A stretch of 64,000 bases of DNA, taken from contig JBLWGC010000033.1 of NCBI GenBank assembly GCA_048772705.1, positions 186,001 through 250,000 of the forward strand, read 5' to 3'. The stretch comes from Leidyana gryllorum EB-2025a. Its lineage: Eukaryota > Protista > Apicomplexa. The notes under the pieces were generated by a model that was not told the DNA's origin, ran no database searches, and saw only the letters and a program-made list of their open reading frames with translations. The position numbers and the translations under genes were made by a program. Shown one piece after another: positions 1 to 64,000 of this stretch. How positions within the stretch are numbered: the stretch's first letter is position 1; the number at the start of each line of letters is the position of its first letter.

Positions 1-597
1 CTCGTAACGGTGGACATCAGGACCGAAGGCTGGGGGAACCACTGCAACCGTTCCTGAAGGTGATTCATAGTCGTCGGGCAGTTCTGGAGCTGGCCGTGCT
101 TCAGGCTCAGTGGCAGCAGAAGGCGCAGCTCTGTCCCGTGGCGGCTCCTGTGCCCTCTCCCGCTGCTGGTTTGATGCCTGAGAAGGGGGGGCTTCTTCCT
201 CTTCCCCTTCCTCTTCCCCTTCCTCTTCCCCTTCCTCTGCTTCTCGCTCGAATTGCGGCCCAGGTGCGTTGCGTGGGGGTTCTATGAACTCAGAGGCTTC
301 GGGCACTGGCCTCACCGGCTGAACCTGAGCTCCCGGTGGAGGGCCCTGATACGCCTCTGTCTCCTCTGCCGGCTCGTCCGCCGGGTAATCTTCCTCCATA
401 GCTTGGCCTTCGTCCTCAGGCATATCCTCACGTTGGGGTTGGGTACCACGCTGCACGACCTGAAGATCGGGGATTGGCATAAACCTGGGTTCCTGCGGGG
501 GCAGCTGTGCTGGCAAAGGTTCAAAACGTGACGACGGCCGGATAGACTGAGCATCGGCCGCAGCCAGAGCCGATACAAAGAAGAAAAGGTGACGCAT
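1..597 (-). CDS. Secreted acidic/Pro-rich protein (5' part; runs off window start)
   Basis: ATG at 597 opens MRHLFFFVSALAAADAQ (signal-peptide-like). The frame stays open for 199 codons to position 1 and includes an EEGE repeat. Not in the ORF track because its stop lies outside the window. Confidence 0.75.
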   Translation of the reverse strand, partial: MRHLFFFVSALAAADAQSIRPSSRFEPLPAQLPPQEPRFMPIPDLQVVQRGTQPQREDMPEDEGQAMEEDYPADEPAEETEAYQGPPPGAQVQPVRPVPEASEFIEPPRNAPGPQFEREAEEGEEEGEEEGEEEEAPPSQASNQQRERAQEPPRDRAAPSAATEPEARPAPELPDDYESPSGTVAVVPPAFGPDVHRYE

Positions 598-657
598 TTG
601 AGGAGGAGCAAAGGTGTGTGGGTGGGAAACACGCGTGCTCCCTAACTAAAAAGTACC

Positions 658-3455
658 ATGTCTGAAGCCACAACCCCGTCGAAACGCCGAACAGTGCAAC
701 AAAGCCCACGCTCACCGGGCGAGCTGCAGCAATGGAGCGCGCAAGCGATTGCGAGGGGCGGGACTATGGTGGCTGGTGGAACTACTGAAACATTGTCAGC
801 CCCGATTGTGCTGAACTGTTATTCGGACAAGTCATTCGTAGCCGAAGCCTCCCGGGTTCTGGTCGATAAGATCCGTGAATCGGTGTGTGTGGAGTGCCCC
901 GATGGCATCATGGGATGGAGTGGGAAATATGCCATCGTTGGTCTGTCCGGTGCGTGGACGTAGATGGCTGTGTAGATTGTAAGTGTTGATGACTGTAGGA
1001 GGTAGCACTCCTGAGCCGGTGTACCGTGCTGTATGCTCCTACATGAAAGGCGATGGCCGAAATGAGTTGGATTGGACCAAAGTAATCTTCTTCATGGTGG
1101 ACGAACGATATGTGCCGGAGGATCACAAGGACTCCAATGTGCGCATGATCAAAGAGTCTCTCTTAGCTGGTAGGAATCCCGTTGAGCCTCGACACTGTCT
1201 CACAGAAGGTGTTCCCGTCCCCGAGAAGAACTTTCTTTACCCCAACACGACATTGCCGCTGGAGACTTGTGTATCTGACTATGAGAAAAGGCTCGCTGAT
1301 CTCTTCGCCTTCTCCAGACCGACAGTCTTAGTTCTGGGAATCGGTTCAGATGGTCATTTGGCATCGTGGTTCCCCCCCATGACACCCGAAGAGAGCTTCA
1401 ATGCTTATGATCCCTTCCACTTAGTCAGCCACACTACTCAGGACCGGTAAGCGCAAAGTCCTGCTATGGACCGGCCGCAATCTATGTCGCCAGATTCGCG
1501 GTCAAGGATCGAATCACAGTCTCAATGCACCTTATTCTGTCTGCTCGAGACAAGATCTTCTTTCTCAAGGGCAAAGACAAGGGTGACGTCTATCGACGAT
1601 TGACACGTCAGCCGCCTTCTCGAGAGGCGATCCGAGCAGAACCGCTGCTGCAGGTGCTGCGCAGCAAGGCAGTCACAATCGTCACAACGCCCCCGCTCGA
1701 GAGTGACCCCATTACTGAAATGCACGCGTGTTGGAGAGACAATCAAGAGCATTTGACGGTTATCATTCTTGGCGCATCAGGCGATTTGGCGCAGAAGAAA
1801 ACATTCCCCGCGCTATTCTCGCTCTATCTCGCCCGCCATCTCCCCGACGACTTTCACATCGCCGCATTTGCCCGATCGGCTTTGACTGTGGACAGTCTGT
1901 TCGACAAGTTGCGCCCCAAACTATTGACCATCAGCCAACAATTCTCACTTCAAGATCACACTGAAGAAGAGAAACAACTGCAGGATTTCAAATCTCATAT
2001 CTCATTCCATCACTGCTCGTCCTACCACTCAGAAGAGTAAGATGCCCTGACCTCGAGAGCCTCTCTTGAGTGACGCCCTCCGTCCACCCCTCAGCATCGC
2101 TTGTTGGCTGCTCAATCTTTGTCTTCAGGGATGCCAAGGCGTTGAATCAGCATCTTGAGAATGTGGTTGAGAAGAATTTTAAGCGATCTAATCGTATGAT
2201 CTATCTGGCATTGCCCCCGAATATCTTCGCCGAGGCGGTGACTGTAATTCGAAAAAACTGCTGGTCAAATAGCGGTAAGCTTCCTCAAGCATCACTTCCC
2301 AGCTCACTTCACTCTGCGTCTTCAGGATGGAATAGAGTCATCGTCGAAAAACCCTTCGGCCGAGACTCTGAAAGCAGCCGAGAGTTGAGTAACGCCTTGA
2401 GCAAAGAAGTTCAGGAATCGGAAGTCTTTCGGATCGATCACTACTTGGGTAAAGAAATGGTTTTGAACCTCTTAGTGCTACGCTTCGCAAATGTGTTCAT
2501 GGAGCCTTTGTGGAGTCGTCACATCGTTTCGTGTGTTCGTCTAACCTGGAAAGAGGTGAGCGCGATACGCGCAAGAGCTGTTTCTGCCAAACATTGCTTC
2601 TGTCGGCAGCCCACGGGAACAGGAGGACGGGGCGGATACTTCGATCACTATGGGATCATTCGGGATGTCATGCAGAACCATATGCTTCAGATTTTGTCAT
2701 TGGTGGCGATGGAAAGACCTGTTAGTCTTGAAGACGAGGATGTCAGAGACGAAAAGGTCAAAGTACTCCGCTGCATCAAACCCGCCCGGCTGGAAGATAC
2801 CGTTATTGGACAATACACAGCCGGAGAGGATATGGAAGCATACACTGAAGATCCTGGGGTACCCAAAGACTCCCGTACCCCAACGTTTGCGACCACTGTG
2901 TTGCATATCGACAATGACCGATGGAGTGGGGTTCCATTCATCATCAAAACTGGAAAAGCTCTCGAGAAACAAATCACCGAAGTACGCATTCAAATGCGCT
3001 CGGTATGTGCGAATTTGTTCGGTGATCCGCTGCCGAACAATGAATTTGTTATACGAATCCAACCAAGTGACGCCATCTATCTCAAATGTGTGGGGAAGCA
3101 ACCTGGGCTCGCCAATAGATTGGTCGAAACGGAGCTGGATCTGTCCGTATTGGAACGGTTGCAGGTCGGGCGAGTTAGTGACGCATACGAAAGGTTGCTG
3201 CTTGATGTGGTGAAGGGCGATAAAAGAAAGTAAGCTCCCAATCGCTCGATCCTCATTGCCCCCGACAGTTTCGTTCGCACTGACGAGCTCCGAGAGGCCT
3301 GGAGAATTTTCACCCCTCTGTTGCAAGAACTTGAGGAACGGAAAGTCAAGCCAATATTGTATCCAGCTGGCAGCAAGGGCCCCGAAGCGTCGTACAACTT
3401 GATCACTCAGTGTGGATACATCATGAATGAGGGTTATGTCTGGAAAAAAGGCTAA
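658..3455 (+). CDS. GluPho: Bifunctional 6-phosphogluconolactonase / glucose-6-phosphate dehydrogenase (GluPho), 7 exons
   Basis: 6PGL motifs GLSGGSTP, VDERYVP, LGIGSDGHLAS; G6PD motifs GASGDLAQKK, EKPFG, RIDHYLGKE, DVMQNH. GT-AG introns at 950-998, 1447-1493, 2037-2128, 2275-2325, 2556-2609, 3230-3268. Confidence 0.96.
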
Positions 3456-3549
3456 TTGAGGGCGCCGTCTCTTGCAAAATGGACAAGTGCCTGTGCGTGA
3501 TCGTGTGTGTGTCTTATCGAACGAAAGTGTGGAGTTGTGCTTGAGTGTT

Positions 3550-4949
3550 CTATTGAGCCACCGGATTGGGTTGGAAAGCGCCCAGAATGGGTAGCGATTG
3601 CGCGGCAGTGCTGGAAAGATTCTCATTCATGCTGCAGAGGATGAGCACTTATTGAACAACACTTGAAGATTTTGTTACCTGCGTTGCCACACTTCCGCCA
3701 ACTTGTCTTTCTTCCTGGGCCGACCCCGTTTCCTTTTCACACCGGTCTGGAGCTGGACTGGTAAGCCAAACTCATCTTCCCCTAAATAAGGACCATTTGC
3801 GGGTTGCTCGTCCCCATCAATGTTCATTGGTGGCAATGGAGGACCAGTCTGCCCTGCTTCGCACTGGAGTGGATACTTGCGTTTCTTGTAGACCATGAGC
3901 TCCGCTCTGAGGCGCTGACAAATGGCCAATTTGAGAGCTGCATGGTACCCAAATTTCCTGGAACTAAATGTCGCACAGTGGCGTTTATGAGTATCTTGTG
4001 GAAGCCAACTAGCCACCCATGCCTTAGTGCTCCCGTTCCAACCAACTCCCCTGATTGGACATTGTGGCGGCTTGGTGACAGCTTCGATCTCTTCTATGGT
4101 GGGCTCAAAATCAACTGCAAAGTAGCCCGCTTCTTTGCATCTGGCTAACAATTGATTGACGAGTGGGGCAATAGACTTTTTGATCTCAAGAATTAGGGGG
4201 TGGATGACCAGTTGGGCAAACGATTTTCTGCCTAGAATGATTGGCCCGAAGGTGAGGGAAAGAGAGGTGGTCTTTCTCCGTTTGGCCGGGGGGCCATCAT
4301 CTGGGCTGTCCTCGTTCCAGTCAGGATGGACATCCTCAATTTTCCGCCTCCGACTGGGATCCACCTGAGATATGACATAAACCAGGACCTTCCGGGCGAG
4401 GTTATCGACAGCTGCCTCCCATAGCTCCCGTTGGGGCGCGAGGACGGCGAGCTCGTTGGTGTCGATATCCATGCAGGTAGCGAGGATCTCAACAAAAAGA
4501 CTATCCATCACCACCCCCTTCTCCATGAGATCGCCAACCACTAATTCTTCTCCTGCCCGCCCCGCTTGTAACAAGGAATTAATGTTCATCTGCTGAGCCT
4601 CCAAAACATCTTGCATGCCCACTACAGTACCGGGAACGAACTGAGTGGTTCCTTCTGTCGCGTAAGGATCAACAATCTCTTGATTCGGGCAAGGCTTGCC
4701 AATAGTGTCGTATGGCATGACCAAGCTGAGCGGATCCATCATAGCAACTTGGTCTTGCTGATCTTCGGCCTGCATTGGTACGCCATCATCCTCTCCCCCG
4801 ATAGTACTCTGTAGAAGCTGAGCTGCATAATCTCCAGGTGAATAATTATCATCTATAGGAGTCTCCCATGGGATGTCTGCGGCCATCTGGGACCATTGTG
4901 GGTAAGAGTCATAGTTAAATTCCGATTTGGAGTCATAATAGCCATCCAT
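3550..4949 (-). CDS. ApiAP2 transcription factor with C-terminal AT-hook
   Basis: AP2 signature IRGVGWNGSTKAWVASW...FSSRKFGYHAALKLAICQR; AT-hook KRKRGRPRKK. First ATG at 4949. An intron near 3632-3678 extends the CDS to TAG at 3550. Confidence 0.88.
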
Positions 4950-5039
4950 GGTGTGGAATCTCAGAAAGGACACATTTTCATGGGCATGAAGTAGGTATGG
5001 CGGGTGGCGAAAACACCCGTGCGAACATTTTTTCGCACC

Positions 5040-6199
5040 ATGTTGAGAAGCCAGAAACGGCTCCTGAAGGAGTATCTGCACAAAAACGATGCTGCAGAGG
5101 ACAGAGAGAAGCTGGTTGGTGACAAGAAACGTCTGAGGAAGGCTTTAGAGGAAAATAAGGTGCGATTATTTGACAGTTAGAAAACTATATCCATTTACCT
5201 TACAGCCAATCCCAGACGACCTCAAGAATAATATACAGCTCCGCCAGAAGCTCGATTTGGAAGATGAGAATACCCTGACAGTGGACAGGGATGACGAGTA
5301 CCGGATGGCCGGAAGATATGAACCTCGCATACTCATAACAACTTCTACCAGTCCCAGCCAGCCGTGCGTTCGGTTTGCCAAAGAACTGAAGCTCCTTTTC
5401 CCGAACTCCGAGCGGATAAACAGAGGTGAGCAAGTCTTCGATGCGCACCCGCTGCGTTGAGCGGACATATCTATGCGATGTGACTGTACCCGAGCACTTG
5501 TGGAGTTCGTTCACTTTTGGCCAACCCACGCGTGTGGAGACACCATTTTCACTTCTCAGGTCAAACGTCCGAGAAGGACTTGGTCGATCTATGCAGAAGG
5601 GATGATATTACCGATCTCGTCGAGATATCGGGGGCAGACGGTCAGGGTCGACCGACTATGATGCGGGTGTGTCACTTCCCCTTTGGGCCCACTGCAGTCT
5701 TCACCCTGACGGATATTGTGATGCGTGCTGATCTGCCTGAGAAGCCACCCCACATGACCCAGGCCAAACCGAACTTAATATTCCATCGCTTTGAGACCAA
5801 AACAGGTAACAACTGGTTGGCTGCAAGATATCACTTTCGATCTAAAATTGAATAGGCAAGCGAATCTGCAGCATTTTGAAGCATCTTTTTCCGGTGGCGG
5901 GCGAGAAGTCTTGTCGTGTGATAACGTTCGCGAACGTGGACGACCAGATTGTTGTCCGTCAGCACGTTTGGAAGTCTAACTCCACTTTGAGAAAGTTCCG
6001 CCAGAACGATCCTGCATTACAAGACATGACGGCTGCTGAGAAGTCCAAGCTGATGCAACGGATTGAGGTGGATGAGATCGGTCCGAGATTTACATTGGTA
6101 CCGTTCAAGATAACGCGTGCGACATTAGAGGATAAAGTGGCTGAGGCCGAGTGGAATAAGGCTACTTTTATTCGGAAGGCTAAGGCTGTTTTGGCATAG
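5040..6199 (+). CDS. IMP4: U3 snoRNP Brix-domain protein IMP4, 4 exons
   Basis: MLRSQKRLLKEYL...LEENKPIP, DDEY, PRILITTS, HFPFGPTAVF, EIGPRF. Introns at about 5160-5205, 5426-5559, 5806-5854. Confidence 0.92.
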
Positions 6200-6317
6200 G
6201 CAATTGGGACGATTTTTTTTCAGTGTTCCAAAATCATTAGGATCGAACCTCTAACATTTTGGATTCGCTTTGGTTCTACCACCGCACACACGCAACTGAA
6301 AAGGTGGCGCTCGGCTG

Positions 6318-7359
6318 ATGAAGGACATGCTGGACTACAACTCGAGTTCTGCAGACTTGTGTGATCGGCCGAATCTTCAGAAAGTCGTCGAAGATGACAG
6401 TTCGAGCCGTTTCTATAAGACCAGGATGTGTCAATTCTATCAAAAAGCTGCCTGTGTCAAAGGTTCGGCGTGTAGTTATGCCCGTAAGTGATGTTTCACT
6501 GTGGATCGCTATCGTGGCTTTAGATAGCGTAGAAGAACTACGTCCAACTCCTGACCTACTGAAGACTCGATTATGTCAGGATTGGTTGAATGGCAAATGT
6601 ACTCTAATGAATTGCAAGTTTGCTCACGGTCGCCATGAGCTCCGATTTACTCACGATTACTACAAGACAAAAATATGCCACTTCTGGCAACAGAGCGGAT
6701 GCACGAAGGGGGCCTTTTGCCGTCACGCACACGGTGTTCACGAACTCCGACCTGCTCCGCCCCGTGAAGAAGACGGCTTTTCACACTCGTCTACGCGAAG
6801 TTCAGCATCAATGATCAACGTGCGTACGCCGTTGGCGGACCGTCTATCCATGGATCGGAGTCCTGTCCAACATGGCGGAGGGCTCACGGACCATCATAGC
6901 CATGATCATCATGGTCATGGCCATGTTCCCACCACATCACTAACAGCACACTCACCGACACACAGTCGGCAGCAACACAATCACCTCCATCACCACCATG
7001 CCGCTCACCTAACAAATACCCATCAGCAACTACCACCACCTAATTCTGCCCCCCTCACCGTAGCACAACAGCAAGCGTACGCACAGTTGCAGCTCCAAGG
7101 TCTTGCTCAACAACAACTCCTTGGCGGTGGCGGCGGCGCCTCGGCGTCGGGTGGAAATTCCCCTAACCGCCACAATCCAAAGAACAGCAGCGACTTCCGA
7201 TCTTTACCGGCCGAAGATCCCTCCTCCTCCACCTCAGGATCCCCACCGTTGGATCTAAATGCAACTTTGATTGCTGCACTGCTAACAGAAACTCCTCAAA
7301 TTGACCGAGAGGCCATCCTGATGGCTTTGTTGTTGGGGCAATTGGGTAATAAACAGTGA
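6318..7359 (+). CDS. Tandem CCCH zinc-finger RNA-binding protein (TIS11/ZFP36-like), 3 fingers
   Basis: FYKTRMC..C..CSYAH, LKTRLC..C..CKFAH, YYKTKIC..C..CRHAH; intron 6484-6523; His/Gln-rich tail. Confidence 0.9.
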
Positions 7360-8823
7360 AGAATGCCGGGGAGGAAGCGACTACTGAGTGAGTGGTGTGT
7401 GCTCATGAATAGCGCTAAATACCTGCCGCTACCTGAAGAATGGATTTTGGAGTTTGAGAAGTGAAGATATGGCACTTCAACGATAAGTTTCACTGGCGAA
7501 GGCATGGAAGTCCCCTCCCCCCACCCCCACACTGCGCACTCATCGGTTGCACTTCACCCACTACCTGGGCAGAGTCAAGTATAAATGGCGGCACAAAGGT
7601 GATTACCCATCACCTAATCGTTCTCGGCCGGAAATTAAATTTCTGACTCGTAACTGGCTGGCTTTCCATTCGACAAGAAATGAGGCGAGGTCATTCTCTC
7701 AGGACCAACTGATTTTACTATGCAGCATCATGGCATACTTCCATATAACACTGCTGTTTACTGCGGTGCGGTGCGGTCCCTTCTCTGTATATGCCGAAGA
7801 AGCCTTATATTACTATTGGTCCCTCTCCGCTCGATTTTTGCTTATGAGGGTTTAAGAACGTACGCATACTACAACGCGTGTTGCACACACGAACCGAACA
7901 TACTACACACACATTACGCACATACATACGCCTCACACAATCAATCCACAGCCAGTGGGTGAATCTAAACCTTTCGAGCCTCATTTAACCACCGGAGAGC
8001 CCCCAAGATAATTGTTACAGTGCTTAATGACATTTGGCCGCCGTCATCCAGTCCGTCCAATCATCATTTATCCATTTGTGGGATCCTGACCTGCGGCCAT
8101 TGTATCCCATTTAATCATTCCGCCGCCTCCTGCCCCCGTGTTGCCTCGACTTGTGTAATATTGTTGCTGTTCACAATTGGTTATTTCTTGATTGATTGGG
8201 CGATGCCTTTCATTATAAAGGTCATTCATCTATTTTATTATCAACAGCTCTTCGGCTCCTACTTGGCTGCCTTCTGGTCACGCCATCCCGTTCCGGACTT
8301 TGTGCCTCCCTTACGACTGTAGACCAACCAAGTTATTCAGAATGACCGATCCGTGGACCAAGAGCCCCTGTGTTTTGCTAGTGTGACAATCACAATTTGA
8401 CAGCTGTTTAACTACGCGGCAGTTGTTCAGCCGGTGTGACACTGGCTGCCAATTGAAGCTCACGCAAAACGCCTCTATGATCTCCCACTCTGTACCAAAA
8501 CAATATGGGTAAGCACCATCAAGTTGTCGTGTTCCCCGTCTCGTGCCGAACACACGTGTGCGATGCGCCAAAGTAAAAGTTTGTGAGCAGTACGTCTTCA
8601 CGGCGGCCACAAACCACACTCGATTGCTATGAATGGCTGCGACACCCTCAGCTGGCTAATTTCTTATTAAACACATCTCCACCCCCATTGTGATCATCAC
8701 GGAATGCAAGTGTGTGCGACGATATTTTAATGGAATTATTGGGGCAGGATCGCTGCACGATGTAAACAGAACGATATAGGAGTGTACTGTATACTGATCC
8801 AATCTGCGCACCCCATTGCAGTC

Positions 8824-10119
8824 ATGTCAGTACTCGATGGTGTTAGCAATCAATACAGCCTGCCACCATCTGATCTTTCTCATCGTCAACCTTTCCCGTC
8901 TACACCAGTGATCTACATTCAACCGGGATTGCGTTATCCGATGACTCCGGACGAGTGGGAGCTGTGCAATGTCGCCAATCTGCGTTTCTCCTTTCAAGTT
9001 CACAGACAGGCGATACCTGCTGGATACCATTTCGGTTTCACGGATTCTGGCCACTTTGCAGTGAGCTTCGGTGGACAGATCGTTCAGGTGAGTGAAGCTA
9101 GTGGAGGTGAAAACGACGCGCTCATCAATCAGCTCGATCCTTGCAATTTATACCGCAACTTGGACGACGCACACGCTGCCCCATTGACAGATCCCTCTAC
9201 AAATGAGCAGTTCAGACTATTGATGGATGCTGCGAAGAGTTCGGGATCCTCTTCCGCCCCTGGCTGCCCCGCATTTTCTAATGGGGCTGGCACCTCACCA
9301 TCTGCAGCTGGTTTACCTGCAAACAATTTATTTCATTTGTCTACGGATACGCATGCTTACTCCTTGGAGCCCACTAGCCACTTGAACAATGTCACCTCAA
9401 TACCATCTTCTGAACCTCAGTATGATGAATTCGCGTCCGGCGAGATACAGTGTCCAGAGGTTGTGCAGGACGCGGGACTTATTCATCAAGGTCGTCAAGA
9501 TCCTGCAAATGAAGGGCTCGATGACGTTCATGTCCCTATTTTTGAGTCTCACCATCCTTCCCCGTCAAGCGACAAGAGATCTGCCGAGTCTTCTTGCTCC
9601 TCCTCGACGGGCTCATCCCCTTCCCCTTCCAACTCCCGCGAACAGAAATCGAATGACGACAGTGAACAGGGAACTCCAATGTCGACAGCGTCTACCATTC
9701 GGCGGGATAGCACAACATATGCTGGCAATCCAAGCACCAAAGATGCAGTGGACAATGAAGATACCAAACCCCCCCCGCCTCCCATGAAATGCCACCAACA
9801 GACCCAGACCCCCTCACAGGCCCAAGGTTCCTTTTTGTCCTCACTCGGCAAGAAACCGTCTACTGGTCCCAAATCGCCTTTCGATCTATGGAGAGCGGAC
9901 TTCGGTCCTTTGCTCCCCGTTCCTGAAGCTGAGGCTCCCATTGGTCAGGAAAAACTCCTTCGAAAGCGGAGAAAAGGATATTCTCTCAGGCGGCGGGCTT
10001 ATCCCATCTGGGACCCTGCCACAGATCCTCGAGAGCCCCAGGAATTTCAGCTGCAGGAGATTGAGATGACTACTGTAGACTTCACAGAATTTGCATCGCG
10101 TTTTCGTCAGTGTGTTTAG
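8824..10119 (+). CDS. Hypothetical protein, Ser/Pro-rich with a basic NLS-like segment
   Basis: Long intronless ORF (first ATG 8824) with LLRKRRKG near the C-terminus; no family recognised. Confidence 0.7.
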   Translation: MSVLDGVSNQYSLPPSDLSHRQPFPSTPVIYIQPGLRYPMTPDEWELCNVANLRFSFQVHRQAIPAGYHFGFTDSGHFAVSFGGQIVQVSEASGGENDALINQLDPCNLYRNLDDAHAAPLTDPSTNEQFRLLMDAAKSSGSSSAPGCPAFSNGAGTSPSAAGLPANNLFHLSTDTHAYSLEPTSHLNNVTSIPSSEPQYDEFASGEIQCPEVVQDAGLIHQGRQDPANEGLDDVHVPIFESHHPSPSSDKRSAESSCSSSTGSSPSPSNSREQKSNDDSEQGTPMSTASTIRRDSTTYAGNPSTKDAVDNEDTKPPPPPMKCHQQTQTPSQAQGSFLSSLGKKPSTGPKSPFDLWRADFGPLLPVPEAEAPIGQEKLLRKRRKGYSLRRRAYPIWDPATDPREPQEFQLQEIEMTTVDFTEFASRFRQCV

Positions 10120-10336
10120 CATGTGTGTTGATAACCGACAACTCATAAAAAGCCTACTAATATACTATACTACCTAGTGACGTACTCTTCCATTCGCGGT
10201 AGCTCTTTGTAAGGTCTTGAGGACCCTCCAATTGCCATTGTGAGTTCAATGCAACTTATTCGTTGTGATTCGGAGCTGTTCGATTCAAATGAGCATTGCT
10301 ACAATCTAATCTATTGAAAGCTACACTCTCCTTCAT

Positions 10337-11623
10337 TTAAGCGGTATACTCGATGTGAAGCTTCTTCGGGCGGTCGACAACCTTCACAACCACAGCTGCC
10401 GTCTTGCACTCAGTGGTACACTCGATTTCGGGGCACTCGTCAGTGCTGCCCGGCGACGTAGTGGTAGTTGCCACGGTAGTAGTAGTCGTGGGTTCTGGTG
10501 TGGTAGTGGTGGAAGTGGTGGTTGTCGGCTCGGTGGTTGTTGTGGTAGTAGTTGTAGGCTGAGCGGTGGTGGTAGTAGTGGTAGTGGTAGGCTCAGTCGT
10601 GGTGGTTGTGGTGGTGGTAGTGGTAGGCTCAGTCGTGGTGGTAGTGGTAGGCTCAGTCGTGGTGGTAGTGGTGGTAGTGGTAGGCTCAGTCGTGGTGGTA
10701 GTGGTGGTAGTAGTGGTAGTAGTAGGCTGAGTAGTAGTGGTGGTTGGCACAGTGGTGGTGGTGGACGGGGCAGGGGTCGTCGGTCCGGCAGTGGTGGTGG
10801 TAGTCGCGCAAGCCGTCTCAGTCACGGACTTGATGACCTTCAAAACGCTAGTCATGATGTCGGAAGAATCCTCAGCAATGTACTGATAGAAGTCAGATGG
10901 CTGGCCGAGGAGATCTTCGTTGACCCATTGCCAGGCGGCGGTAATATTCTGCCAGGCAGGCGTCAAGATGGCAAGATAGATGTTCTTGGCTTTCAAGGCT
11001 GCAGCCATCTGGTCGGCACTCGGATATTCGTAGTTGCGGCAGGAGAGGTCAACATTGGGGAGACTGATGGTACCGGGGTTAGCCGGGAGACCCTGAGGAA
11101 CAGTCTCGAATTGAGACAGCAGGGCCATGTCACCCGGCAGATGCGGGGGGGCATCAGTGGACATGATGACAACATGGGCACCAACACCGTTGCCAGCGCG
11201 AGTGTCCTCGAGGATATCGTGCCAGCCGACAGAGGGGTCTTGAGCAATGTCAATCAAAGCCTGGAACTGAGCCTCGGGGAGATCACCACCACCAGAAGCA
11301 TACAGCTTGTCGTAGTCGGCTTTGAAAGTAGCAACTTCGCCAGTCAGGGCACCATTGAGCTTATAACAGAAGTCAGAGTCTTGTTGGCCGAGGGGATAGT
11401 AGGGTTTGTCTTTGAACTCGGCGACACCAAAGTAAGACTCGGGATTCTGCTCCAAGATGGCAGCAACCATATCGTCAATCTGGCTGACAACGATGGGCAA
11501 ATCCTTCTCGAAAGATCCAGTAGTGTCTTGAAGAAACATCACATCAATGGGCAGATAACATTCCTCTTCAGCTTGCACGCCGATGACAGCAGCCACCAAG
11601 CAGAATGCGCCAGAGAACTTCAT
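10337..11623 (-). CDS. Secreted integrin-beta-like vWA domain protein with Thr-rich mucin stalk (copy 1)
   Basis: Signal peptide; MIDAS-like DTTGS; FKDKP, GGDLPEA, STDAPPH and EYPS motifs typical of the integrin beta I-like domain; (T)nEP repeats; no TM helix. Confidence 0.9.
   Translation of the reverse strand: MKFSGAFCLVAAVIGVQAEEECYLPIDVMFLQDTTGSFEKDLPIVVSQIDDMVAAILEQNPESYFGVAEFKDKPYYPLGQQDSDFCYKLNGALTGEVATFKADYDKLYASGGGDLPEAQFQALIDIAQDPSVGWHDILEDTRAGNGVGAHVVIMSTDAPPHLPGDMALLSQFETVPQGLPANPGTISLPNVDLSCRNYEYPSADQMAAALKAKNIYLAILTPAWQNITAAWQWVNEDLLGQPSDFYQYIAEDSSDIMTSVLKVIKSVTETACATTTTTAGPTTPAPSTTTTVPTTTTTQPTTTTTTTTTTTTEPTTTTTTTTTEPTTTTTTEPTTTTTTTTTTEPTTTTTTTTAQPTTTTTTTTEPTTTTSTTTTPEPTTTTTVATTTTSPGSTDECPEIECTTECKTAAVVVKVVDRPKKLHIEYTA
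10460..10805 (-). repeat. Coding ACN (Thr) tandem repeat, mucin stalk of vWA copy 1
   Basis: GGT/AGT triplet runs on + strand, punctuated by GGCTC (EP). Confidence 0.9.
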
Positions 11624-11875
11624 CTTGAAAGAAAGCAGAAACTAGAACAGGAGTGGAGAGATGAGTGAATGAGTGAGTGAGTGAGTGAGTTGCACTGCTT
11701 TTCGGGGAGCAAGTATGGAGACGCCGTCTCCGCCCACTCTTCCTAAGGGCGTGGTCTGGTGAATGAGATAAGTGCAAGTCAATGCCAGTTTGATAGTTTC
11801 CCTTTCAAATGTTGAATGTGCAGTGTTCAATCTCATGGCTAGTGTCGTTCATCTAAAACTAAGAGACTCTTACAT

Positions 11876-13201
11876 TCAAGCAGTGTATTCGATGTGGAGC
11901 TTCTTCGGGCGGTCCACAACTTTCACGACCACAGCTGCCGTCTTGCACTCAGTGGTACACTCGATTTCAGGGCACTCGTCAGTGCTGCTCGAGGAGGTAG
12001 TCGTGGTTGGGGTAGTCGTGGTCGGCTCAGTGGTAGTGGTGGTCGGCTCAGTGGTGGTGGTGGTAGTGGTGGTCGGCTCAGTGGTGGTGGTGGTAGTGGT
12101 GGTCGGCTCAGTGGTGGTGGTGGTAGTGGTGGTCGGCTCAGTGGTGGTGGTGGTAGTGGTGGTCGGCTCAGTGGTGGTAGTGGTGGTAGTGGTGGTCGGC
12201 TCAGTGGTGGTAGTAGTAGTGGTGGTAGTAGCCTCAGTAGTGGTAGTGGTGGTAGTTGTAGTGGTGGGCTGAGTAGTAGTGGTGGTAGTAGTGGTAGTAG
12301 TAGGCTGAGTAGTAGTGGTGGTTGGCACAGTGGTGGTGGTGGACGGGGCAGGGGTCGTCGGTCCGGCAGTGGTGGTGGTAGTCGCGCAAGCCGTCTCAGT
12401 CACGGACTTGATGACCTTCAAAACGCTAGTCATGATGTCGGAAGAATCCTCAGCAATGTACTGATAGAAGTCAGATGGCTGGCCGAGGAGGTCTTCGTTG
12501 ACCCATTGCCAGGCGGCGGTAATATTCTGCCAGGCAGGCGTCAAGATGGCAAGATAGATGTTCTTGGCTTTCAACGCTGCAGCCATCTGGTCGGCACTCG
12601 GATATTCGTAGTTGCGGCAGGAGAGGTCAACATTGGGGAGACTGATGGTACCGGGGTTAGCCGGGAGACCCTGAGGAACAGTCTCGAATTGAGACAGCAG
12701 GGCCATGTCACCCGGCAGATGCGGGGGGGCATCAGTGGACATGATGACAACATGGGCACCAACACCGTTGCCAGCGCGAGTGTCCTCGAGGATATCGTGC
12801 CAGCCGACAGAGGGGTCTTGAGCAATGTCAATCAAAGCCTGGAACTGAGCCTCGGGGAGATCACCACCACCAGAAGCATACAGCTTGTCGTAGTCGGCTT
12901 TGAAAGTAGCAACTTCGCCAGTCAGGGCACCATTGAGCTTATAACAGAAGTCAGAGTCTTGTTGGCCGAGGGGATAGTAGGGTTTGTCTTTGAACTCAGC
13001 GACACCAAAGTAAGACTCGGGATTCTGCTCCAAGATGGCAGCAACCATATCGTCAATCTGGCTGACAACGATGGGCAAATCCTTCTCGAAAGATCCAGTA
13101 GTGTCTTGAAGAAACATCACATCAATGGGCAGATAACATTCTTCCTCTTGCGCAAGGCCAGTGCTGATAGCAGCCACAATGAACCAAGTAGAGGTATTCA
13201 T
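11876..13201 (-). CDS. Secreted integrin-beta-like vWA domain protein with Thr-rich mucin stalk (copy 2)
   Basis: vWA domain protein-identical to copy 1; different signal peptide MNTSTWFIVAAISTGLAQ (ATG 13201). Confidence 0.9.
   Translation of the reverse strand: MNTSTWFIVAAISTGLAQEEECYLPIDVMFLQDTTGSFEKDLPIVVSQIDDMVAAILEQNPESYFGVAEFKDKPYYPLGQQDSDFCYKLNGALTGEVATFKADYDKLYASGGGDLPEAQFQALIDIAQDPSVGWHDILEDTRAGNGVGAHVVIMSTDAPPHLPGDMALLSQFETVPQGLPANPGTISLPNVDLSCRNYEYPSADQMAAALKAKNIYLAILTPAWQNITAAWQWVNEDLLGQPSDFYQYIAEDSSDIMTSVLKVIKSVTETACATTTTTAGPTTPAPSTTTTVPTTTTTQPTTTTTTTTTTQPTTTTTTTTTTEATTTTTTTTTEPTTTTTTTTTEPTTTTTTTTEPTTTTTTTTEPTTTTTTTTEPTTTTTTTTEPTTTTTEPTTTTPTTTTSSSSTDECPEIECTTECKTAAVVVKVVDRPKKLHIEYTA
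11998..12383 (-). repeat. Coding ACN (Thr) tandem repeat including near-perfect 30-bp units, mucin stalk of vWA copy 2
   Basis: Unit GTGGTGGTGGTGGTAGTGGTGGTCGGCTCA repeated at 12051-12170. Confidence 0.9.
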
Positions 13202-13740
13202 TTCAAATGTACTTGTAGGAGGGCAGGAGAGGAAAGAGAGAAGGTACGAGTGCTGATAAGACACTTTGACAGTCTTTAAGCCAAGTACCAGTCTCGCACA
13301 CTCTGTGTGCGACCCTACCTGCCTGAAAAGGATTCATGACCTGATCTGGTCAAAAGTCAGGCGATGTATCGGACGCGTTGTGGAACATTTAAGAGTGATA
13401 CAATGATTTTGGTACATTGGGTAGAATGATGACTGGTAGCACTGTCGGGAGGTAGCAGGACGGACGCAGCACACGTGTGCGTTCGTCCGAAATGGGCGAG
13501 ACATGTACACTGTTGTACTACCTGGGAGTTGAGCATGGGTGTCGAGTGCCTACGAGTGTTGTCACGTGCAATTAGGCGTGCCTTTACATCAATTTGATAC
13601 AAATGTTCTGTGCGTATGGTGGTAGTGCGGTGCTGTTATGATCACTGTCGCAGAGACGATCGTGACAGGGGTGAGAAGAGTGCAGCCCCGTGCTACAAGG
13701 ATTTTTGAGTTGGCCCCAGGTTTGCGAGAGAAATGGTTGT

Positions 13741-14173
13741 TCAAGCACTTTCATCAGAAACAGTGACCTCGATATCGACATTGGCGTCAATCTGAGCGAA
13801 GGTAGAGATCTGCTTCATGATTTCGTGAGAAGCGTAGATGTCCACAACTCTCTTGTAAATCCTCAGCTCAAATTTATCCCAGGTCTTGGAACCCTCACCA
13901 CAAGGAGTCTTGCGGGTAGTGATGCGGAGCTTCTTGACAGGCATGCGGATGGGGCCCTTGACGGTGAGGTCCTTCTGCTTGGCCGAGTTGACGAAAGAGG
14001 TTCCGACTGCAGCAGTGTCATTTTGACTGTGAAGGAGTTTCGTGTTGCTTACCGCGCTCGATTGCCTTAAGGTCAGTGGAGTAGAGGGTAATTCGGATAC
14101 GCTGCTTGGGAGCTTCGGCGAGTGGGCCGGCTTCGGCACCAACTTTCTTGCTGGGGTGTACCATGGCGGCCAT
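13741..14173 (-). CDS. RPS20: 40S ribosomal protein S20 (uS10)
   Basis: RIRITL...KGPIRMPVKKLRITTRKTPCGEGSKTWDKFELRIYKRVVD; ATG 14173; intron 14007-14052. Confidence 0.97.
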
Positions 14174-14246
14174 TCTCTCGACTGGAGCGTTCAAAAAAAA
14201 GCCAAAAGGTCACAAAGAGTGAGAGTAACAGAATTTGTTTGGTCTC

Positions 14247-16017
14247 ATGATTCCAGAGGCCCTTGACCTCTTACGTCACATCCTCTTCGCAACCAATGCT
14301 CGTGTCGTGTTTGTAACGGGGGCAGGTAATATCGCCGCACCCATTCTGCTGTTAGTCTCTATCTGATTAGGTGTATCTGTTAAAAGTGGAGTCCCTTTGT
14401 ATCGGTCCAACAACGCTGCGTGTTCGTCATCTCCGTCTGAAGAGGAGGATGAATCCGCGGAGGAGGCCCCTGTGTCTCCTCAGGACAGCAGTTCAGCCGA
14501 AGCAGCGAATGAGTCGTGTGTGAAAGAACCGCAGTCCGCTACTCTGGAAACTCCGCCTGAGAGGGGGGATATTGAAGGCGATGGTGTCCAGGTCAAGGAG
14601 GAGTCTGACCGAACCTCGCTGAAGAGTAGTGGTTCGGTGGGAGGTGACGAGGCCTACGTGTCTCTTTCTGACCGAGAGGATGCCCCCGCTGAAGAGTCTT
14701 CGTTGGGGCGATCCCCAGTTCCCCCCAGCAGCGGGATGTCCGAGCCGACCGAGTCGCGGCCGAGACCGAAATCGAAGCCACGGTCTCGTCCGAATCGCCG
14801 AGGGAAGAGGCGCGAGGCGGCTATATGGGACAGCAAACTCGAGATGATGGCTCGGCGATCATCCTTCCTATGTGATCCTCGTTCATGGTACAGATACTTT
14901 TGGTTCGACACCCACCACGTGGAGACTTTCCTACGGGCGTTACCGAATGAAGCTCATCTGGCTATCGGGGCTCTTTGTGAACTTTTGCCCAATCGGTTCA
15001 AATGCATTACGCAGAATGTCGACGCTCTGCACCAGCGGGGCGGGTGCCCTTCGAAATGTCTGATAGAAGTTCATGGACGGATCGGTCTCTACCGTTGCAC
15101 TGGTTCTAACTGTCCTAACGGCACCGATAGAACCCTCACTGCAGACGACCTGGAGTTTATGACGGCGGAAGAAGAGGCAGCCATGGAGCCATATCGGCCG
15201 GGAGACTATCCGATAATAGCCGAGATGTATGCAAAAGAGGCCGCAAAGGCGGTGAGCCGCGGGCTCACTATCCCCGATTACCCTATGCCCTGTTGTCCTC
15301 GGTGTCGTTCCATTGTGATGCCTCTGGTGAGTTTCCGCTGCGACTTGACGACCACTGTTTTATCAGACACTCCTCTTCGATGAGACTTATGAGTCTCATC
15401 GCTTTTTCCAATTCAACGACGTTGTCCGGTGGCTGCGAGACGCAGACGTCGTTGTGTTCTCCGGTACTTCCTTTGCGGTGTACTTTACGGCCCACGCCAT
15501 TGTCATGTCGATGGCTCTCAAGAAACTGGTCTTCAACATCAACCCGGCTCCCGCCAAAGACGAAGACTTTGCCGGCTATGACAGATTCACCACCATAGCG
15601 AATCTCCAGGCGTCGACGGTTCCGGGGGCGGCCCGGAACCGTGTCGTTGGCAGTGCTATGGAAACTGATCGCATGAATATCACGGATGCCATGATGTTCA
15701 ATTGGGAGAGCGGTGACGAGCCGGATCGGGATCTGTGCGAGAATGAAGGGCACAACGATCTGTCCTCGGGGGCTTCAAGTCCGATAAAAAAGAACGAAGG
15801 TGAAGATCTCAATGTTCCCTTCAGGGATCTACGACGGGCCCTTCTCGTCGAGATCACAATGCCAGCTGATGAGGCATTAATGTCTATCCTTCCGAAAGCA
15901 GTACTCAATATTGTTAACGAGAAGGAACAGGATCTACGACTGGACGAACTACGCGACCGTTGGAGAGGTCGAGATTCAAAAATACCAGAAGCCCTCATCG
16001 GATTTCACACCTTGTGA
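14247..16017 (+). CDS. Sir2-family NAD-dependent deacylase with a large acidic insertion
   Basis: TGAGVSVKSGVPLYR, TQNVDALH, EVHG, Cys pairs CTGSNC and CPRC, GTSFAV. Introns at about 14326-14370 and 15327-15366. Confidence 0.9.
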
Positions 16018-16181
16018 CAACCGACGCACACGACAAAACAAATCCGGCCTCAAGTTTTTTTGTAATATTCCAAGTCATTCATCTCCTCCTTCGGCAGCGA
16101 GAGACCCTTCATATATTCACCACCTGTTGTATCCACTTGACGACTCAATTGATTGAATCAGTCACTCATCTACTCGGCGTC

Positions 16182-16388
16182 AGCATATACGGTCTCTGGC
16201 GTCACTCTCCGCCTTGGCCGCCTACACCCGCCGGACACTGACGATCTCCAGGCGATCAACAAAACTCTCTCTCCCGATTATGGGGAGTTTGAGGATTGAC
16301 AGCCGACACTTCCACCATCTAAAAGTGCTATACCGACGAAAGCATATACGGTCTCAGTCCTTCTCCACGCTTTGGCCGCCTACACCCG
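16182..16388. repeat. Diverged direct repeat pair of about 49 bp (16182-16230 and 16341-16388)
   Basis: AGCATATACGGTCTC-N16/17-TTGGCCGCCTACACCCG in both copies. Confidence 0.85.
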
Positions 16389-16603
16389 TCGAATATCAAA
16401 CGGGCTGCGGAACTCAGGCATTGTACGCTTTCAACCGCCACTCTCCCGCAGCCCCACAACGCTAAACTCGAAATCTCACAGCTCTGAACTCAAAGTCTTT
16501 GCGTGTCAAACACCACTAATCTTATGTGTCTAAGTGGGGGAAAAGGTGAGGTTGAGATCTTCACGTTGTGCAGTGCTCGCCTCTCGAGCCACGTGATTGC
16601 AAT

Positions 16604-18205
16604 TTAGGCATCGGCAGTGTGATGCGATACCATATTGTCCGATACCATACCGTCCGATACCACATCGTCCGAGGATTCAATGTTTTCAGATTGGTGAGGG
16701 TCGATATCTGTGGATTGAGGGGCCGTCACGGCTGTGACCTTTGGCCAGAAGGGTCCCTTCAACCCGTGAGAGTCACACAGTTTCCCCAACCCCTCGTGCG
16801 TGAGCTTTTCGTTCACCACAATACACTCGACTCCGTTTCCGCCCGGGACACATTTTTTGAAGAGGCGACACTGTCCTTCGGAATTGACGAAAGCCCAATC
16901 CTCCCCTCTGGCTTCCTGCACGAAGGCCCCTTCGGGTCTTTCAATCTCCAGAGTCCATGCTTTCAAGTCGCAAGTCTCCCGAAAGATGCGAGGATGGGTA
17001 TCGTTCTTGTTGGTGGGCAGATCTTGTGAGCCCATCACCCCTTCCTCTCTCTCCATGCGCACCTCCCATCCCTTCTCAAAGATGTTAACGGTAAGTTTCC
17101 CCTGGTACCACGGCGGGAACTGCATCAAATCGGCGATAGTTCGAAAGTCGTAGAACCGCTCCCCGCCACAGTCGTTCCATGCGATCGACCAACGACTCCA
17201 ACCATATTGCTGTACCCAATCCAATTCCTCGCCGCCTGCATTGACCGGAGTGCCCCCCGGGAGACTTTTCGTCACTGCGTAGCGGGGAGGTACATACAGC
17301 CGAGTCGCGGGTTTGTTCGGGTCTGCCTCATATCTGAGCAGTCCGGCCGGCTCGCGGCAGGATATGGTTTGCAGCATATCACCAGACTTCAAATGCGTCA
17401 CTTCCTGATCTCCACCATCCGAATCGAGATAGTCGTACAGATTGTGCTTGGCTGCGATCGCGTAAAGGTGGTCGACCGCTCCCCAGAAAGACACTGCCGA
17501 GAGGGCAGGTACTGCGGCCCTCCTGGCAGTATCCAATGTTAGGGAGACGGCTGTCTTCCACATGGGAAGTGCGACCGTCAGATTTGCGGCGCCGCTCGCC
17601 TCAGTCGTGACATTGCCTTTCGCCTCAATTCTCTGATACGCTGCTGACTTGGGGTCATAATAATAAATGGTCACTTTGTTTGATCGGTCCTGAGGGTTCC
17701 GGAGGAGGGCAATTGGGAACTTTTGACCGTTGGAGGTGGAGACGTTCAATATTCGTGCGTCAGTGTGACTTGAGGGTAATCGAATATCATTATTGCCGGT
17801 GGGAGGAGCGGTCAAACCTGCGACCAACTTATACTTCTGCCGGGCATCTTCGTATCGGTCAAAATCGGAATTCATTGACCCGTCACCGACCACCACACCG
17901 TCTGCGAATTGCCAATGTCTCGTTGTGCCCTCTGGGGTCAACTCCTCCTCGGCCCCAATCACATCCATGAAGTATCCGGTATGAGAGCTCATCACCCAAC
18001 TCACGGACGGGGCGCAACTGCAGTTCCGTTTGTAATAAGAGAACCCATCCTCTCTGGTCTCGCAATCCAACGTCTCCCTCTCATGGAGTTCCCATGGCTC
18101 CACGTCCACTGGGGCTTTAGTGGCGAGCGCATATCCAGCAGCAGCCGGCAGATGTGCCAACAGATTGGCGTCTCGGTTGGTATGCTTCACAAGCGGTGCT
18201 CTCAT
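16604..18205 (-). CDS. Unknown-family protein, tandem paralog 3 (intronless)
   Basis: Starts MRAP (ATG 18205, preceded by A9). Shares EPWxxHE, YxLVAxLTxP, HTDAR, RLY, GWSRWS, PxWYQG and EEGxM with paralogs 1 and 2. Confidence 0.88.
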   Translation of the reverse strand: MRAPLVKHTNRDANLLAHLPAAAGYALATKAPVDVEPWELHERETLDCETREDGFSYYKRNCSCAPSVSWVMSSHTGYFMDVIGAEEELTPEGTTRHWQFADGVVVGDGSMNSDFDRYEDARQKYKLVAGLTAPPTGNNDIRLPSSHTDARILNVSTSNGQKFPIALLRNPQDRSNKVTIYYYDPKSAAYQRIEAKGNVTTEASGAANLTVALPMWKTAVSLTLDTARRAAVPALSAVSFWGAVDHLYAIAAKHNLYDYLDSDGGDQEVTHLKSGDMLQTISCREPAGLLRYEADPNKPATRLYVPPRYAVTKSLPGGTPVNAGGEELDWVQQYGWSRWSIAWNDCGGERFYDFRTIADLMQFPPWYQGKLTVNIFEKGWEVRMEREEGVMGSQDLPTNKNDTHPRIFRETCDLKAWTLEIERPEGAFVQEARGEDWAFVNSEGQCRLFKKCVPGGNGVECIVVNEKLTHEGLGKLCDSHGLKGPFWPKVTAVTAPQSTDIDPHQSENIESSDDVVSDGMVSDNMVSHHTADA

Positions 18206-18309
18206 TGCTTTTTTTTTGCGGTCGGCTCCCGTCAACTACTATGCCGACCAACAACAGGGATCGTGAGGACGGTCGGAATAGCGAGTTTTATACTGTCGGG
18301 ACTGACATA

Positions 18310-18351
18310 AAGAGTTGTTCAACGTACCGAAAGAGTTGTTCAACGTACCGA
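18310..18351. repeat. Perfect 21-bp tandem duplication
   Basis: AAGAGTTGTTCAACGTACCGA x2. Confidence 0.95.
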
Positions 18352-18494
18352 TCCGCACAATTGTTGACAGCTGCGAGACTCGAGAGAAGAGTGTCGATCA
18401 AAGCTGTCTACAGGTGGTAACTTTACGGAGTGGCGTTGGGGGGACAATAGGTTTAACAGCGAGACCAGTCAGAGTTGTGGACAAATTATTCTTT

Positions 18495-20045
18495 CTAACT
18501 TTGCTGCTCCCAAAAGACGTCGTCTTCCTCTTCTGATGTATCGTCGTCGTCAGGCTGCGGAGAGTGCCTCAACTTATGAATCTTTTCCAAGAACTCTTCC
18601 GCCTCGTTACCATCGAAAACAGACGCTTCGTCCGGAAGCCGTTGGTATTGAATAGTTTCACCGTCAGAAGAATGGCTGTAGAAGTTGTACTTGAAATCGT
18701 TCCACTCGACGCACCATCCACGACCGCCAAAAGCTGTTAGGAACTGATCGGCTGTGGACATTTGACCCAAAGTCCAAATGTCCTTTTTGGTGTAATAGCG
18801 GAACACAAAGGTGAGGGGGTCATCAGATGTTTGCATGGGCATGAGTCCCTCCTCTTCCTGCAAGCGCACCTCCACCATGTCGTCCTCCACTACCTTAACG
18901 AGAATGCTTCCCTGATACCATGGCGGCAACATCCCGTTCTCCAATAGGCACGTTCGCAGAAGAGAGAGGGTAGAAGAGACTGCTTCATCGAGCTTTTCCC
19001 TAGCCCCTTCCTCGTCGAGAGTCTCCGGCCAGTGGATCGACCAACGACTCCATCCCCGCAGTTGAAGCCAATCAAAGTCCTCTCCTTGACCGAAAATCAG
19101 ATTATTACTGCAGGGGAGGGACTGCGAAGAGCCCAGACAAGTCGGTACGTACAGTCTGTCTGGACGTTCCTGGTCGGCACCAGTTCGCATGATGAACTGG
19201 AGTCGTTCGTCCTCGAACAGCTCGAAGTAATCTCCAGTCGGTCGATGTGTGTAACAGGGCCACTCCGTCGACTGCTCCTTGACAAACTCTCCCGCCATCT
19301 CGAATTGGTGAAGCAACAACAAGAAGCGCTCTGTCGCGGGAATGACGAGTGGTGGAGACGGCTCTCTCCATTCGCGTCGAATGGTCAAATCGACTCCCCG
19401 GCCTGAAGGCAGTTTAAGTCCAAATGCCCAGTGGGCCCCGCCTCTCGTTATCGTGCCAGAGCGTCGGTACCCTTCGTACTTTCCCTCTCCCGGGTTAAAG
19501 TACACAATGTACAGCAACTGATTGAACAGGGACGGGTCGCGCAGTACAGCAACCGGGAGAACCGTGTTCTGATCCTTCACGAGGATGACTCGAGCGTCAG
19601 TGTGAGTGTCGGGTATTTGAGATATGAGATCATCTTTGTCTTCTGAGGGATGCGTCAACGCCGCCACCAACCGGTACATCATACCAACCTCTTCACGGCA
19701 TTGCGCAAGTGACTTTTTTGGGTAGTCTCCAAACTCGATAGTTTGTTCGAACCGCCACCTCCGCACTTTCTTGGTATTCCCGATCCTCTGGTTGCACCCA
19801 ATGACACTGATCACGTCGTCCATCCAGTTATCCTGAATCCACTCGATATTCTTAAGGCGGTTGCAGCAAGTTGGAACAGTTGTGAAGAATCGGCCATCGT
19901 GAGAATCAATCCTTTTCCATTCGTGCAGAGTCCAGGGCTCAATTTCAATTGGAGTTTTTACGGCAGTAGTGCACTCGAGGAGCGACGCAAACGCTCTGGA
20001 GAGGCCTCCTGACTTGGAAACAGAGACAACGGCAGGAATTCTCAT
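18495..20045 (-). CDS. Unknown-family protein, tandem paralog 2 (intronless)
   Basis: MRIP start (20045) aligns with MRTP and MRAP of its paralogs; alternative ATG at 20057; same motif series. Confidence 0.88.
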   Translation of the reverse strand: MRIPAVVSVSKSGGLSRAFASLLECTTAVKTPIEIEPWTLHEWKRIDSHDGRFFTTVPTCCNRLKNIEWIQDNWMDDVISVIGCNQRIGNTKKVRRWRFEQTIEFGDYPKKSLAQCREEVGMMYRLVAALTHPSEDKDDLISQIPDTHTDARVILVKDQNTVLPVAVLRDPSLFNQLLYIVYFNPGEGKYEGYRRSGTITRGGAHWAFGLKLPSGRGVDLTIRREWREPSPPLVIPATERFLLLLHQFEMAGEFVKEQSTEWPCYTHRPTGDYFELFEDERLQFIMRTGADQERPDRLYVPTCLGSSQSLPCSNNLIFGQGEDFDWLQLRGWSRWSIHWPETLDEEGAREKLDEAVSSTLSLLRTCLLENGMLPPWYQGSILVKVVEDDMVEVRLQEEEGLMPMQTSDDPLTFVFRYYTKKDIWTLGQMSTADQFLTAFGGRGWCVEWNDFKYNFYSHSSDGETIQYQRLPDEASVFDGNEAEEFLEKIHKLRHSPQPDDDDTSEEEDDVFWEQQS

Positions 20046-20245
20046 TGGTCGCCACATTTTTTTTCCCGTCAATCGGTTGATCTGCAATCGGCACATGTCA
20101 TTTTGGCCAACATTCACAATACTCAATGGCCATTCATACTCTACAGATCCATCAATAAATGAGTCCGAAACCACTTTTGTCTCAGCCACGAGTAAAAATG
20201 ATACAGAAAGCGGCGCTTTTGTTGATCGATTGACCAAAACAATGC

Positions 20246-21814
20246 TCAGATAGCCGCGGCCGTGAGCGACTCGGAACAAATATTTGAGGTCAGATCACTG
20301 TCATTCTGCTCCTCCAGAGACTGCTGCTGCTGTCTCATTCGGCTACACAATGCGTCAAAGTCATCAAGAGAACACTTCTCATATACGCCAACGCATTCAA
20401 CGGGCCCTTCTCCGCCCTGAGTGTGGGCGAACAGGCGATATTTTCCATCAGAATTGATGAGACGCCATCCATAACCGCCGCCCGCCTCAACGAGCGCTCC
20501 TTCGCGGGTCTCAACAGCTAATACCCAACTGTTTTTAGAGCAATCCTGGCGGTAAATCCGGGGAGACGTATCGGATGACTCTGGTCGGGAAGCCATGATG
20601 CCTTCCTCTCTCTCCAGACGCGTTTCCCATACATTGTCTTCCACCTGCCGCGTGGTAAAGCGTCCCTGGTACCATGCGGGCAACAGCCCATTTTCAATGA
20701 TGCACGTGCGAATGAAACCGTTGTAATCCTGGTATGGACTGGCGGTCGTGACGCCGTCTCCTTTCCCACCATCCGGCCAAATTAGAGACCAACGACTCCA
20801 TCCGTGTTCTTGGACCCAATCCAAGTCTTCTCCCTTCTCCGAGAGACACGAATCGCTACACGGAAGGGATTTGGACGCGGCGTAAGGGGTCCGAATATAC
20901 AATCTGTGTGGATCTGGACAGCCGTACTTGAAGCGTAACAGGGCGCCCAGTACAGCACCTTCAACTTGTATGAGATGATCACCACTGGCTCGATGCTCCA
21001 AAAACGAAGGCCCTTCGTCGAACTGGAAGTAATTCGGTGGCTGACAGCGACCAGCCAAATTATGGAGCTCATCCCACGCCAGTGCCCCTTTTCCCTCAAA
21101 GACAGGTGGAATTGGTTTCCAGTCCCGTCTCACTTTGAGTGACACATTGCGCCCTCCAATTGGGACCTCAACAATCAGCACGTTGGCGCCACTCTTGTCA
21201 GCCGTAACAGCAGCCGTTGCTGCAACTCGTTGGTACTCTTCTTTTCTCGCATCATAGTAGAGGACAATTGTCTCATTTTTCGACTCATCATCACCGAGGG
21301 GGTTGCGAAGCACAGCAACCGCGAGAGGCTCACCGTCGTTGTCGACGAGTAGCACTCGAGCGTCAGTATGAGTCTCGGGTATTTCGACCTCCAAATCCTT
21401 GGTACCAACAATCGCGGGATACGTTAGACCCGCCACCAATCGGTACATTAGAGAGATCTCACCACAGCACTCTGCAACGGACTTGGTGGAGGGCTCTCCG
21501 AAATCCGGCGGGTTCTCGAACCGCCACGTCCGCATCCCTCCGACTCTCAAATCCTCATCGCACCCGATCAGACTGATCAGTTCCCCTCCCATCTCGTTCA
21601 ATACCCATTTGACGTTCTCACTTGGGGTACAACAAGTTGCCACGGCCTTCTCGAGCTCGTCATCGAGATATTCACTCGTCCATTCGTGGATGCACCAAGG
21701 CTCAACGTGGGTGGGCGGCCTGGCGGCAACGGCGGATTCTATGACGGAGAAGACTTTATTGAGCGAAACCTTCCGGCTATGACCATTGACAGCGGCAAAT
21801 TGGGGAGTTCGCAT
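20246..21814 (-). CDS. Unknown-family protein, tandem paralog 1 (intronless)
   Basis: 522-aa ORF starting MRTP; same motif series. Confidence 0.88.
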   Translation of the reverse strand: MRTPQFAAVNGHSRKVSLNKVFSVIESAVAARPPTHVEPWCIHEWTSEYLDDELEKAVATCCTPSENVKWVLNEMGGELISLIGCDEDLRVGGMRTWRFENPPDFGEPSTKSVAECCGEISLMYRLVAGLTYPAIVGTKDLEVEIPETHTDARVLLVDNDGEPLAVAVLRNPLGDDESKNETIVLYYDARKEEYQRVAATAAVTADKSGANVLIVEVPIGGRNVSLKVRRDWKPIPPVFEGKGALAWDELHNLAGRCQPPNYFQFDEGPSFLEHRASGDHLIQVEGAVLGALLRFKYGCPDPHRLYIRTPYAASKSLPCSDSCLSEKGEDLDWVQEHGWSRWSLIWPDGGKGDGVTTASPYQDYNGFIRTCIIENGLLPAWYQGRFTTRQVEDNVWETRLEREEGIMASRPESSDTSPRIYRQDCSKNSWVLAVETREGALVEAGGGYGWRLINSDGKYRLFAHTQGGEGPVECVGVYEKCSLDDFDALCSRMRQQQQSLEEQNDSDLTSNICSESLTAAAI

Positions 21815-22176
21815 ATCGGCTGGCCTTTTTTTTCACCCTTTGGCCGCCTGAAAATGCTTCATCAGACGTAAAACTGCCAGAATAGAAAGGCGAGAGGTCA
21901 GAGAGAGACAGAAAGAGATGATACGTAGAGAATTTGGCCACAACGTCCCTGGACAGACATTATCTTTGTCTCTCGCTGTTGACGGAGTGCACCAATCTCA
22001 GCACAAAGCCGATGCTGTCGCGATCGACGTAGGGGTCGATGACTTCGAGCGATTCTTTCGGCCGCCGATATCGCTGACAAAGCGATGAAAATAGATTCCT
22101 TTCGGAGTCTGCTGCCGACTCCCAGCCAGATAGACATAATACGACAGACAAGAGAGTACTTGACGTACGGGAAAGT

Positions 22177-22260
22177 CCGCGATCGGATCCCTTTAGGCCG
22201 CGATCAGATCCCTTTAGGCCGCGATCGGGTCCCTTTAGGCCGCGATCGGGTCCCTTTAGG
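22177..22260. repeat. 21-bp minisatellite x4
   Basis: CCGCGATCRRRTCCCTTTAGG four times without spacers. Confidence 0.95.
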
Positions 22261-22554
22261 TAAGACATGTGGAAGATGGCTTGGTGATGGTGCCCTTCCC
22301 TCCTCGTTTGCAGAACTTCGCCCTGGAGGCTACGCCGGAAGTCATCAGTGATGACAGATGGTTGACAGAATTTGATCGCTGACTAAGAGCTAAGGGACAG
22401 CGGAAGCGGCTCCAACGGAGACGGAAGGCCGCCGGTCTGCCCGCTAAAGAGAGCTGTTTTTCACTAAGCGCAAACACGTTCCAGCGTTTGTCTATGAAAA
22501 TGCGACGACGAAGGAGCTCTCTCAGCATTACAGAACACAGTCTATTGAAAGGGT

Positions 22555-22828
22555 TGTTGCAGAGGTTTCCCGGAGTGATACCCATTGCACCGATATCATC
22601 CAGTATGCAAAGCGTTAGTTTGGCCATCGTCAATTGGTCAACAGCAGTGTATTGCTGCCAACCGGTAAGCTATGATGGCGAGAAGGAGTTGCTGCAGAGA
22701 AATGTATGTAGCAAAGGTTTCCCGAAGTAATATCCACATTTACGATATCCTCCAGTATGCAGAGCAGATATTATAGCCAACCACAATTGGCCTTCACACT
22801 GTAAAGTATCGTGTGTGACCGGTAAGCT
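22555..22828. repeat. Diverged direct repeat pair of about 115-120 bp (22555-22671 and 22707-22828)
   Basis: Shared blocks AGGTTTCCCG, CGATATCMTCCAGTATGCA, CAATTGG and ACCGGTAAGCT. Confidence 0.8.
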
Positions 22829-23163
22829 TGGTGGCGAGTGTCTGTTGTGTGTGTGTGTGTGTGTGTGAGTGAGTGACAATCGACGAGGCCGAAATAAATT
22901 TTAGAGCCGCGATTGAGATGTTCTGTCGTAGACGAGGGTGGGTGTGATTGTTTGTGGGGCGGTCGAGGCAGTGAGAGAGGAATGTGACGGTGAAAGAGTG
23001 ATTAGCAAAATCAGAACGAGTGATTGATTGATTGATTAGTGAGACAGAACGTGGCGGATGCGACGGTGGCGCAGAGGAGTGTTGCGTATCTGTTGTATCT
23101 GTAAGAGTTGTTCATAGGAATTGTTTTAAGCCCTCTTGTTGTTTGTGGTTTTCAAGTTCTACA

Positions 23164-24719
23164 ATGAGGGGGTTCACTATGTTTGGTATCATATCTGGCT
23201 TGGTTTTATCTACTGCGAGGAGGATAATGCATCAAGGCCACGAACAGGTGTTCAACTACACCAGCCCTTCCGAAGTTTTTGGTCCAGTAAATAGTACGAT
23301 CAAAGCCCGATCTATCGCACGTCGACGGGCTGCGCGTTTGGCTTCTGGCAATCCCGAGCATTATGCTCGCCGCACTCCAGGGGACTGTAGCTTTCCCTTC
23401 AACGTACTCATCCTGCAAGACGCCACGGGGTCATTCGAACGCTCCTTCTTCGCTGTTATGGGCCAGGCTTTGACCGTCTTGGCCGACGAAGTATTCGTCG
23501 ACCATCCGGGCAGTACATTCTCTATCGTGTCTTATCAGGACAAGCCGATCAATGAGCTTGGAGAAGAGTCAGATCGCTGTTTCTCGGTGAAGCTTCTTTC
23601 CACAGAAGACAGCGGAGTGATGCTCGACAAATACTCCGACATCGAGAACGGCGGTGGCTACGACTGGCCCGAGAATCAATTTGGTGCTCTCGTGGCAACT
23701 CTTGAAAGCCCCCAGTCCCTCCCCTGGATTGATGAGGAGTTGGGAACCCCTCTCATCATTCACATCACCGATGCCGGCCCCCACTATGACGGAGACTCTG
23801 TGCAGACTCTCTACCCACAGCTATCACGGTGGCCGGGATACTTTGATGAAACCCACACTGAAGACTACTGTACCCGATACTACTACCCGAACGTTAGTCC
23901 TCACCTCCCCCCACTTTTCTCTGCCGTCTCCGTCCTCTCCCGGGCTGGGCTCCCCTTATCTTCCAGGTCCCCTCTCTCTTCCCTTTCCCTTATCTTCCAG
24001 GTCCCGTCTCTCTCTTCCTTCTCTCTTCTCTCTCTTCTCCCTCTCCACCTCTCCCCTCTCCACCCCACTTTTCTCTGTCGCTCTCTTCCTTCATGTCTCC
24101 CTGGTTGCTCTGTATCTCAGTCGACTTGTGTGTGTCTCTGCAGGCTTGGGACGTGGCCGACACTGTGATCAAGCACAACGCCTACGTTTCCACACTGATT
24201 TTCAATTCTCATTTGTATGGCGACCTCGCACTGGACGCTTGGACTTGGTTCAACAGTCTGTTGGACCAGGACGACTGTTTTGTGACTGCAGCGGACGATG
24301 ACAGTCTCAGCTGGTTGGCACACTTTGTGGAGGTCATCAACAATATTCGTGGCGAGGAGTGTGGGCCTCTGGGTGGCACGACGACCACCACTGCACCTGC
24401 CTCGGGCGATACAACGTCGATGCCTCCAGTTTCCGGGAGCACGAGTCCCACCGAGGCGGCGGTGACCCCACAAGGCACTCTGGAGACGGCTACTGCGAGC
24501 CTGGAAGGGTCTGGTGCTGGTACTGGTAGCACTCAGGACGCAGGCAGCAGTTCTACAACGACGACGAGCGGTGAGGACGGCAGCACAGAGGATCAGGGAA
24601 CAGTGTCAACTACCGCGTGTGAGTGCCCGTCGGAGGACCCGTGCTGCCAGCAGCAACCCGAGTTCCTTCTGGCTATTCTGCGACGACCGAGCGAATTGGA
24701 CATCCATATGAAAGAATAA
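23164..24719 (+). CDS. Secreted integrin-beta-like vWA protein with propeptide-like region and Ser/Thr stalk (copy 3)
   Basis: Signal peptide; LQDATGS, YQDKP, GYDWPENQ, ITDAGPH, YYP; pyrimidine-rich intron 23893-24143; C-terminal CECPSEDPCC. Confidence 0.88.
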
Positions 24720-25132
24720 GCGTAATCCCAGGATAGACTGCGACTTTAGAAGCGTTGGCTTTGGAGGCGGTGCGCCCAGATGCACTGGACGACGGCGAGA
24801 CTGACTTCTGCAGGTCAAGGATTTGATTATAGATTAGGACACACACACACACACACGATCGATAGGACTCACTGCTGTACTCAGTCTGTTTTGTTGTGCG
24901 AAGCTCATCCGGTCTCTCGACAAAGATCAGCAGCAGATCGGTTTTTGAAGAGAGTCAGGGGACACAGGGCGAGATAGATCCGTTCACTCACTTCCACTTC
25001 CCAATCTGTTTAATCTTGAGGGAGACGGGGGAGGGGGGGGTTCGGGTCGTTCTGTTCTTTTATTTTCACGACTCTCCTGACTTTGAAATCTGCTTTTCTC
25101 TTTCTCTACTTGAATTGTACTCTTCGGACGTG

Positions 25133-26629
25133 ATGCAGCTTTTGAGTTTGTATTTGGTTGGGTGCGTTGCTGTTGTTGAGGGCATCCGCATTCAGAACCA
25201 TGTGGTGACCCGTATGCCTACTCTTGCCCTGCCTGATGTGTTTGGGCCCGTTACCACCGAGATGTTTGAGCGAGCTCGTCATCGACGAAGCCAGGCTGCC
25301 AAAAAAGCCCATTTGACGCCCGGAAAGGGCGCTCGGGCAGGGAACGCGTGTGACATGTGTGTAAACCTGGTGCTCCACCAAGACACTACTCTTGACTGGA
25401 CTCCAGAATTCCGAGCCCAGATTGGTGGACAGTTTCAGCATATCCTCCAAGACCTCAGTGACAACCATCCCGGATCCACTTTTTCTGTAGTTACCTTTCA
25501 AGACAAGCCCATTCCCGAGCTTGGGGAATTGACCGACTACTGCGTCTCCTACGATGCTCGTATGCTATCAGACCCCGTCGCGATGCTTGAGACATACGCA
25601 TCCACACCCGAAGGTGTTGGCTACGACTGGCCCGAGAATCAGTTCAGCAGTTTGTACGAGTTGATAAACTCGCCCTCTTACCTCCCGTGGTCTGATCACA
25701 GCGAGTGTTCTAACCTCGTCATCACCATCACAGACTCGTCTCCTCACTTTGAGGGAGACGAGTGGCAGATCGACTATCCCAATCTGTCCCAATACACCGC
25801 CGACTACGATGAAACTCAAGCCGACAAGTTTTGCAACCAAAAGTACTATCCCACGGTAAGCAGGCGATAGTGTTGGTGAACTAACTCATTTGCCCTCCCC
25901 CTCTTCAGCCTCACCTGGTGGCCGACGCACTATTGGACATGAACATTCATCATGGCACCATAGTGTGGCGCGCTGGTGACATCAACACGTTAGCTCTGCG
26001 AGGGTGGGCTTGGTTCGACTCGTTGGTGGGCGAGGAAGATGCCTTTACACAAGCCCTGTTTGATGACGATGAGGATTGGATGACTCCCCTCGAGAACATC
26101 CTGAGGGCATTCGTCGGCGAGGAGTGCGGCGCCAATAGCTCCACTACACGGCCTCCGGTAAGACAGAAGGCGGTCAATATGTGTCAAAATTCACACACCC
26201 CAACAGACGACCACTGCGCCCGCCACAGACGGCACTATTGACGGTGCCGGGACCGAAGAGATCCTCTCGACTGAAGGAGATGAGAGCACGCGAGCCTCCT
26301 CAACATCACCAGCAGCAGCAGACAGTACTGAAAGCCGCACTGATGCCACCACCACTAGCCTACCGTTGGTGACAAGTGGCGAGCCGACCCCATCGACCGA
26401 GGAGGGAGCAGAAGTCTCCAGTACTCCCTCCCCAACCACCAGCGCTGAATCGGCCACTTCGGTAGAAGTGTCCGATATGGGCAGCTCGGGGTCTGTCGTC
26501 GGCGGCGGGCCCAGCTCAACGGGGATCTGTTACTGTCCGTCGGAGGATCCGTGTTGTATGGTACAGCCTGAGTTGTACCTGATGATCAAGAAGAAACCCT
26601 CGGAGTTTGATATGCACATGAAGGCATAA
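25133..26629 (+). CDS. Secreted integrin-beta-like vWA protein (copy 4, degenerate MIDAS)
   Basis: Signal peptide MQLLSLYLVGCVAVVEG; HQDTTLD, FQDKP, GYDWPENQ, ITDSSPH; introns 25856-25908 and 26158-26206; CYCPSEDPCC. Confidence 0.88.
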
Positions 26630-26724
26630 TCAATGCAAAGAATCGGTCTCTCACCCCCACTTTGAAGGGGGTGCGAGCCAAGTTTGTTGTTGTTGTGTGT
26701 TTAAGTATTTTGAGCGTCTTTCTC

Positions 26725-29700
26725 TCAGGCCGGTACGCTTTCTGTGACTGCAAGTAGCAGGTTAGTAGCTGTAAAGTGACATTTCCGAGAAAAAGCACCA
26801 TTAAAGTCATATTCAAGTAGGCAGCCACGCTTTCGGGCGTCTTTGAGAGAGTTTATGACCTCCGCATTCTGGTCATAGACACATAGATCGGCAGCCGCAA
26901 TGCTCGGCTCTTCAATTCCACGACCCGCCCGTGATGCTGACAAGAAGATGGGGAGAGAGACACTGAAACTACTCACCTGTACCACATAGATCCCACAGCT
27001 GAAGCATCCCATTGGCAGTCGTACAAGCCAATAGTTCACTGCCGTGTGCCGGCGCCAAACTAGTCGCCATATCATCCTTTCCCCCCACTGTGATTGTATT
27101 CATCATCTTTCCTGCCACCAAGTCCCAGATCTGGACCACTGGCGACATGCTGCCGGAGAGGGCCAGATACCTTCCATTGGGTGCAAACTCAATCAATCGG
27201 GGGCACTGGATGCCGTTGATCAACCCCACAATGTCAGGAACCCGTGGATCCCATAGTCTGATACGATCATCGCTCGCTCCGGTGGCCATCAGTATGGAAT
27301 TCTGGTGAATCCTAACAACCTCGACTTGACCGCCGTGACGAGTGAAGATCCGAATTGGGTTGACTCGATCCATCGACCACACACATGCTGCTCGATCTAC
27401 GTGACCCGTGAGGAACTCGTAGCCATAAGTATCGACATCCAGCGAGAGAATCGCTGAACCACCTGCAGAGAGAGCGATCATAGAGAGAGAAAGAGAAGGA
27501 GAGAAGTGGATATATAACATTGGGCCCGGCCGCGGCCGCCGCCGCTCGGGCAAACTTAAACTCACTTCGATAGGAATGCAGACAATACGAATTATTGATA
27601 TCCCATAAGCACATCCGTCCATCGTAGGAGGTCGATACGCCCATTTGCACATTGCCGCCGCTGAGGAAAGGGCTGAGAAACTCGAATCCCGTGACGGGGA
27701 GTTCGTGTTCCGCCAAACACTTGGGTTTATAGGGTTGCTGGGCGAGCATGGGCTCTTCTAACCGTTCCAAGAACCCTTCGAGATCTTCAGGATTATTTGG
27801 CGCAATCTCAGCGAAGGCCTGATCAATTTTCGGACCCGATATACAGATCTTATGTCCTCCCATATTGACAGTGACTCCGGAGGACTCGAGTTGATTACTC
27901 TCTTCCTGGCGTGTGGCTTCCGGATCGCTGGCGCGCTGCTGGGCGTGTAATAAGAGCCAGGGATTGAAAACAGCTCTTTTGTACAGATCTGTACACCGCG
28001 ACCACTGGGCCTCCTGCAGATCGAATATCCAAACTGACCGACTGTTCCGATCCGAGACTCCGATGAGACGGCCGTACTCCTTCTCCAACGAGATCACGTC
28101 GCAGTCAGCAGGTGGACCCTTTCCAATGCCGGGCCACGTCGTGACTGTGTTTATATTGAGGGAGACTATACTGGGCAACTTGGTCAGATTTATGTCATCG
28201 CGACCCAACAGCGCTTCATAGCTACGATTCTTCGCCATACGATGTCTCCATTCAAGCGCGGGATGGTTCCCGACGGGCAGTCGATATAACTGCAACAATT
28301 CTTTCTGCAGCACTTTGGCTGTGGGTTCGGCTTTAGGAATGCGATCGTCTCCGGCTTCGTCGAAGGGGTCAGGAGGCAGGCCGCACAGCGCCACCAGAGA
28401 TGGCGTTACGATGGCTCCACCAACGTCGCGCATTTGGGGCCCTTTCCAGTGGTAAGACGTCAGTGTCGCTACAATGCCCGCCGTTTGCGCGCTGCCTCCA
28501 TACCCGTCATTCGGCATCTCAAATGACAGTCGCTTCTGCAGGATGTCCAAAATAACTGTCTCATTATCCAATGTCAGACGAGTTGTCAATAGTTTACGGG
28601 TCAATAAGTCAACCTGCGAGGTGATGATCAAAGTGTGACGCGCCGCCAACTCACCTTGATGTGAAAACGCTCTCCACGGAGAACCCGCAGCACAAAAGGA
28701 CAGTCCTTCAGCACTGCTAAGCTCTTCACTCGCCGCATCTCGAGGATCTGTGGAGAGAAAGAGAGAGAGAATTGGTCAAACAAAGAGTAAGAGAGTGAAA
28801 GAGTGAGCTCACCTCGTCATGATGTGTGGGATAATGTCCTTCGCCAAATTTGCGTAAGAACTGTTCCGCTCGGCTGAGAGACACCGAAATCAGACGGATC
28901 CAGAGCTCAACAAAGACAACGAATGCAATCTCTCTCATTGCGTGACGCACACTATCCACGGCTTGGAGAGTCCAGTTCCAAAAGTTGCCGTAGATGGCGG
29001 CGAAGTTCCTATAGCAGGCGAGAGGGTTCTCCTTTGCGTTCAATCGTCGAACCGCGGCCACTAACTGTGGTCCCACAGTACCTCGTGCAGACGTGACAAC
29101 ATTGTCACTGTGTCCTAAGCTTCCCCGATTGCAGTCTTCTTCAATGAGATTGGCCATGGCGTTATATCCAGTTTTCTTGAGCACTCTTAATGCATTCTGC
29201 AAATCCATGGACAGATTGTTGCTGTTGTTGGTGGTGTTAGTATTGTTGTTGGTGCTGCCGGTGCTGCTGTTGTTGGTGTTGGAAGGGGGAGCGATGGTGT
29301 TCGGAGGGGGCACCGAATCAACTTTGACAGGTGGCGGGCGTTGGTGGATTTGCCAGGGGGACGCCGTATGCGGGTACTGTTGTGGCGTGGATTGAGACGC
29401 TGGGCTTTCGGAGGGAGGAGGCTGTTGTTGTGGGTTTTGACTTGGAGGAGCAGCTTGTTGTTGTTGTGTGGGCCAAGTACTCCATACATCGTGAGCGGCC
29501 GGTTGCGCGTCCGACACGGGGGGCTGGGACTGAGCCGCAGCCTGCGGATTATTCTGACTTGAGGAGGCATTCTCAGTGCTCGCAGCTTGGCTGGCTGGCT
29601 GCTGGGAATATCCAACTTGACCAACCGCCCAAAAGTCATTGGGGTTGCTTGGTGCAGGTGGCCTGGTGACGGGGGACGGGTTGCCTGGGGCTTGAGCATT

Positions 29701-30126
29701 TGGCGGCTGACGAGTGGCGGTTTGCGGATAGACGTGTGGGTATTGGGCGGCCACTGGGAGTCCAGTTCGAGGGTCATACGCTTGGGCTTTGGGCTGTGGC
29801 TGTTGAGTAGGCCTTGGGGGCATGAAGCGCATATTTGGGTGCTGGCGTAGCCCAGGCGAGTGCTTGCTCGGGTCTCCAGGCGGTGATTGTTGCGGGGCAA
29901 CCTGTATGAACTGAGAGTCCCTCCGATATTGCGGAGGGGGATATTGATTCGAGCCCGGCGGCGGCTGCATTGGATAAAATGCAGACGGCGATGATTGCAC
30001 TGGCGGCGGCAACCGCCCGAACTGCTGCTGCACATTCCCTTGAGCTACATATTGGCCCGACTTGGAGCCCTCTGGAGGCGGTTGAGATGTATCAGGGACC
30101 TCCTGCCCCAGACTGTTTTTATTCAT
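26725..30126 (-). CDS. TAF5: TFIID subunit TAF5-like (Q/P-rich N-terminus, LisH, NTD2, WD40), multi-exon
   Basis: LisH-like NALRVLKKTGYNAMANLIEED; NTD2-like YGNFWNW...IAFVVFVELWIRL...AEQFLRKF; WD40 RIFTRH...IHQNSILMATGASDDRIRLWD; several GT-AG introns, e.g. 27463-27566. Confidence 0.82.
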
Positions 30127-30750
30127 CCACACTAGTTTTCAGCCAAACACCCCCTCTACTGTGATGACGCAGAGGTTCAACAGTATCAATGGAACTGCAT
30201 CAAACCTTTAGTAACTCCCACAACGCTCAGTCCTCACCCTTCAAGTAGTTGCGCAAAGCGTACAGAGCCAGGGACACTTGAAATCGCAGCCCCTCCCCAT
30301 ACGCTGGCTTGTCCAAGTTGTCTGCAGTCAATCAATGTTGAAAATGGCGACCACTTAGAACCAGTTAGGACGGACACACAGACACACACAAGGCGGCGAT
30401 TAATCACTAACACACAACCACACGGGGGCCGACGAACGGTAGACAGACAGCGGCAGGCAGGGCAGCGGGACCGGGAAGACCAGTTCGACCGACCGACCCT
30501 CTTGGCTACAACGAGTCTCTCGCGGGGGCGGATTCGGGCGGCCCTCTTCTTCCACTCTCACTCTCTCTCTCACTCTCACTCTCTCAGGCTTCATCACACA
30601 TCGAGTCAAGGAAGTGCTTACATTTAGCCAGAACTCGGCGGTCGTTGAGAATGGCAAGTGCGTTGGCCAGGAGCACTGAGGCTTCTAGCAGGCTCCAAAG
30701 TGAGATGCCCATTGTTTTTTGCTCTGTTTCTCGAGCGACGGCTAACTAGT

Positions 30751-31722
30751 CTACTTAGCAGCTTCACCACCAGTTGACCCAGCGGCAGCAGCCCGCTGGG
30801 CCTCAATGGCCTCTGCTTTCCGGTGCAGCTGCAATTTCCAGGCCCGAACTTCGGCGGCGAATTCCCTCCAACTGGTGCCAGCAATACGAGGGGTCTGGGG
30901 ATCAGTGGGTTTGCGTTCGCTCGGAGGCACAGCCTCTATGTACAGTAGGTACTCAGGGGTTGCCTTGCACCTTGCGATTTGCTTGAACCTTCCTTCACTC
31001 GGTGGTGGTCGAACTTTCGGTACTGGACAACGAGGGGACGGGGGCGGAGGGGGAGGAGGAGGTGGAGGGGGCGGAGGAGCGAAGTGGGAAGGATGCATTA
31101 CGGGGCCGGTACCGCCAATTAAATGGCAGGCGAGGCCATTAGTGAGACGGTCAGTCAGAGTCTGGGCATCTGCCATGGCCAGGGTGATCAAGTAGCTGCG
31201 CCAAACGCGCAAGCTGAGGCCGTTGATCTGGATGAGGTCTTCGATGGAGGCTTGCCACTCCGAGGCCGACCACTGGGAGGGCGTGGCTGTCCATTGATGG
31301 TAGTAGTTTGTGTATGGCAATTGCTGTGTCGTTGGGTATTGCTGTTGAGGAGGCGGGGGTGAGGGGGGTTTCAGTGCGGCAGCCATTGCTGCCTCCACAG
31401 CCTCAGTCTGCCGATCGTTTACATTGAGGTCCCCATTCTGGAAAGTCTTTTGCAAGGCATCGAGCGTAGTCGCAAGGAGTGCTAGGTCGTATGAAGAAAT
31501 AGATTCGTTCGCAGCGGACTGAGGAAGCTTGGCCTCAGGTTGTCTAAACGCCTGGGGGGGGGCCGATATGGTGTTATCCAACCTCAATAATTCTCCGGCC
31601 ACATTGGCTGGGGCGCTGTTTTCGGACCTCTTCTTGCGGCGCAGTAAGGTAGTCACATCTAGTGCTGATGACTGATTGTCAAGGCTCGCGAGCCCACTCT
31701 CAATATCCGTCATCTTAGTCAT
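30751..31722 (-). CDS. SLBP: Histone stem-loop binding protein (SLBP RNA-binding domain)
   Basis: RFKQIARCKATPEYLLYIEAVPPSERKPTDPQTP...SWREFAAEVRAWKLQLH matches the SLBP pattern RxKQIxxxKxTxxYxxY...PxTP...SxRxW/F...WKxxLH. First ATG at 31722. Confidence 0.82.
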   Translation of the reverse strand: MTKMTDIESGLASLDNQSSALDVTTLLRRKKRSENSAPANVAGELLRLDNTISAPPQAFRQPEAKLPQSAANESISSYDLALLATTLDALQKTFQNGDLNVNDRQTEAVEAAMAAALKPPSPPPPQQQYPTTQQLPYTNYYHQWTATPSQWSASEWQASIEDLIQINGLSLRVWRSYLITLAMADAQTLTDRLTNGLACHLIGGTGPVMHPSHFAPPPPPPPPPPPPPSPRCPVPKVRPPPSEGRFKQIARCKATPEYLLYIEAVPPSERKPTDPQTPRIAGTSWREFAAEVRAWKLQLHRKAEAIEAQRAAAAGSTGGEAAK

Positions 31723-33202
31723 CAGCACAATTTTTCTTTCTTCCGGCCAGACGTGCTAGACCCAAGCTTCCTTTTGGCGCGACGCTCCAACCTTTCGGCG
31801 AACGAGCTCTCGGACAGGGTTACTCTGGCGGCCGCCTCTGCTTTCGCGATTGCTTGTGTGCGCGCGCGTGTCTCCGCGTGATCTATGCCTCCTAACTCCT
31901 CCACCTTCCACCCTAGTTTCCCCTCAATCGCCGTCATCTGCAGCAAAGACTATCTGTCGGTCTATCAAACTCTCTCCTCACCCGTTGAAAAGCTATGTCT
32001 TTCTCCACATCCCCCCGAACTAACTCAGGAGTTACCATAGTCAGCGCGATTCCGGGCCGTCCAGCACGCGCACACCGACCTACGCGGTGGCAATAGTCTT
32101 CATAGAACTTTGGGACATTCATGTTGATCACGAACTCCACTGTAGGCAGATCGAGTCCCCTCGAAGCAACATCGGTGGCCACCAAGATCCTGGCGGTCCC
32201 TTGTTTGAACTTGCCCAGACTGGCCACGCGGACCCGCGGCTCCTGCAGACTGTTCAGGCACACAACAGCAAACTTGAGATTCAAGAGGGTTTCTCTCAGA
32301 AGCTCGCAGTCTTCGATCGTCCGGACGAATATGATGCCTCTATTAGCGCCCGAGAACCGGGGCATTTTATTCAGAATGTACTCCAAGAAATGAAGACGCG
32401 CAATCTTTGGGACAATGAGCATCGTATGCTTCAGCTCCTTGACTTGCTGTCCCTCGGCCACTATGTCATGGACGATCAGAGGCGTGTTGTCCCGTTTGAA
32501 CATCTCAATCACCCGCTCCTTCATGTCCCCCAAGGTAGCGGTGAACAACAAGGTTTGTCTTAATGGGCCCAAAGCGTTGAGTACCTGAGGTGGAAAGAGG
32601 ATTTAAAATGATTAGAAGAGAGGCAGAAGAGGGAGAGGGAGCATTAGGGCCTCTCAATGTCTAAAATTAAGACTTACATCTTGTACTTCCTCGTCCATCG
32701 GCGATTGGACCAGACGATCTACTTCGTCAAAGACACCAAATTTGACGCGGGCGAAGCGTCTTCGGACGTCCGGATCCTCAACCATCTCTCTTAATCTCCC
32801 CGGAGTTCCAATGACGATGTGAGTTCCATCGAGAATCTCACTCTTCTGCTTGGTGGCGTTGGCGCCACCACATATAAGGGATGCTCGAATTCCCACTCGC
32901 TCGCCAAACAATATGAATTGGTCCATAACCTGCGCCGCCAGTTCACGAGTCGGACTGAGAATGACAGCGAGGCACATTTGGGGTTTATTCTTGTACCAAT
33001 TCAGAATCGGCAGCATATAACATGCCGTTTTACCCGTGCCGGTCGGTGCGACTCCCAGCACGTCTGAGCGGGTATTAACTCCATTAACCACATCGCCTTC
33101 CAGGATGTCTGGTATACACAGCGACTGAATGGGGGTGGGTTGAGTGACTTTGCATTTATGGCAGTGCTCTACCAGCCAGTCATCCAGCTTCAGGCCGTCC
33201 AT
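31722..33202 (-). CDS. DEAD-box RNA helicase, DDX49/DBP8-like, 3 exons
   Basis: PTPIQ, APTGTGKT, PTRELA, GTPGR, DEVD, FTAT, VASRGLD, HRVGRCAR; two introns near 32587-32675 and 31938-32020. Confidence 0.9.
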
Positions 33203-33232
33203 ATCGGTTTCAAACTTTGCTAAAAAAAGTAT

Positions 33233-33466
33233 TCAACAGCAGCAATTCGGCATCTTCTTCTGCTTGGCAAAAGGTCGTGGTGGCTCCTGAGGGTTCTCGG
33301 CACCCTGCTGACAAAGCTCCTGTTGTTGCTTGTTGATCTCCCACAGATAACCTCCAACAGGAAATACTGTTCTCTGGATGGGTACATCAGGATCGTTTAA
33401 CCATTGCTCCTGGATGGAGCGTTTCGGGACATAATTCAAAGTGGCACAGTCTTGATAGGGATGCAT
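33233..33466 (-). CDS. Small 77-aa protein with a polybasic-CCC C-terminus
   Basis: ATG-initiated ORF filling the gap; ends KQKKMPNCCC-stop. Confidence 0.6.
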   Translation of the reverse strand: MHPYQDCATLNYVPKRSIQEQWLNDPDVPIQRTVFPVGGYLWEINKQQQELCQQGAENPQEPPRPFAKQKKMPNCCC

Positions 33467-33707
33467 TGTGACCTTAGAGCGTGCACATGCAACCGTGCCA
33501 CGAATAGATTACTGAGTGCACTTGGTGTGTCTGCGTGCGAAGGGAGACGCGTAACTAAATCCCAATGCACATTTCGCCCTCAAAGCTAAATTCAACGCTT
33601 GCCGAGGAACGTCGGACTTTGACTCCCGCTCCACTGGCAGCGGAACAGTATGCGGTGGCAAGTAAACGCATGTGACCTGATTTATCGTGTTGTATGGTGT
33701 GTGAAGT

Positions 33708-35225
33708 ATGAATGAAGATAACGCAAAGTTATTAGTAACTTTGGCTCAGGAGCTCGACTCCTTGCAACAACGCCTCGATGCGAGTACCTCACAAAGTGCC
33801 ACCGTCCGAGCAACTTCACTGGCGCCCCTGAAATCGCGACGATACTCTGTCGCCAGTGGAGCTACTGATGAGGACGCAGCCTCAGAGAGCTCGGAGATCG
33901 ACTTGTCTTTGCTGGAGGAGCCAGAGAATGTGCAGAATTTGCTGACAAAGATGATTGAAGCTGTTGAAGCGCATCTGGCATCACGAGTTCAGAAGCATAG
34001 GATGAGGATGGTCAGTGACGAGATGTATATGAAGCATCTATTATCTGAGAATGAGACATTGAGACAAACGAGTATGGATATCGGTCAGAGGGCGGCCACC
34101 TCTTCTGAGGAAGTTATGAGGTTACATCAAGAGTTGGAGGTCAAAACTAATCTGTTTCAGGAACTGGTTGGTGAATTCACAGTTCTCGAAGATCAAAAGC
34201 ACAATCTGGAAGCCACTTGTAAAGGGTTACGAATATTGGTGGAGGAGCAGAAAGGCCGTATTAGCGACCTCGAAGCCGAGCGCGACGCCGCTGCAGCTGG
34301 AACTCTGCAACTCCACACCGAGCAAGCCATAAGTAACCTTGAGAAGCAGCTTGAAAATGAGAGACGGATGTACCGTCAGCTTCAGACAGAGCTGAGAGAG
34401 AGAGACGAGGAACTGAACGATGTTCGGGAACAATTAAAAGAGAAATCCAGTCAAGTGGACGCCTTGGCTATCCACGTTGAACACCTTCGTCAGGAACTTC
34501 GCAAAACTCAGGACCTCCTGGAGAAGACCGAAGAGAAGGTTCGGGGACTCCAGGCCGATCAGGAGAAAACAAAGAAGGATATGGCCCACACTGTGGAAGA
34601 CTTGGCAGAGCTACAGAACCGCTACAACAAGATGGTTGAGCGATTCAAGAAAATGGGCGAACGGGGAGGCGATCCCATGGGTCCAGACCCTTTTGATGTC
34701 TTGAAGGCGAACTACGACGTTGTGGTTCAGCAGCGCGAAGATCTGCGCAACAGATTACACGTCGCCCTGGTGGAAGCCGCTAAATACGAGCAACTGTCAC
34801 AAACAGCTCTCGAGTCTGAAAAGAATCTGTCCGCTCAACGCGCAGGGTTAGAAAGTACCTTGAAGGAAACCAGAGCTAAGCTGGAAGGAATGATAAAAAA
34901 GCTAGAGGCAGAGCGTGATGAGCTGCAGTCGAAGCTGCGTACCAGTGTACAGAAGGAGAAAATGCTCATGCTCAAATGCTCTAAGCTCGAGAAAGACATT
35001 GCTCGAGGCTCAGATGGCACACTTGTGATGAAGATGAGGCAAGCCGAGAATGAAGCTAACCGCCTGAGAGTCGAAATCGGACATCTGCGTGCCAAACTGG
35101 CCGATAAACCCAAAGAGATCTTCATCTATGCCTCACCCTGCAGCAAACTACTTGACAGATGCAGATTGCCTGCCCGAAATCACGATTCCTCTTTGCCACC
35201 CTTTGCGCAACACTATCGACCGTGA
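33708..35225 (+). CDS. Long coiled-coil protein A (intronless)
   Basis: 505-aa E/K/L/Q-rich heptad protein. Confidence 0.85.
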   Translation: MNEDNAKLLVTLAQELDSLQQRLDASTSQSATVRATSLAPLKSRRYSVASGATDEDAASESSEIDLSLLEEPENVQNLLTKMIEAVEAHLASRVQKHRMRMVSDEMYMKHLLSENETLRQTSMDIGQRAATSSEEVMRLHQELEVKTNLFQELVGEFTVLEDQKHNLEATCKGLRILVEEQKGRISDLEAERDAAAAGTLQLHTEQAISNLEKQLENERRMYRQLQTELRERDEELNDVREQLKEKSSQVDALAIHVEHLRQELRKTQDLLEKTEEKVRGLQADQEKTKKDMAHTVEDLAELQNRYNKMVERFKKMGERGGDPMGPDPFDVLKANYDVVVQQREDLRNRLHVALVEAAKYEQLSQTALESEKNLSAQRAGLESTLKETRAKLEGMIKKLEAERDELQSKLRTSVQKEKMLMLKCSKLEKDIARGSDGTLVMKMRQAENEANRLRVEIGHLRAKLADKPKEIFIYASPCSKLLDRCRLPARNHDSSLPPFAQHYRP

Positions 35226-35280
35226 TAGATGATAGATATATATCTACTGCCTGCTCCCCTCTCCCGCAGATACACATACA

Positions 35281-36628
35281 TCAACACTTTTCCTTGGTGA
35301 ACTCGATACCAGCTTCTGCATTCAGTTTCATGACCAAAGCGCGTATGTCTCGCTCAACAGGACTGTCTCCGAAATCAAATATGTCTTTACCCTCAAATAA
35401 GGGCGGAAGATCTTCCGGATCGCAAAACTGGGCGAGAGCCTTCTTGTAAGAACCGCCTGTTCACACACAGGAGCAAATGCATCTGTTGGAAGGATGACTT
35501 ACGCAAGATATTTACTTTGTTGCTCGTTCGCGCATCAAGGAAGGGTGATATCATGTTCCATCCGGCTGATGCGTACCAAGGGGCATTGATTACAAAGATC
35601 TTGTTGGATCGTTCTGGGTAGTGCGCCTGAGAACACAAACATGACACACACGTGTCTCCGGCCGCCGGCATGCTTGACTTACCCCGACTAAGGCTGTGCA
35701 GCGTTTGAATAATTTAAGAGTGTCTCCGGCCAAATCCGTCAACTTGCATTTCTGCCACAGAGTTGCGAATGCAGAAATCAGCAGCAATCGGCCTGCGGCT
35801 TACCTCCACATCAAAAATTGAGATGATTTGACCGTCTTCCCTGGGATCAATCACTCGCCACAAATACTCGGTGACAAAAGTATAGTGCCGCTCCAAGTCT
35901 GTCATTGTCAAACCGGCTGCCAAGAGCTTATCCAACCGGCCGTGGCCAGGTCGTTCCATGTATATCCAGTTGCCAGTTCGAGAGCAGCGATGAACAGCGT
36001 GCGGGTAATACTTTTTGATCAGTTGATAGTGGGGTTGCGGCTCAGCCAGGATGTTGTCCACCTTTGAAATCAAGATTTCTTGCTGTTGGTCGGGCAGGGG
36101 CGGCATTCTCACCTTGCAGTCAGTCCTCCATTTCTTGGTGACTTGCCATCTTCGTCTGGCTTCCGTCATGTTACGTTGGCATCCCACAACGAATCTATAT
36201 ATCCAGAGAGAGAGATTGTTGGTCGACATCTGAGCTTCGACCTACGCTTTGGGTATCTCATCGTCGGCATCATCGGCATCCGCTCCAACACCCCAGATGT
36301 AGTGGATGGGTTTGATGACACCGGGATAGTCCGCAGGTCTGTTTTTCCCCAGAAGATCCGTTCCAGCCGGTTTTTACGATTTCACTTACAGAAGTCGATC
36401 CTTCTCACGTTGAGCTAAGATATCAGCAGTGGTGGGGCCCGATTGGGTAGTATCAGATGAAGCATTGACAGTGGCAGCGCTTTCGCATTCGGGAGTGGTC
36501 GTAGCAGCAGCCGTATTGGCAGTGGGGGCGTCCTGAGGAGCGGGACAGGTCTGTTGTTGTTGAGTGGCCTCCTTTTCGGTAGGGCCAAGGTCCACGGTCT
36601 GACAACTTGACTCAGGGGCGACGGTCAT
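35281..36628 (-). CDS. CRAL-TRIO/SEC14 lipid-binding protein, multi-exon
   Basis: RFVVGC, KWR, YYPHAVH, IYMERPG, QAHYPERSNKIFVINAPWY, FLDARTSNKVNIL; spliced stop at 35281. Confidence 0.88.
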
Positions 36629-36669
36629 GAAGTTTTTTTATTCACATTTTGATGCATTGAAGGCTGGTA

Positions 36670-37867
36670 CTAGTTGTTGTCAGTCTGACGGGTTGGGGCG
36701 GCTTCCGAAACGCTGTTGTCCTCGTCAGAGTCGACGTCTTCGATCTCTTCGTCGGAGCCCTCATCGGCCTCGCTGTTGTCCTCAGAGCTGGATCCAGCGT
36801 CGTCGTCCTCGTCTTCCTCATCCTCATCGATTTCGATCCCCAGATACCAGCCGAGAGCGTGCGTGATGATCTTGTCCCTAATAATGGTTCCCATTTCGTA
36901 CTCAACTTCCAATGTGTTCTCCAAATCCGCCACATCACTCTCTCTCATGGCTTCCAGTTTCTCGTCATCGGGGATCTCATGACTATCGAAGAAGTGGAAG
37001 AAACTTCTATTGTTGACACTCTCGCGAACAGTCCGCACTTCCCCAGTCCCTGATGAGTGAGACAGATAGACCTCTGGTGACTCTCAGCAAAGATACTTAC
37101 GTCTGTTGCGCTGCTTCCGGTTCACAGTCCGCTTAGTTACGTTCTTTCCGGGCTTCCACTGGATATCAGTGCCAACAGAACGGCACAGAACTGATCCCTG
37201 GGTCTCGGGGTCCACTTCCAAAACAAACTCCTTCGTCAGCAATGTGTTGCTAAAATACGGATTCTCCGCGAAGGTCATTACGATCTTGAAAGACTGCAAA
37301 GAGACACCGATTATCGGAAACTCCACAAGGCGGTGATGAAACAGCCGGAGACCCCCTCACTCACTCACACACACACATATCCTCACACACACACACACAC
37401 CGGAACACGATGGCATTACGACAGCGGCAGCGACTTACGGTCTGCTCATCGAGGTTGGTCCATTCATAGTCAATGTTCTCGAGGAATCGGAGGATAGGTA
37501 CGTCATATTCCTCAATAGTTTGCGCTACGGTTGAGTGTTGTCTCAAGGCGGTGAGCCAAAATTCAGGGAGAGCGGTAACGCCTTGAGGAGATGGACCAGC
37601 GTCAGTGGCGGGTCTGGATTCCTTATCAGCCAGCAGAACGTCCTTGCGGGATTGATGGATTGGCTTGAACTTCTCAACATACTTTTTCTTCAAAGCGAGC
37701 CATTCCTCCCAGTACTCTTTTTCCAGGCCCAATGCCTCAATGTGGAGCTCCTTCAACTGCTTCAGCACCTCCTTCTGATTGGGAGTCAGGGGTCTGGACA
37801 GCTCCAGATCCTTCTGTCCACGCTCGAGGCGCTCGCGCAGATGATTGACCCATGTGACCTCAGCCAT
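36670..37867 (-). CDS. NAP1: Nucleosome assembly protein (NAP1 family), 3 exons
   Basis: LPEFWLTAL, FAENPYFSNTLLTKEF, IQWKPGKNVT, SFFHFF, acidic tail. Confidence 0.93.
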
Positions 37868-37868
37868 C

Positions 37869-39846
37869 TTACGGTTCAGCGAAACTTTTTTGGACTTCTC
37901 TGACTACCAGACCCACCCCCAGCGTGCTGTTGCACTTCCTGCACTGGTGCACGTCCGCCAAAACACCAACACTCTGGCCCATACATTGCTCCTCCTGCAT
38001 CCCCACACATTTTTTGAACCACTGGTACCCTTTGGCCACAAAGATAGCTTCCAAAACGCCCACGGCTTCCAGCCTTTCTCTGTCAGACTGGCGAAACTCT
38101 TCAGACGAGGCCTCCCAGGTACTGTAGCCCTTCCAGAACGGCAGCAGGCTGCAGGTCGCACACGCGTCACTTGAAGAAGGAAAAGTAATCTGTCAAAATA
38201 CCTCATCACTCACTGTGTGTTGCTTCCAATGTAGGCCACCACCCACCCCCAGCAGGTGTCCGCTTCCTGAGACAAATTCAGTCGCAGGACGACTTGGACT
38301 AAATGCTTACCTGATCCATTAGGGGCCACAATAGGACCACAGGCCACAATGTGTTGGTCCACATGACACATCCCGGCCAGGTTTTAGCTTTGCCAAAGAT
38401 GTCAGTAATCAGCTCGGCGGCCGAGCTGTCCAAGTAAGAATCCAGTTCCACTTTGCAGAGATGACACAGTACGGCGCCTTTGCCGCGTCCCTTTGGTGAC
38501 GAGGCATTGGTGGGGTCCTCGTCTTGCCTACACACTTGGGAGCACCGCCCGCAGACCACCTGCTGTAAATAGGCCCTAACAGCACTGTTTGTTTTCTTCC
38601 GCTCACTGCGGTTCTCGGAGGCATCCAACACGTCGACCAACACGCGCGCTGTGAAGTGATGAATTCCCCATAGCAGTGGGAGACGATCACTCACAGCAGC
38701 CCACGAGTTGCCCAGTCGGGACACAAATTCCGACACCTGACGCCTTCGCTCTTTAGCCTCCAATCTCCTGCCAGAGCCGCTCGGCTTTTGTTGATTCCGA
38801 GATCGGGCCGTCGAAGGCCGAGACCGACTGGGGAGCGGCTGAGTGGCGGACGACGGAGGGGAGCGATGTATCGTTTGCTGCTGGGAGTGTTGTTGTTGAT
38901 GGGGTACCGGTGCCGGTGCCGGAGCCGATGGTGGGGGTTTGGGTTTAGGTGCGGTTTTGTCAACTTGACAGAACTGGCAGGGAAGGGAGGCCTGGATCGC
39001 TTGGTCTATCATTGGCTCTCGTCTGCTCGGCTGGTTGAAGGAGAGTGTCTGGGCGGTGCTGAGGGAGTCCAGTTTGTAGGTCAACTGGGCAACGGCAGCC
39101 ACGAGAGCCCCGAATTCGTCCTTCGACACTCCCAAATCAGTGGCTGTTGCAACAGTGGTCAGCATACTGCCTGACTCTTGGGACGCGTGAACATTGTTGG
39201 ATGTGGCGAGACCCGTACTGTTGAGAGTGGTCTGAGACGGAATGGGTTGAGAAGACGAGATTGACATTGGCGGCGGTTGGTGTGTTTGGAGGAGAGAAAC
39301 GGCTGTGGGAAGGACTGAAGGCGAAGGCGTAGTGCCATAGGTTGACAGCCTCTCATCATTCATCGATCCCTCCGGCAGGCCTGTCGACCTGAGATTGGCC
39401 GTGGTGCCGTTAGCGCTGGTTGCGGCCGCAGCCATCTTAGCGATACGGGCGAGTGATGAGGAGGGCATCCGTTGAGTGGCTGTGTAGCGATGTGGGAGGG
39501 GTCTGGTCTTGATGGGGGACTCCGGGGGAGTGGCCAACATGTTGAGGGGGGTAACCTTGCGAGGCAGTACAGAATCTGGCGACATGTTGGAACTTGTGAT
39601 CCGTCTATGGTTGAGAGGGGGCGGCATTATGGGTGAGGATTTGTCATCAGCGTCGTCCTCATCATCGATTGGATGAGCTAAACGTTTGAGATTGGTGGTG
39701 GCTGGAGTTGAGGGAGTGTGTACTGGCGGCGGCGGCGCTGGTTCCTCAGAATCGAGCCACTGGATTATCTGACGGCGCGATACTGAGGCTGCTATCTGAT
39801 GCGTGATGGCTTCAGTCTCATCATGTGGAATGGATCGGGCATACAA
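37869..39846 (-). CDS. Low-complexity protein with a Cys cluster and a C-terminal PWWP-like domain, 3 exons
   Basis: Splicing at about 38267-38310 and 38171-38214 joins the ORFs to TAA at 37869. CGRC..CHLC, then IFGKAKTWPG...WP...VVAYIGSNTHDACATCSLLPF (PWWP-like pattern). Confidence 0.65.
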
Positions 39847-40589
39847 TAGACGCAGAGAGTCATAAAGCTCGGGTTGTTGGTCCTGTGGGAGGTGTCAAAA
39901 CAGTTCTGCTAAGGGAAGTTTCTACCTTTAAAAATTCGACTAATGTCACTTCAGACACCTCATTCTGGACATCGTCGAGTTGTTCGTTGCTGAGATCTTG
40001 TTTAGTCGTTAAGTGATGTTGAGATGAGGTGGCTACACATTTTCTTTGGTGACTGACCACGTCTGCTAAGCGTCTTTGTGGAATTTATTTGAGTTCTTCG
40101 CGCTGAGCTATAGGACTCACCGGTACAGCCGTTTGGATGTGCATCTATTGCAAGAGAAGTACACGTTGCCTAATAACGTTTAGGTGTGGTGGTGTGCAAA
40201 TGTTTGCGCTTACCCTTTTGCGGGTCAACAACGGGTCTGTATGATGTTGTGCCATCCAGTTTGTCTTTGAGTATGCGCATATGTGGTTTGAGAAAGACTG
40301 CTGGTGAGGCCGGCTGTTTATTAGGTTTGGAGCGCTAACCCACATATGGTATACAACGACCCAAAAAGCTAAGAAGATTACCTTGGAGAGCGGCTGAGGG
40401 CTAACACTGACGACTGGCGGCGAAAGGAAGTACTGTTGTGACCCATAGGGTGTTGAGGGCTGTTGGGAGAAGCATTGGCTCCCCATTGGAGGCGGAATCA
40501 TCTCGGAGCCCGGATGTTGTGGCCAAAACATTTGTACGAGGAAGCAAAACGCAAACACTACCACTCTTTCTTTCGATGGTCATCTCCCT

Positions 40590-42124
40590 ATGTTGAGGGC
40601 TCCAACGGACGCTGCCTTGATGGTTCTGAAGCCAGACGACAATTTTACGCCGTTTGAGTATTCAGCCGAGGCGTTTGCACCTTCGGATTACCGAACATCT
40701 GCCACTCCGGCATCTTTGTCGAGTTATGGTTCGGATTTCGGTTCCCAAGGTTCATTCCCCGCCGCTGCGTCGCAACCGTTCTCACAGTGCGCGACGTCAG
40801 AAGGCGACTCGGTGTCCTCGTCCCCGTCTTCGTACTCATCTGCTCCAAGTTTCATGCGGGCCGAGAGCCTCTTAAAAAACGAGCAAGTGTGGAAGACTGG
40901 AAGTGTGTATGGAGTAGGCGGAGGAGGTTTTCAGGGGAGCGGCGACAGCACAACTCGGATTTTGAGTCGTAATGCTGCTGCTGCGTTGAGGGGTGGAGGG
41001 AATAGCATTTCAGCGCTCCAAATGTATTGGGAGCATGAGCAAATTGCCGTGAGACATGCTACAGCCATCATCAACGCGAGCGCGGGGGGGAAGGCAAGCG
41101 ATGTATCACTACCGCCGGGTTACACCGAGAAGTTGGAATACGCCCGGAGAGTGCTGTCGAGTACCAATGAGCCTTTCACCTTTAAGAGTAACATATACCA
41201 GACACGCTTAAAGCAATTATTGCCATTGCCGTCTAACAATCGGCGAATGGCGATAGAGAGAATCTCACGTATGCCTGATATCCCGCTCAATCAAAGAGAG
41301 ATTGGATTGGTGAGATCCATTCGGAATTACACAATGGCCGCTGGAAATCACCATATGACACCGTCCGGAAGTGCAAAGGTGAAGGAGTGGCTGACTCAAC
41401 TCCTCGTGTCGTTGGTGAATAAGGTGAGCCCTTCGAGTTGCCTCAGCGGCCGCGGCCCTCCCAAATCTTTCTCTCTTTCCCCTGTCCGCAGATCCTTTTT
41501 CTTCTTCTGATACAGTACGAGAGTTGGTGCGTTCGGGCCCCAGCTCGTGAGCAAATTCGAGACTTCCTGATGTTGTATATTTGGCGAGAGCATGCCGATC
41601 TCCAAGAGAGGTACCGCACATTCATCGGAGAGATGATTGAGCCACGGATTCGTCATTTCCGCGATTCCATCGCTCGATACTTCCGAGTTCAAAGTGGGCC
41701 CGCCAAACCCCGGACGCCCAAAATGAGCAGCGGCGAGGAAAGGAGCATTGGCGGCACCAAACCCCGCACCCCCAAAGCCACCAAAGCTGAAGAAGGCCGA
41801 ACGTCCCCCACAAAGCCCCGCAGCACCACAGCAAACAGCGGTGACGAAGGCAATGTTGTTCCCAGGGCCCAGAAGGGCGACGACGATCATCACAACATGA
41901 GCAACAATATGAGCACCAACGAGAATACCCACACCAACAACAACAACAACTTGAATACCATTCAGACGACACAAGAGCGAGCGAATCCCATCAGGGTAGT
42001 GGATGTGGATGCCCGAGCTGCTTGTGAAACGTTATCATATCCTACTTCTCAAGAGTGGAGTCGAGATCCACTGCAAGCTGAAGATTTATTCGCTGGTCAG
42101 GACCACCAACACCTTTTCTTCTGA
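40590..42124 (+). CDS. Hypothetical protein, 2 exons
   Basis: ORFs 40590-41510 and 41438-42124 joined by GT-AG intron 41424-41514; repeated KPRTPK motifs. Confidence 0.7.
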
Positions 42125-42136
42125 GAGTGCACCCCC

Positions 42137-42748
42137 ATGCAGTATAAGGACGCCAAGCTTTGGTTTGCTATTTCCCTCACCGTTCAGCTTGGGCTGACTC
42201 TGGCGCGCTCTCTGTGGCGGTTTGACGCCGTCCATGTGGTCTCTTACATCCCATGTGCGATTGGATTCTACGCAGTTAGAGGCAGAAATCCATTTCGAAT
42301 GATTCTTTACCTCTGTGTTAGCTGCATTCACCTCGCAGAATTAGGGAGAGCAATATTAGAGTGTGAAACCAACGCCAAGAAACTCGCAAACACACTCTCC
42401 GCCGCAGAAGCCATCGCCCGCGGACACTCGCCGTTGGCCCTGGCTGGAGCTGAACCACTCCCCGCCAGCACAGCGTCCGTTACTGTTCGCGACATTCGCA
42501 TCGATGCCCTCCTCGCTTGCCTTACTCTGTTCCTCGGAGTCATTCCGAGCATTCTGACCGGAATCGAGCTGCAAGCGCAGTACTTTGAAATCTTCGAAAA
42601 CGATCTCGCTTGCGCGACCAATCCACCGGAAGCCGAGATTGTTCCCGATCACGAGAACGTTGCAGTCACTGCTGATGCCTTCCCTCTCTACTCAGGGGCC
42701 GCTACCATGACTGTGCATGTCGATCCCAACACAACCACCAGAAATTGA
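42137..42748 (+). CDS. Hypothetical multi-pass membrane protein
   Basis: 203 aa with about 4 hydrophobic segments. Confidence 0.7.
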   Translation: MQYKDAKLWFAISLTVQLGLTLARSLWRFDAVHVVSYIPCAIGFYAVRGRNPFRMILYLCVSCIHLAELGRAILECETNAKKLANTLSAAEAIARGHSPLALAGAEPLPASTASVTVRDIRIDALLACLTLFLGVIPSILTGIELQAQYFEIFENDLACATNPPEAEIVPDHENVAVTADAFPLYSGAATMTVHVDPNTTTRN

Positions 42749-42788
42749 GTCAGAAGTGTATTACATAGTTTACGTGCAGTTCTATATC

Positions 42789-43520
42789 ATGTCAAGTCAA
42801 GTTCAGATGAGAGGCTCCCCTCGCAACTATACCCCCGTTGCAATTCAACCCAAGGGACTCACAATCGATAATGAAGGCGGCCGCAAGACGCGAGCCACTT
42901 ACAACATGGCCACAGGCTCTGCTTATAACAGCTACTATAACAGGCTCCGAGCTCAAGGAGGATGGTTCGGCGGCTCCAAAAGCGAGGACCAATTCAACCC
43001 AACTGTCGTTCAGACAGTAGAGGAGTTCGACGATATGTTGCGAGATATCGCAACCCGTTGCCCCATCACTCTCCGCACTGTCCACCTCCCGGAGGGAGTC
43101 ACCATGAACGACCCTCGGCTCCGAGGCAAACCGTTCCCCGTCAAGAGCGTCAAGACCGAGGTGCTTCCCATCGGACAGATGCCCGAGTACCCTATCGCTC
43201 CTTTCATTTCAGACATACCCGCCGAGCTCATCAGTCCTGACTGGGCTCCTAAGCACTCCCACAACGAAACTCGCTTCCAAGTTATCCCGGAAGGTCTTCT
43301 CGGCAACGCTGTGGCCAACGGAGAAGCAGCTCTCAAGCGTGGCAAGAAGGACGCCCTCCCCGAACCGCTTTCCGAGAAGATCCTCTCCCCACGCGAGATC
43401 CCCGGACACGCTAAGCCCCATCGGAGAATATCCGACGCGGTCGAGTCCGAGGAGAAGGCTCTCGCGCGCCGTCACGCTATTCAGGTGACCAACAAGAGCC
43501 GTCTCGCTCCTCCTCCTTGA
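42789..43520 (+). CDS. Hypothetical Pro-rich protein (codon usage suggests high expression)
   Basis: ATG 42789 (MSSQVQMRGSPRN); C-ending codon bias similar to RPS3 and RPS20. Confidence 0.75.
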   Translation: MSSQVQMRGSPRNYTPVAIQPKGLTIDNEGGRKTRATYNMATGSAYNSYYNRLRAQGGWFGGSKSEDQFNPTVVQTVEEFDDMLRDIATRCPITLRTVHLPEGVTMNDPRLRGKPFPVKSVKTEVLPIGQMPEYPIAPFISDIPAELISPDWAPKHSHNETRFQVIPEGLLGNAVANGEAALKRGKKDALPEPLSEKILSPREIPGHAKPHRRISDAVESEEKALARRHAIQVTNKSRLAPPP

Positions 43521-43829
43521 GAATCTCAGGAGATTCCAAACTTGCATTGCTTGGCAAAATGGCCACTCTGAACCATTAATTATCACAATATAAATGTATT
43601 CAACACCCTCTCACCTGCTGGCAAATGTAACAAACCTTCTCCTCACTACCAACGTAATCTTCGCAGCAACTCGCCGTGATGTCATTATCTCACCTGCGCG
43701 TTTGCGACGTCGTAGCAATGGACTTATGGTACCGAGTACTCCGCTGCAGCCGATACCTCTCAAAAGCCTGATCCTGCAGCACCAACAACAAAGTAACCCC
43801 ACCCACACTACCCCCAGCGACTCACGTCA

Positions 43830-44560
43830 TTATTCGTTCCTGCCGGCAGGAAACCCATATTCTGTAACATGCAACTCGTTGGTCGCGCCCCCAAACCCAG
43901 AAACTGGTTAGCATTGCTGTTACCACCCATCCTGAGACGTAGCAATAGATTCAGTCATTTTCTCGCAATATGCGACGTGCGCCTCGACTTACGACGGAGG
44001 GGGTGATCGAGATCGCAATGGGGCCTGCACTGGCGGCTCATCCAAGACGCTCGCTGGACCATCAGCCTCTTCCATGTCCGAACAGTCAGAGTCCCAAGCG
44101 TTGGACACGGTCGTCTGTCGTCTCCTTTTGTTACTGCTGCACAATACGCTTCGCAGCCAAGTCGACACACAATCTGCGCTCACCCCATAGTCACCGCGGG
44201 TGCCACCATCAACTCTGATTGCTCCTCGTTTTCCAGACATTCTTTCAACTTCTCCAGCACCCCCAACATGTCCATCACACGATTCTCCATCTGCGGCCGG
44301 TGCCTCAACGGCAGGGGGAGGGTCGCCGGGACATCGTTCGCTTCCAACTGGACATACGGCATCACGGAACCGCCCCGCGGAGAGTCGCTCTCCTGGGCGG
44401 TTATTTTTAACTCTCGGCGCTTTTGCCCCAACAACGTCGCTACGTAACCAGCAGGCAACGCGTCATAGTCAGTGCCTACGTGAGCAGCCACGTCGTAACC
44501 CCCATTCCCTGGACGTTTGCCGAAAAGCGAGCAGTCTTCCTCGATATTCCCATATTGCAT
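43830..44560 (-). CDS. Hypothetical protein, probably 3 exons
   Basis: ATG 44560 preceded by T7; GTGAG and GTAAG introns join ORFs 44180-44566 and 43989-44240 to a final exon ending TAA at 43830. Confidence 0.6.
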
Positions 44561-44578
44561 GATCAAAAAAAGCCATCA

Positions 44579-45786
44579 TTACAGTTCAACTTTGACACCT
44601 GCCACGAAGCCCGGCTGGGGCACCACACCAAAAGCACCACTTTCACATGTCCACCCATATGGGCCTTCATCTGTCTCTGGAGAGAGCGCCACTGTGACAA
44701 ACAATTATCCTTTTCCATTCACACCTCGTATCTACTCACGCGGAGCGAAAGTGAAAGCGTGACACTTCGATTCGTCAGAACACAATTGTATGACTTCGGG
44801 CCACGTCACGCCCAGATAACGATGCTGAGATTGCGAATCCGCACAAACGAGCATATGGTTGGGGAGCACTGCAAATCCTGGCACCCTCACTGCTTGTTCG
44901 GAAGATAGTGAGAATGTGGTCAAATGGTCACTCACGAGCCGCTGGGGGTACTGAGACAACGGTGGATTCTTCCGGGATCATATCCCACCATTCAAAGTCG
45001 TTGCATCTTAGTGTCAATTCTCCTTGCTGAATCTGGTGAAGGCCTGGTGCCGTATCATTCACCATTTGCTGACAGATCCTCGTTGCCCCTAATTTCATCG
45101 GATTAATGGTCTCGGAATGTATCGTCGGTGCGCTACTCACCGTCAATCCGAAGATGCTCGTCCAAAGTTGTATCCCGATATTGTTTGGTGACGCGGTCAT
45201 ATATGGGCATCGAATACCGCCCTTCATTCACGTCCCGACAGTTAACCCCAAGCGCTAACTGCGGGAGAATATCGCTGAAGCCACATCGCCTTGCACTCAC
45301 AGCACACTTCTTGACTAAGTTCGGTATAGTACACGATTGGCGCTCGAGGCACACACGAGATGCTAGATTCAAATCTCTCGAACAATCCTTCTGCAACTTG
45401 AGGTCGTCCAACGTTACACTCCAAATCTATCAGATGGACATCTTGCACGGGAACCGCACCCGGTCATACCTCTTTACTCGTGTCCGCACACCGCCATGTA
45501 ACCTCCCCACTCTTGGGGTCTATCTCCGGTAGCACACGGCCTACGCTGGTGCCTCCAGCGCCTGAGCCACTGCTCCATCCAACACCACCAGTGTCATACT
45601 GTGCAGCAGAGTCACACCCGAAGATGGTTCAACTCACAAAATCACTATAGTCATCTGTCCGTCTGAAGTGACGTCTGACTGCTTGCATACATGTCAAATC
45701 ACTCACAGGAAGCCATACTGGACGTCCGGTTCCGGAACCACCGCCAGACAACTGCAGAGTACGGAGGTCCAGGCTCGTCCTATCAT
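44579..45786 (-). CDS. Secreted Cys-rich protein with a C-terminal PAN/Apple-like domain, 7 exons
   Basis: Manual splicing of six GT-AG introns gives MIGRAWTSVLCSCLAVV... and LCSDESKCHAFTF...GWTCESG...GFVAGVK. Confidence 0.68.
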
Positions 45787-45798
45787 TCTACGACGCTT

Positions 45799-45812
45799 CG
45801 CACACGTGTGCG
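45799..45812. promoter_or_regulatory. 14-bp palindrome CGCACACGTGTGCG in a 35-nt bidirectional gap
   Basis: The core CACACGTGTG also occurs at 8551, 13470 and 53182, all intergenic and upstream of genes. Confidence 0.6.
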
Positions 45813-45821
45813 GTCCCTATT

Positions 45822-46160
45822 ATGCGGTTGACCTCTATTCTGCTAATTGCCCAAGGCGTCCTTCTGGTTCACGGACAATTCGGTTTACGGCGACATGCAC
45901 AAGGCTACGATGGGTACACCCCAAGTTTGATGAAATTGGCCGAAGGTATGCTCAAAGATTATATCAAGGCCGCCCAATCACCAACTACAACGACCACTGT
46001 GAGTTCGAAGATCATAATGACTGGTGGAAGTTTCTTATCATCAAGACCTGGCGACGGTGGACTCGTGAGTGGTCAAGCGCAGACCGAGTCCAATCAAGAT
46101 GGTTGGTCGATCAGTGGATGGTTTGCTCGAGCCAAGAAGTTTGTGTTGAGCTTTGTGTAG
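45822..46160 (+). CDS. Small secreted protein (112 aa)
   Basis: Signal peptide MRLTSILLIAQGVLLVHG; short Thr run. Confidence 0.65.
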   Translation: MRLTSILLIAQGVLLVHGQFGLRRHAQGYDGYTPSLMKLAEGMLKDYIKAAQSPTTTTTVSSKIIMTGGSFLSSRPGDGGLVSGQAQTESNQDGWSISGWFARAKKFVLSFV

Positions 46161-46262
46161 CGTTGACGCCGGCTGCCAGGCCGCATCCATGTTTGTATCT
46201 TGAGGTGTTTGTTTCTTGCAGTAGGAAACCATTGTACTCAATAGTTTGGTCTGTTGTATCGC

Positions 46263-48794
46263 ATGAGGCAAGTACCTTCCCTGTCCTTGGCGAGCAATGT
46301 TCGGAGGGTGGTGGTCCCAACGGAGTCCGCGAAAAGGCGGGCAGAGGGGGTGAAAGGACCTCAGGCGGATGAAAAGGTTGTGGTAGAGTTGAGTGACGGT
46401 GGGAGGAACGGCCACGTGCCACCTCGACTCCCAGCAAGTGAAGTTGAGTTCCAAGGTGTGCCGCTGCGTTTGCGAGTTCTTGGCCGTCTTGCTGATGACA
46501 TCCCGCGTCCGAACGGCGAGGGTACACCAGCGGAGGAGGCTGAAGCGAAGCAACGAGGCGAAGAGTTCTGTACCGTGGAAGATGAGCCTGCGGTGCAGGC
46601 GCGTCAGCACGTGGACGGTCCGAGCGTAGCTCGAGTGAACACCTTTTGCAGCCGGTCGCGGGGTATAGTTCATCGTCAGGTGGCACCTAGCAACATTCCA
46701 CGACCTAACCCTCCGCAAGCACCGCAAGTTGGCAATGTTCTACCAGTGCGAACGACTAGTGTGGCTCATCCAGCGGGTGGTGATGCGGGTGCGGCGAAGC
46801 ACAACTTTACTTTCGTGGGTCGTGCACCGAAGGCCGCATCGCAGGGGAGAGGAAGATCGCGACCTCCTGCGGTCCCTATGCCCCCGACGTTGGGCGGGCG
46901 AGGTCGAGGCGCGGCTAACTGCCATCCCCCGATCCGATTGGGCCAAGCAATGCAAGCTGTCATTCCGGCAGAGGTGGTGGTCGAGAGAATGCAGGTTCAG
47001 GCGATAGCCGCAGTGGTAGCGCAAGGTGAGGAGGAGGCTCGGAGTGGGGAGGATGGTAGTGATGTGGTGCCGGTGAAGTCTTACCAGCGCGGTTATTCAC
47101 CGCCTGAGATCTACCAGGGTGCTCCGATGAACGATGGGGAAGACATGGCGGAAGAAGTGGACGAGTCCAAGACATCGGATCCGAAGCCTCGTATGACGTT
47201 GGGAATGTCGAGCAAACATTTGTGGTCAACAGAGGTGTTAGCGCGTATGAGCAAATACGACAGCACTGTGGATGATATGCGTTATGCGGCTTTCAAGATG
47301 TACAACAGACTTCCGAAAAGTCCGAATGGTTTGCCGGTATTGGGTCGACTTCGTCGGCGGCTACTGCGGCTGGCGGGTCATGCGACTTTGGGTCACGCCC
47401 GAGGGCGGCACGAGGTGGTGTTCCAGACGGTGTATCTGTTTGATCTGGTGATCGCTCGATTCAACGCGTGGATCGATGACGAGTTGTACGGAAGAACGAG
47501 CCGGAATGACGCTACGACTACCACTGCAGTGACATCGTCTTACGAGAGTGAGGGTGAAGTTCCGACACAGTCGGCGCGCAGGATGGCCAAACAAGTCAAT
47601 TTCAAGAGGTTCATTCGAGAGGTATCGGGTCCGAATCCGTGTTGCGAGAAGATCACAGCGCATACCATTGGCGGTCCTGCGGATTCCATTGGGTTTTCAT
47701 CGTGTTATGGTCCCATCAATCGAATGGTCTCGAAGATTCGCGTGCCGACTGAGTGCAACGAAGAAGCCTGGATGGCTCAGTATGCGGATTCGATCTCCAA
47801 AGAAGATCTGCGGACTGTAGTTACCACCTGCATGATATTGGCGTCCAAGTGGAACAACTCCCGATTCCTGTCTCCAGCATTGGTACGTTACTTTCCTCGA
47901 ACGGTCTCTTCACATTGATGTTTCCCTTTGTGTGTTCAGCTCTGCAGCGCTCCGGTTGGTCGCGTGCCGCTTGCCTCTGTGCTTCAGATGGAGATTGCGA
48001 TACTGAATGTGTTTGACTTTAACATCCCTTTTGCCACCTCAGTTCTCAACTTTGTACACCTAAACTATGGGTTTACCGAGGATTGTCTTACACCGCTCAC
48101 CGAAGATCTCCCACACAATAGTCCCGACTACTGCTGCTTGAGTGCTCGAATGTTGGCTCTGCATACCACAATGCTTCTTCTGGACATTGCAATCACCGAT
48201 TACCGCTCTCTTCAGTACCCCAATCGTCTCCTCGGGTTAAGTGCGATGATTATTGCCGAGTATTTGGTCAACGAAGTGTCGGTGAATCGAGTGCCGTTGA
48301 CGGGGCTCCTGAAAGTCGAGAAGGACTGGGCCATGACGGTGGGCACTTGTATTGCCTTCTTGCAGGAAGTGGCCGAGTTTGACATGAGGGGTGCAGTGAT
48401 GGCTCTGCCGCGGCTTCGCACTATGGGGCGGTGGACATCGCTCGCTGAACCTCCGAACGTGTTTGGGGTGCCGATCAACATAAAGCCGTCGCTGGTTTCC
48501 AGCCTGAACTCGAGCAATTGTGATTGCGATGGGAAGACAAAGACAGAGAGCATTGCTCTGGCGTATCTGAAAGGATCGTTTGGCAGTGCCTTTGACCTTC
48601 TCGTGGCGGCCACACTCGAGGAGGGCCATAAGCAGCCCCACCGGCCGGGAGCCCTCGCGAATCCCAATCTGACCCCCTCCGGGTTGGTCCACGCGAAAGT
48701 CGCTTGGGAGCGTCTGAAAAGATTCGAGGGGATCTCCGATATTCGGAATCTCGCACCTGTCTGCGCAGAACAACTCATAGAGTCGAGCACTTGA
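46263..48794 (+). CDS. Divergent cyclin-box protein, 2 exons
   Basis: FQTVYLFD, VTTCMILASKW, VLQMEIAILNVFDFNI, and C-box LQYPNRLLGLSAM; intron 47883-47939. Confidence 0.8.
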
Positions 48795-49326
48795 GAAAGG
48801 GGGGTCACTCCGGGTCCCTCTTCTTCTTCACCCTCATCTGATCTTCATCCATCGTCAGCCACGCACCTTCAACCCCGCCCGGGTGGATTACTTTTTTATT
48901 ACTGATAAGCCGTCGTCGTCCTCCTCCTCTCCCTCCTCCGCCTGTGTTGACCAATAAGTGGTCCGGGAGAATGATTATCAGGGGAAGAGTGAGTGTGTGA
49001 TCGATCATTTAGTGCGCGGTTTTTGGCTGGCGGGTCATTTTCTTCTTCTTCTTGCCCTCTCCCCCCTTCCGGTCAACCTATATTTTATATGTGTTGTCGC
49101 TTAGTGAAAGTTTGAGATAGTTACACGTTTGCAAAGTGTTGTGTATCTATTGCTGCAGACGCGTTTCGCCATTCTGCGGCTGGATTGTTGAGTGAGTGCG
49201 ATGAATGAATCACAATCGAAACACCTTATACGCGATCACAGACTGGCACAAGGGTAAACTTCGTTAGGGGTAAGTCTCTCATCACTTTGTCTTCGTTCCA
49301 ATTTGTGTGAGCACGTAAAGGTAGGC

Positions 49327-49803
49327 TCAGAAGAAGGAGTCATAAGCGGTGCGTCTTCTGCTGGCGCGCACACGATGCATGAAGGAGACGATAGAGGGGT
49401 ATGCTCTTTCGGCATCGTAAGGGGGCTGTTGTTTGCTGTCAAGAAGGTCGTCGCGGTGACCGATAATTGGTGGCAGATAAAAGGTGGTGCCATTGACAGT
49501 TACTGTACGCGCTTGATCACTGCAGCAGTTAGGATAATTTGGGCAGCGGCCAAAGGTCCGCAGTAAGTCAGCGCGCTGAGAGGTCTTGGGGGGATTCCGC
49601 ACACCTCGAACGTAGTAAAAGGCGAGACAGTCGCAGACTTGAGTAGGGCTGCTGGTCTGGTGGAACGCCTTACTCGGTGGTGGCGGTGATGCCGGATCCT
49701 CTACCGCTGTGGAGGCTGTACTGCGATCGTCAGCTTGTTGGCACTTTGCAGGCCTCCCTTTGAGAGGGAGGGAGCTTTCGTCCTCAAGCTTAAATTGCAA
49801 CAT
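49327..49803 (-). CDS. Hypothetical protein
   Basis: ATG 49803; 158-aa ORF head-to-head with the coiled-coil gene B. Confidence 0.5.
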   Translation of the reverse strand: MLQFKLEDESSLPLKGRPAKCQQADDRSTASTAVEDPASPPPPSKAFHQTSSPTQVCDCLAFYYVRGVRNPPKTSQRADLLRTFGRCPNYPNCCSDQARTVTVNGTTFYLPPIIGHRDDLLDSKQQPPYDAERAYPSIVSFMHRVRASRRRTAYDSFF

Positions 49804-49888
49804 CTTCGTTGCGCGCGAGAAAGAAAGGAATTCCCAACAACCATCAGCGTTTTCCCGGCAAGCGCCGCCCCTGCATGCACGCGAAAGC

Positions 49889-52800
49889 ATGGATGTGGAC
49901 AACTTTGCATTGCTTCTCCAGGTCGTAGACCTCTTAGATCAACTCAATGACAAGCTCGAAACGCCCGCTGGGAAAGACCCCCAGGCCATGCGCGCCGGAA
50001 CTTCCCTCGAAATCGAACGACAACAAACTGAGGAACGCGCGGGCCTCGCGCCCCGAGTTTCCTCCTCCAGACAGCCCCAAGAGTCGTCCAAACAGCAACT
50101 CACTCGTACCCTCACCATGGCGCGCCTAAATCCAACGGCCCCGCATCACAGAGCCAGCCTCCAGCCAGCCAGCACCTATCACACCCCAGGTAACCACACT
50201 TGAAAACCTCTCCCCAGACTTTCCAAATTCCCAGGGTCAATCCCAGGGTCACGGGAAGAAGGCCCCCGAATCTCCTTCGTCGACCCCACAAGCTCCTCCG
50301 CCGAACTGGATCCCACACAAGGCCGCCGGAAAACCATAGGCTCTGACTTTTCGAGGGAGAATTTCGCCTTCCGCCAACCTCAAAGCCAAGACACTGACCT
50401 CTCAGCCGACTACCGCGGCCGCGCACTCGACACCCAGACCACTGAAGAGCACTTTGACCTTCCCAGGAACACCCCCTTACTCAAAGGGCGCACAAGGTCG
50501 CGATCTCAGTCTGCCTCCGACGACTACTCCCCCTCCGACACCTCCCGGAGTCGGGAAGAGTACTCTTCTCAGTCCCCACGACGACGGCGAAGCCACTCCG
50601 CCCGACGCAGTTCGTCGCCTGGACAGGAGGAGGACGGAGCTCTCGATGCCGATAGGCCGCTTCAAAGAGAAGACGGAGGGTACTCTTCGTCTTCCCCGAG
50701 ATCGAAGAGCGGCAGCAGCAGCAGTAGCGAAGACGGCGGGGGATGGCGGGCTGGGCAGAGCCGGACGCTGTCTGAGGAACTCCGAGAGCAGTTCCGCCAG
50801 ACAACGGCCAGCACTGACTCGATGGTCGACTTGGGGAGCCAAGACGTCCAAGAGAAGTTGGCCCACGACCCAAACACCATCAACTCTGTGTTGGTCAAAA
50901 TAATCGATGTCCTATCCGACCAGTTACCCCAAAAGGCCGACAGTGTCATCAGACGGGCGACTGAGGGGCAACAGCGGGTTAAGACACTCACAGAAAAGTA
51001 CGAGCAAGTCGTGGAAGTCAGCGATCAACAGGTACCGAGCCTCAGATATACGCCCTCATATTTTCACTCATTTACGCAATACAGCATCAGGAGATCGCTA
51101 ATCTCAATCTCGTTATCGCTGACCTCCAAAGTAATGTCCGCGACAGCACTACAGAGGTGGAAAGACTGCGGGAAGTAGTGGGAGAGATACGGGAAGTCAA
51201 AGCGCAGTTGCAAGAGGCTGAAGCTGCCAAAGACGTCGAAGTCGAAAGGGTCCGTAAAGAAACCCGAAAACAGACTATTCGAATGGTGAAAATGGCCCGA
51301 ATCAAATCTGTAGAGGTGAGACATCTTCAAACACACAATTATAAAGTGTGGGCCACAATCGGGCAACTCATACATACATTTCTTCCTGCTCGCCGTAGTC
51401 CGGAGAAGGACAGTCCCAACCAGGGAGTCCCCGTGGCGACGACGACGACGATGCAGTGCCAATGGGCGAAGCTGAGGCCGCCCTGGCCGCCATGAGGGGT
51501 GGCCGGCGTGGAAAGACCGTAGCCATGATGGAACCAGGGAAGCAGGGGAAGGTCAACGTGCAGGCCGGCGGAGAAATTCGCTTGCTGGAAGACAAGGTGG
51601 CCGAGCTGACAGCGCAGAAAGAGCAGCTGGAAGCCGAGCTCGAAGATCTCCGAACGTCCGCCGAGGCCGCTCAGACTGCGCAGCAGGAATTGGTCCATAG
51701 AGCTCTCGAATTAGAAGGAGAGCTCCAGAAGGCCAACGCGGCCTTAGCCGACAAAGAAGCACTCGAATCAGAAATTGAGTCCAAATCCGCAGCCATATCG
51801 CAAATGATTAACGAACTCGGCAATCTCGAGGATCAAATAGCTGAGCTCACCAACGAGCGGGACACGTTGACTTCTCAACTCAAAATAACAGCCGCAGAAC
51901 TCAAAGAATGCCAAAACAAACTCAAAGATGCCCCCGATCTCAGTGGACAGGAAACCGCTGAACTTCAGCAGCAGCAGCACAAACTGATCAATGAACTTCA
52001 GAATCTCAGAGATCTATACGAAGCGTGAGTCACACACACTCAATCAATAATACTTCATCGTCTTTCAGACAACAAACATACCTGGCGCAACTCGAGGAAG
52101 AGCGCAAGTTGTTGAATGAACGGATTAAAGCTGCCGAGAAGGACCTCTCTCAAGCGCAACTCAGTCCAGCAGCAGAGATCGAGGCTCTACGCCAACGATT
52201 GGAGTTCATGCAGAAGGACCACGAAGAGGTTTTGGCACTCTGTGAGAAGGAATCAGAGGAGCTACAAGCCAAAATTACTGCTCTCGAGCGCCTCAAAGGA
52301 GAACTTGACGCAGCCAACCAGAACGCACAACAGACCATACGCATCCTCCAGGCCGAGGTGGCAGCCGCCCGTGCCGATGCCGATGCTGCACAGCAAGAGG
52401 CTATAGGTAGGCCACTAACAGATGCCACCCCACATTATATCACTTCCCGCAGAACGAATGGCTGGAAAGAGCGCTAGCTTAAAGCAACAACTCGAAACAA
52501 TAGCCAAAGAATTAGAGTCACTAAGGAAAGCTCTTGGAAGAGAACAAGCCGACAACGCCTCCTTGCGGAAACGACTGCACGTCCTGGAAGGTAGAGAAGC
52601 CGAGTGGCGCAGGACTACCGAGGCTTTCGAGCTGCAACAAGAAGAGGTCAAATCTTTGCGAAACGAAGTTAGAGACAAGACCAGTAGTCTTATGGAGGTG
52701 CAACGCCGCTTCATTGCCACAGGCGAACAAGTAGTCGAATTAGAACGATTAGTGGACTACTACAAGAACCATCCCAGACTCATACCCCTTCCTTCAGACT

Positions 52801-53162
52801 CCCAGAAATGGCAACATCGGTTGCACGTCGCTAAAGCTACCATTCTACATCTTCAGAAACGGGTGGATACATTGGAAGCGAGACTAAGACAGGTGATGGT
52901 TCCTGCATCCCCTATTTGCGAAAAGCTCGTCACCTGCTGTTCCCCACGGACACGAACACCTACTGCTCGCCCACGTGCCGCAACCTCGGACTTTCACGGC
53001 GGATACATTCCCAGACCAGCCCATACACCCCCGGTCGCGTCTTCAGAGTGGGGGACCCCTCGACCCAAAATACCACGCCCTTCTCACCAATCGCAGCAAA
53101 GCTACCCAATGTATCCCTCCAACACGTACTCAATGGGACACAATGCCACCTGGGCCCGGTAA
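49889..53162 (+). CDS. Long coiled-coil protein B, multi-exon
   Basis: ATG 49889; GT-AG introns (first at 50190-50234) join successive heptad-rich ORFs; stop at 53162. Confidence 0.8.
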
Positions 53163-53222
53163 GCTGCCGGCACCTTCCATCCACACGTGTGTGCGGAATT
53201 TATTTCCATCCTTTTTCGTACG

Positions 53223-55314
53223 ATGGACTGCCCTTGTGATGGAAGTGTACTGCTCAAGAATTGGCGAGAGCCACAACCGGATTCCCCCTACATAACGGGT
53301 CTGAAAGTCAGCAATTCACTGACCGGTACCAAAGTTCCTTTCATACCCAACAAAGGAAACATTGTCAACTGGTACGGCTGTGGCCCGACGGTTTACGATG
53401 CGGCTCACATGGGACATGCCCGCAACTATGTGTCGTTCGACATCATGCGGCGCATCATGGAGGATTACTTTGGCTACAAAGTGAACATGTGCATGAACAT
53501 CACGGACATTGATGATAAGATCATTGCCCGGGCGAACGAGCTGGGCATCCCCTTCGACCAACTCAGTCGCTTCTGGGAGAATGACTTTTTTCTTGAAATG
53601 CGCAAGCTCAATTGCCGACTACCTGATGTCATCACCCGTGTGTCAGAATTCGTTCCCGAAATCATCACATTCATCCAAGGGATTATTGATAATGGATTCG
53701 CATACGAATCGCAAGGATCGGTGTATTTCGATACTTCGGCTTTCCGTGCGAGCCAAAAGCACGTGTACGGCCGCATGGAGCCCTGGTCAGTCAACGATGA
53801 AGCTAGAGTCCTTGAAGGCGAGGGTGCCCTGGGAATGGTAACTGAGAAACGCTGCCCATTGGATTTCGCCTTGTGGAAGAAATCGAAGGCCGGTGAGCCG
53901 TCCTGGCCCTCACCCTGGGGCGAAGGACGTCCTGGCTGGCACATTGAGTGCTCAGCCATGGCTTCCGATGTGTTGGGCTTCCCGCTGGACCTCCACTCCG
54001 GTGGCATCGACCTCCGTTTCCCTCACCATGACAACGAGTTGGCGCAGACTGAGGCTAACTACGATCGCCCACAATGGGTGAACTACTTCCTGCACTCCGG
54101 CCATCTCCACATCAAAGGTTTGAAGATGTCCAAGAGTTTGAAGAACTTCATCACAATCAAAGCTATTCTGGAGAGATACTCTGCAAGAATTGTACGCCTT
54201 CTTTCTCTCATCCATCGGTGGGATCAGCCTATGAACTATGATCCGGATGGAAGCTCCATGAAGGAGGCCGTGGAGATTGATAGAGTGCTCACGCACTTCT
54301 TCGAGAATTTGACGCAGGTCTTGCGCAAAGAGTTGAAGAGCGATGCGGACCTCTCAGGCGGCGCTGAGTCTCTGGATATGAAAAATCTAAGCGGCTTGAA
54401 CGCTTCTCAAAAGTGGACTGACGATGAACGTCAATTGCAAAAGATGTGGGAGAATGCCCAACTGGAAATCCATGAGGCATTGTGTGACAACTTCAACACA
54501 CCGCTTGTCATCTCAAAGCTTCAAGAGATTATTGGCGAAGTCAATCTGTACTTGCGCAAGAAAGAAACTACTGGAGGCATTCGCGGACCCTTACTTTCGA
54601 AGGTCGGCAAGTATTGCTTCGATTTATTGAAGATATTCGGCGTTGTGCGGGAAGATGAGCAGACATTTGCTTACACTGCCGCCGCCGCCGCTAGCGACGA
54701 GAAGTTCGCTTCTTTGATGGATGTCGTCGGCGACTTCCGTCATCAGATGCGTGAACTCTCAAGGCTTCTGCTGAAGTCCCCTGACCAGGCCAAAGACGTG
54801 GCTTCTCAACTCCTCAAGCTCTCGGACACTTTCCGTGACAACACTCTTGTCGACCTGGGCGTCCGTCTGGAAGACAAGGGTGATCGCGGTTTCATCTGGA
54901 AGCAGAGCACAAAGTGAGTCATTTGTCGGAACCACAAGTTGATGCTTGGCTTTTCAGGGAGGAATTGATCAAGGAGCGCGAGCGCCGTCAGGCTGAAGAG
55001 GAAGCCACCCGTTTGGCAAAAGAACAGCGACAGCGTGAACTGGTAAGCCAATGACTTTCTGGAGTGGTATAAAGGATCTCAACTAATAGGCGGAAGCTAA
55101 GGCGAAGAAGGAGGCCGAATCGCGTATTCCTCCTGGCGAGTACTTCAAGTCCCTCCGTGGTTCGGAGTTCAGCTCTTACGATGAGGACGGACTACCCCTT
55201 AAATTGGCTGACGGATCTGATGTATCGAAATCTCAGAGAGATAAGATGCGAAAACAGCTGGAGAAGCATCGCACTGTGTATGAGAAAGCATTGAGCACTA
55301 CATCTTCCCAATGA
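53223..55314 (+). CDS. CARS: Cysteinyl-tRNA synthetase (cytosolic type), 3 exons
   Basis: CGPTVYDAAHMGHAR, DFALWK, PGWHIECSAM, FPHHDNE, KMSKS; two 3' introns. Confidence 0.97.
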
Positions 55315-55451
55315 AACTGAGGTGCAAACACCGACCCACACAATGGCACCTAATTGGTTGAACTATTACATTTTGCTGTCAGTTATCCGTCACAGACGAC
55401 GTCCATTTAGTCTTTAGTGAATGTTAGGGAAAACGACAGGTGTACAGTGGC

Positions 55452-56315
55452 TCATTGGACCTCAACGGGGGCTGCAGGAGTAGTCTCGGTAAGGGCAGGA
55501 GCTGCGGCATCAGCAGGGGTGGGCTCAGGCTGGGCCTTGAGCACATAGCTCTTAGTGGGAGTGCCACCAGACATGGTGCCGGCTTTAGGCTCGATAACGA
55601 GAACGTTATCAGGGATGGGGGTCTTGGGGCCCTGGAGTCCTTCAGGATCATGAGGAAGCATGATCTTGACGCGGACGCCGAGAACACCTTGACGCATCTG
55701 TACGGAACGGATGGCCTGCTGGATGTAGATGGCAGCGGGGTGACCCTTGGCGATCATGTAGCCGTCCTTGAACTTCATGGCCTTGGCTCTCTGAGCACGG
55801 AGCTTGCCGGCCACAACGACCTCGCAACCCTTAGCACCACTCTCCATGACGTTACGGAGGACACCGTAGCAAGCACGACGAACGGGCAAGCCGCGGAGGA
55901 GTTTGTAACGGAGAGATTCGGCCTGAGCCATGGCGCAGAGGCCACGGTTCTCAACGCGCTCGGTGAGGAGCTCAACTTGCTCAGGGCGGAAGCCGAAACG
56001 CTTCTGAACCAGAGAGGTGAGTTCACGGATGCGACGGCCTTGTTCGCCCAAGACCTCACGGGGGCGGGTAGCCTTGATGATGACATGAGTCCTGGTGAGG
56101 TGAGGATGAGTGGTTGTGAGGGAGGTGGGCTTACTTGACGGGGGTCATACGGACTTCAACACCGGCGTATCCATTCTCTCCGAGTGTGGAGGAGAAGAGT
56201 TCAGAGAGCTCAGCTCTGAAGATACCGTCACGGACGAACTTCTTCTTTTTGGAGATCTGCGAATCGATATCGTTGGGTTGTGATGGGGATGAGGGCTTAC
56301 CTGATGCGCAGGCAT
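55452..56315 (-). CDS. RPS3: 40S ribosomal protein S3 (uS3), 3 exons
   Basis: MPAHQ|[47 protein letters not shown]; introns 56257-56300 and 56092-56134. Confidence 0.97.
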
Positions 56316-56605
56316 CCTGTTCTAGGCCAAGTCCCGGTCCGAAACCACACTTTTTTTTTGTTCTTTGGAATTTTTCACTCGTTACTGTCACACTTTCTCA
56401 CATGGTTGGCACTGATTTGTGCACGATGGTTGCATGAATGAGGCTGTATGCATTTTTGTCATTTTCGTTTGGGTTTGCAAGTCTCCGCACACACTGGTGT
56501 TGGGGAGAGACGCACACACTGTGAGATTTGCAGTTTGCGTGGTAGATGGACAGGTTTGTGGTGCAAAAGTCACATGTATGAATTGTAGCAGTGCTATCTA
56601 CTCAT

Positions 56606-57844
56606 CTATTGTCCGTGTTCAGTTTTCTTATCTTGTTCTTTGGCAAAGATATAATCCATTCTGGACTCTTCGTATTCAGCTCTCGGGATGAGGAGCATTC
56701 GGAAGCTTTGTAACGGATCAGCCGGTCTTGCACGAGCCTTGGGCTTCTCGAGGCTCCAGGTATAAGGTTCTTCATCGGTCTTTTTCATTGCAATGTGTTT
56801 GAAGTGTCTTCTATTATACCGCCAGGCGGCTGATGTGAGAGTGTATCGCGGTTTGAAATCCTTGAGAGCATTCTCCATCATGTGTTCCGAGACGCTATAG
56901 CGATTAGTGGCCATGGTATCTTGCCACCAGCCAGCCCAACCCGCTGGATTGACGGGGTTGAACGACCTGGAAGCGGCTCTGCCGGCCGCTGTCCAGATGG
57001 TCTGCAAGTTCCTCTCTTCCTGTTCCAGGGGAATATAGACTTCATCGGATACTTTCTCGAAAATGATATCATTCCCATCGTGTTCAAGGAGCCTCTCTTG
57101 CGAGATGGTCAGAGTTGGCATATTGACAGTTTGGTTCTCAAACATCTTCTTGCCAACTTGATAGAATGCTTTCAGAAGCCGTTTGCCCGCAATCTTCACC
57201 TTGTAGAGTCGATACCACGGCACCCTATTGCCTTTCTCCACCCCGGCGCCCAGACCTTTGAGGAGTTCCTCGTAATACTCTTCGTTATCTGGCACAGAGT
57301 CGTCAGCTTTGGGCTCTTCTGCGGCCACCGCCTGGGGCTCTCCTGCAGCCACAGCGTCTTTCCCAGCCACCTCTGGCGCCACCTCGGCTTTGACTTCTTC
57401 CCCAGTCCCCTCTGCCGCGACGTCGGGTTTGGGCTCGTCGTCTGCGGCTTCTGGGCCGTCGAAGACGCTGTCACCCAGCTGAGCCTTGAGGCGAGCCCGA
57501 GCTTCGGCGTCTGTTTTTAGTCGAGCGGCTATGGCGCGGAGTCTCTCGACGTTGTACTCCTCTTCGGAGGGCTGCAAGGCCCACCAGCTTTCCAGATAGC
57601 CGTCTGGGGTGAGAACATAGTTGGGAAGACGGTGACAGTCGTTGGGGAAGAGTCCTAAAACTGGTCCTTTGAAGTCTGTGAGAACGCCAACACAAAGCTC
57701 CCCATCAGTCGGTTCAACTTGGATACAGCCTCTGGAAATGCTGAGTTCGGGGTCTTTGACGAAGGCTCCGTCTATGACGAGCTTGAGTGCTGCGAGATAG
57801 GGCGGGGACGATTTCTGAGCTTTGGTCCTTGAAACACCAGTCAT
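56606..57844 (-). CDS. Hypothetical protein with a central A/E/P-rich linker
   Basis: 412-aa intronless ATG ORF. Confidence 0.8.
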   Translation of the reverse strand: MTGVSRTKAQKSSPPYLAALKLVIDGAFVKDPELSISRGCIQVEPTDGELCVGVLTDFKGPVLGLFPNDCHRLPNYVLTPDGYLESWWALQPSEEEYNVERLRAIAARLKTDAEARARLKAQLGDSVFDGPEAADDEPKPDVAAEGTGEEVKAEVAPEVAGKDAVAAGEPQAVAAEEPKADDSVPDNEEYYEELLKGLGAGVEKGNRVPWYRLYKVKIAGKRLLKAFYQVGKKMFENQTVNMPTLTISQERLLEHDGNDIIFEKVSDEVYIPLEQEERNLQTIWTAAGRAASRSFNPVNPAGWAGWWQDTMATNRYSVSEHMMENALKDFKPRYTLTSAAWRYNRRHFKHIAMKKTDEEPYTWSLEKPKARARPADPLQSFRMLLIPRAEYEESRMDYIFAKEQDKKTEHGQ

Positions 57845-57862
57845 CTTTTTTTAGGCGCTTTT

Positions 57863-59390
57863 ATGGATTGGTCTGTGGTATCCAATTCGGTGCTCGTTGG
57901 TCGCTACAGTGGAGCTGACGGGGAGAACAACACACCCTCTTCTTCTCCCAAAAGGGCACTCGCTGCCTTCGATCTCGATGGCACTATCATAGCTCCCCGA
58001 AGTGGGAAAAGGTTTCCTGTCGACAGCGACGATTGGAAATTCATCTCGGGAGGAATCAAAAACATTCAAGCGACCCTCAATAAACATATCGAAGCGGGAC
58101 GGCAGCTCGCAATTATCAGCAATCAGAAATACGTACCCTCAGCCAAGACAGATCTTGACCAACACTTACGCAATCTCAAGCGCAAACTCGAACCGATCCT
58201 CAGTCAGAGTGAGCAATGAGGTGCAACCCACCCTCCAAAAGCCATTCGTGCCGCAGTCGACCTCCCACTCGTCATCGTCTGCTCCCTCAAAGATGATATC
58301 AACCGCAAACCTCGTAAGACTGGCTCCCGAGACAACACACACACACACATACTCACCGCTCATGTCAGGGCCCGGAATGGCGAGAATATTGGAAACAATA
58401 CTGCAGGTTTCCATTGCCCCGGAAGAGTCAAACTATGTGGGTGATGCGGCCGGGAGACAGGGCGACCACAGTATCTGCGACTATCAATTCGCTTTGAATA
58501 TGGGGTGGCGTTTCCTCACTCCCGAGATGGCCTTTCTCAAAAGTCCCTTCATTGTCTCCAAGGCTCCTTCGCTCCGACTACCGGAGATTCACTTCGATCC
58601 ACGAAAGCTGGATCGTGACGATCTCCCTTTCATTCAAGACCTGCCCCCCATAGCAGCCCTGAGAGAGCAATCCAATGCCGGGACTCGGCCGACGTGTGAG
58701 TGTTGGAAACGCATAGCGAGTAACAATGGTTGTTGCAGGTGTCATCATTGTAGGGCCCCCTGGCGCTGGAAAGTCGTTTCTGGCGAAGAAAATGATTGAC
58801 AAGGCGACTTGGATAAATCAAGATACTCTCAAGACAAAAGCAGCTGTGATGAAAGCTTTCAAAGCTGCGATAGCCAACGGCGAATCCGTCGTTATTGACC
58901 GACAGAACTACGTGGCGAAAGATCGGGCCGAGTTTCTATCACTGGTGACCAAACACCGGAAAGTGTGTGTCTTCTTCAATGTGCCGAAAGCCTATGCCGA
59001 ACACTGTAACACTTTCCGAATGGTGAGTCAGTTGGCTAATGGGCAAATTGAGCGAGCGATCATTATGGATCAGTTGGCGCCGTATGTGGAAGAACACAGG
59101 CGTGAAGCTGTGCCGCCCATGGTGATACACACATATTACAAAAATCTGCAGGCGCCCAATGTAAGTCGTCCTAAAATGTCTGCTGCGTTTCATTGTCATT
59201 GACGTTGGCGTCTGCGGCGGGTTCTGCTTTTTCACTGTGCTTTGATCGACAGGACACCGAGGGTTTCGATGAACTAATCACTATCGATTTGCGCAAGTTT
59301 GTTCCTGGCCCTTTTATATCCATTGAAGACAGGAAGCTTTTCTGTTCCTTCCTGCGGTACAAATGTTCCACGAGCGACTCTCAATATTAG
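57863..59390 (+). CDS. PNKP: Bifunctional polynucleotide 3'-phosphatase / 5'-kinase, multi-exon
   Basis: HAD motif AAFDLDGT, SNQ, RKP, YVGDAAGR, FLTPE; P-loop GPPGAGKS, NQDTL. Confidence 0.92.
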
Positions 59391-59505
59391 CGATCCTCCC
59401 GCTTGAAGCAATTGAGCTTGCGTGTGAAAAGGTCCCTAATGTAACCACCGACAGAGCGACGTTGATTGACAGAAGAATGCCCCCTGGCAGAAAAGTGACA
59501 TTAGT

Positions 59506-62124
59506 CTATCCGAACATCTTTCCATACATTCTCTTAGCTTTCTCATTCTCAGCTTTAATGGCACGTTCGACGCGCTCCATACACTGCCACACACAAAGAT
59601 AGATGTGGATTTCGAGTGACTATTTACCTTAAGAACAGCGGGATCTGGGGGGGACTGACTAGCTATAACCTTCGCCAGATCCTTCTTGGCGGCTTCCATA
59701 TCCTTGAGTCTCTCGTAGGCTTGACCTCTTCGGAACAAACCTTTATGGTTTTCCGGGCTGAAGAGGTGGAGGCGGTGTTTGGACTTCTGGAAGGCTTTTG
59801 AGTAACTTACTCTATTTCCAGAGCCGAAGTGCAGGATTGTACGGCTTTTTGGGCTGTGGCGGCGCTGCCTTCTTTCAGATACGTCTGTGCCATGTTCAGA
59901 TGGCACGCCAGCATCAAGGCGTTCTTCTCCTCCGTCTCGGCTGGGCTGCAGTCGAACATCTTGGATAAGTGTCCGATCGCCTTGAGGTATCGTTGAATAG
60001 CCATTGCCAATGTTCCACCCTTCAGCAGCTCGTTACCCTCGTCTTTGTTCTTCCGAGCCAGTTGGAGCCGTTGGGAATTCGGCAAGTGCCGGTTGTCGTG
60101 ATCGTCCTTCTCTTTCCCCGCATTCTCAGCCTCCACGCGGGCGGCATTCTCCTCCAACTTGAGGTCACTCGCGGCCTTCGCAGCCGCCAACGCCTCGTAG
60201 TGAGCAGCGCAGTGTGTGTGAGCCTCTTCATCGAGTTTGCGGAGCTCTTCCTGGAACTTTTCGATGGGACATTTGGCGTCCTCGGCACTGTAAAACCATT
60301 CACTCGCAGTCTCCACGGCGCCTCGGAGATTCTGTGATCCGGTCACATTGTCTCGGATGAGTGCCTCCAACTCCATTATTTTGGCCTCCAACTTGTTCTT
60401 TGCCTCTAACCGTTTGTGTTCGGCCTCTTCGATCTCCCGCATCTCCCGTTCAGTCGCCATATGACTGCGGCGCTCATCGTCACTCGACCACGTCTCGCAA
60501 CTCGAGGGCACCTTGAACACTCCCTCCAGTTTGGGGATCATACCTCCGGCCAAAGCCGTGCAGCCGACCGCTGGGGCGGCGGTTCCATCGAGAGTGCGAC
60601 GCAGCACTGTGGCTGTCTCGGTTGGTGGCGGGCTGGTCGAGGGGTCTGCGAGGACTGCAGTGGGCTTTGCGAGTTTGGGTTGGGATTTGAGCTGTTGAGT
60701 CAGTGTCTCTACGACGACTGGGATGCGGCTGCCTCCTCCCACAATCTCACAGCCCAGATAGACGCCGTTGTCGTTGGTAACGCATTCGTTGCACTGCTCG
60801 ACGCACCCTTTGAGCCATTCGGTGAGTCTGGCCAGGAGGGGGGTGGCGAGACAGCGTTCGAACTCCTCGCGTCGGACTTCGAACTGAACGTCATTGCCGT
60901 CTTCGTTGCCGAGATTCGCGCTGTAAACTGCAGTGTTGAGACCGCCCAACTCTCTCATAACTTTCTGAGCCGTGGTGAGGTGACGATTCCAGATTCTCCG
61001 CTGACGTTTAGTCTGATTCTCCGATTCAATGGCCGATGTGAACGGACTCCCGATGGTGGAGTCCTTTTCCATCGCCTTCTTCTCGAGCATCAGAGCCAAG
61101 GCTTTGAGCATATCGTACACACCGATATCGAGAGTGTTGCGTCCTTTGATCTTAAGTTCAAAGTGGTGCACCGAGAAAGAGTCGCTCTCCAATACACTGG
61201 CAGCGTCCAGCGGGCGCGCCTCCAGAACGGCAAAGGAGGTCTCGCTGAAACCGCAGTTGAAGAAAGCCACGTAGAGAGTGGGAGCTGTGGTCGAGTCTTG
61301 AGGCAGCTGTCGTTTGAGTTGAGAGTAAATATCAACGAGATGTTTTACGACCCAACAGCCCACAATCGCAGTCATTTGCCCACAATAGAATGCGGTGTCG
61401 GCCTTTAGGGCGCCTGTGCGACACGCTTTGCTGATAACTTTCCCCACTCTATCGCCGTTGCTCATCACGGAGTCGGGGAAGGCCACACAAAACCGGCCGC
61501 TCGCGACCTCCAGAATGTCTTCGGGGTCAGTCAACTTGTGACGGCGTCCCTCAGCAGCAAACCCGGCCAAACGCCGCAAGTAGAAGGCGATCAGCTGCGA
61601 GGGTTTGAGTGTGTATTGCTGCTCAGCAAAAGTAACCTTAACAGTGGAGGTGTCAGAGTCGTCACCCATTTCTGGGGCACTGAATGGCACAGCCGTCGGC
61701 ATATAGGGACTGAACCGTTTGTACAAATCATCGCCCTTAAACTTCTCTGGGTCCGTCTCGAGAAGAAGCAGCAAAGGCAGAATTGGAAAACACGTCTCCG
61801 GAGAATTCAGGAGAGTATTCTGTGCCACATCACCGATAAGCCGCAGAGAGTCACAGAACGAAATAGTGGAAGGAGTCGAGCGGCTGGATAAATCATTTGG
61901 CTCCAACTCAATAACAGAGGACCCCACACCCGCTGAACACACAGTCGAGTGGTAGCTCCCTACATTGATACCGCCATAGAAGCGGACGCGAACTGTTCAG
62001 ACAGAGAGATACAATGTCGAATTGACGATCTTTGACACAACTTACCATCGGAAGTCTCATCCGGGACTTCGGGCGAAGGAATACCAAAGTCCGTAGACGC
62101 ACTGGCCGAGGCCGAAGCTGACAT
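59506..62124 (-). CDS. Hsp110/Hsp70-like NBD fused to an immunophilin-type TPR domain, 4 exons
   Basis: GINVGSYHS, NDLSSRSTPSTISF, EIVGGGSRIP, RTLDGTAAPAVGC, EAKNKLE; TPR KDEGNELLK...HLNMAQTYLK...KGLFRRGQA; tail YGKMFG. Confidence 0.85.
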
Positions 62125-62186
62125 GATGAGAGGTTAAGTAGGAATGAAAATTTTATAAACACCTCAAGGAAGAGTATATTGTGAGA

Positions 62187-63068
62187 CTAATGACGCTTTG
62201 ATGGTCGTGAATTCAATCGCTGTTGACCTTTCTTCTTCATTGTCGCCGCTTTCGGCTTTGCCCGGCCCACTTTCTTTGGCTTCTCTGTCTTTGACTGTTT
62301 ATTTATCTTGTTGGGCGGCTGGGCGGCTTTCTTCTTTGCCTTCAGGGAGCCGACTACGGGCTTCCGCATGAAAGATCCGGGCTCGTCGTCCTCGTCGTCG
62401 TCGTCTTCTATATCACCCATTCTGTCTCCGACTAACTCGACTGGATGTGAGCTTATGAGGGTATTTAGATCGTGCATCTCTTGTCCAATCTGGTGGACAA
62501 CACCGCCTTTGCCTTTCGTGGCCTTAGCTTTGCTTTTAGCCCCACTCTTAGTTTTCGTTACCCTTTCCGTACCATCTCTCAGTGAAACACTATCTGGGGC
62601 CCCACCACTAGACGCTTCCTCAGCAGCTGCAGCTTGGGGGGCGACTGGAGGCTCAGATTCAGGAACTGCTTCAACGCTCCCGGAAGCCTTGCCCTGCTCC
62701 TTTAACAGCTCTTCCAAGGCTTTCCTGGCGAGCTCCTTAGCCGAGTTGGCCTTTTCGGGCCGAGCAGCCGTGATTTTCCGCTTGGCTTCCTTCTTGGCAA
62801 CCAGAACTTCTTTAGTGGTGTCAATGATGTCAGACGTCTTGAGGGGTTCCACAAATGCGTCTCCCTTAGCTATGGCGGCCTTCTTCTTCTTCTCCGTCAC
62901 AGACTTGGTGATCAGATGGGGATCGTCATTGAGAGCACCCTTCTTCCCAGGCTTGCGTGTCGACTCCAGCTGCTGCCAGCGGCGAATCTGAGAGTCAGCG
63001 TCCCGACTGGGAGCCGACTTTTTCTTGGAAGAGCGACGTGGGATAGACCGGCGCCCAGACTTGGCCAT
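62187..63068 (-). CDS. Lys/Ala-rich low-complexity, probably nuclear/nucleolar protein
   Basis: ATG 63068 (MAKSGRRS), preceded by T7; highly basic termini. Confidence 0.7.
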   Translation of the reverse strand: MAKSGRRSIPRRSSKKKSAPSRDADSQIRRWQQLESTRKPGKKGALNDDPHLITKSVTEKKKKAAIAKGDAFVEPLKTSDIIDTTKEVLVAKKEAKRKITAARPEKANSAKELARKALEELLKEQGKASGSVEAVPESEPPVAPQAAAAEEASSGGAPDSVSLRDGTERVTKTKSGAKSKAKATKGKGGVVHQIGQEMHDLNTLISSHPVELVGDRMGDIEDDDDEDDEPGSFMRKPVVGSLKAKKKAAQPPNKINKQSKTEKPKKVGRAKPKAATMKKKGQQRLNSRPSKRH

Positions 63069-63095
63069 CTTTAGCCCAAAAAAACCACCAACAAT

Positions 63096-64000
63096 ATGCA
63101 CCCTTGGCCCACCATCGAACAGGTGTGGAGCCATGTGCGCGACCACCGGCATCGAGGCGTGGTGGTTATCATTGATGATAACAACATCGAAGCTCGTGAC
63201 AGCGCCATTAGTGCGTTAGTTACGGAATTACGGCGGCACACACACGAGGATATCGCTAATCTACAACAACAAGAGTCAAGTTTACAACCACAACGCAAGG
63301 TCGCTACCGAAACCCTACACACCTTCTCGCCACGTGAAAGTAAGCATTGACGTGAGCTCCCAGACACTCATTTATCTCATCAGAATACCGACGAACACGA
63401 CCAAAGTGGCTGGTCAGGGGCGATGCCAGTATTCCATATTCCCATACGGGCCAAGTATTGGGCCGCACCTTTGGTATTGCAGTTATGGAGGATCTCGATT
63501 CATTGACACCGAACGCGTTCTGTCAAATCGTCGAAACCGTTGCGGGCAGAGGGCTCATTCTACTCTGCGTCGATAAGTGGGAGCCATTCACTCTGTGCGG
63601 TGGGGTAATGGGGAGTCATTTGTGCGGAAAGCCTCGCTGCTTATATACACAACGACTGCTGCAAACGCTCACCCGCAGGAAGAAGAACCCCTGCTTCACT
63701 ATACTGAATGCCACCGAGATCCCAGGGGCAGGTTTCACCTTGGGACCCCAAGATGATGACTCTGTGGCAAAATTGCCCACAGAGGCACCATCGGTTCCGA
63801 TCCCCATTGCATCTGATCAGAGAACGCGACCCCCAAACACCAAAACTACCCTCCAAGACCTGTGCATCACCTCCGATCAGCAGAATGGCCTTCAAGCTGC
63901 CTCACAATGGCTGTCGGCAACGGCTTCTAATATATCCCAAGCGACAACACCCTCCAGCGTCCTCGCCCTCACAGCACCACGTGGCCGAGGAAAGTCGGCC
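63096..64000 (+). CDS. NAT10: RNA cytidine acetyltransferase NAT10/Kre33 (5' part; runs off window end)
   Basis: After intron 63340-63383 the frame reads VLGRTFGIAVMEDLDSLTPNAFCQIVETVAGRGLILL and ends with the P-loop LTAPRGRGKSA. Confidence 0.9.

Follow-up and report, generated by a model that had tools for sequence, protein, structure and literature searches.

Five genes on the minus strand of the 64,000-nt window (the whole stretch of DNA analysed) follow one another in the order 77-aa ORF, DEAD-box helicase, SLBP, Yos1-like gene and TAF5-NTD2-like gene, with successive spacers of 30, -1, 38 and 12 nt. These spacers leave no room for a promoter and a poly(A) site together with UTRs at both ends of the mRNAs. 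At the negative spacer the helicase stop codon and the first SLBP ATG have one A in common (TGATG, 31720-31724). We consider it reasonably probable that the genes are expressed from separate overlapping mRNAs with ends inside neighbouring genes, as a result of extreme gene packing, and not as a bacterial-style operon. An earlier sequence-only reading had listed a run of three genes; their order and coordinates were confirmed, and the run was found to extend through the Yos1-like and TAF5-NTD2-like genes. Of the two explanations it offered, promoters and poly(A) sites placed within the coding sequence of adjacent genes are favoured here over a polycistron with reinitiation, on the basis of contigs carrying SLBP only and of ATG-free leaders. 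The genome is that of a gregarine-type apicomplexan (15.5 Mb, intron-containing), and all features below are on the minus strand. All homology searches were performed exon by exon, with no spliced protein joined.

The helicase is encoded by three exons. Exon 1 (32678-33202; 175 codons) contains DEAD-box domain 1 (Pfam DEAD, 3.5e-34), in which motif II reads DEVD instead of DEAD; the best solved relative was DDX47 (1.6e-27), and identity to the full-length orthologue P0005 was 49% from residue 1. Intron 1 (32585-32677; 93 nt, GTAAGT...AG) has a counterpart at the same position in the related contig L021 and none in L019, a contig of a distant relative. Exon 2 (31982-32584; 201 codons with the donor at 31981) contains the C-terminal domain (Pfam Helicase_C, 1.4e-24) with 47% identity to P0005 through '...AFQR', and two other in-frame GT donors are present at 32035 and 32008. 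Intron 2 (31938-31981; 44 nt, GTGAGG...TGCAG) forms a junction that agrees with both P0005 and L021, the exon 2/3 boundary AFQR/MTAIE corresponding to NTNRMAYIQ in P0005. Exon 3 (31722-31937) encodes a basic C-terminal tail of 71 codons followed by the TGA at 31724-31722. As it aligns to the C-terminus of P0005 (E 1e-7) and the tail ends level with four orthologues in a multiple alignment (A2), this TGA is the helicase stop. A different last exon had been the alternative named by the sequence-only reading, and these same two alignments establish exon 3 as truly the helicase tail. The best named matches of the gregarine orthologue P0153 were DDX49, DBP8 and RH36, and the predicted product of the gene is a DDX49/Dbp8-type DEAD-box helicase.

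The SLBP-type gene is a single exon (30751-31722) of 323 codons from the ATG at 31722, with a TAG stop at 30753-30751. Its ORF matched the Pfam family SLBP_RNA_bind (PF15247; 1.8e-12, 47.5 bits against a cut-off of 27) over profile positions 8-67 of 70, and its gregarine homologues P0001 and P0002 were matched at 1.8e-27 and 8.6e-22, respectively (alignments A1 and A3). The RNA-binding domain is near-invariant among the gregarine homologues and, by domain match, the product is predicted to be a histone-mRNA-binding protein. The ATG at 31722-31720 is the first of the ORF, whose open part upstream of it extends no further than 31755, and the block shared with the SLBPs of gregarines begins approximately six residues past this ATG; SLBP therefore starts at this ATG or at the in-frame ATG 31713, 9 nt further on. 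The sharing of the A of TGA 31724-31722 with ATG 31722-31720, noted earlier from the letters, thus holds, with orthologues fixing the stop of the helicase and the region in which SLBP starts. Fusion of the helicase with SLBP through a programmed -1 frameshift was rejected, since the 11 open codons before the ATG have no slippery heptamer and SLBP proteins are free-standing in relatives.

The TGATG was unchanged in the contigs of another strain, with no difference listed at these positions. Given a stop codon that ends in A, a one-base overlap is expected by chance about once in 16. In L019 the same helicase-SLBP order was present with TAATG at the equivalent place. The ATG of this pentanucleotide is probably the L019 SLBP start, judging from where it falls in alignment A1, from its reading frame and from the presence of canonical splice signals; by BLAST alone, exon 1 of the L019 SLBP matched P0154 with an E of 0.57. 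Pieces of the L019 helicase tail gave no BLAST match to P0153 and were placed by multiple alignment A2. Between L019 and the present genome, strong divergence is seen in the tail of the helicase and at the N-terminus of SLBP, and the one-base overlap has probably been kept. The sequence-only reading had proposed a comparison with related genomes, and the probable TAATG in L019 points to an overlap presumably kept to the base. This probable conservation in a distant relative speaks against chance as the source of the overlap at this one junction. A scan of metagenomes for gregarine SLBP loci gave no confirmed match, and the contig carrying P0010 belongs to a different organism, where the helicase-SLBP arrangement was absent. 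P0154 has 15 extra N-terminal residues; the idea that they overlap the tail of the Gregarina sp. Poly1 helicase was discarded, the codons being incompatible.

An overlap retained exactly in a distant relative is also what selection for translational coupling would produce, which counts against separate mRNAs. On such a reading, ribosomes on a dicistronic helicase-SLBP mRNA would terminate at the UGA and resume at the AUG that overlaps it, a process known from caliciviruses, influenza B segment 7 and the hypovirus CHV1. The base common to stop and start fits the geometry of these systems, where the two lie within 20 nt after a long ORF (PMC10275272; PMC2699510), and so does the probable TAATG of L019, found despite diverged protein ends. 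We nevertheless rate this mechanism as very unlikely. The viral systems depend on an upstream element with RNA structure, and folding predicted no such element before either overlap (z-scores of +0.99 and +1.13 in the window and +0.23 and -0.19 in L019; 200 shuffles each). Even with such an element, reinitiation after an ORF of about 447 codons yields only 3-20% (PMC10275272), whereas the RNA carrying SLBP is the more abundant. A variant in which the overlap, kept as UGAUG or UAAUG across gregarines while the protein ends diverged, would be a TURBS-free reinitiation site on a cellular dicistron is given equally little credence.

Downstream of SLBP lies a Yos1/IER3IP1-like gene (30139-30712; exons 30712-30622, 30321-30238 and 30194-30139, stop TGA 30141-30139), with its ATG at 30712, 38 nt past the SLBP stop, and introns of 300 and 43 nt. 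Exon 1 matched PF08571 (5.4e-7, 30.2 bits against a cut-off of 27) over profile positions 1-26 of 81. The two downstream exons were assigned by visual inspection, and a search with the 27-aa exon 2 found nothing. The 43-nt Yos1 intron 2 is closely resembled by the 44-nt intron 2 of the helicase. A Q/P-rich TAF5-NTD2-like gene follows (28726-30126; Pfam TFIID_NTD2, 4.5e-6, 27.4 bits against a cut-off of 22), its ATG at 30126 placed 12 nt past the Yos1 stop. At the other end of the run, the 77-aa ORF (33233-33466; ATG 33466, stop TGA 33235-33233), taken from the ORF listing and ending in ...CCC, had no family or relative in any search, Pfam included, and its codon score of 0.135 per codon is above the 90th percentile of ORFs of 70-100 codons. 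It is possibly a small gene, or else a chance ORF or a uORF in the helicase 5' region. Its stop was placed 30 nt ahead of the helicase ATG (33202) by the sequence-only reading, and these coordinates agree with the sequence. The intervening spacer (33203-33232) contains an oligo-T tract, and oligo-T tracts precede the helicase ATG in L019, L020 and L021 as well.

Tight spacing is found elsewhere in this genome, with further tandem spacers of 1-46 nt beside the Pfam-identified genes NAP and DDAH. In a 221-kb gene map based on codon usage, which can be read only qualitatively as weak codon bias makes it too coarse for reliable spacer statistics, tandem spacers were often below 60 nt and divergent spacers were all at least 284 nt. 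In L019 a divergent VPS4-like gene has its ATG no more than 17 nt away from that of the helicase, so that 5' ends there must be buried in the neighbouring gene. Two further candidates for tight junctions were dropped. An ATGA overlap at L011:869 proved to join two pieces of one FAD_binding_2 gene, matching profile positions 41-300 and then 306-383, and the junction before NAP (a 1-nt gap here and 2 nt in L019) has dissimilar upstream ORFs (E 7) and was not established as a second conserved case. For annotators, apparent stop/start overlaps in this genome mix true gene boundaries with intron or frameshift junctions within single genes.

RNA-derived contigs from four runs in three studies were mapped to a 4.2-kb stretch, and all of them fell within 30601-31797. 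None lay on the helicase, the 77-aa ORF or the flanking genes, and none joined the helicase body to SLBP. These are k-mer contigs at a depth of 2-8, not reads or mapped transcript ends, and of the four runs only one is on record as RNA; read-through or dicistronic molecules of low abundance would be invisible in them. The coverage of SLBP only indicates that the contigs derive from RNA in which SLBP is more abundant than the helicase, and a helicase left uncovered where SLBP is covered, with no contig linking them, speaks against a dicistronic messenger. Two SLBP contigs, each from a different study, have their upstream ends (X1 record 3 at 31797; X7, an RNA-seq run, record 22 at 31791) 70-75 nt before the ATG, inside helicase exon 3, with no loose non-genomic letters at either end. 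The interval 31791-31797 is a candidate for the SLBP transcription start zone, or for a lower bound on one; contig ends may reflect low coverage and cannot show a start, and the other end of the X7 contig is certainly no transcript end. High-depth contigs of 31 nt on a proline-codon repeat (31045-31081), together with X1 record 2, come from other organisms, probably the host.

The same colinearity bears on trans-splicing of a spliced leader, as in the operons of nematodes, tunicates, kinetoplastids and dinoflagellates, in which a precursor would be cut into capped monocistrons at AG acceptors before each ATG. Short spacers that are rich in pyrimidines or contain AG precede the ATGs and would suit such a mechanism; examples are the oligo-T tract and AG ahead of the helicase ATG and a CTAAG before ATG 31713. 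The SLBP contigs, however, match the genome colinearly over the 70-75 nt that precede the ATG and carry no foreign leader, and the 5' end of L020, a spliced contig of 1,556 nt from a relative with the helicase alone, is genome-like over 61 nt, with no shared leader. Spliced-leader trans-splicing is not known from apicomplexans, and we regard this explanation as extremely improbable.

Relatives provide further transcript contigs. Gregarina sp. Poly1 has one contig for each gene, NODE_1713 (3.5 kb, coverage 13) with the helicase and NODE_527 (7.7 kb, coverage 211) with SLBP; this placement on separate contigs with a 16-fold difference in coverage goes against reinitiation on a common mRNA, as weak evidence because genomic adjacency is not established in that species. 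The helicase transcript contig of Protomagalhaensia is 1.6 kb. The SLBP homologues of two relatives are on multi-ORF transcript contigs of 4.6 and 7.7 kb (named _p2 and _p5), which would also be expected from polycistrons and to that extent oppose the favoured reading of separate mRNAs. In polycistrons of the kind reported for Cryptosporidium parvum, at least two of these five genes would share an mRNA, with or without monocistrons beside it, and be translated by leaky scanning or reinitiation. Such an arrangement would accord with five same-strand genes at these spacings, with long-read evidence from a related lineage (10.1101/2025.01.17.633476) and with two contigs (X1 record 1 and X2 record 4) that bridge the SLBP stop and the Yos1 start. 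A contig spanning two genes does not show a single transcript, however, and the bridging contigs are equally expected from overlapping UTRs. Coverage is uneven along the run, same-strand runs in this genome comprise only 2-6 genes and the coding strand switches often, and leaky scanning to SLBP is impossible because the helicase holds many AUGs. On balance, shared mRNAs of this kind appear unlikely.

The sequences before the gene starts argue for separate mRNAs. The SLBP ATG is preceded by 215 nt that lack ATG in all frames (a length in the 2.4% tail of the distribution), and helicase exon 3 has none in any frame after its first codon; an ATG-free stretch of this length is not required for reinitiation. 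Upstream of the Yos1 start the nearest ATG is 386 nt away, a length reached by 0.3% of ATG-to-ATG gaps in coding sequence, and the ATG-free stretch (30713-31095) consists of the 3' coding part of SLBP and the 38-nt spacer. Across 41 starts the median upstream ATG-free distance was 69 nt compared to 43 nt expected. The motif GAAAAATT (31729-31736) lies in the last codons of the helicase, 6 nt before the SLBP ATG; four of its six copies in 442 kb are followed, after 6-32 nt, by an ATG with an open frame of 150-798 codons. Start-proximal A-runs and this motif mark individual gene starts, that of SLBP included, within upstream coding sequence. A de novo search for enriched 7-mers upstream of the 41 starts returned A-runs only, the sample being too small for promoter discovery. 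TTCGCCG was set aside as a general element, being present at only SLBP and Yos1 among the 41 starts, with one partial match in addition; at these two genes it adjoins contig ends. A promoter motif of general occurrence thus did not emerge, which counts against separate mRNAs.

Taken together with the contig ends, exon 3 likely serves also as the 5' leader and promoter region of SLBP. We infer that SLBP transcription would begin inside this exon, at least about 75 nt upstream of the ATG if the contig ends are real, or alternatively beside GAAAAATT, 6 nt upstream. Under either start ATG 31722 would be the first AUG on the SLBP mRNA and would be reached by ordinary scanning; a functional dicistron is presumed to be absent. 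The 3' end of the helicase mRNA would fall within SLBP, with a corresponding overlap between the transcripts of SLBP and Yos1. The TGATG may then represent the end point of spacer loss, subsequently frozen: once formed, the overlap would be held because any change must keep both the stop and the start, and the exchange of TGA and TAA is a single transition that preserves the two.

Overlapping transcription units are described in microsporidia and nucleomorphs, according to the passages of PMC3629993 that cite Williams 2005 and Corradi 2008, and polycistronic transcripts are reported for C. parvum (10.1101/2025.01.17.633476). Overlapping units and polycistrons are thus known elsewhere, which tempers the earlier suggestion of a notable expression system; what stands is that no description of overlapping transcription or polycistrons was found for gregarines in the literature searched, the words 'intergenic' and 'polycistron' both being absent from the Porospora genome paper. 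As presented in those passages, the compacted genomes resemble the present locus in spacers too short for promoters and terminators and in stable gene order, and their transcripts start in the upstream or end in the downstream gene with one protein per mRNA, as proposed here. They differ in that the present genome is a gregarine genome of 15.5 Mb with introns, is not organelle-like, and has a stop and a start that share a base, a feature probably conserved between distant species. C. parvum likewise belongs to a compact, related apicomplexan lineage with extensive UTR overlap, for which compaction has been proposed as the cause (10.1101/2025.01.17.633476), but there long reads span at least two ORFs, whereas here short-read contigs argue for a separate SLBP mRNA and spacers fall to zero or below. 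The UAAUG and AUGA sites with TURBS in caliciviruses, influenza B and CHV1 have identical pentanucleotide geometry, out of frame and after a long ORF (PMC10275272; PMC2793014; PMC2699510); in contrast, the present junction joins cellular genes of unrelated function, with no predicted structured element and no linking contig. Bacterial TGATG/ATGA coupling has the same sequence configuration, but eukaryotic ribosomes have no Shine-Dalgarno-guided restart, the genes here have introns, and their predicted functions, ribosome biogenesis and histone mRNA binding, are unrelated.

Gregarines are the least studied large branch of the Apicomplexa, and the literature consulted is silent on the transcription of their genes. 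This locus offers a concrete case, with five unrelated genes packed -1 to 38 nt apart and one junction probably conserved to the base. If start sites do lie in upstream coding sequence, promoter elements and protein-coding constraints would share the same DNA, with GAAAAATT as one candidate for such an element. Neighbouring genes would thereby become locked to one another, which would account for the conservation of their order.

The minus strand of the window carries a run of same-strand genes (28726-33466) read from the sequence. A 77-aa ORF (ATG 33466, stop TGA 33235-33233) is followed after a 30-nt spacer by a DEAD-box helicase identified by Pfam and orthologues (ATG 33202; exons 33202-32678, 32584-31982 and 31937-31722), and then by an SLBP-type gene (first ATG 31722-31720, stop TAG 30753-30751; PF15247, 47.5 bits against the Pfam cut-off of 27). 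The sequence-only reading had described these three genes, and the helicase/SLBP overlap and the ORF 30 nt upstream of the helicase were borne out by sequence and orthologue alignments. The run extends past SLBP to a Yos1/IER3IP1-like gene, which starts at 30712, 38 nt past the SLBP stop, and ends at TGA 30141-30139 (Pfam on exon 1, 30.2 bits against a cut-off of 27; exons 2 and 3 read by eye), and to a Q/P-rich gene with a TFIID NTD2 domain match, which starts at 30126, 12 nt past the Yos1 TGA. The 77-aa ORF, a possible gene, had no relative in Pfam, NCBIfam, Atlas or a word search; its codon usage lies above the 90th percentile for size-matched ORFs. In the Yos1-like gene, a GA/GAGT-rich simple repeat (30543-30592, minus strand) lies in the first intron (300 nt), and sequencing contigs break at it.

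Helicase searches, all run on single exons rather than the joined coding sequence, matched DEAD in exon 1 (3.5e-34) and Helicase_C in exon 2 (1.4e-24) in Pfam. The nearest solved relative is DDX47, the closest helicases are gregarine, and the best named relatives of the gregarine orthologue P0153 are DDX49, Dbp8 and RH36. The last junction is important because the choice of splice fixes the stop codon. The acceptor AG 31939-31938 has three possible in-frame GT donors (32035, 32008, 31981); donor 31981 gives a 44-nt intron, much like the 43-nt second intron of the Yos1 gene, and its junction (...AFQR/MTAIE) reproduces ...NTNRMAYIQ in the full-length orthologue P0005 and NTNR/MRAIE in L021, a contig of a relative. 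Because the last exon (71 codons) matches the C-terminal tail of P0005 (E 1e-7) and ends flush with the orthologues in a five-species alignment, TGA 31724-31722 is the helicase stop, as originally proposed. The three donors lie exactly 27 nt apart with a common acceptor at 31938 (31982-32036, minus strand), and alternative splicing could produce isoforms that differ, immediately past the last helicase motif, by 9 or 18 residues. Motif II is degenerate in gregarine DDX49 orthologues, being DEVD here (32730-32741, minus strand), DECD in P0153 and L021, and DEFD in L019, a contig of another relative, unlike the DEAD of P0005; motif III here is TAT in place of SAT. Intron 1 measures 93 nt here (32585-32677) and 206 nt in L021 (2264-2469, read by eye), and is missing from L019; the tail is interrupted by a further intron in L019 (34 nt, 10561-10594) and L021 (from 3292) but not here. 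The orthologues differ by intron gain and loss.

The first ATG of SLBP has its A in common with the helicase TGA, as the sequence confirms. Since the open SLBP frame reaches no further upstream than 31755, and since the block common to gregarine SLBPs (GL.SL...LDVTTLL.RK.RS) opens about six residues after ATG 31722, translation starts at this ATG or at the in-frame ATG 31713, with start-context scores of -0.2 and 2.0, respectively, in a genome whose start context is weak. SLBP relatives came solely from transcripts of two eugregarines, Blabericola migrator and Gregarina sp. Poly1; with the gregarine helicase matches, this places the organism among gregarine-type apicomplexans. The 50-95-residue N-terminal extension seen in Blabericola, Gregarina sp. 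Poly1 and L019 is missing from the protein encoded here (31660-31722, minus strand).

Probable conservation of the overlap was found in L019, an 11.3-kb Logan contig that is genomic because it is unspliced. Its source is a relative further removed than Gregarina sp. Poly1 (identity over helicase exon 1 is 44%, compared with 59% for the latter) with gene order partly as in the window: NAP upstream, then helicase, then SLBP. Its helicase tail follows the 34-nt intron at a position common to L021, runs collinear with the orthologues and stops flush with them at TAA 10694-10696. ATG 10696-10698 shares the A of this TAA and opens 32 codons up to a GTAAGT donor, from which a 31-nt intron joins the SLBP body in frame (E 0.003 against P0154, a transcript-derived gregarine homologue); the alternative ATG 10805 falls within this intron. 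The 32 codons resemble the P0154 N-terminus (...D.K.ISW..DL...DED) and were placed correctly in the multiple alignment of SLBPs, but by BLAST alone they were not significant (E 0.57). The one-base overlap is therefore only probably conserved; if so, it outlasted change in both flanking protein ends, because the SLBP extension is absent here. The 31-nt intron lies in the region of that extension, and L019 introns measure 31-34 nt.

Upstream in L019, a divergent VPS4-like AAA gene (AAA 9.2e-22, MIT match weak) has its ATG (9281, minus strand) no more than 17 nt away from the helicase ATG (9299, plus strand); its alternative ATG, 9338, would overlap the helicase. In the window, the place of this gene is taken by the 77-aa ORF and a coiled-coil gene. 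The head-to-head pair has no promoter room. Polycistrony fails to account for such a pair, which is explained only if the 5' ends lie within the gene next door. Polycistronic transcripts, reported with extensive UTR overlap in C. parvum (10.1101/2025.01.17.633476), are considered unlikely in the window; leaky scanning would be unworkable through a helicase full of AUGs.

A stretch of 4,201 nt was compared with sequencing runs, in which all matches were contigs, unable to prove transcript ends. The matching runs differ from the window by ~2.5% and resemble transcriptomes of the host in which the parasite makes up a small part. All contigs of this organism (four runs, three studies) lie within 30601-31797, covering SLBP and its flanks, with none on the helicase, 77-aa ORF, divergent coiled-coil gene or fifth gene. 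We read these low-depth contigs as RNA because random DNA coverage would not yield this SLBP-only pattern, and take SLBP RNA to be more abundant than helicase RNA. Two contigs from different studies end upstream at 31797 and 31791, 70-75 nt before the SLBP ATG and in helicase exon 3. Both lack non-genomic letters, which speaks against a spliced leader; we consider a spliced-leader operon highly improbable. Two contigs span the region from the SLBP stop to Yos1 exon 1, and one of them extends into the Yos1 intron. In Gregarina sp. Poly1 the helicase lies on NODE_1713 (3.5 kb, coverage 13) and SLBP on NODE_527 (7.7 kb, coverage 211); the Protomagalhaensia helicase contig is 1.6 kb, and L020, a 1,556-nt spliced contig, holds a helicase alone with flanks of 61 nt (5') and 49 nt (3'). 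A proline-codon repeat (31045-31081) is also covered by contigs of other organisms, which were set aside.

The 215 nt before the SLBP ATG, the entire last helicase exon past its first codon, contain no ATG in any frame (2.4% of coding ATG gaps are as long), nor do the 386 nt before the Yos1 ATG (0.3% tail); depletion over 41 starts was milder (median 69 nt against 43 expected). These stretches point the same way, as the trace that selection would be expected to leave where AUGs are disfavoured in a 5' leader. True termination-reinitiation at the overlap would also be expected to conserve it, but does not require an ATG-free stretch. Viral UAAUG/AUGA systems depend on a structured element (PMC10275272), and the RNA upstream of both overlaps was not more stable than shuffled controls (z +0.99, +1.13, +0.23, -0.19); we regard this mechanism as doubtful, even more so than polycistronic transcripts. 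The 25 nt upstream include a run of five or more A in 20% of starts, compared with ~1% for internal Met codons. The octamer GAAAAATT has six copies in 442 kb (both strands), four of them 6-32 nt upstream of an ATG opening a long ORF (798, 323, 312 and 150 codons), SLBP and DDAH among them: 31729-31736 (minus strand) in the window, encoded in the last helicase codons, and, in further stretches of this genome, L011 ~3806-3813 (minus strand) and L007 ~7611-7618 and 484-491 (minus strand). It may act as a core-promoter, initiator or start-context element, and together with the A-runs suggests that gene starts carry their own local mark.

In 221 kb of the assembly (15.5 Mb, 237 contigs), tandem spacers of 1-46 nt adjoin Pfam-identified genes such as NAP and DDAH, and a crude gene map held no divergent spacer below 284 nt. 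An apparent ATGA overlap at L011:869 was rejected as a gene boundary since both pieces belong to one FAD_binding_2 gene in two frames (L011:546-1747, minus strand; contig 33, 180546-181747; profile positions 41-300, then 306-383), whose frame change would be a tiny intron, frameshift or assembly error; apparent overlaps in this genome are thus not all gene boundaries. Two long plus-strand ORFs, neither with a Pfam match, overlap by 32 nt (42717-42748) when the first ATG of the downstream ORF, 42717, is taken as its start; they may truly overlap, or the second may begin further downstream.

Of the two expression systems first proposed, we consider polycistrony with termination-reinitiation the less likely and lean towards buried starts and ends, in view of the low-depth contigs, the ATG-free leaders and the missing fold. 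SLBP transcription would begin within the last helicase exon and the helicase mRNA would end within SLBP, as separate overlapping transcription units. The one-base overlap may be the final stage of spacer loss, then fixed by double constraint, a TGA-to-TAA change preserving stop and start alike. Weak points of this reading are the contig depth and the conserved overlap, which coupling would predict as well. The nearest known phenomenon is the overlapping gene expression of compacted genomes, of which we found no earlier description for gregarines; the Porospora genome paper mentions neither intergenic spacing nor polycistrons. The specialist interest lies in a stop/start overlap probably kept to the base between distant species.
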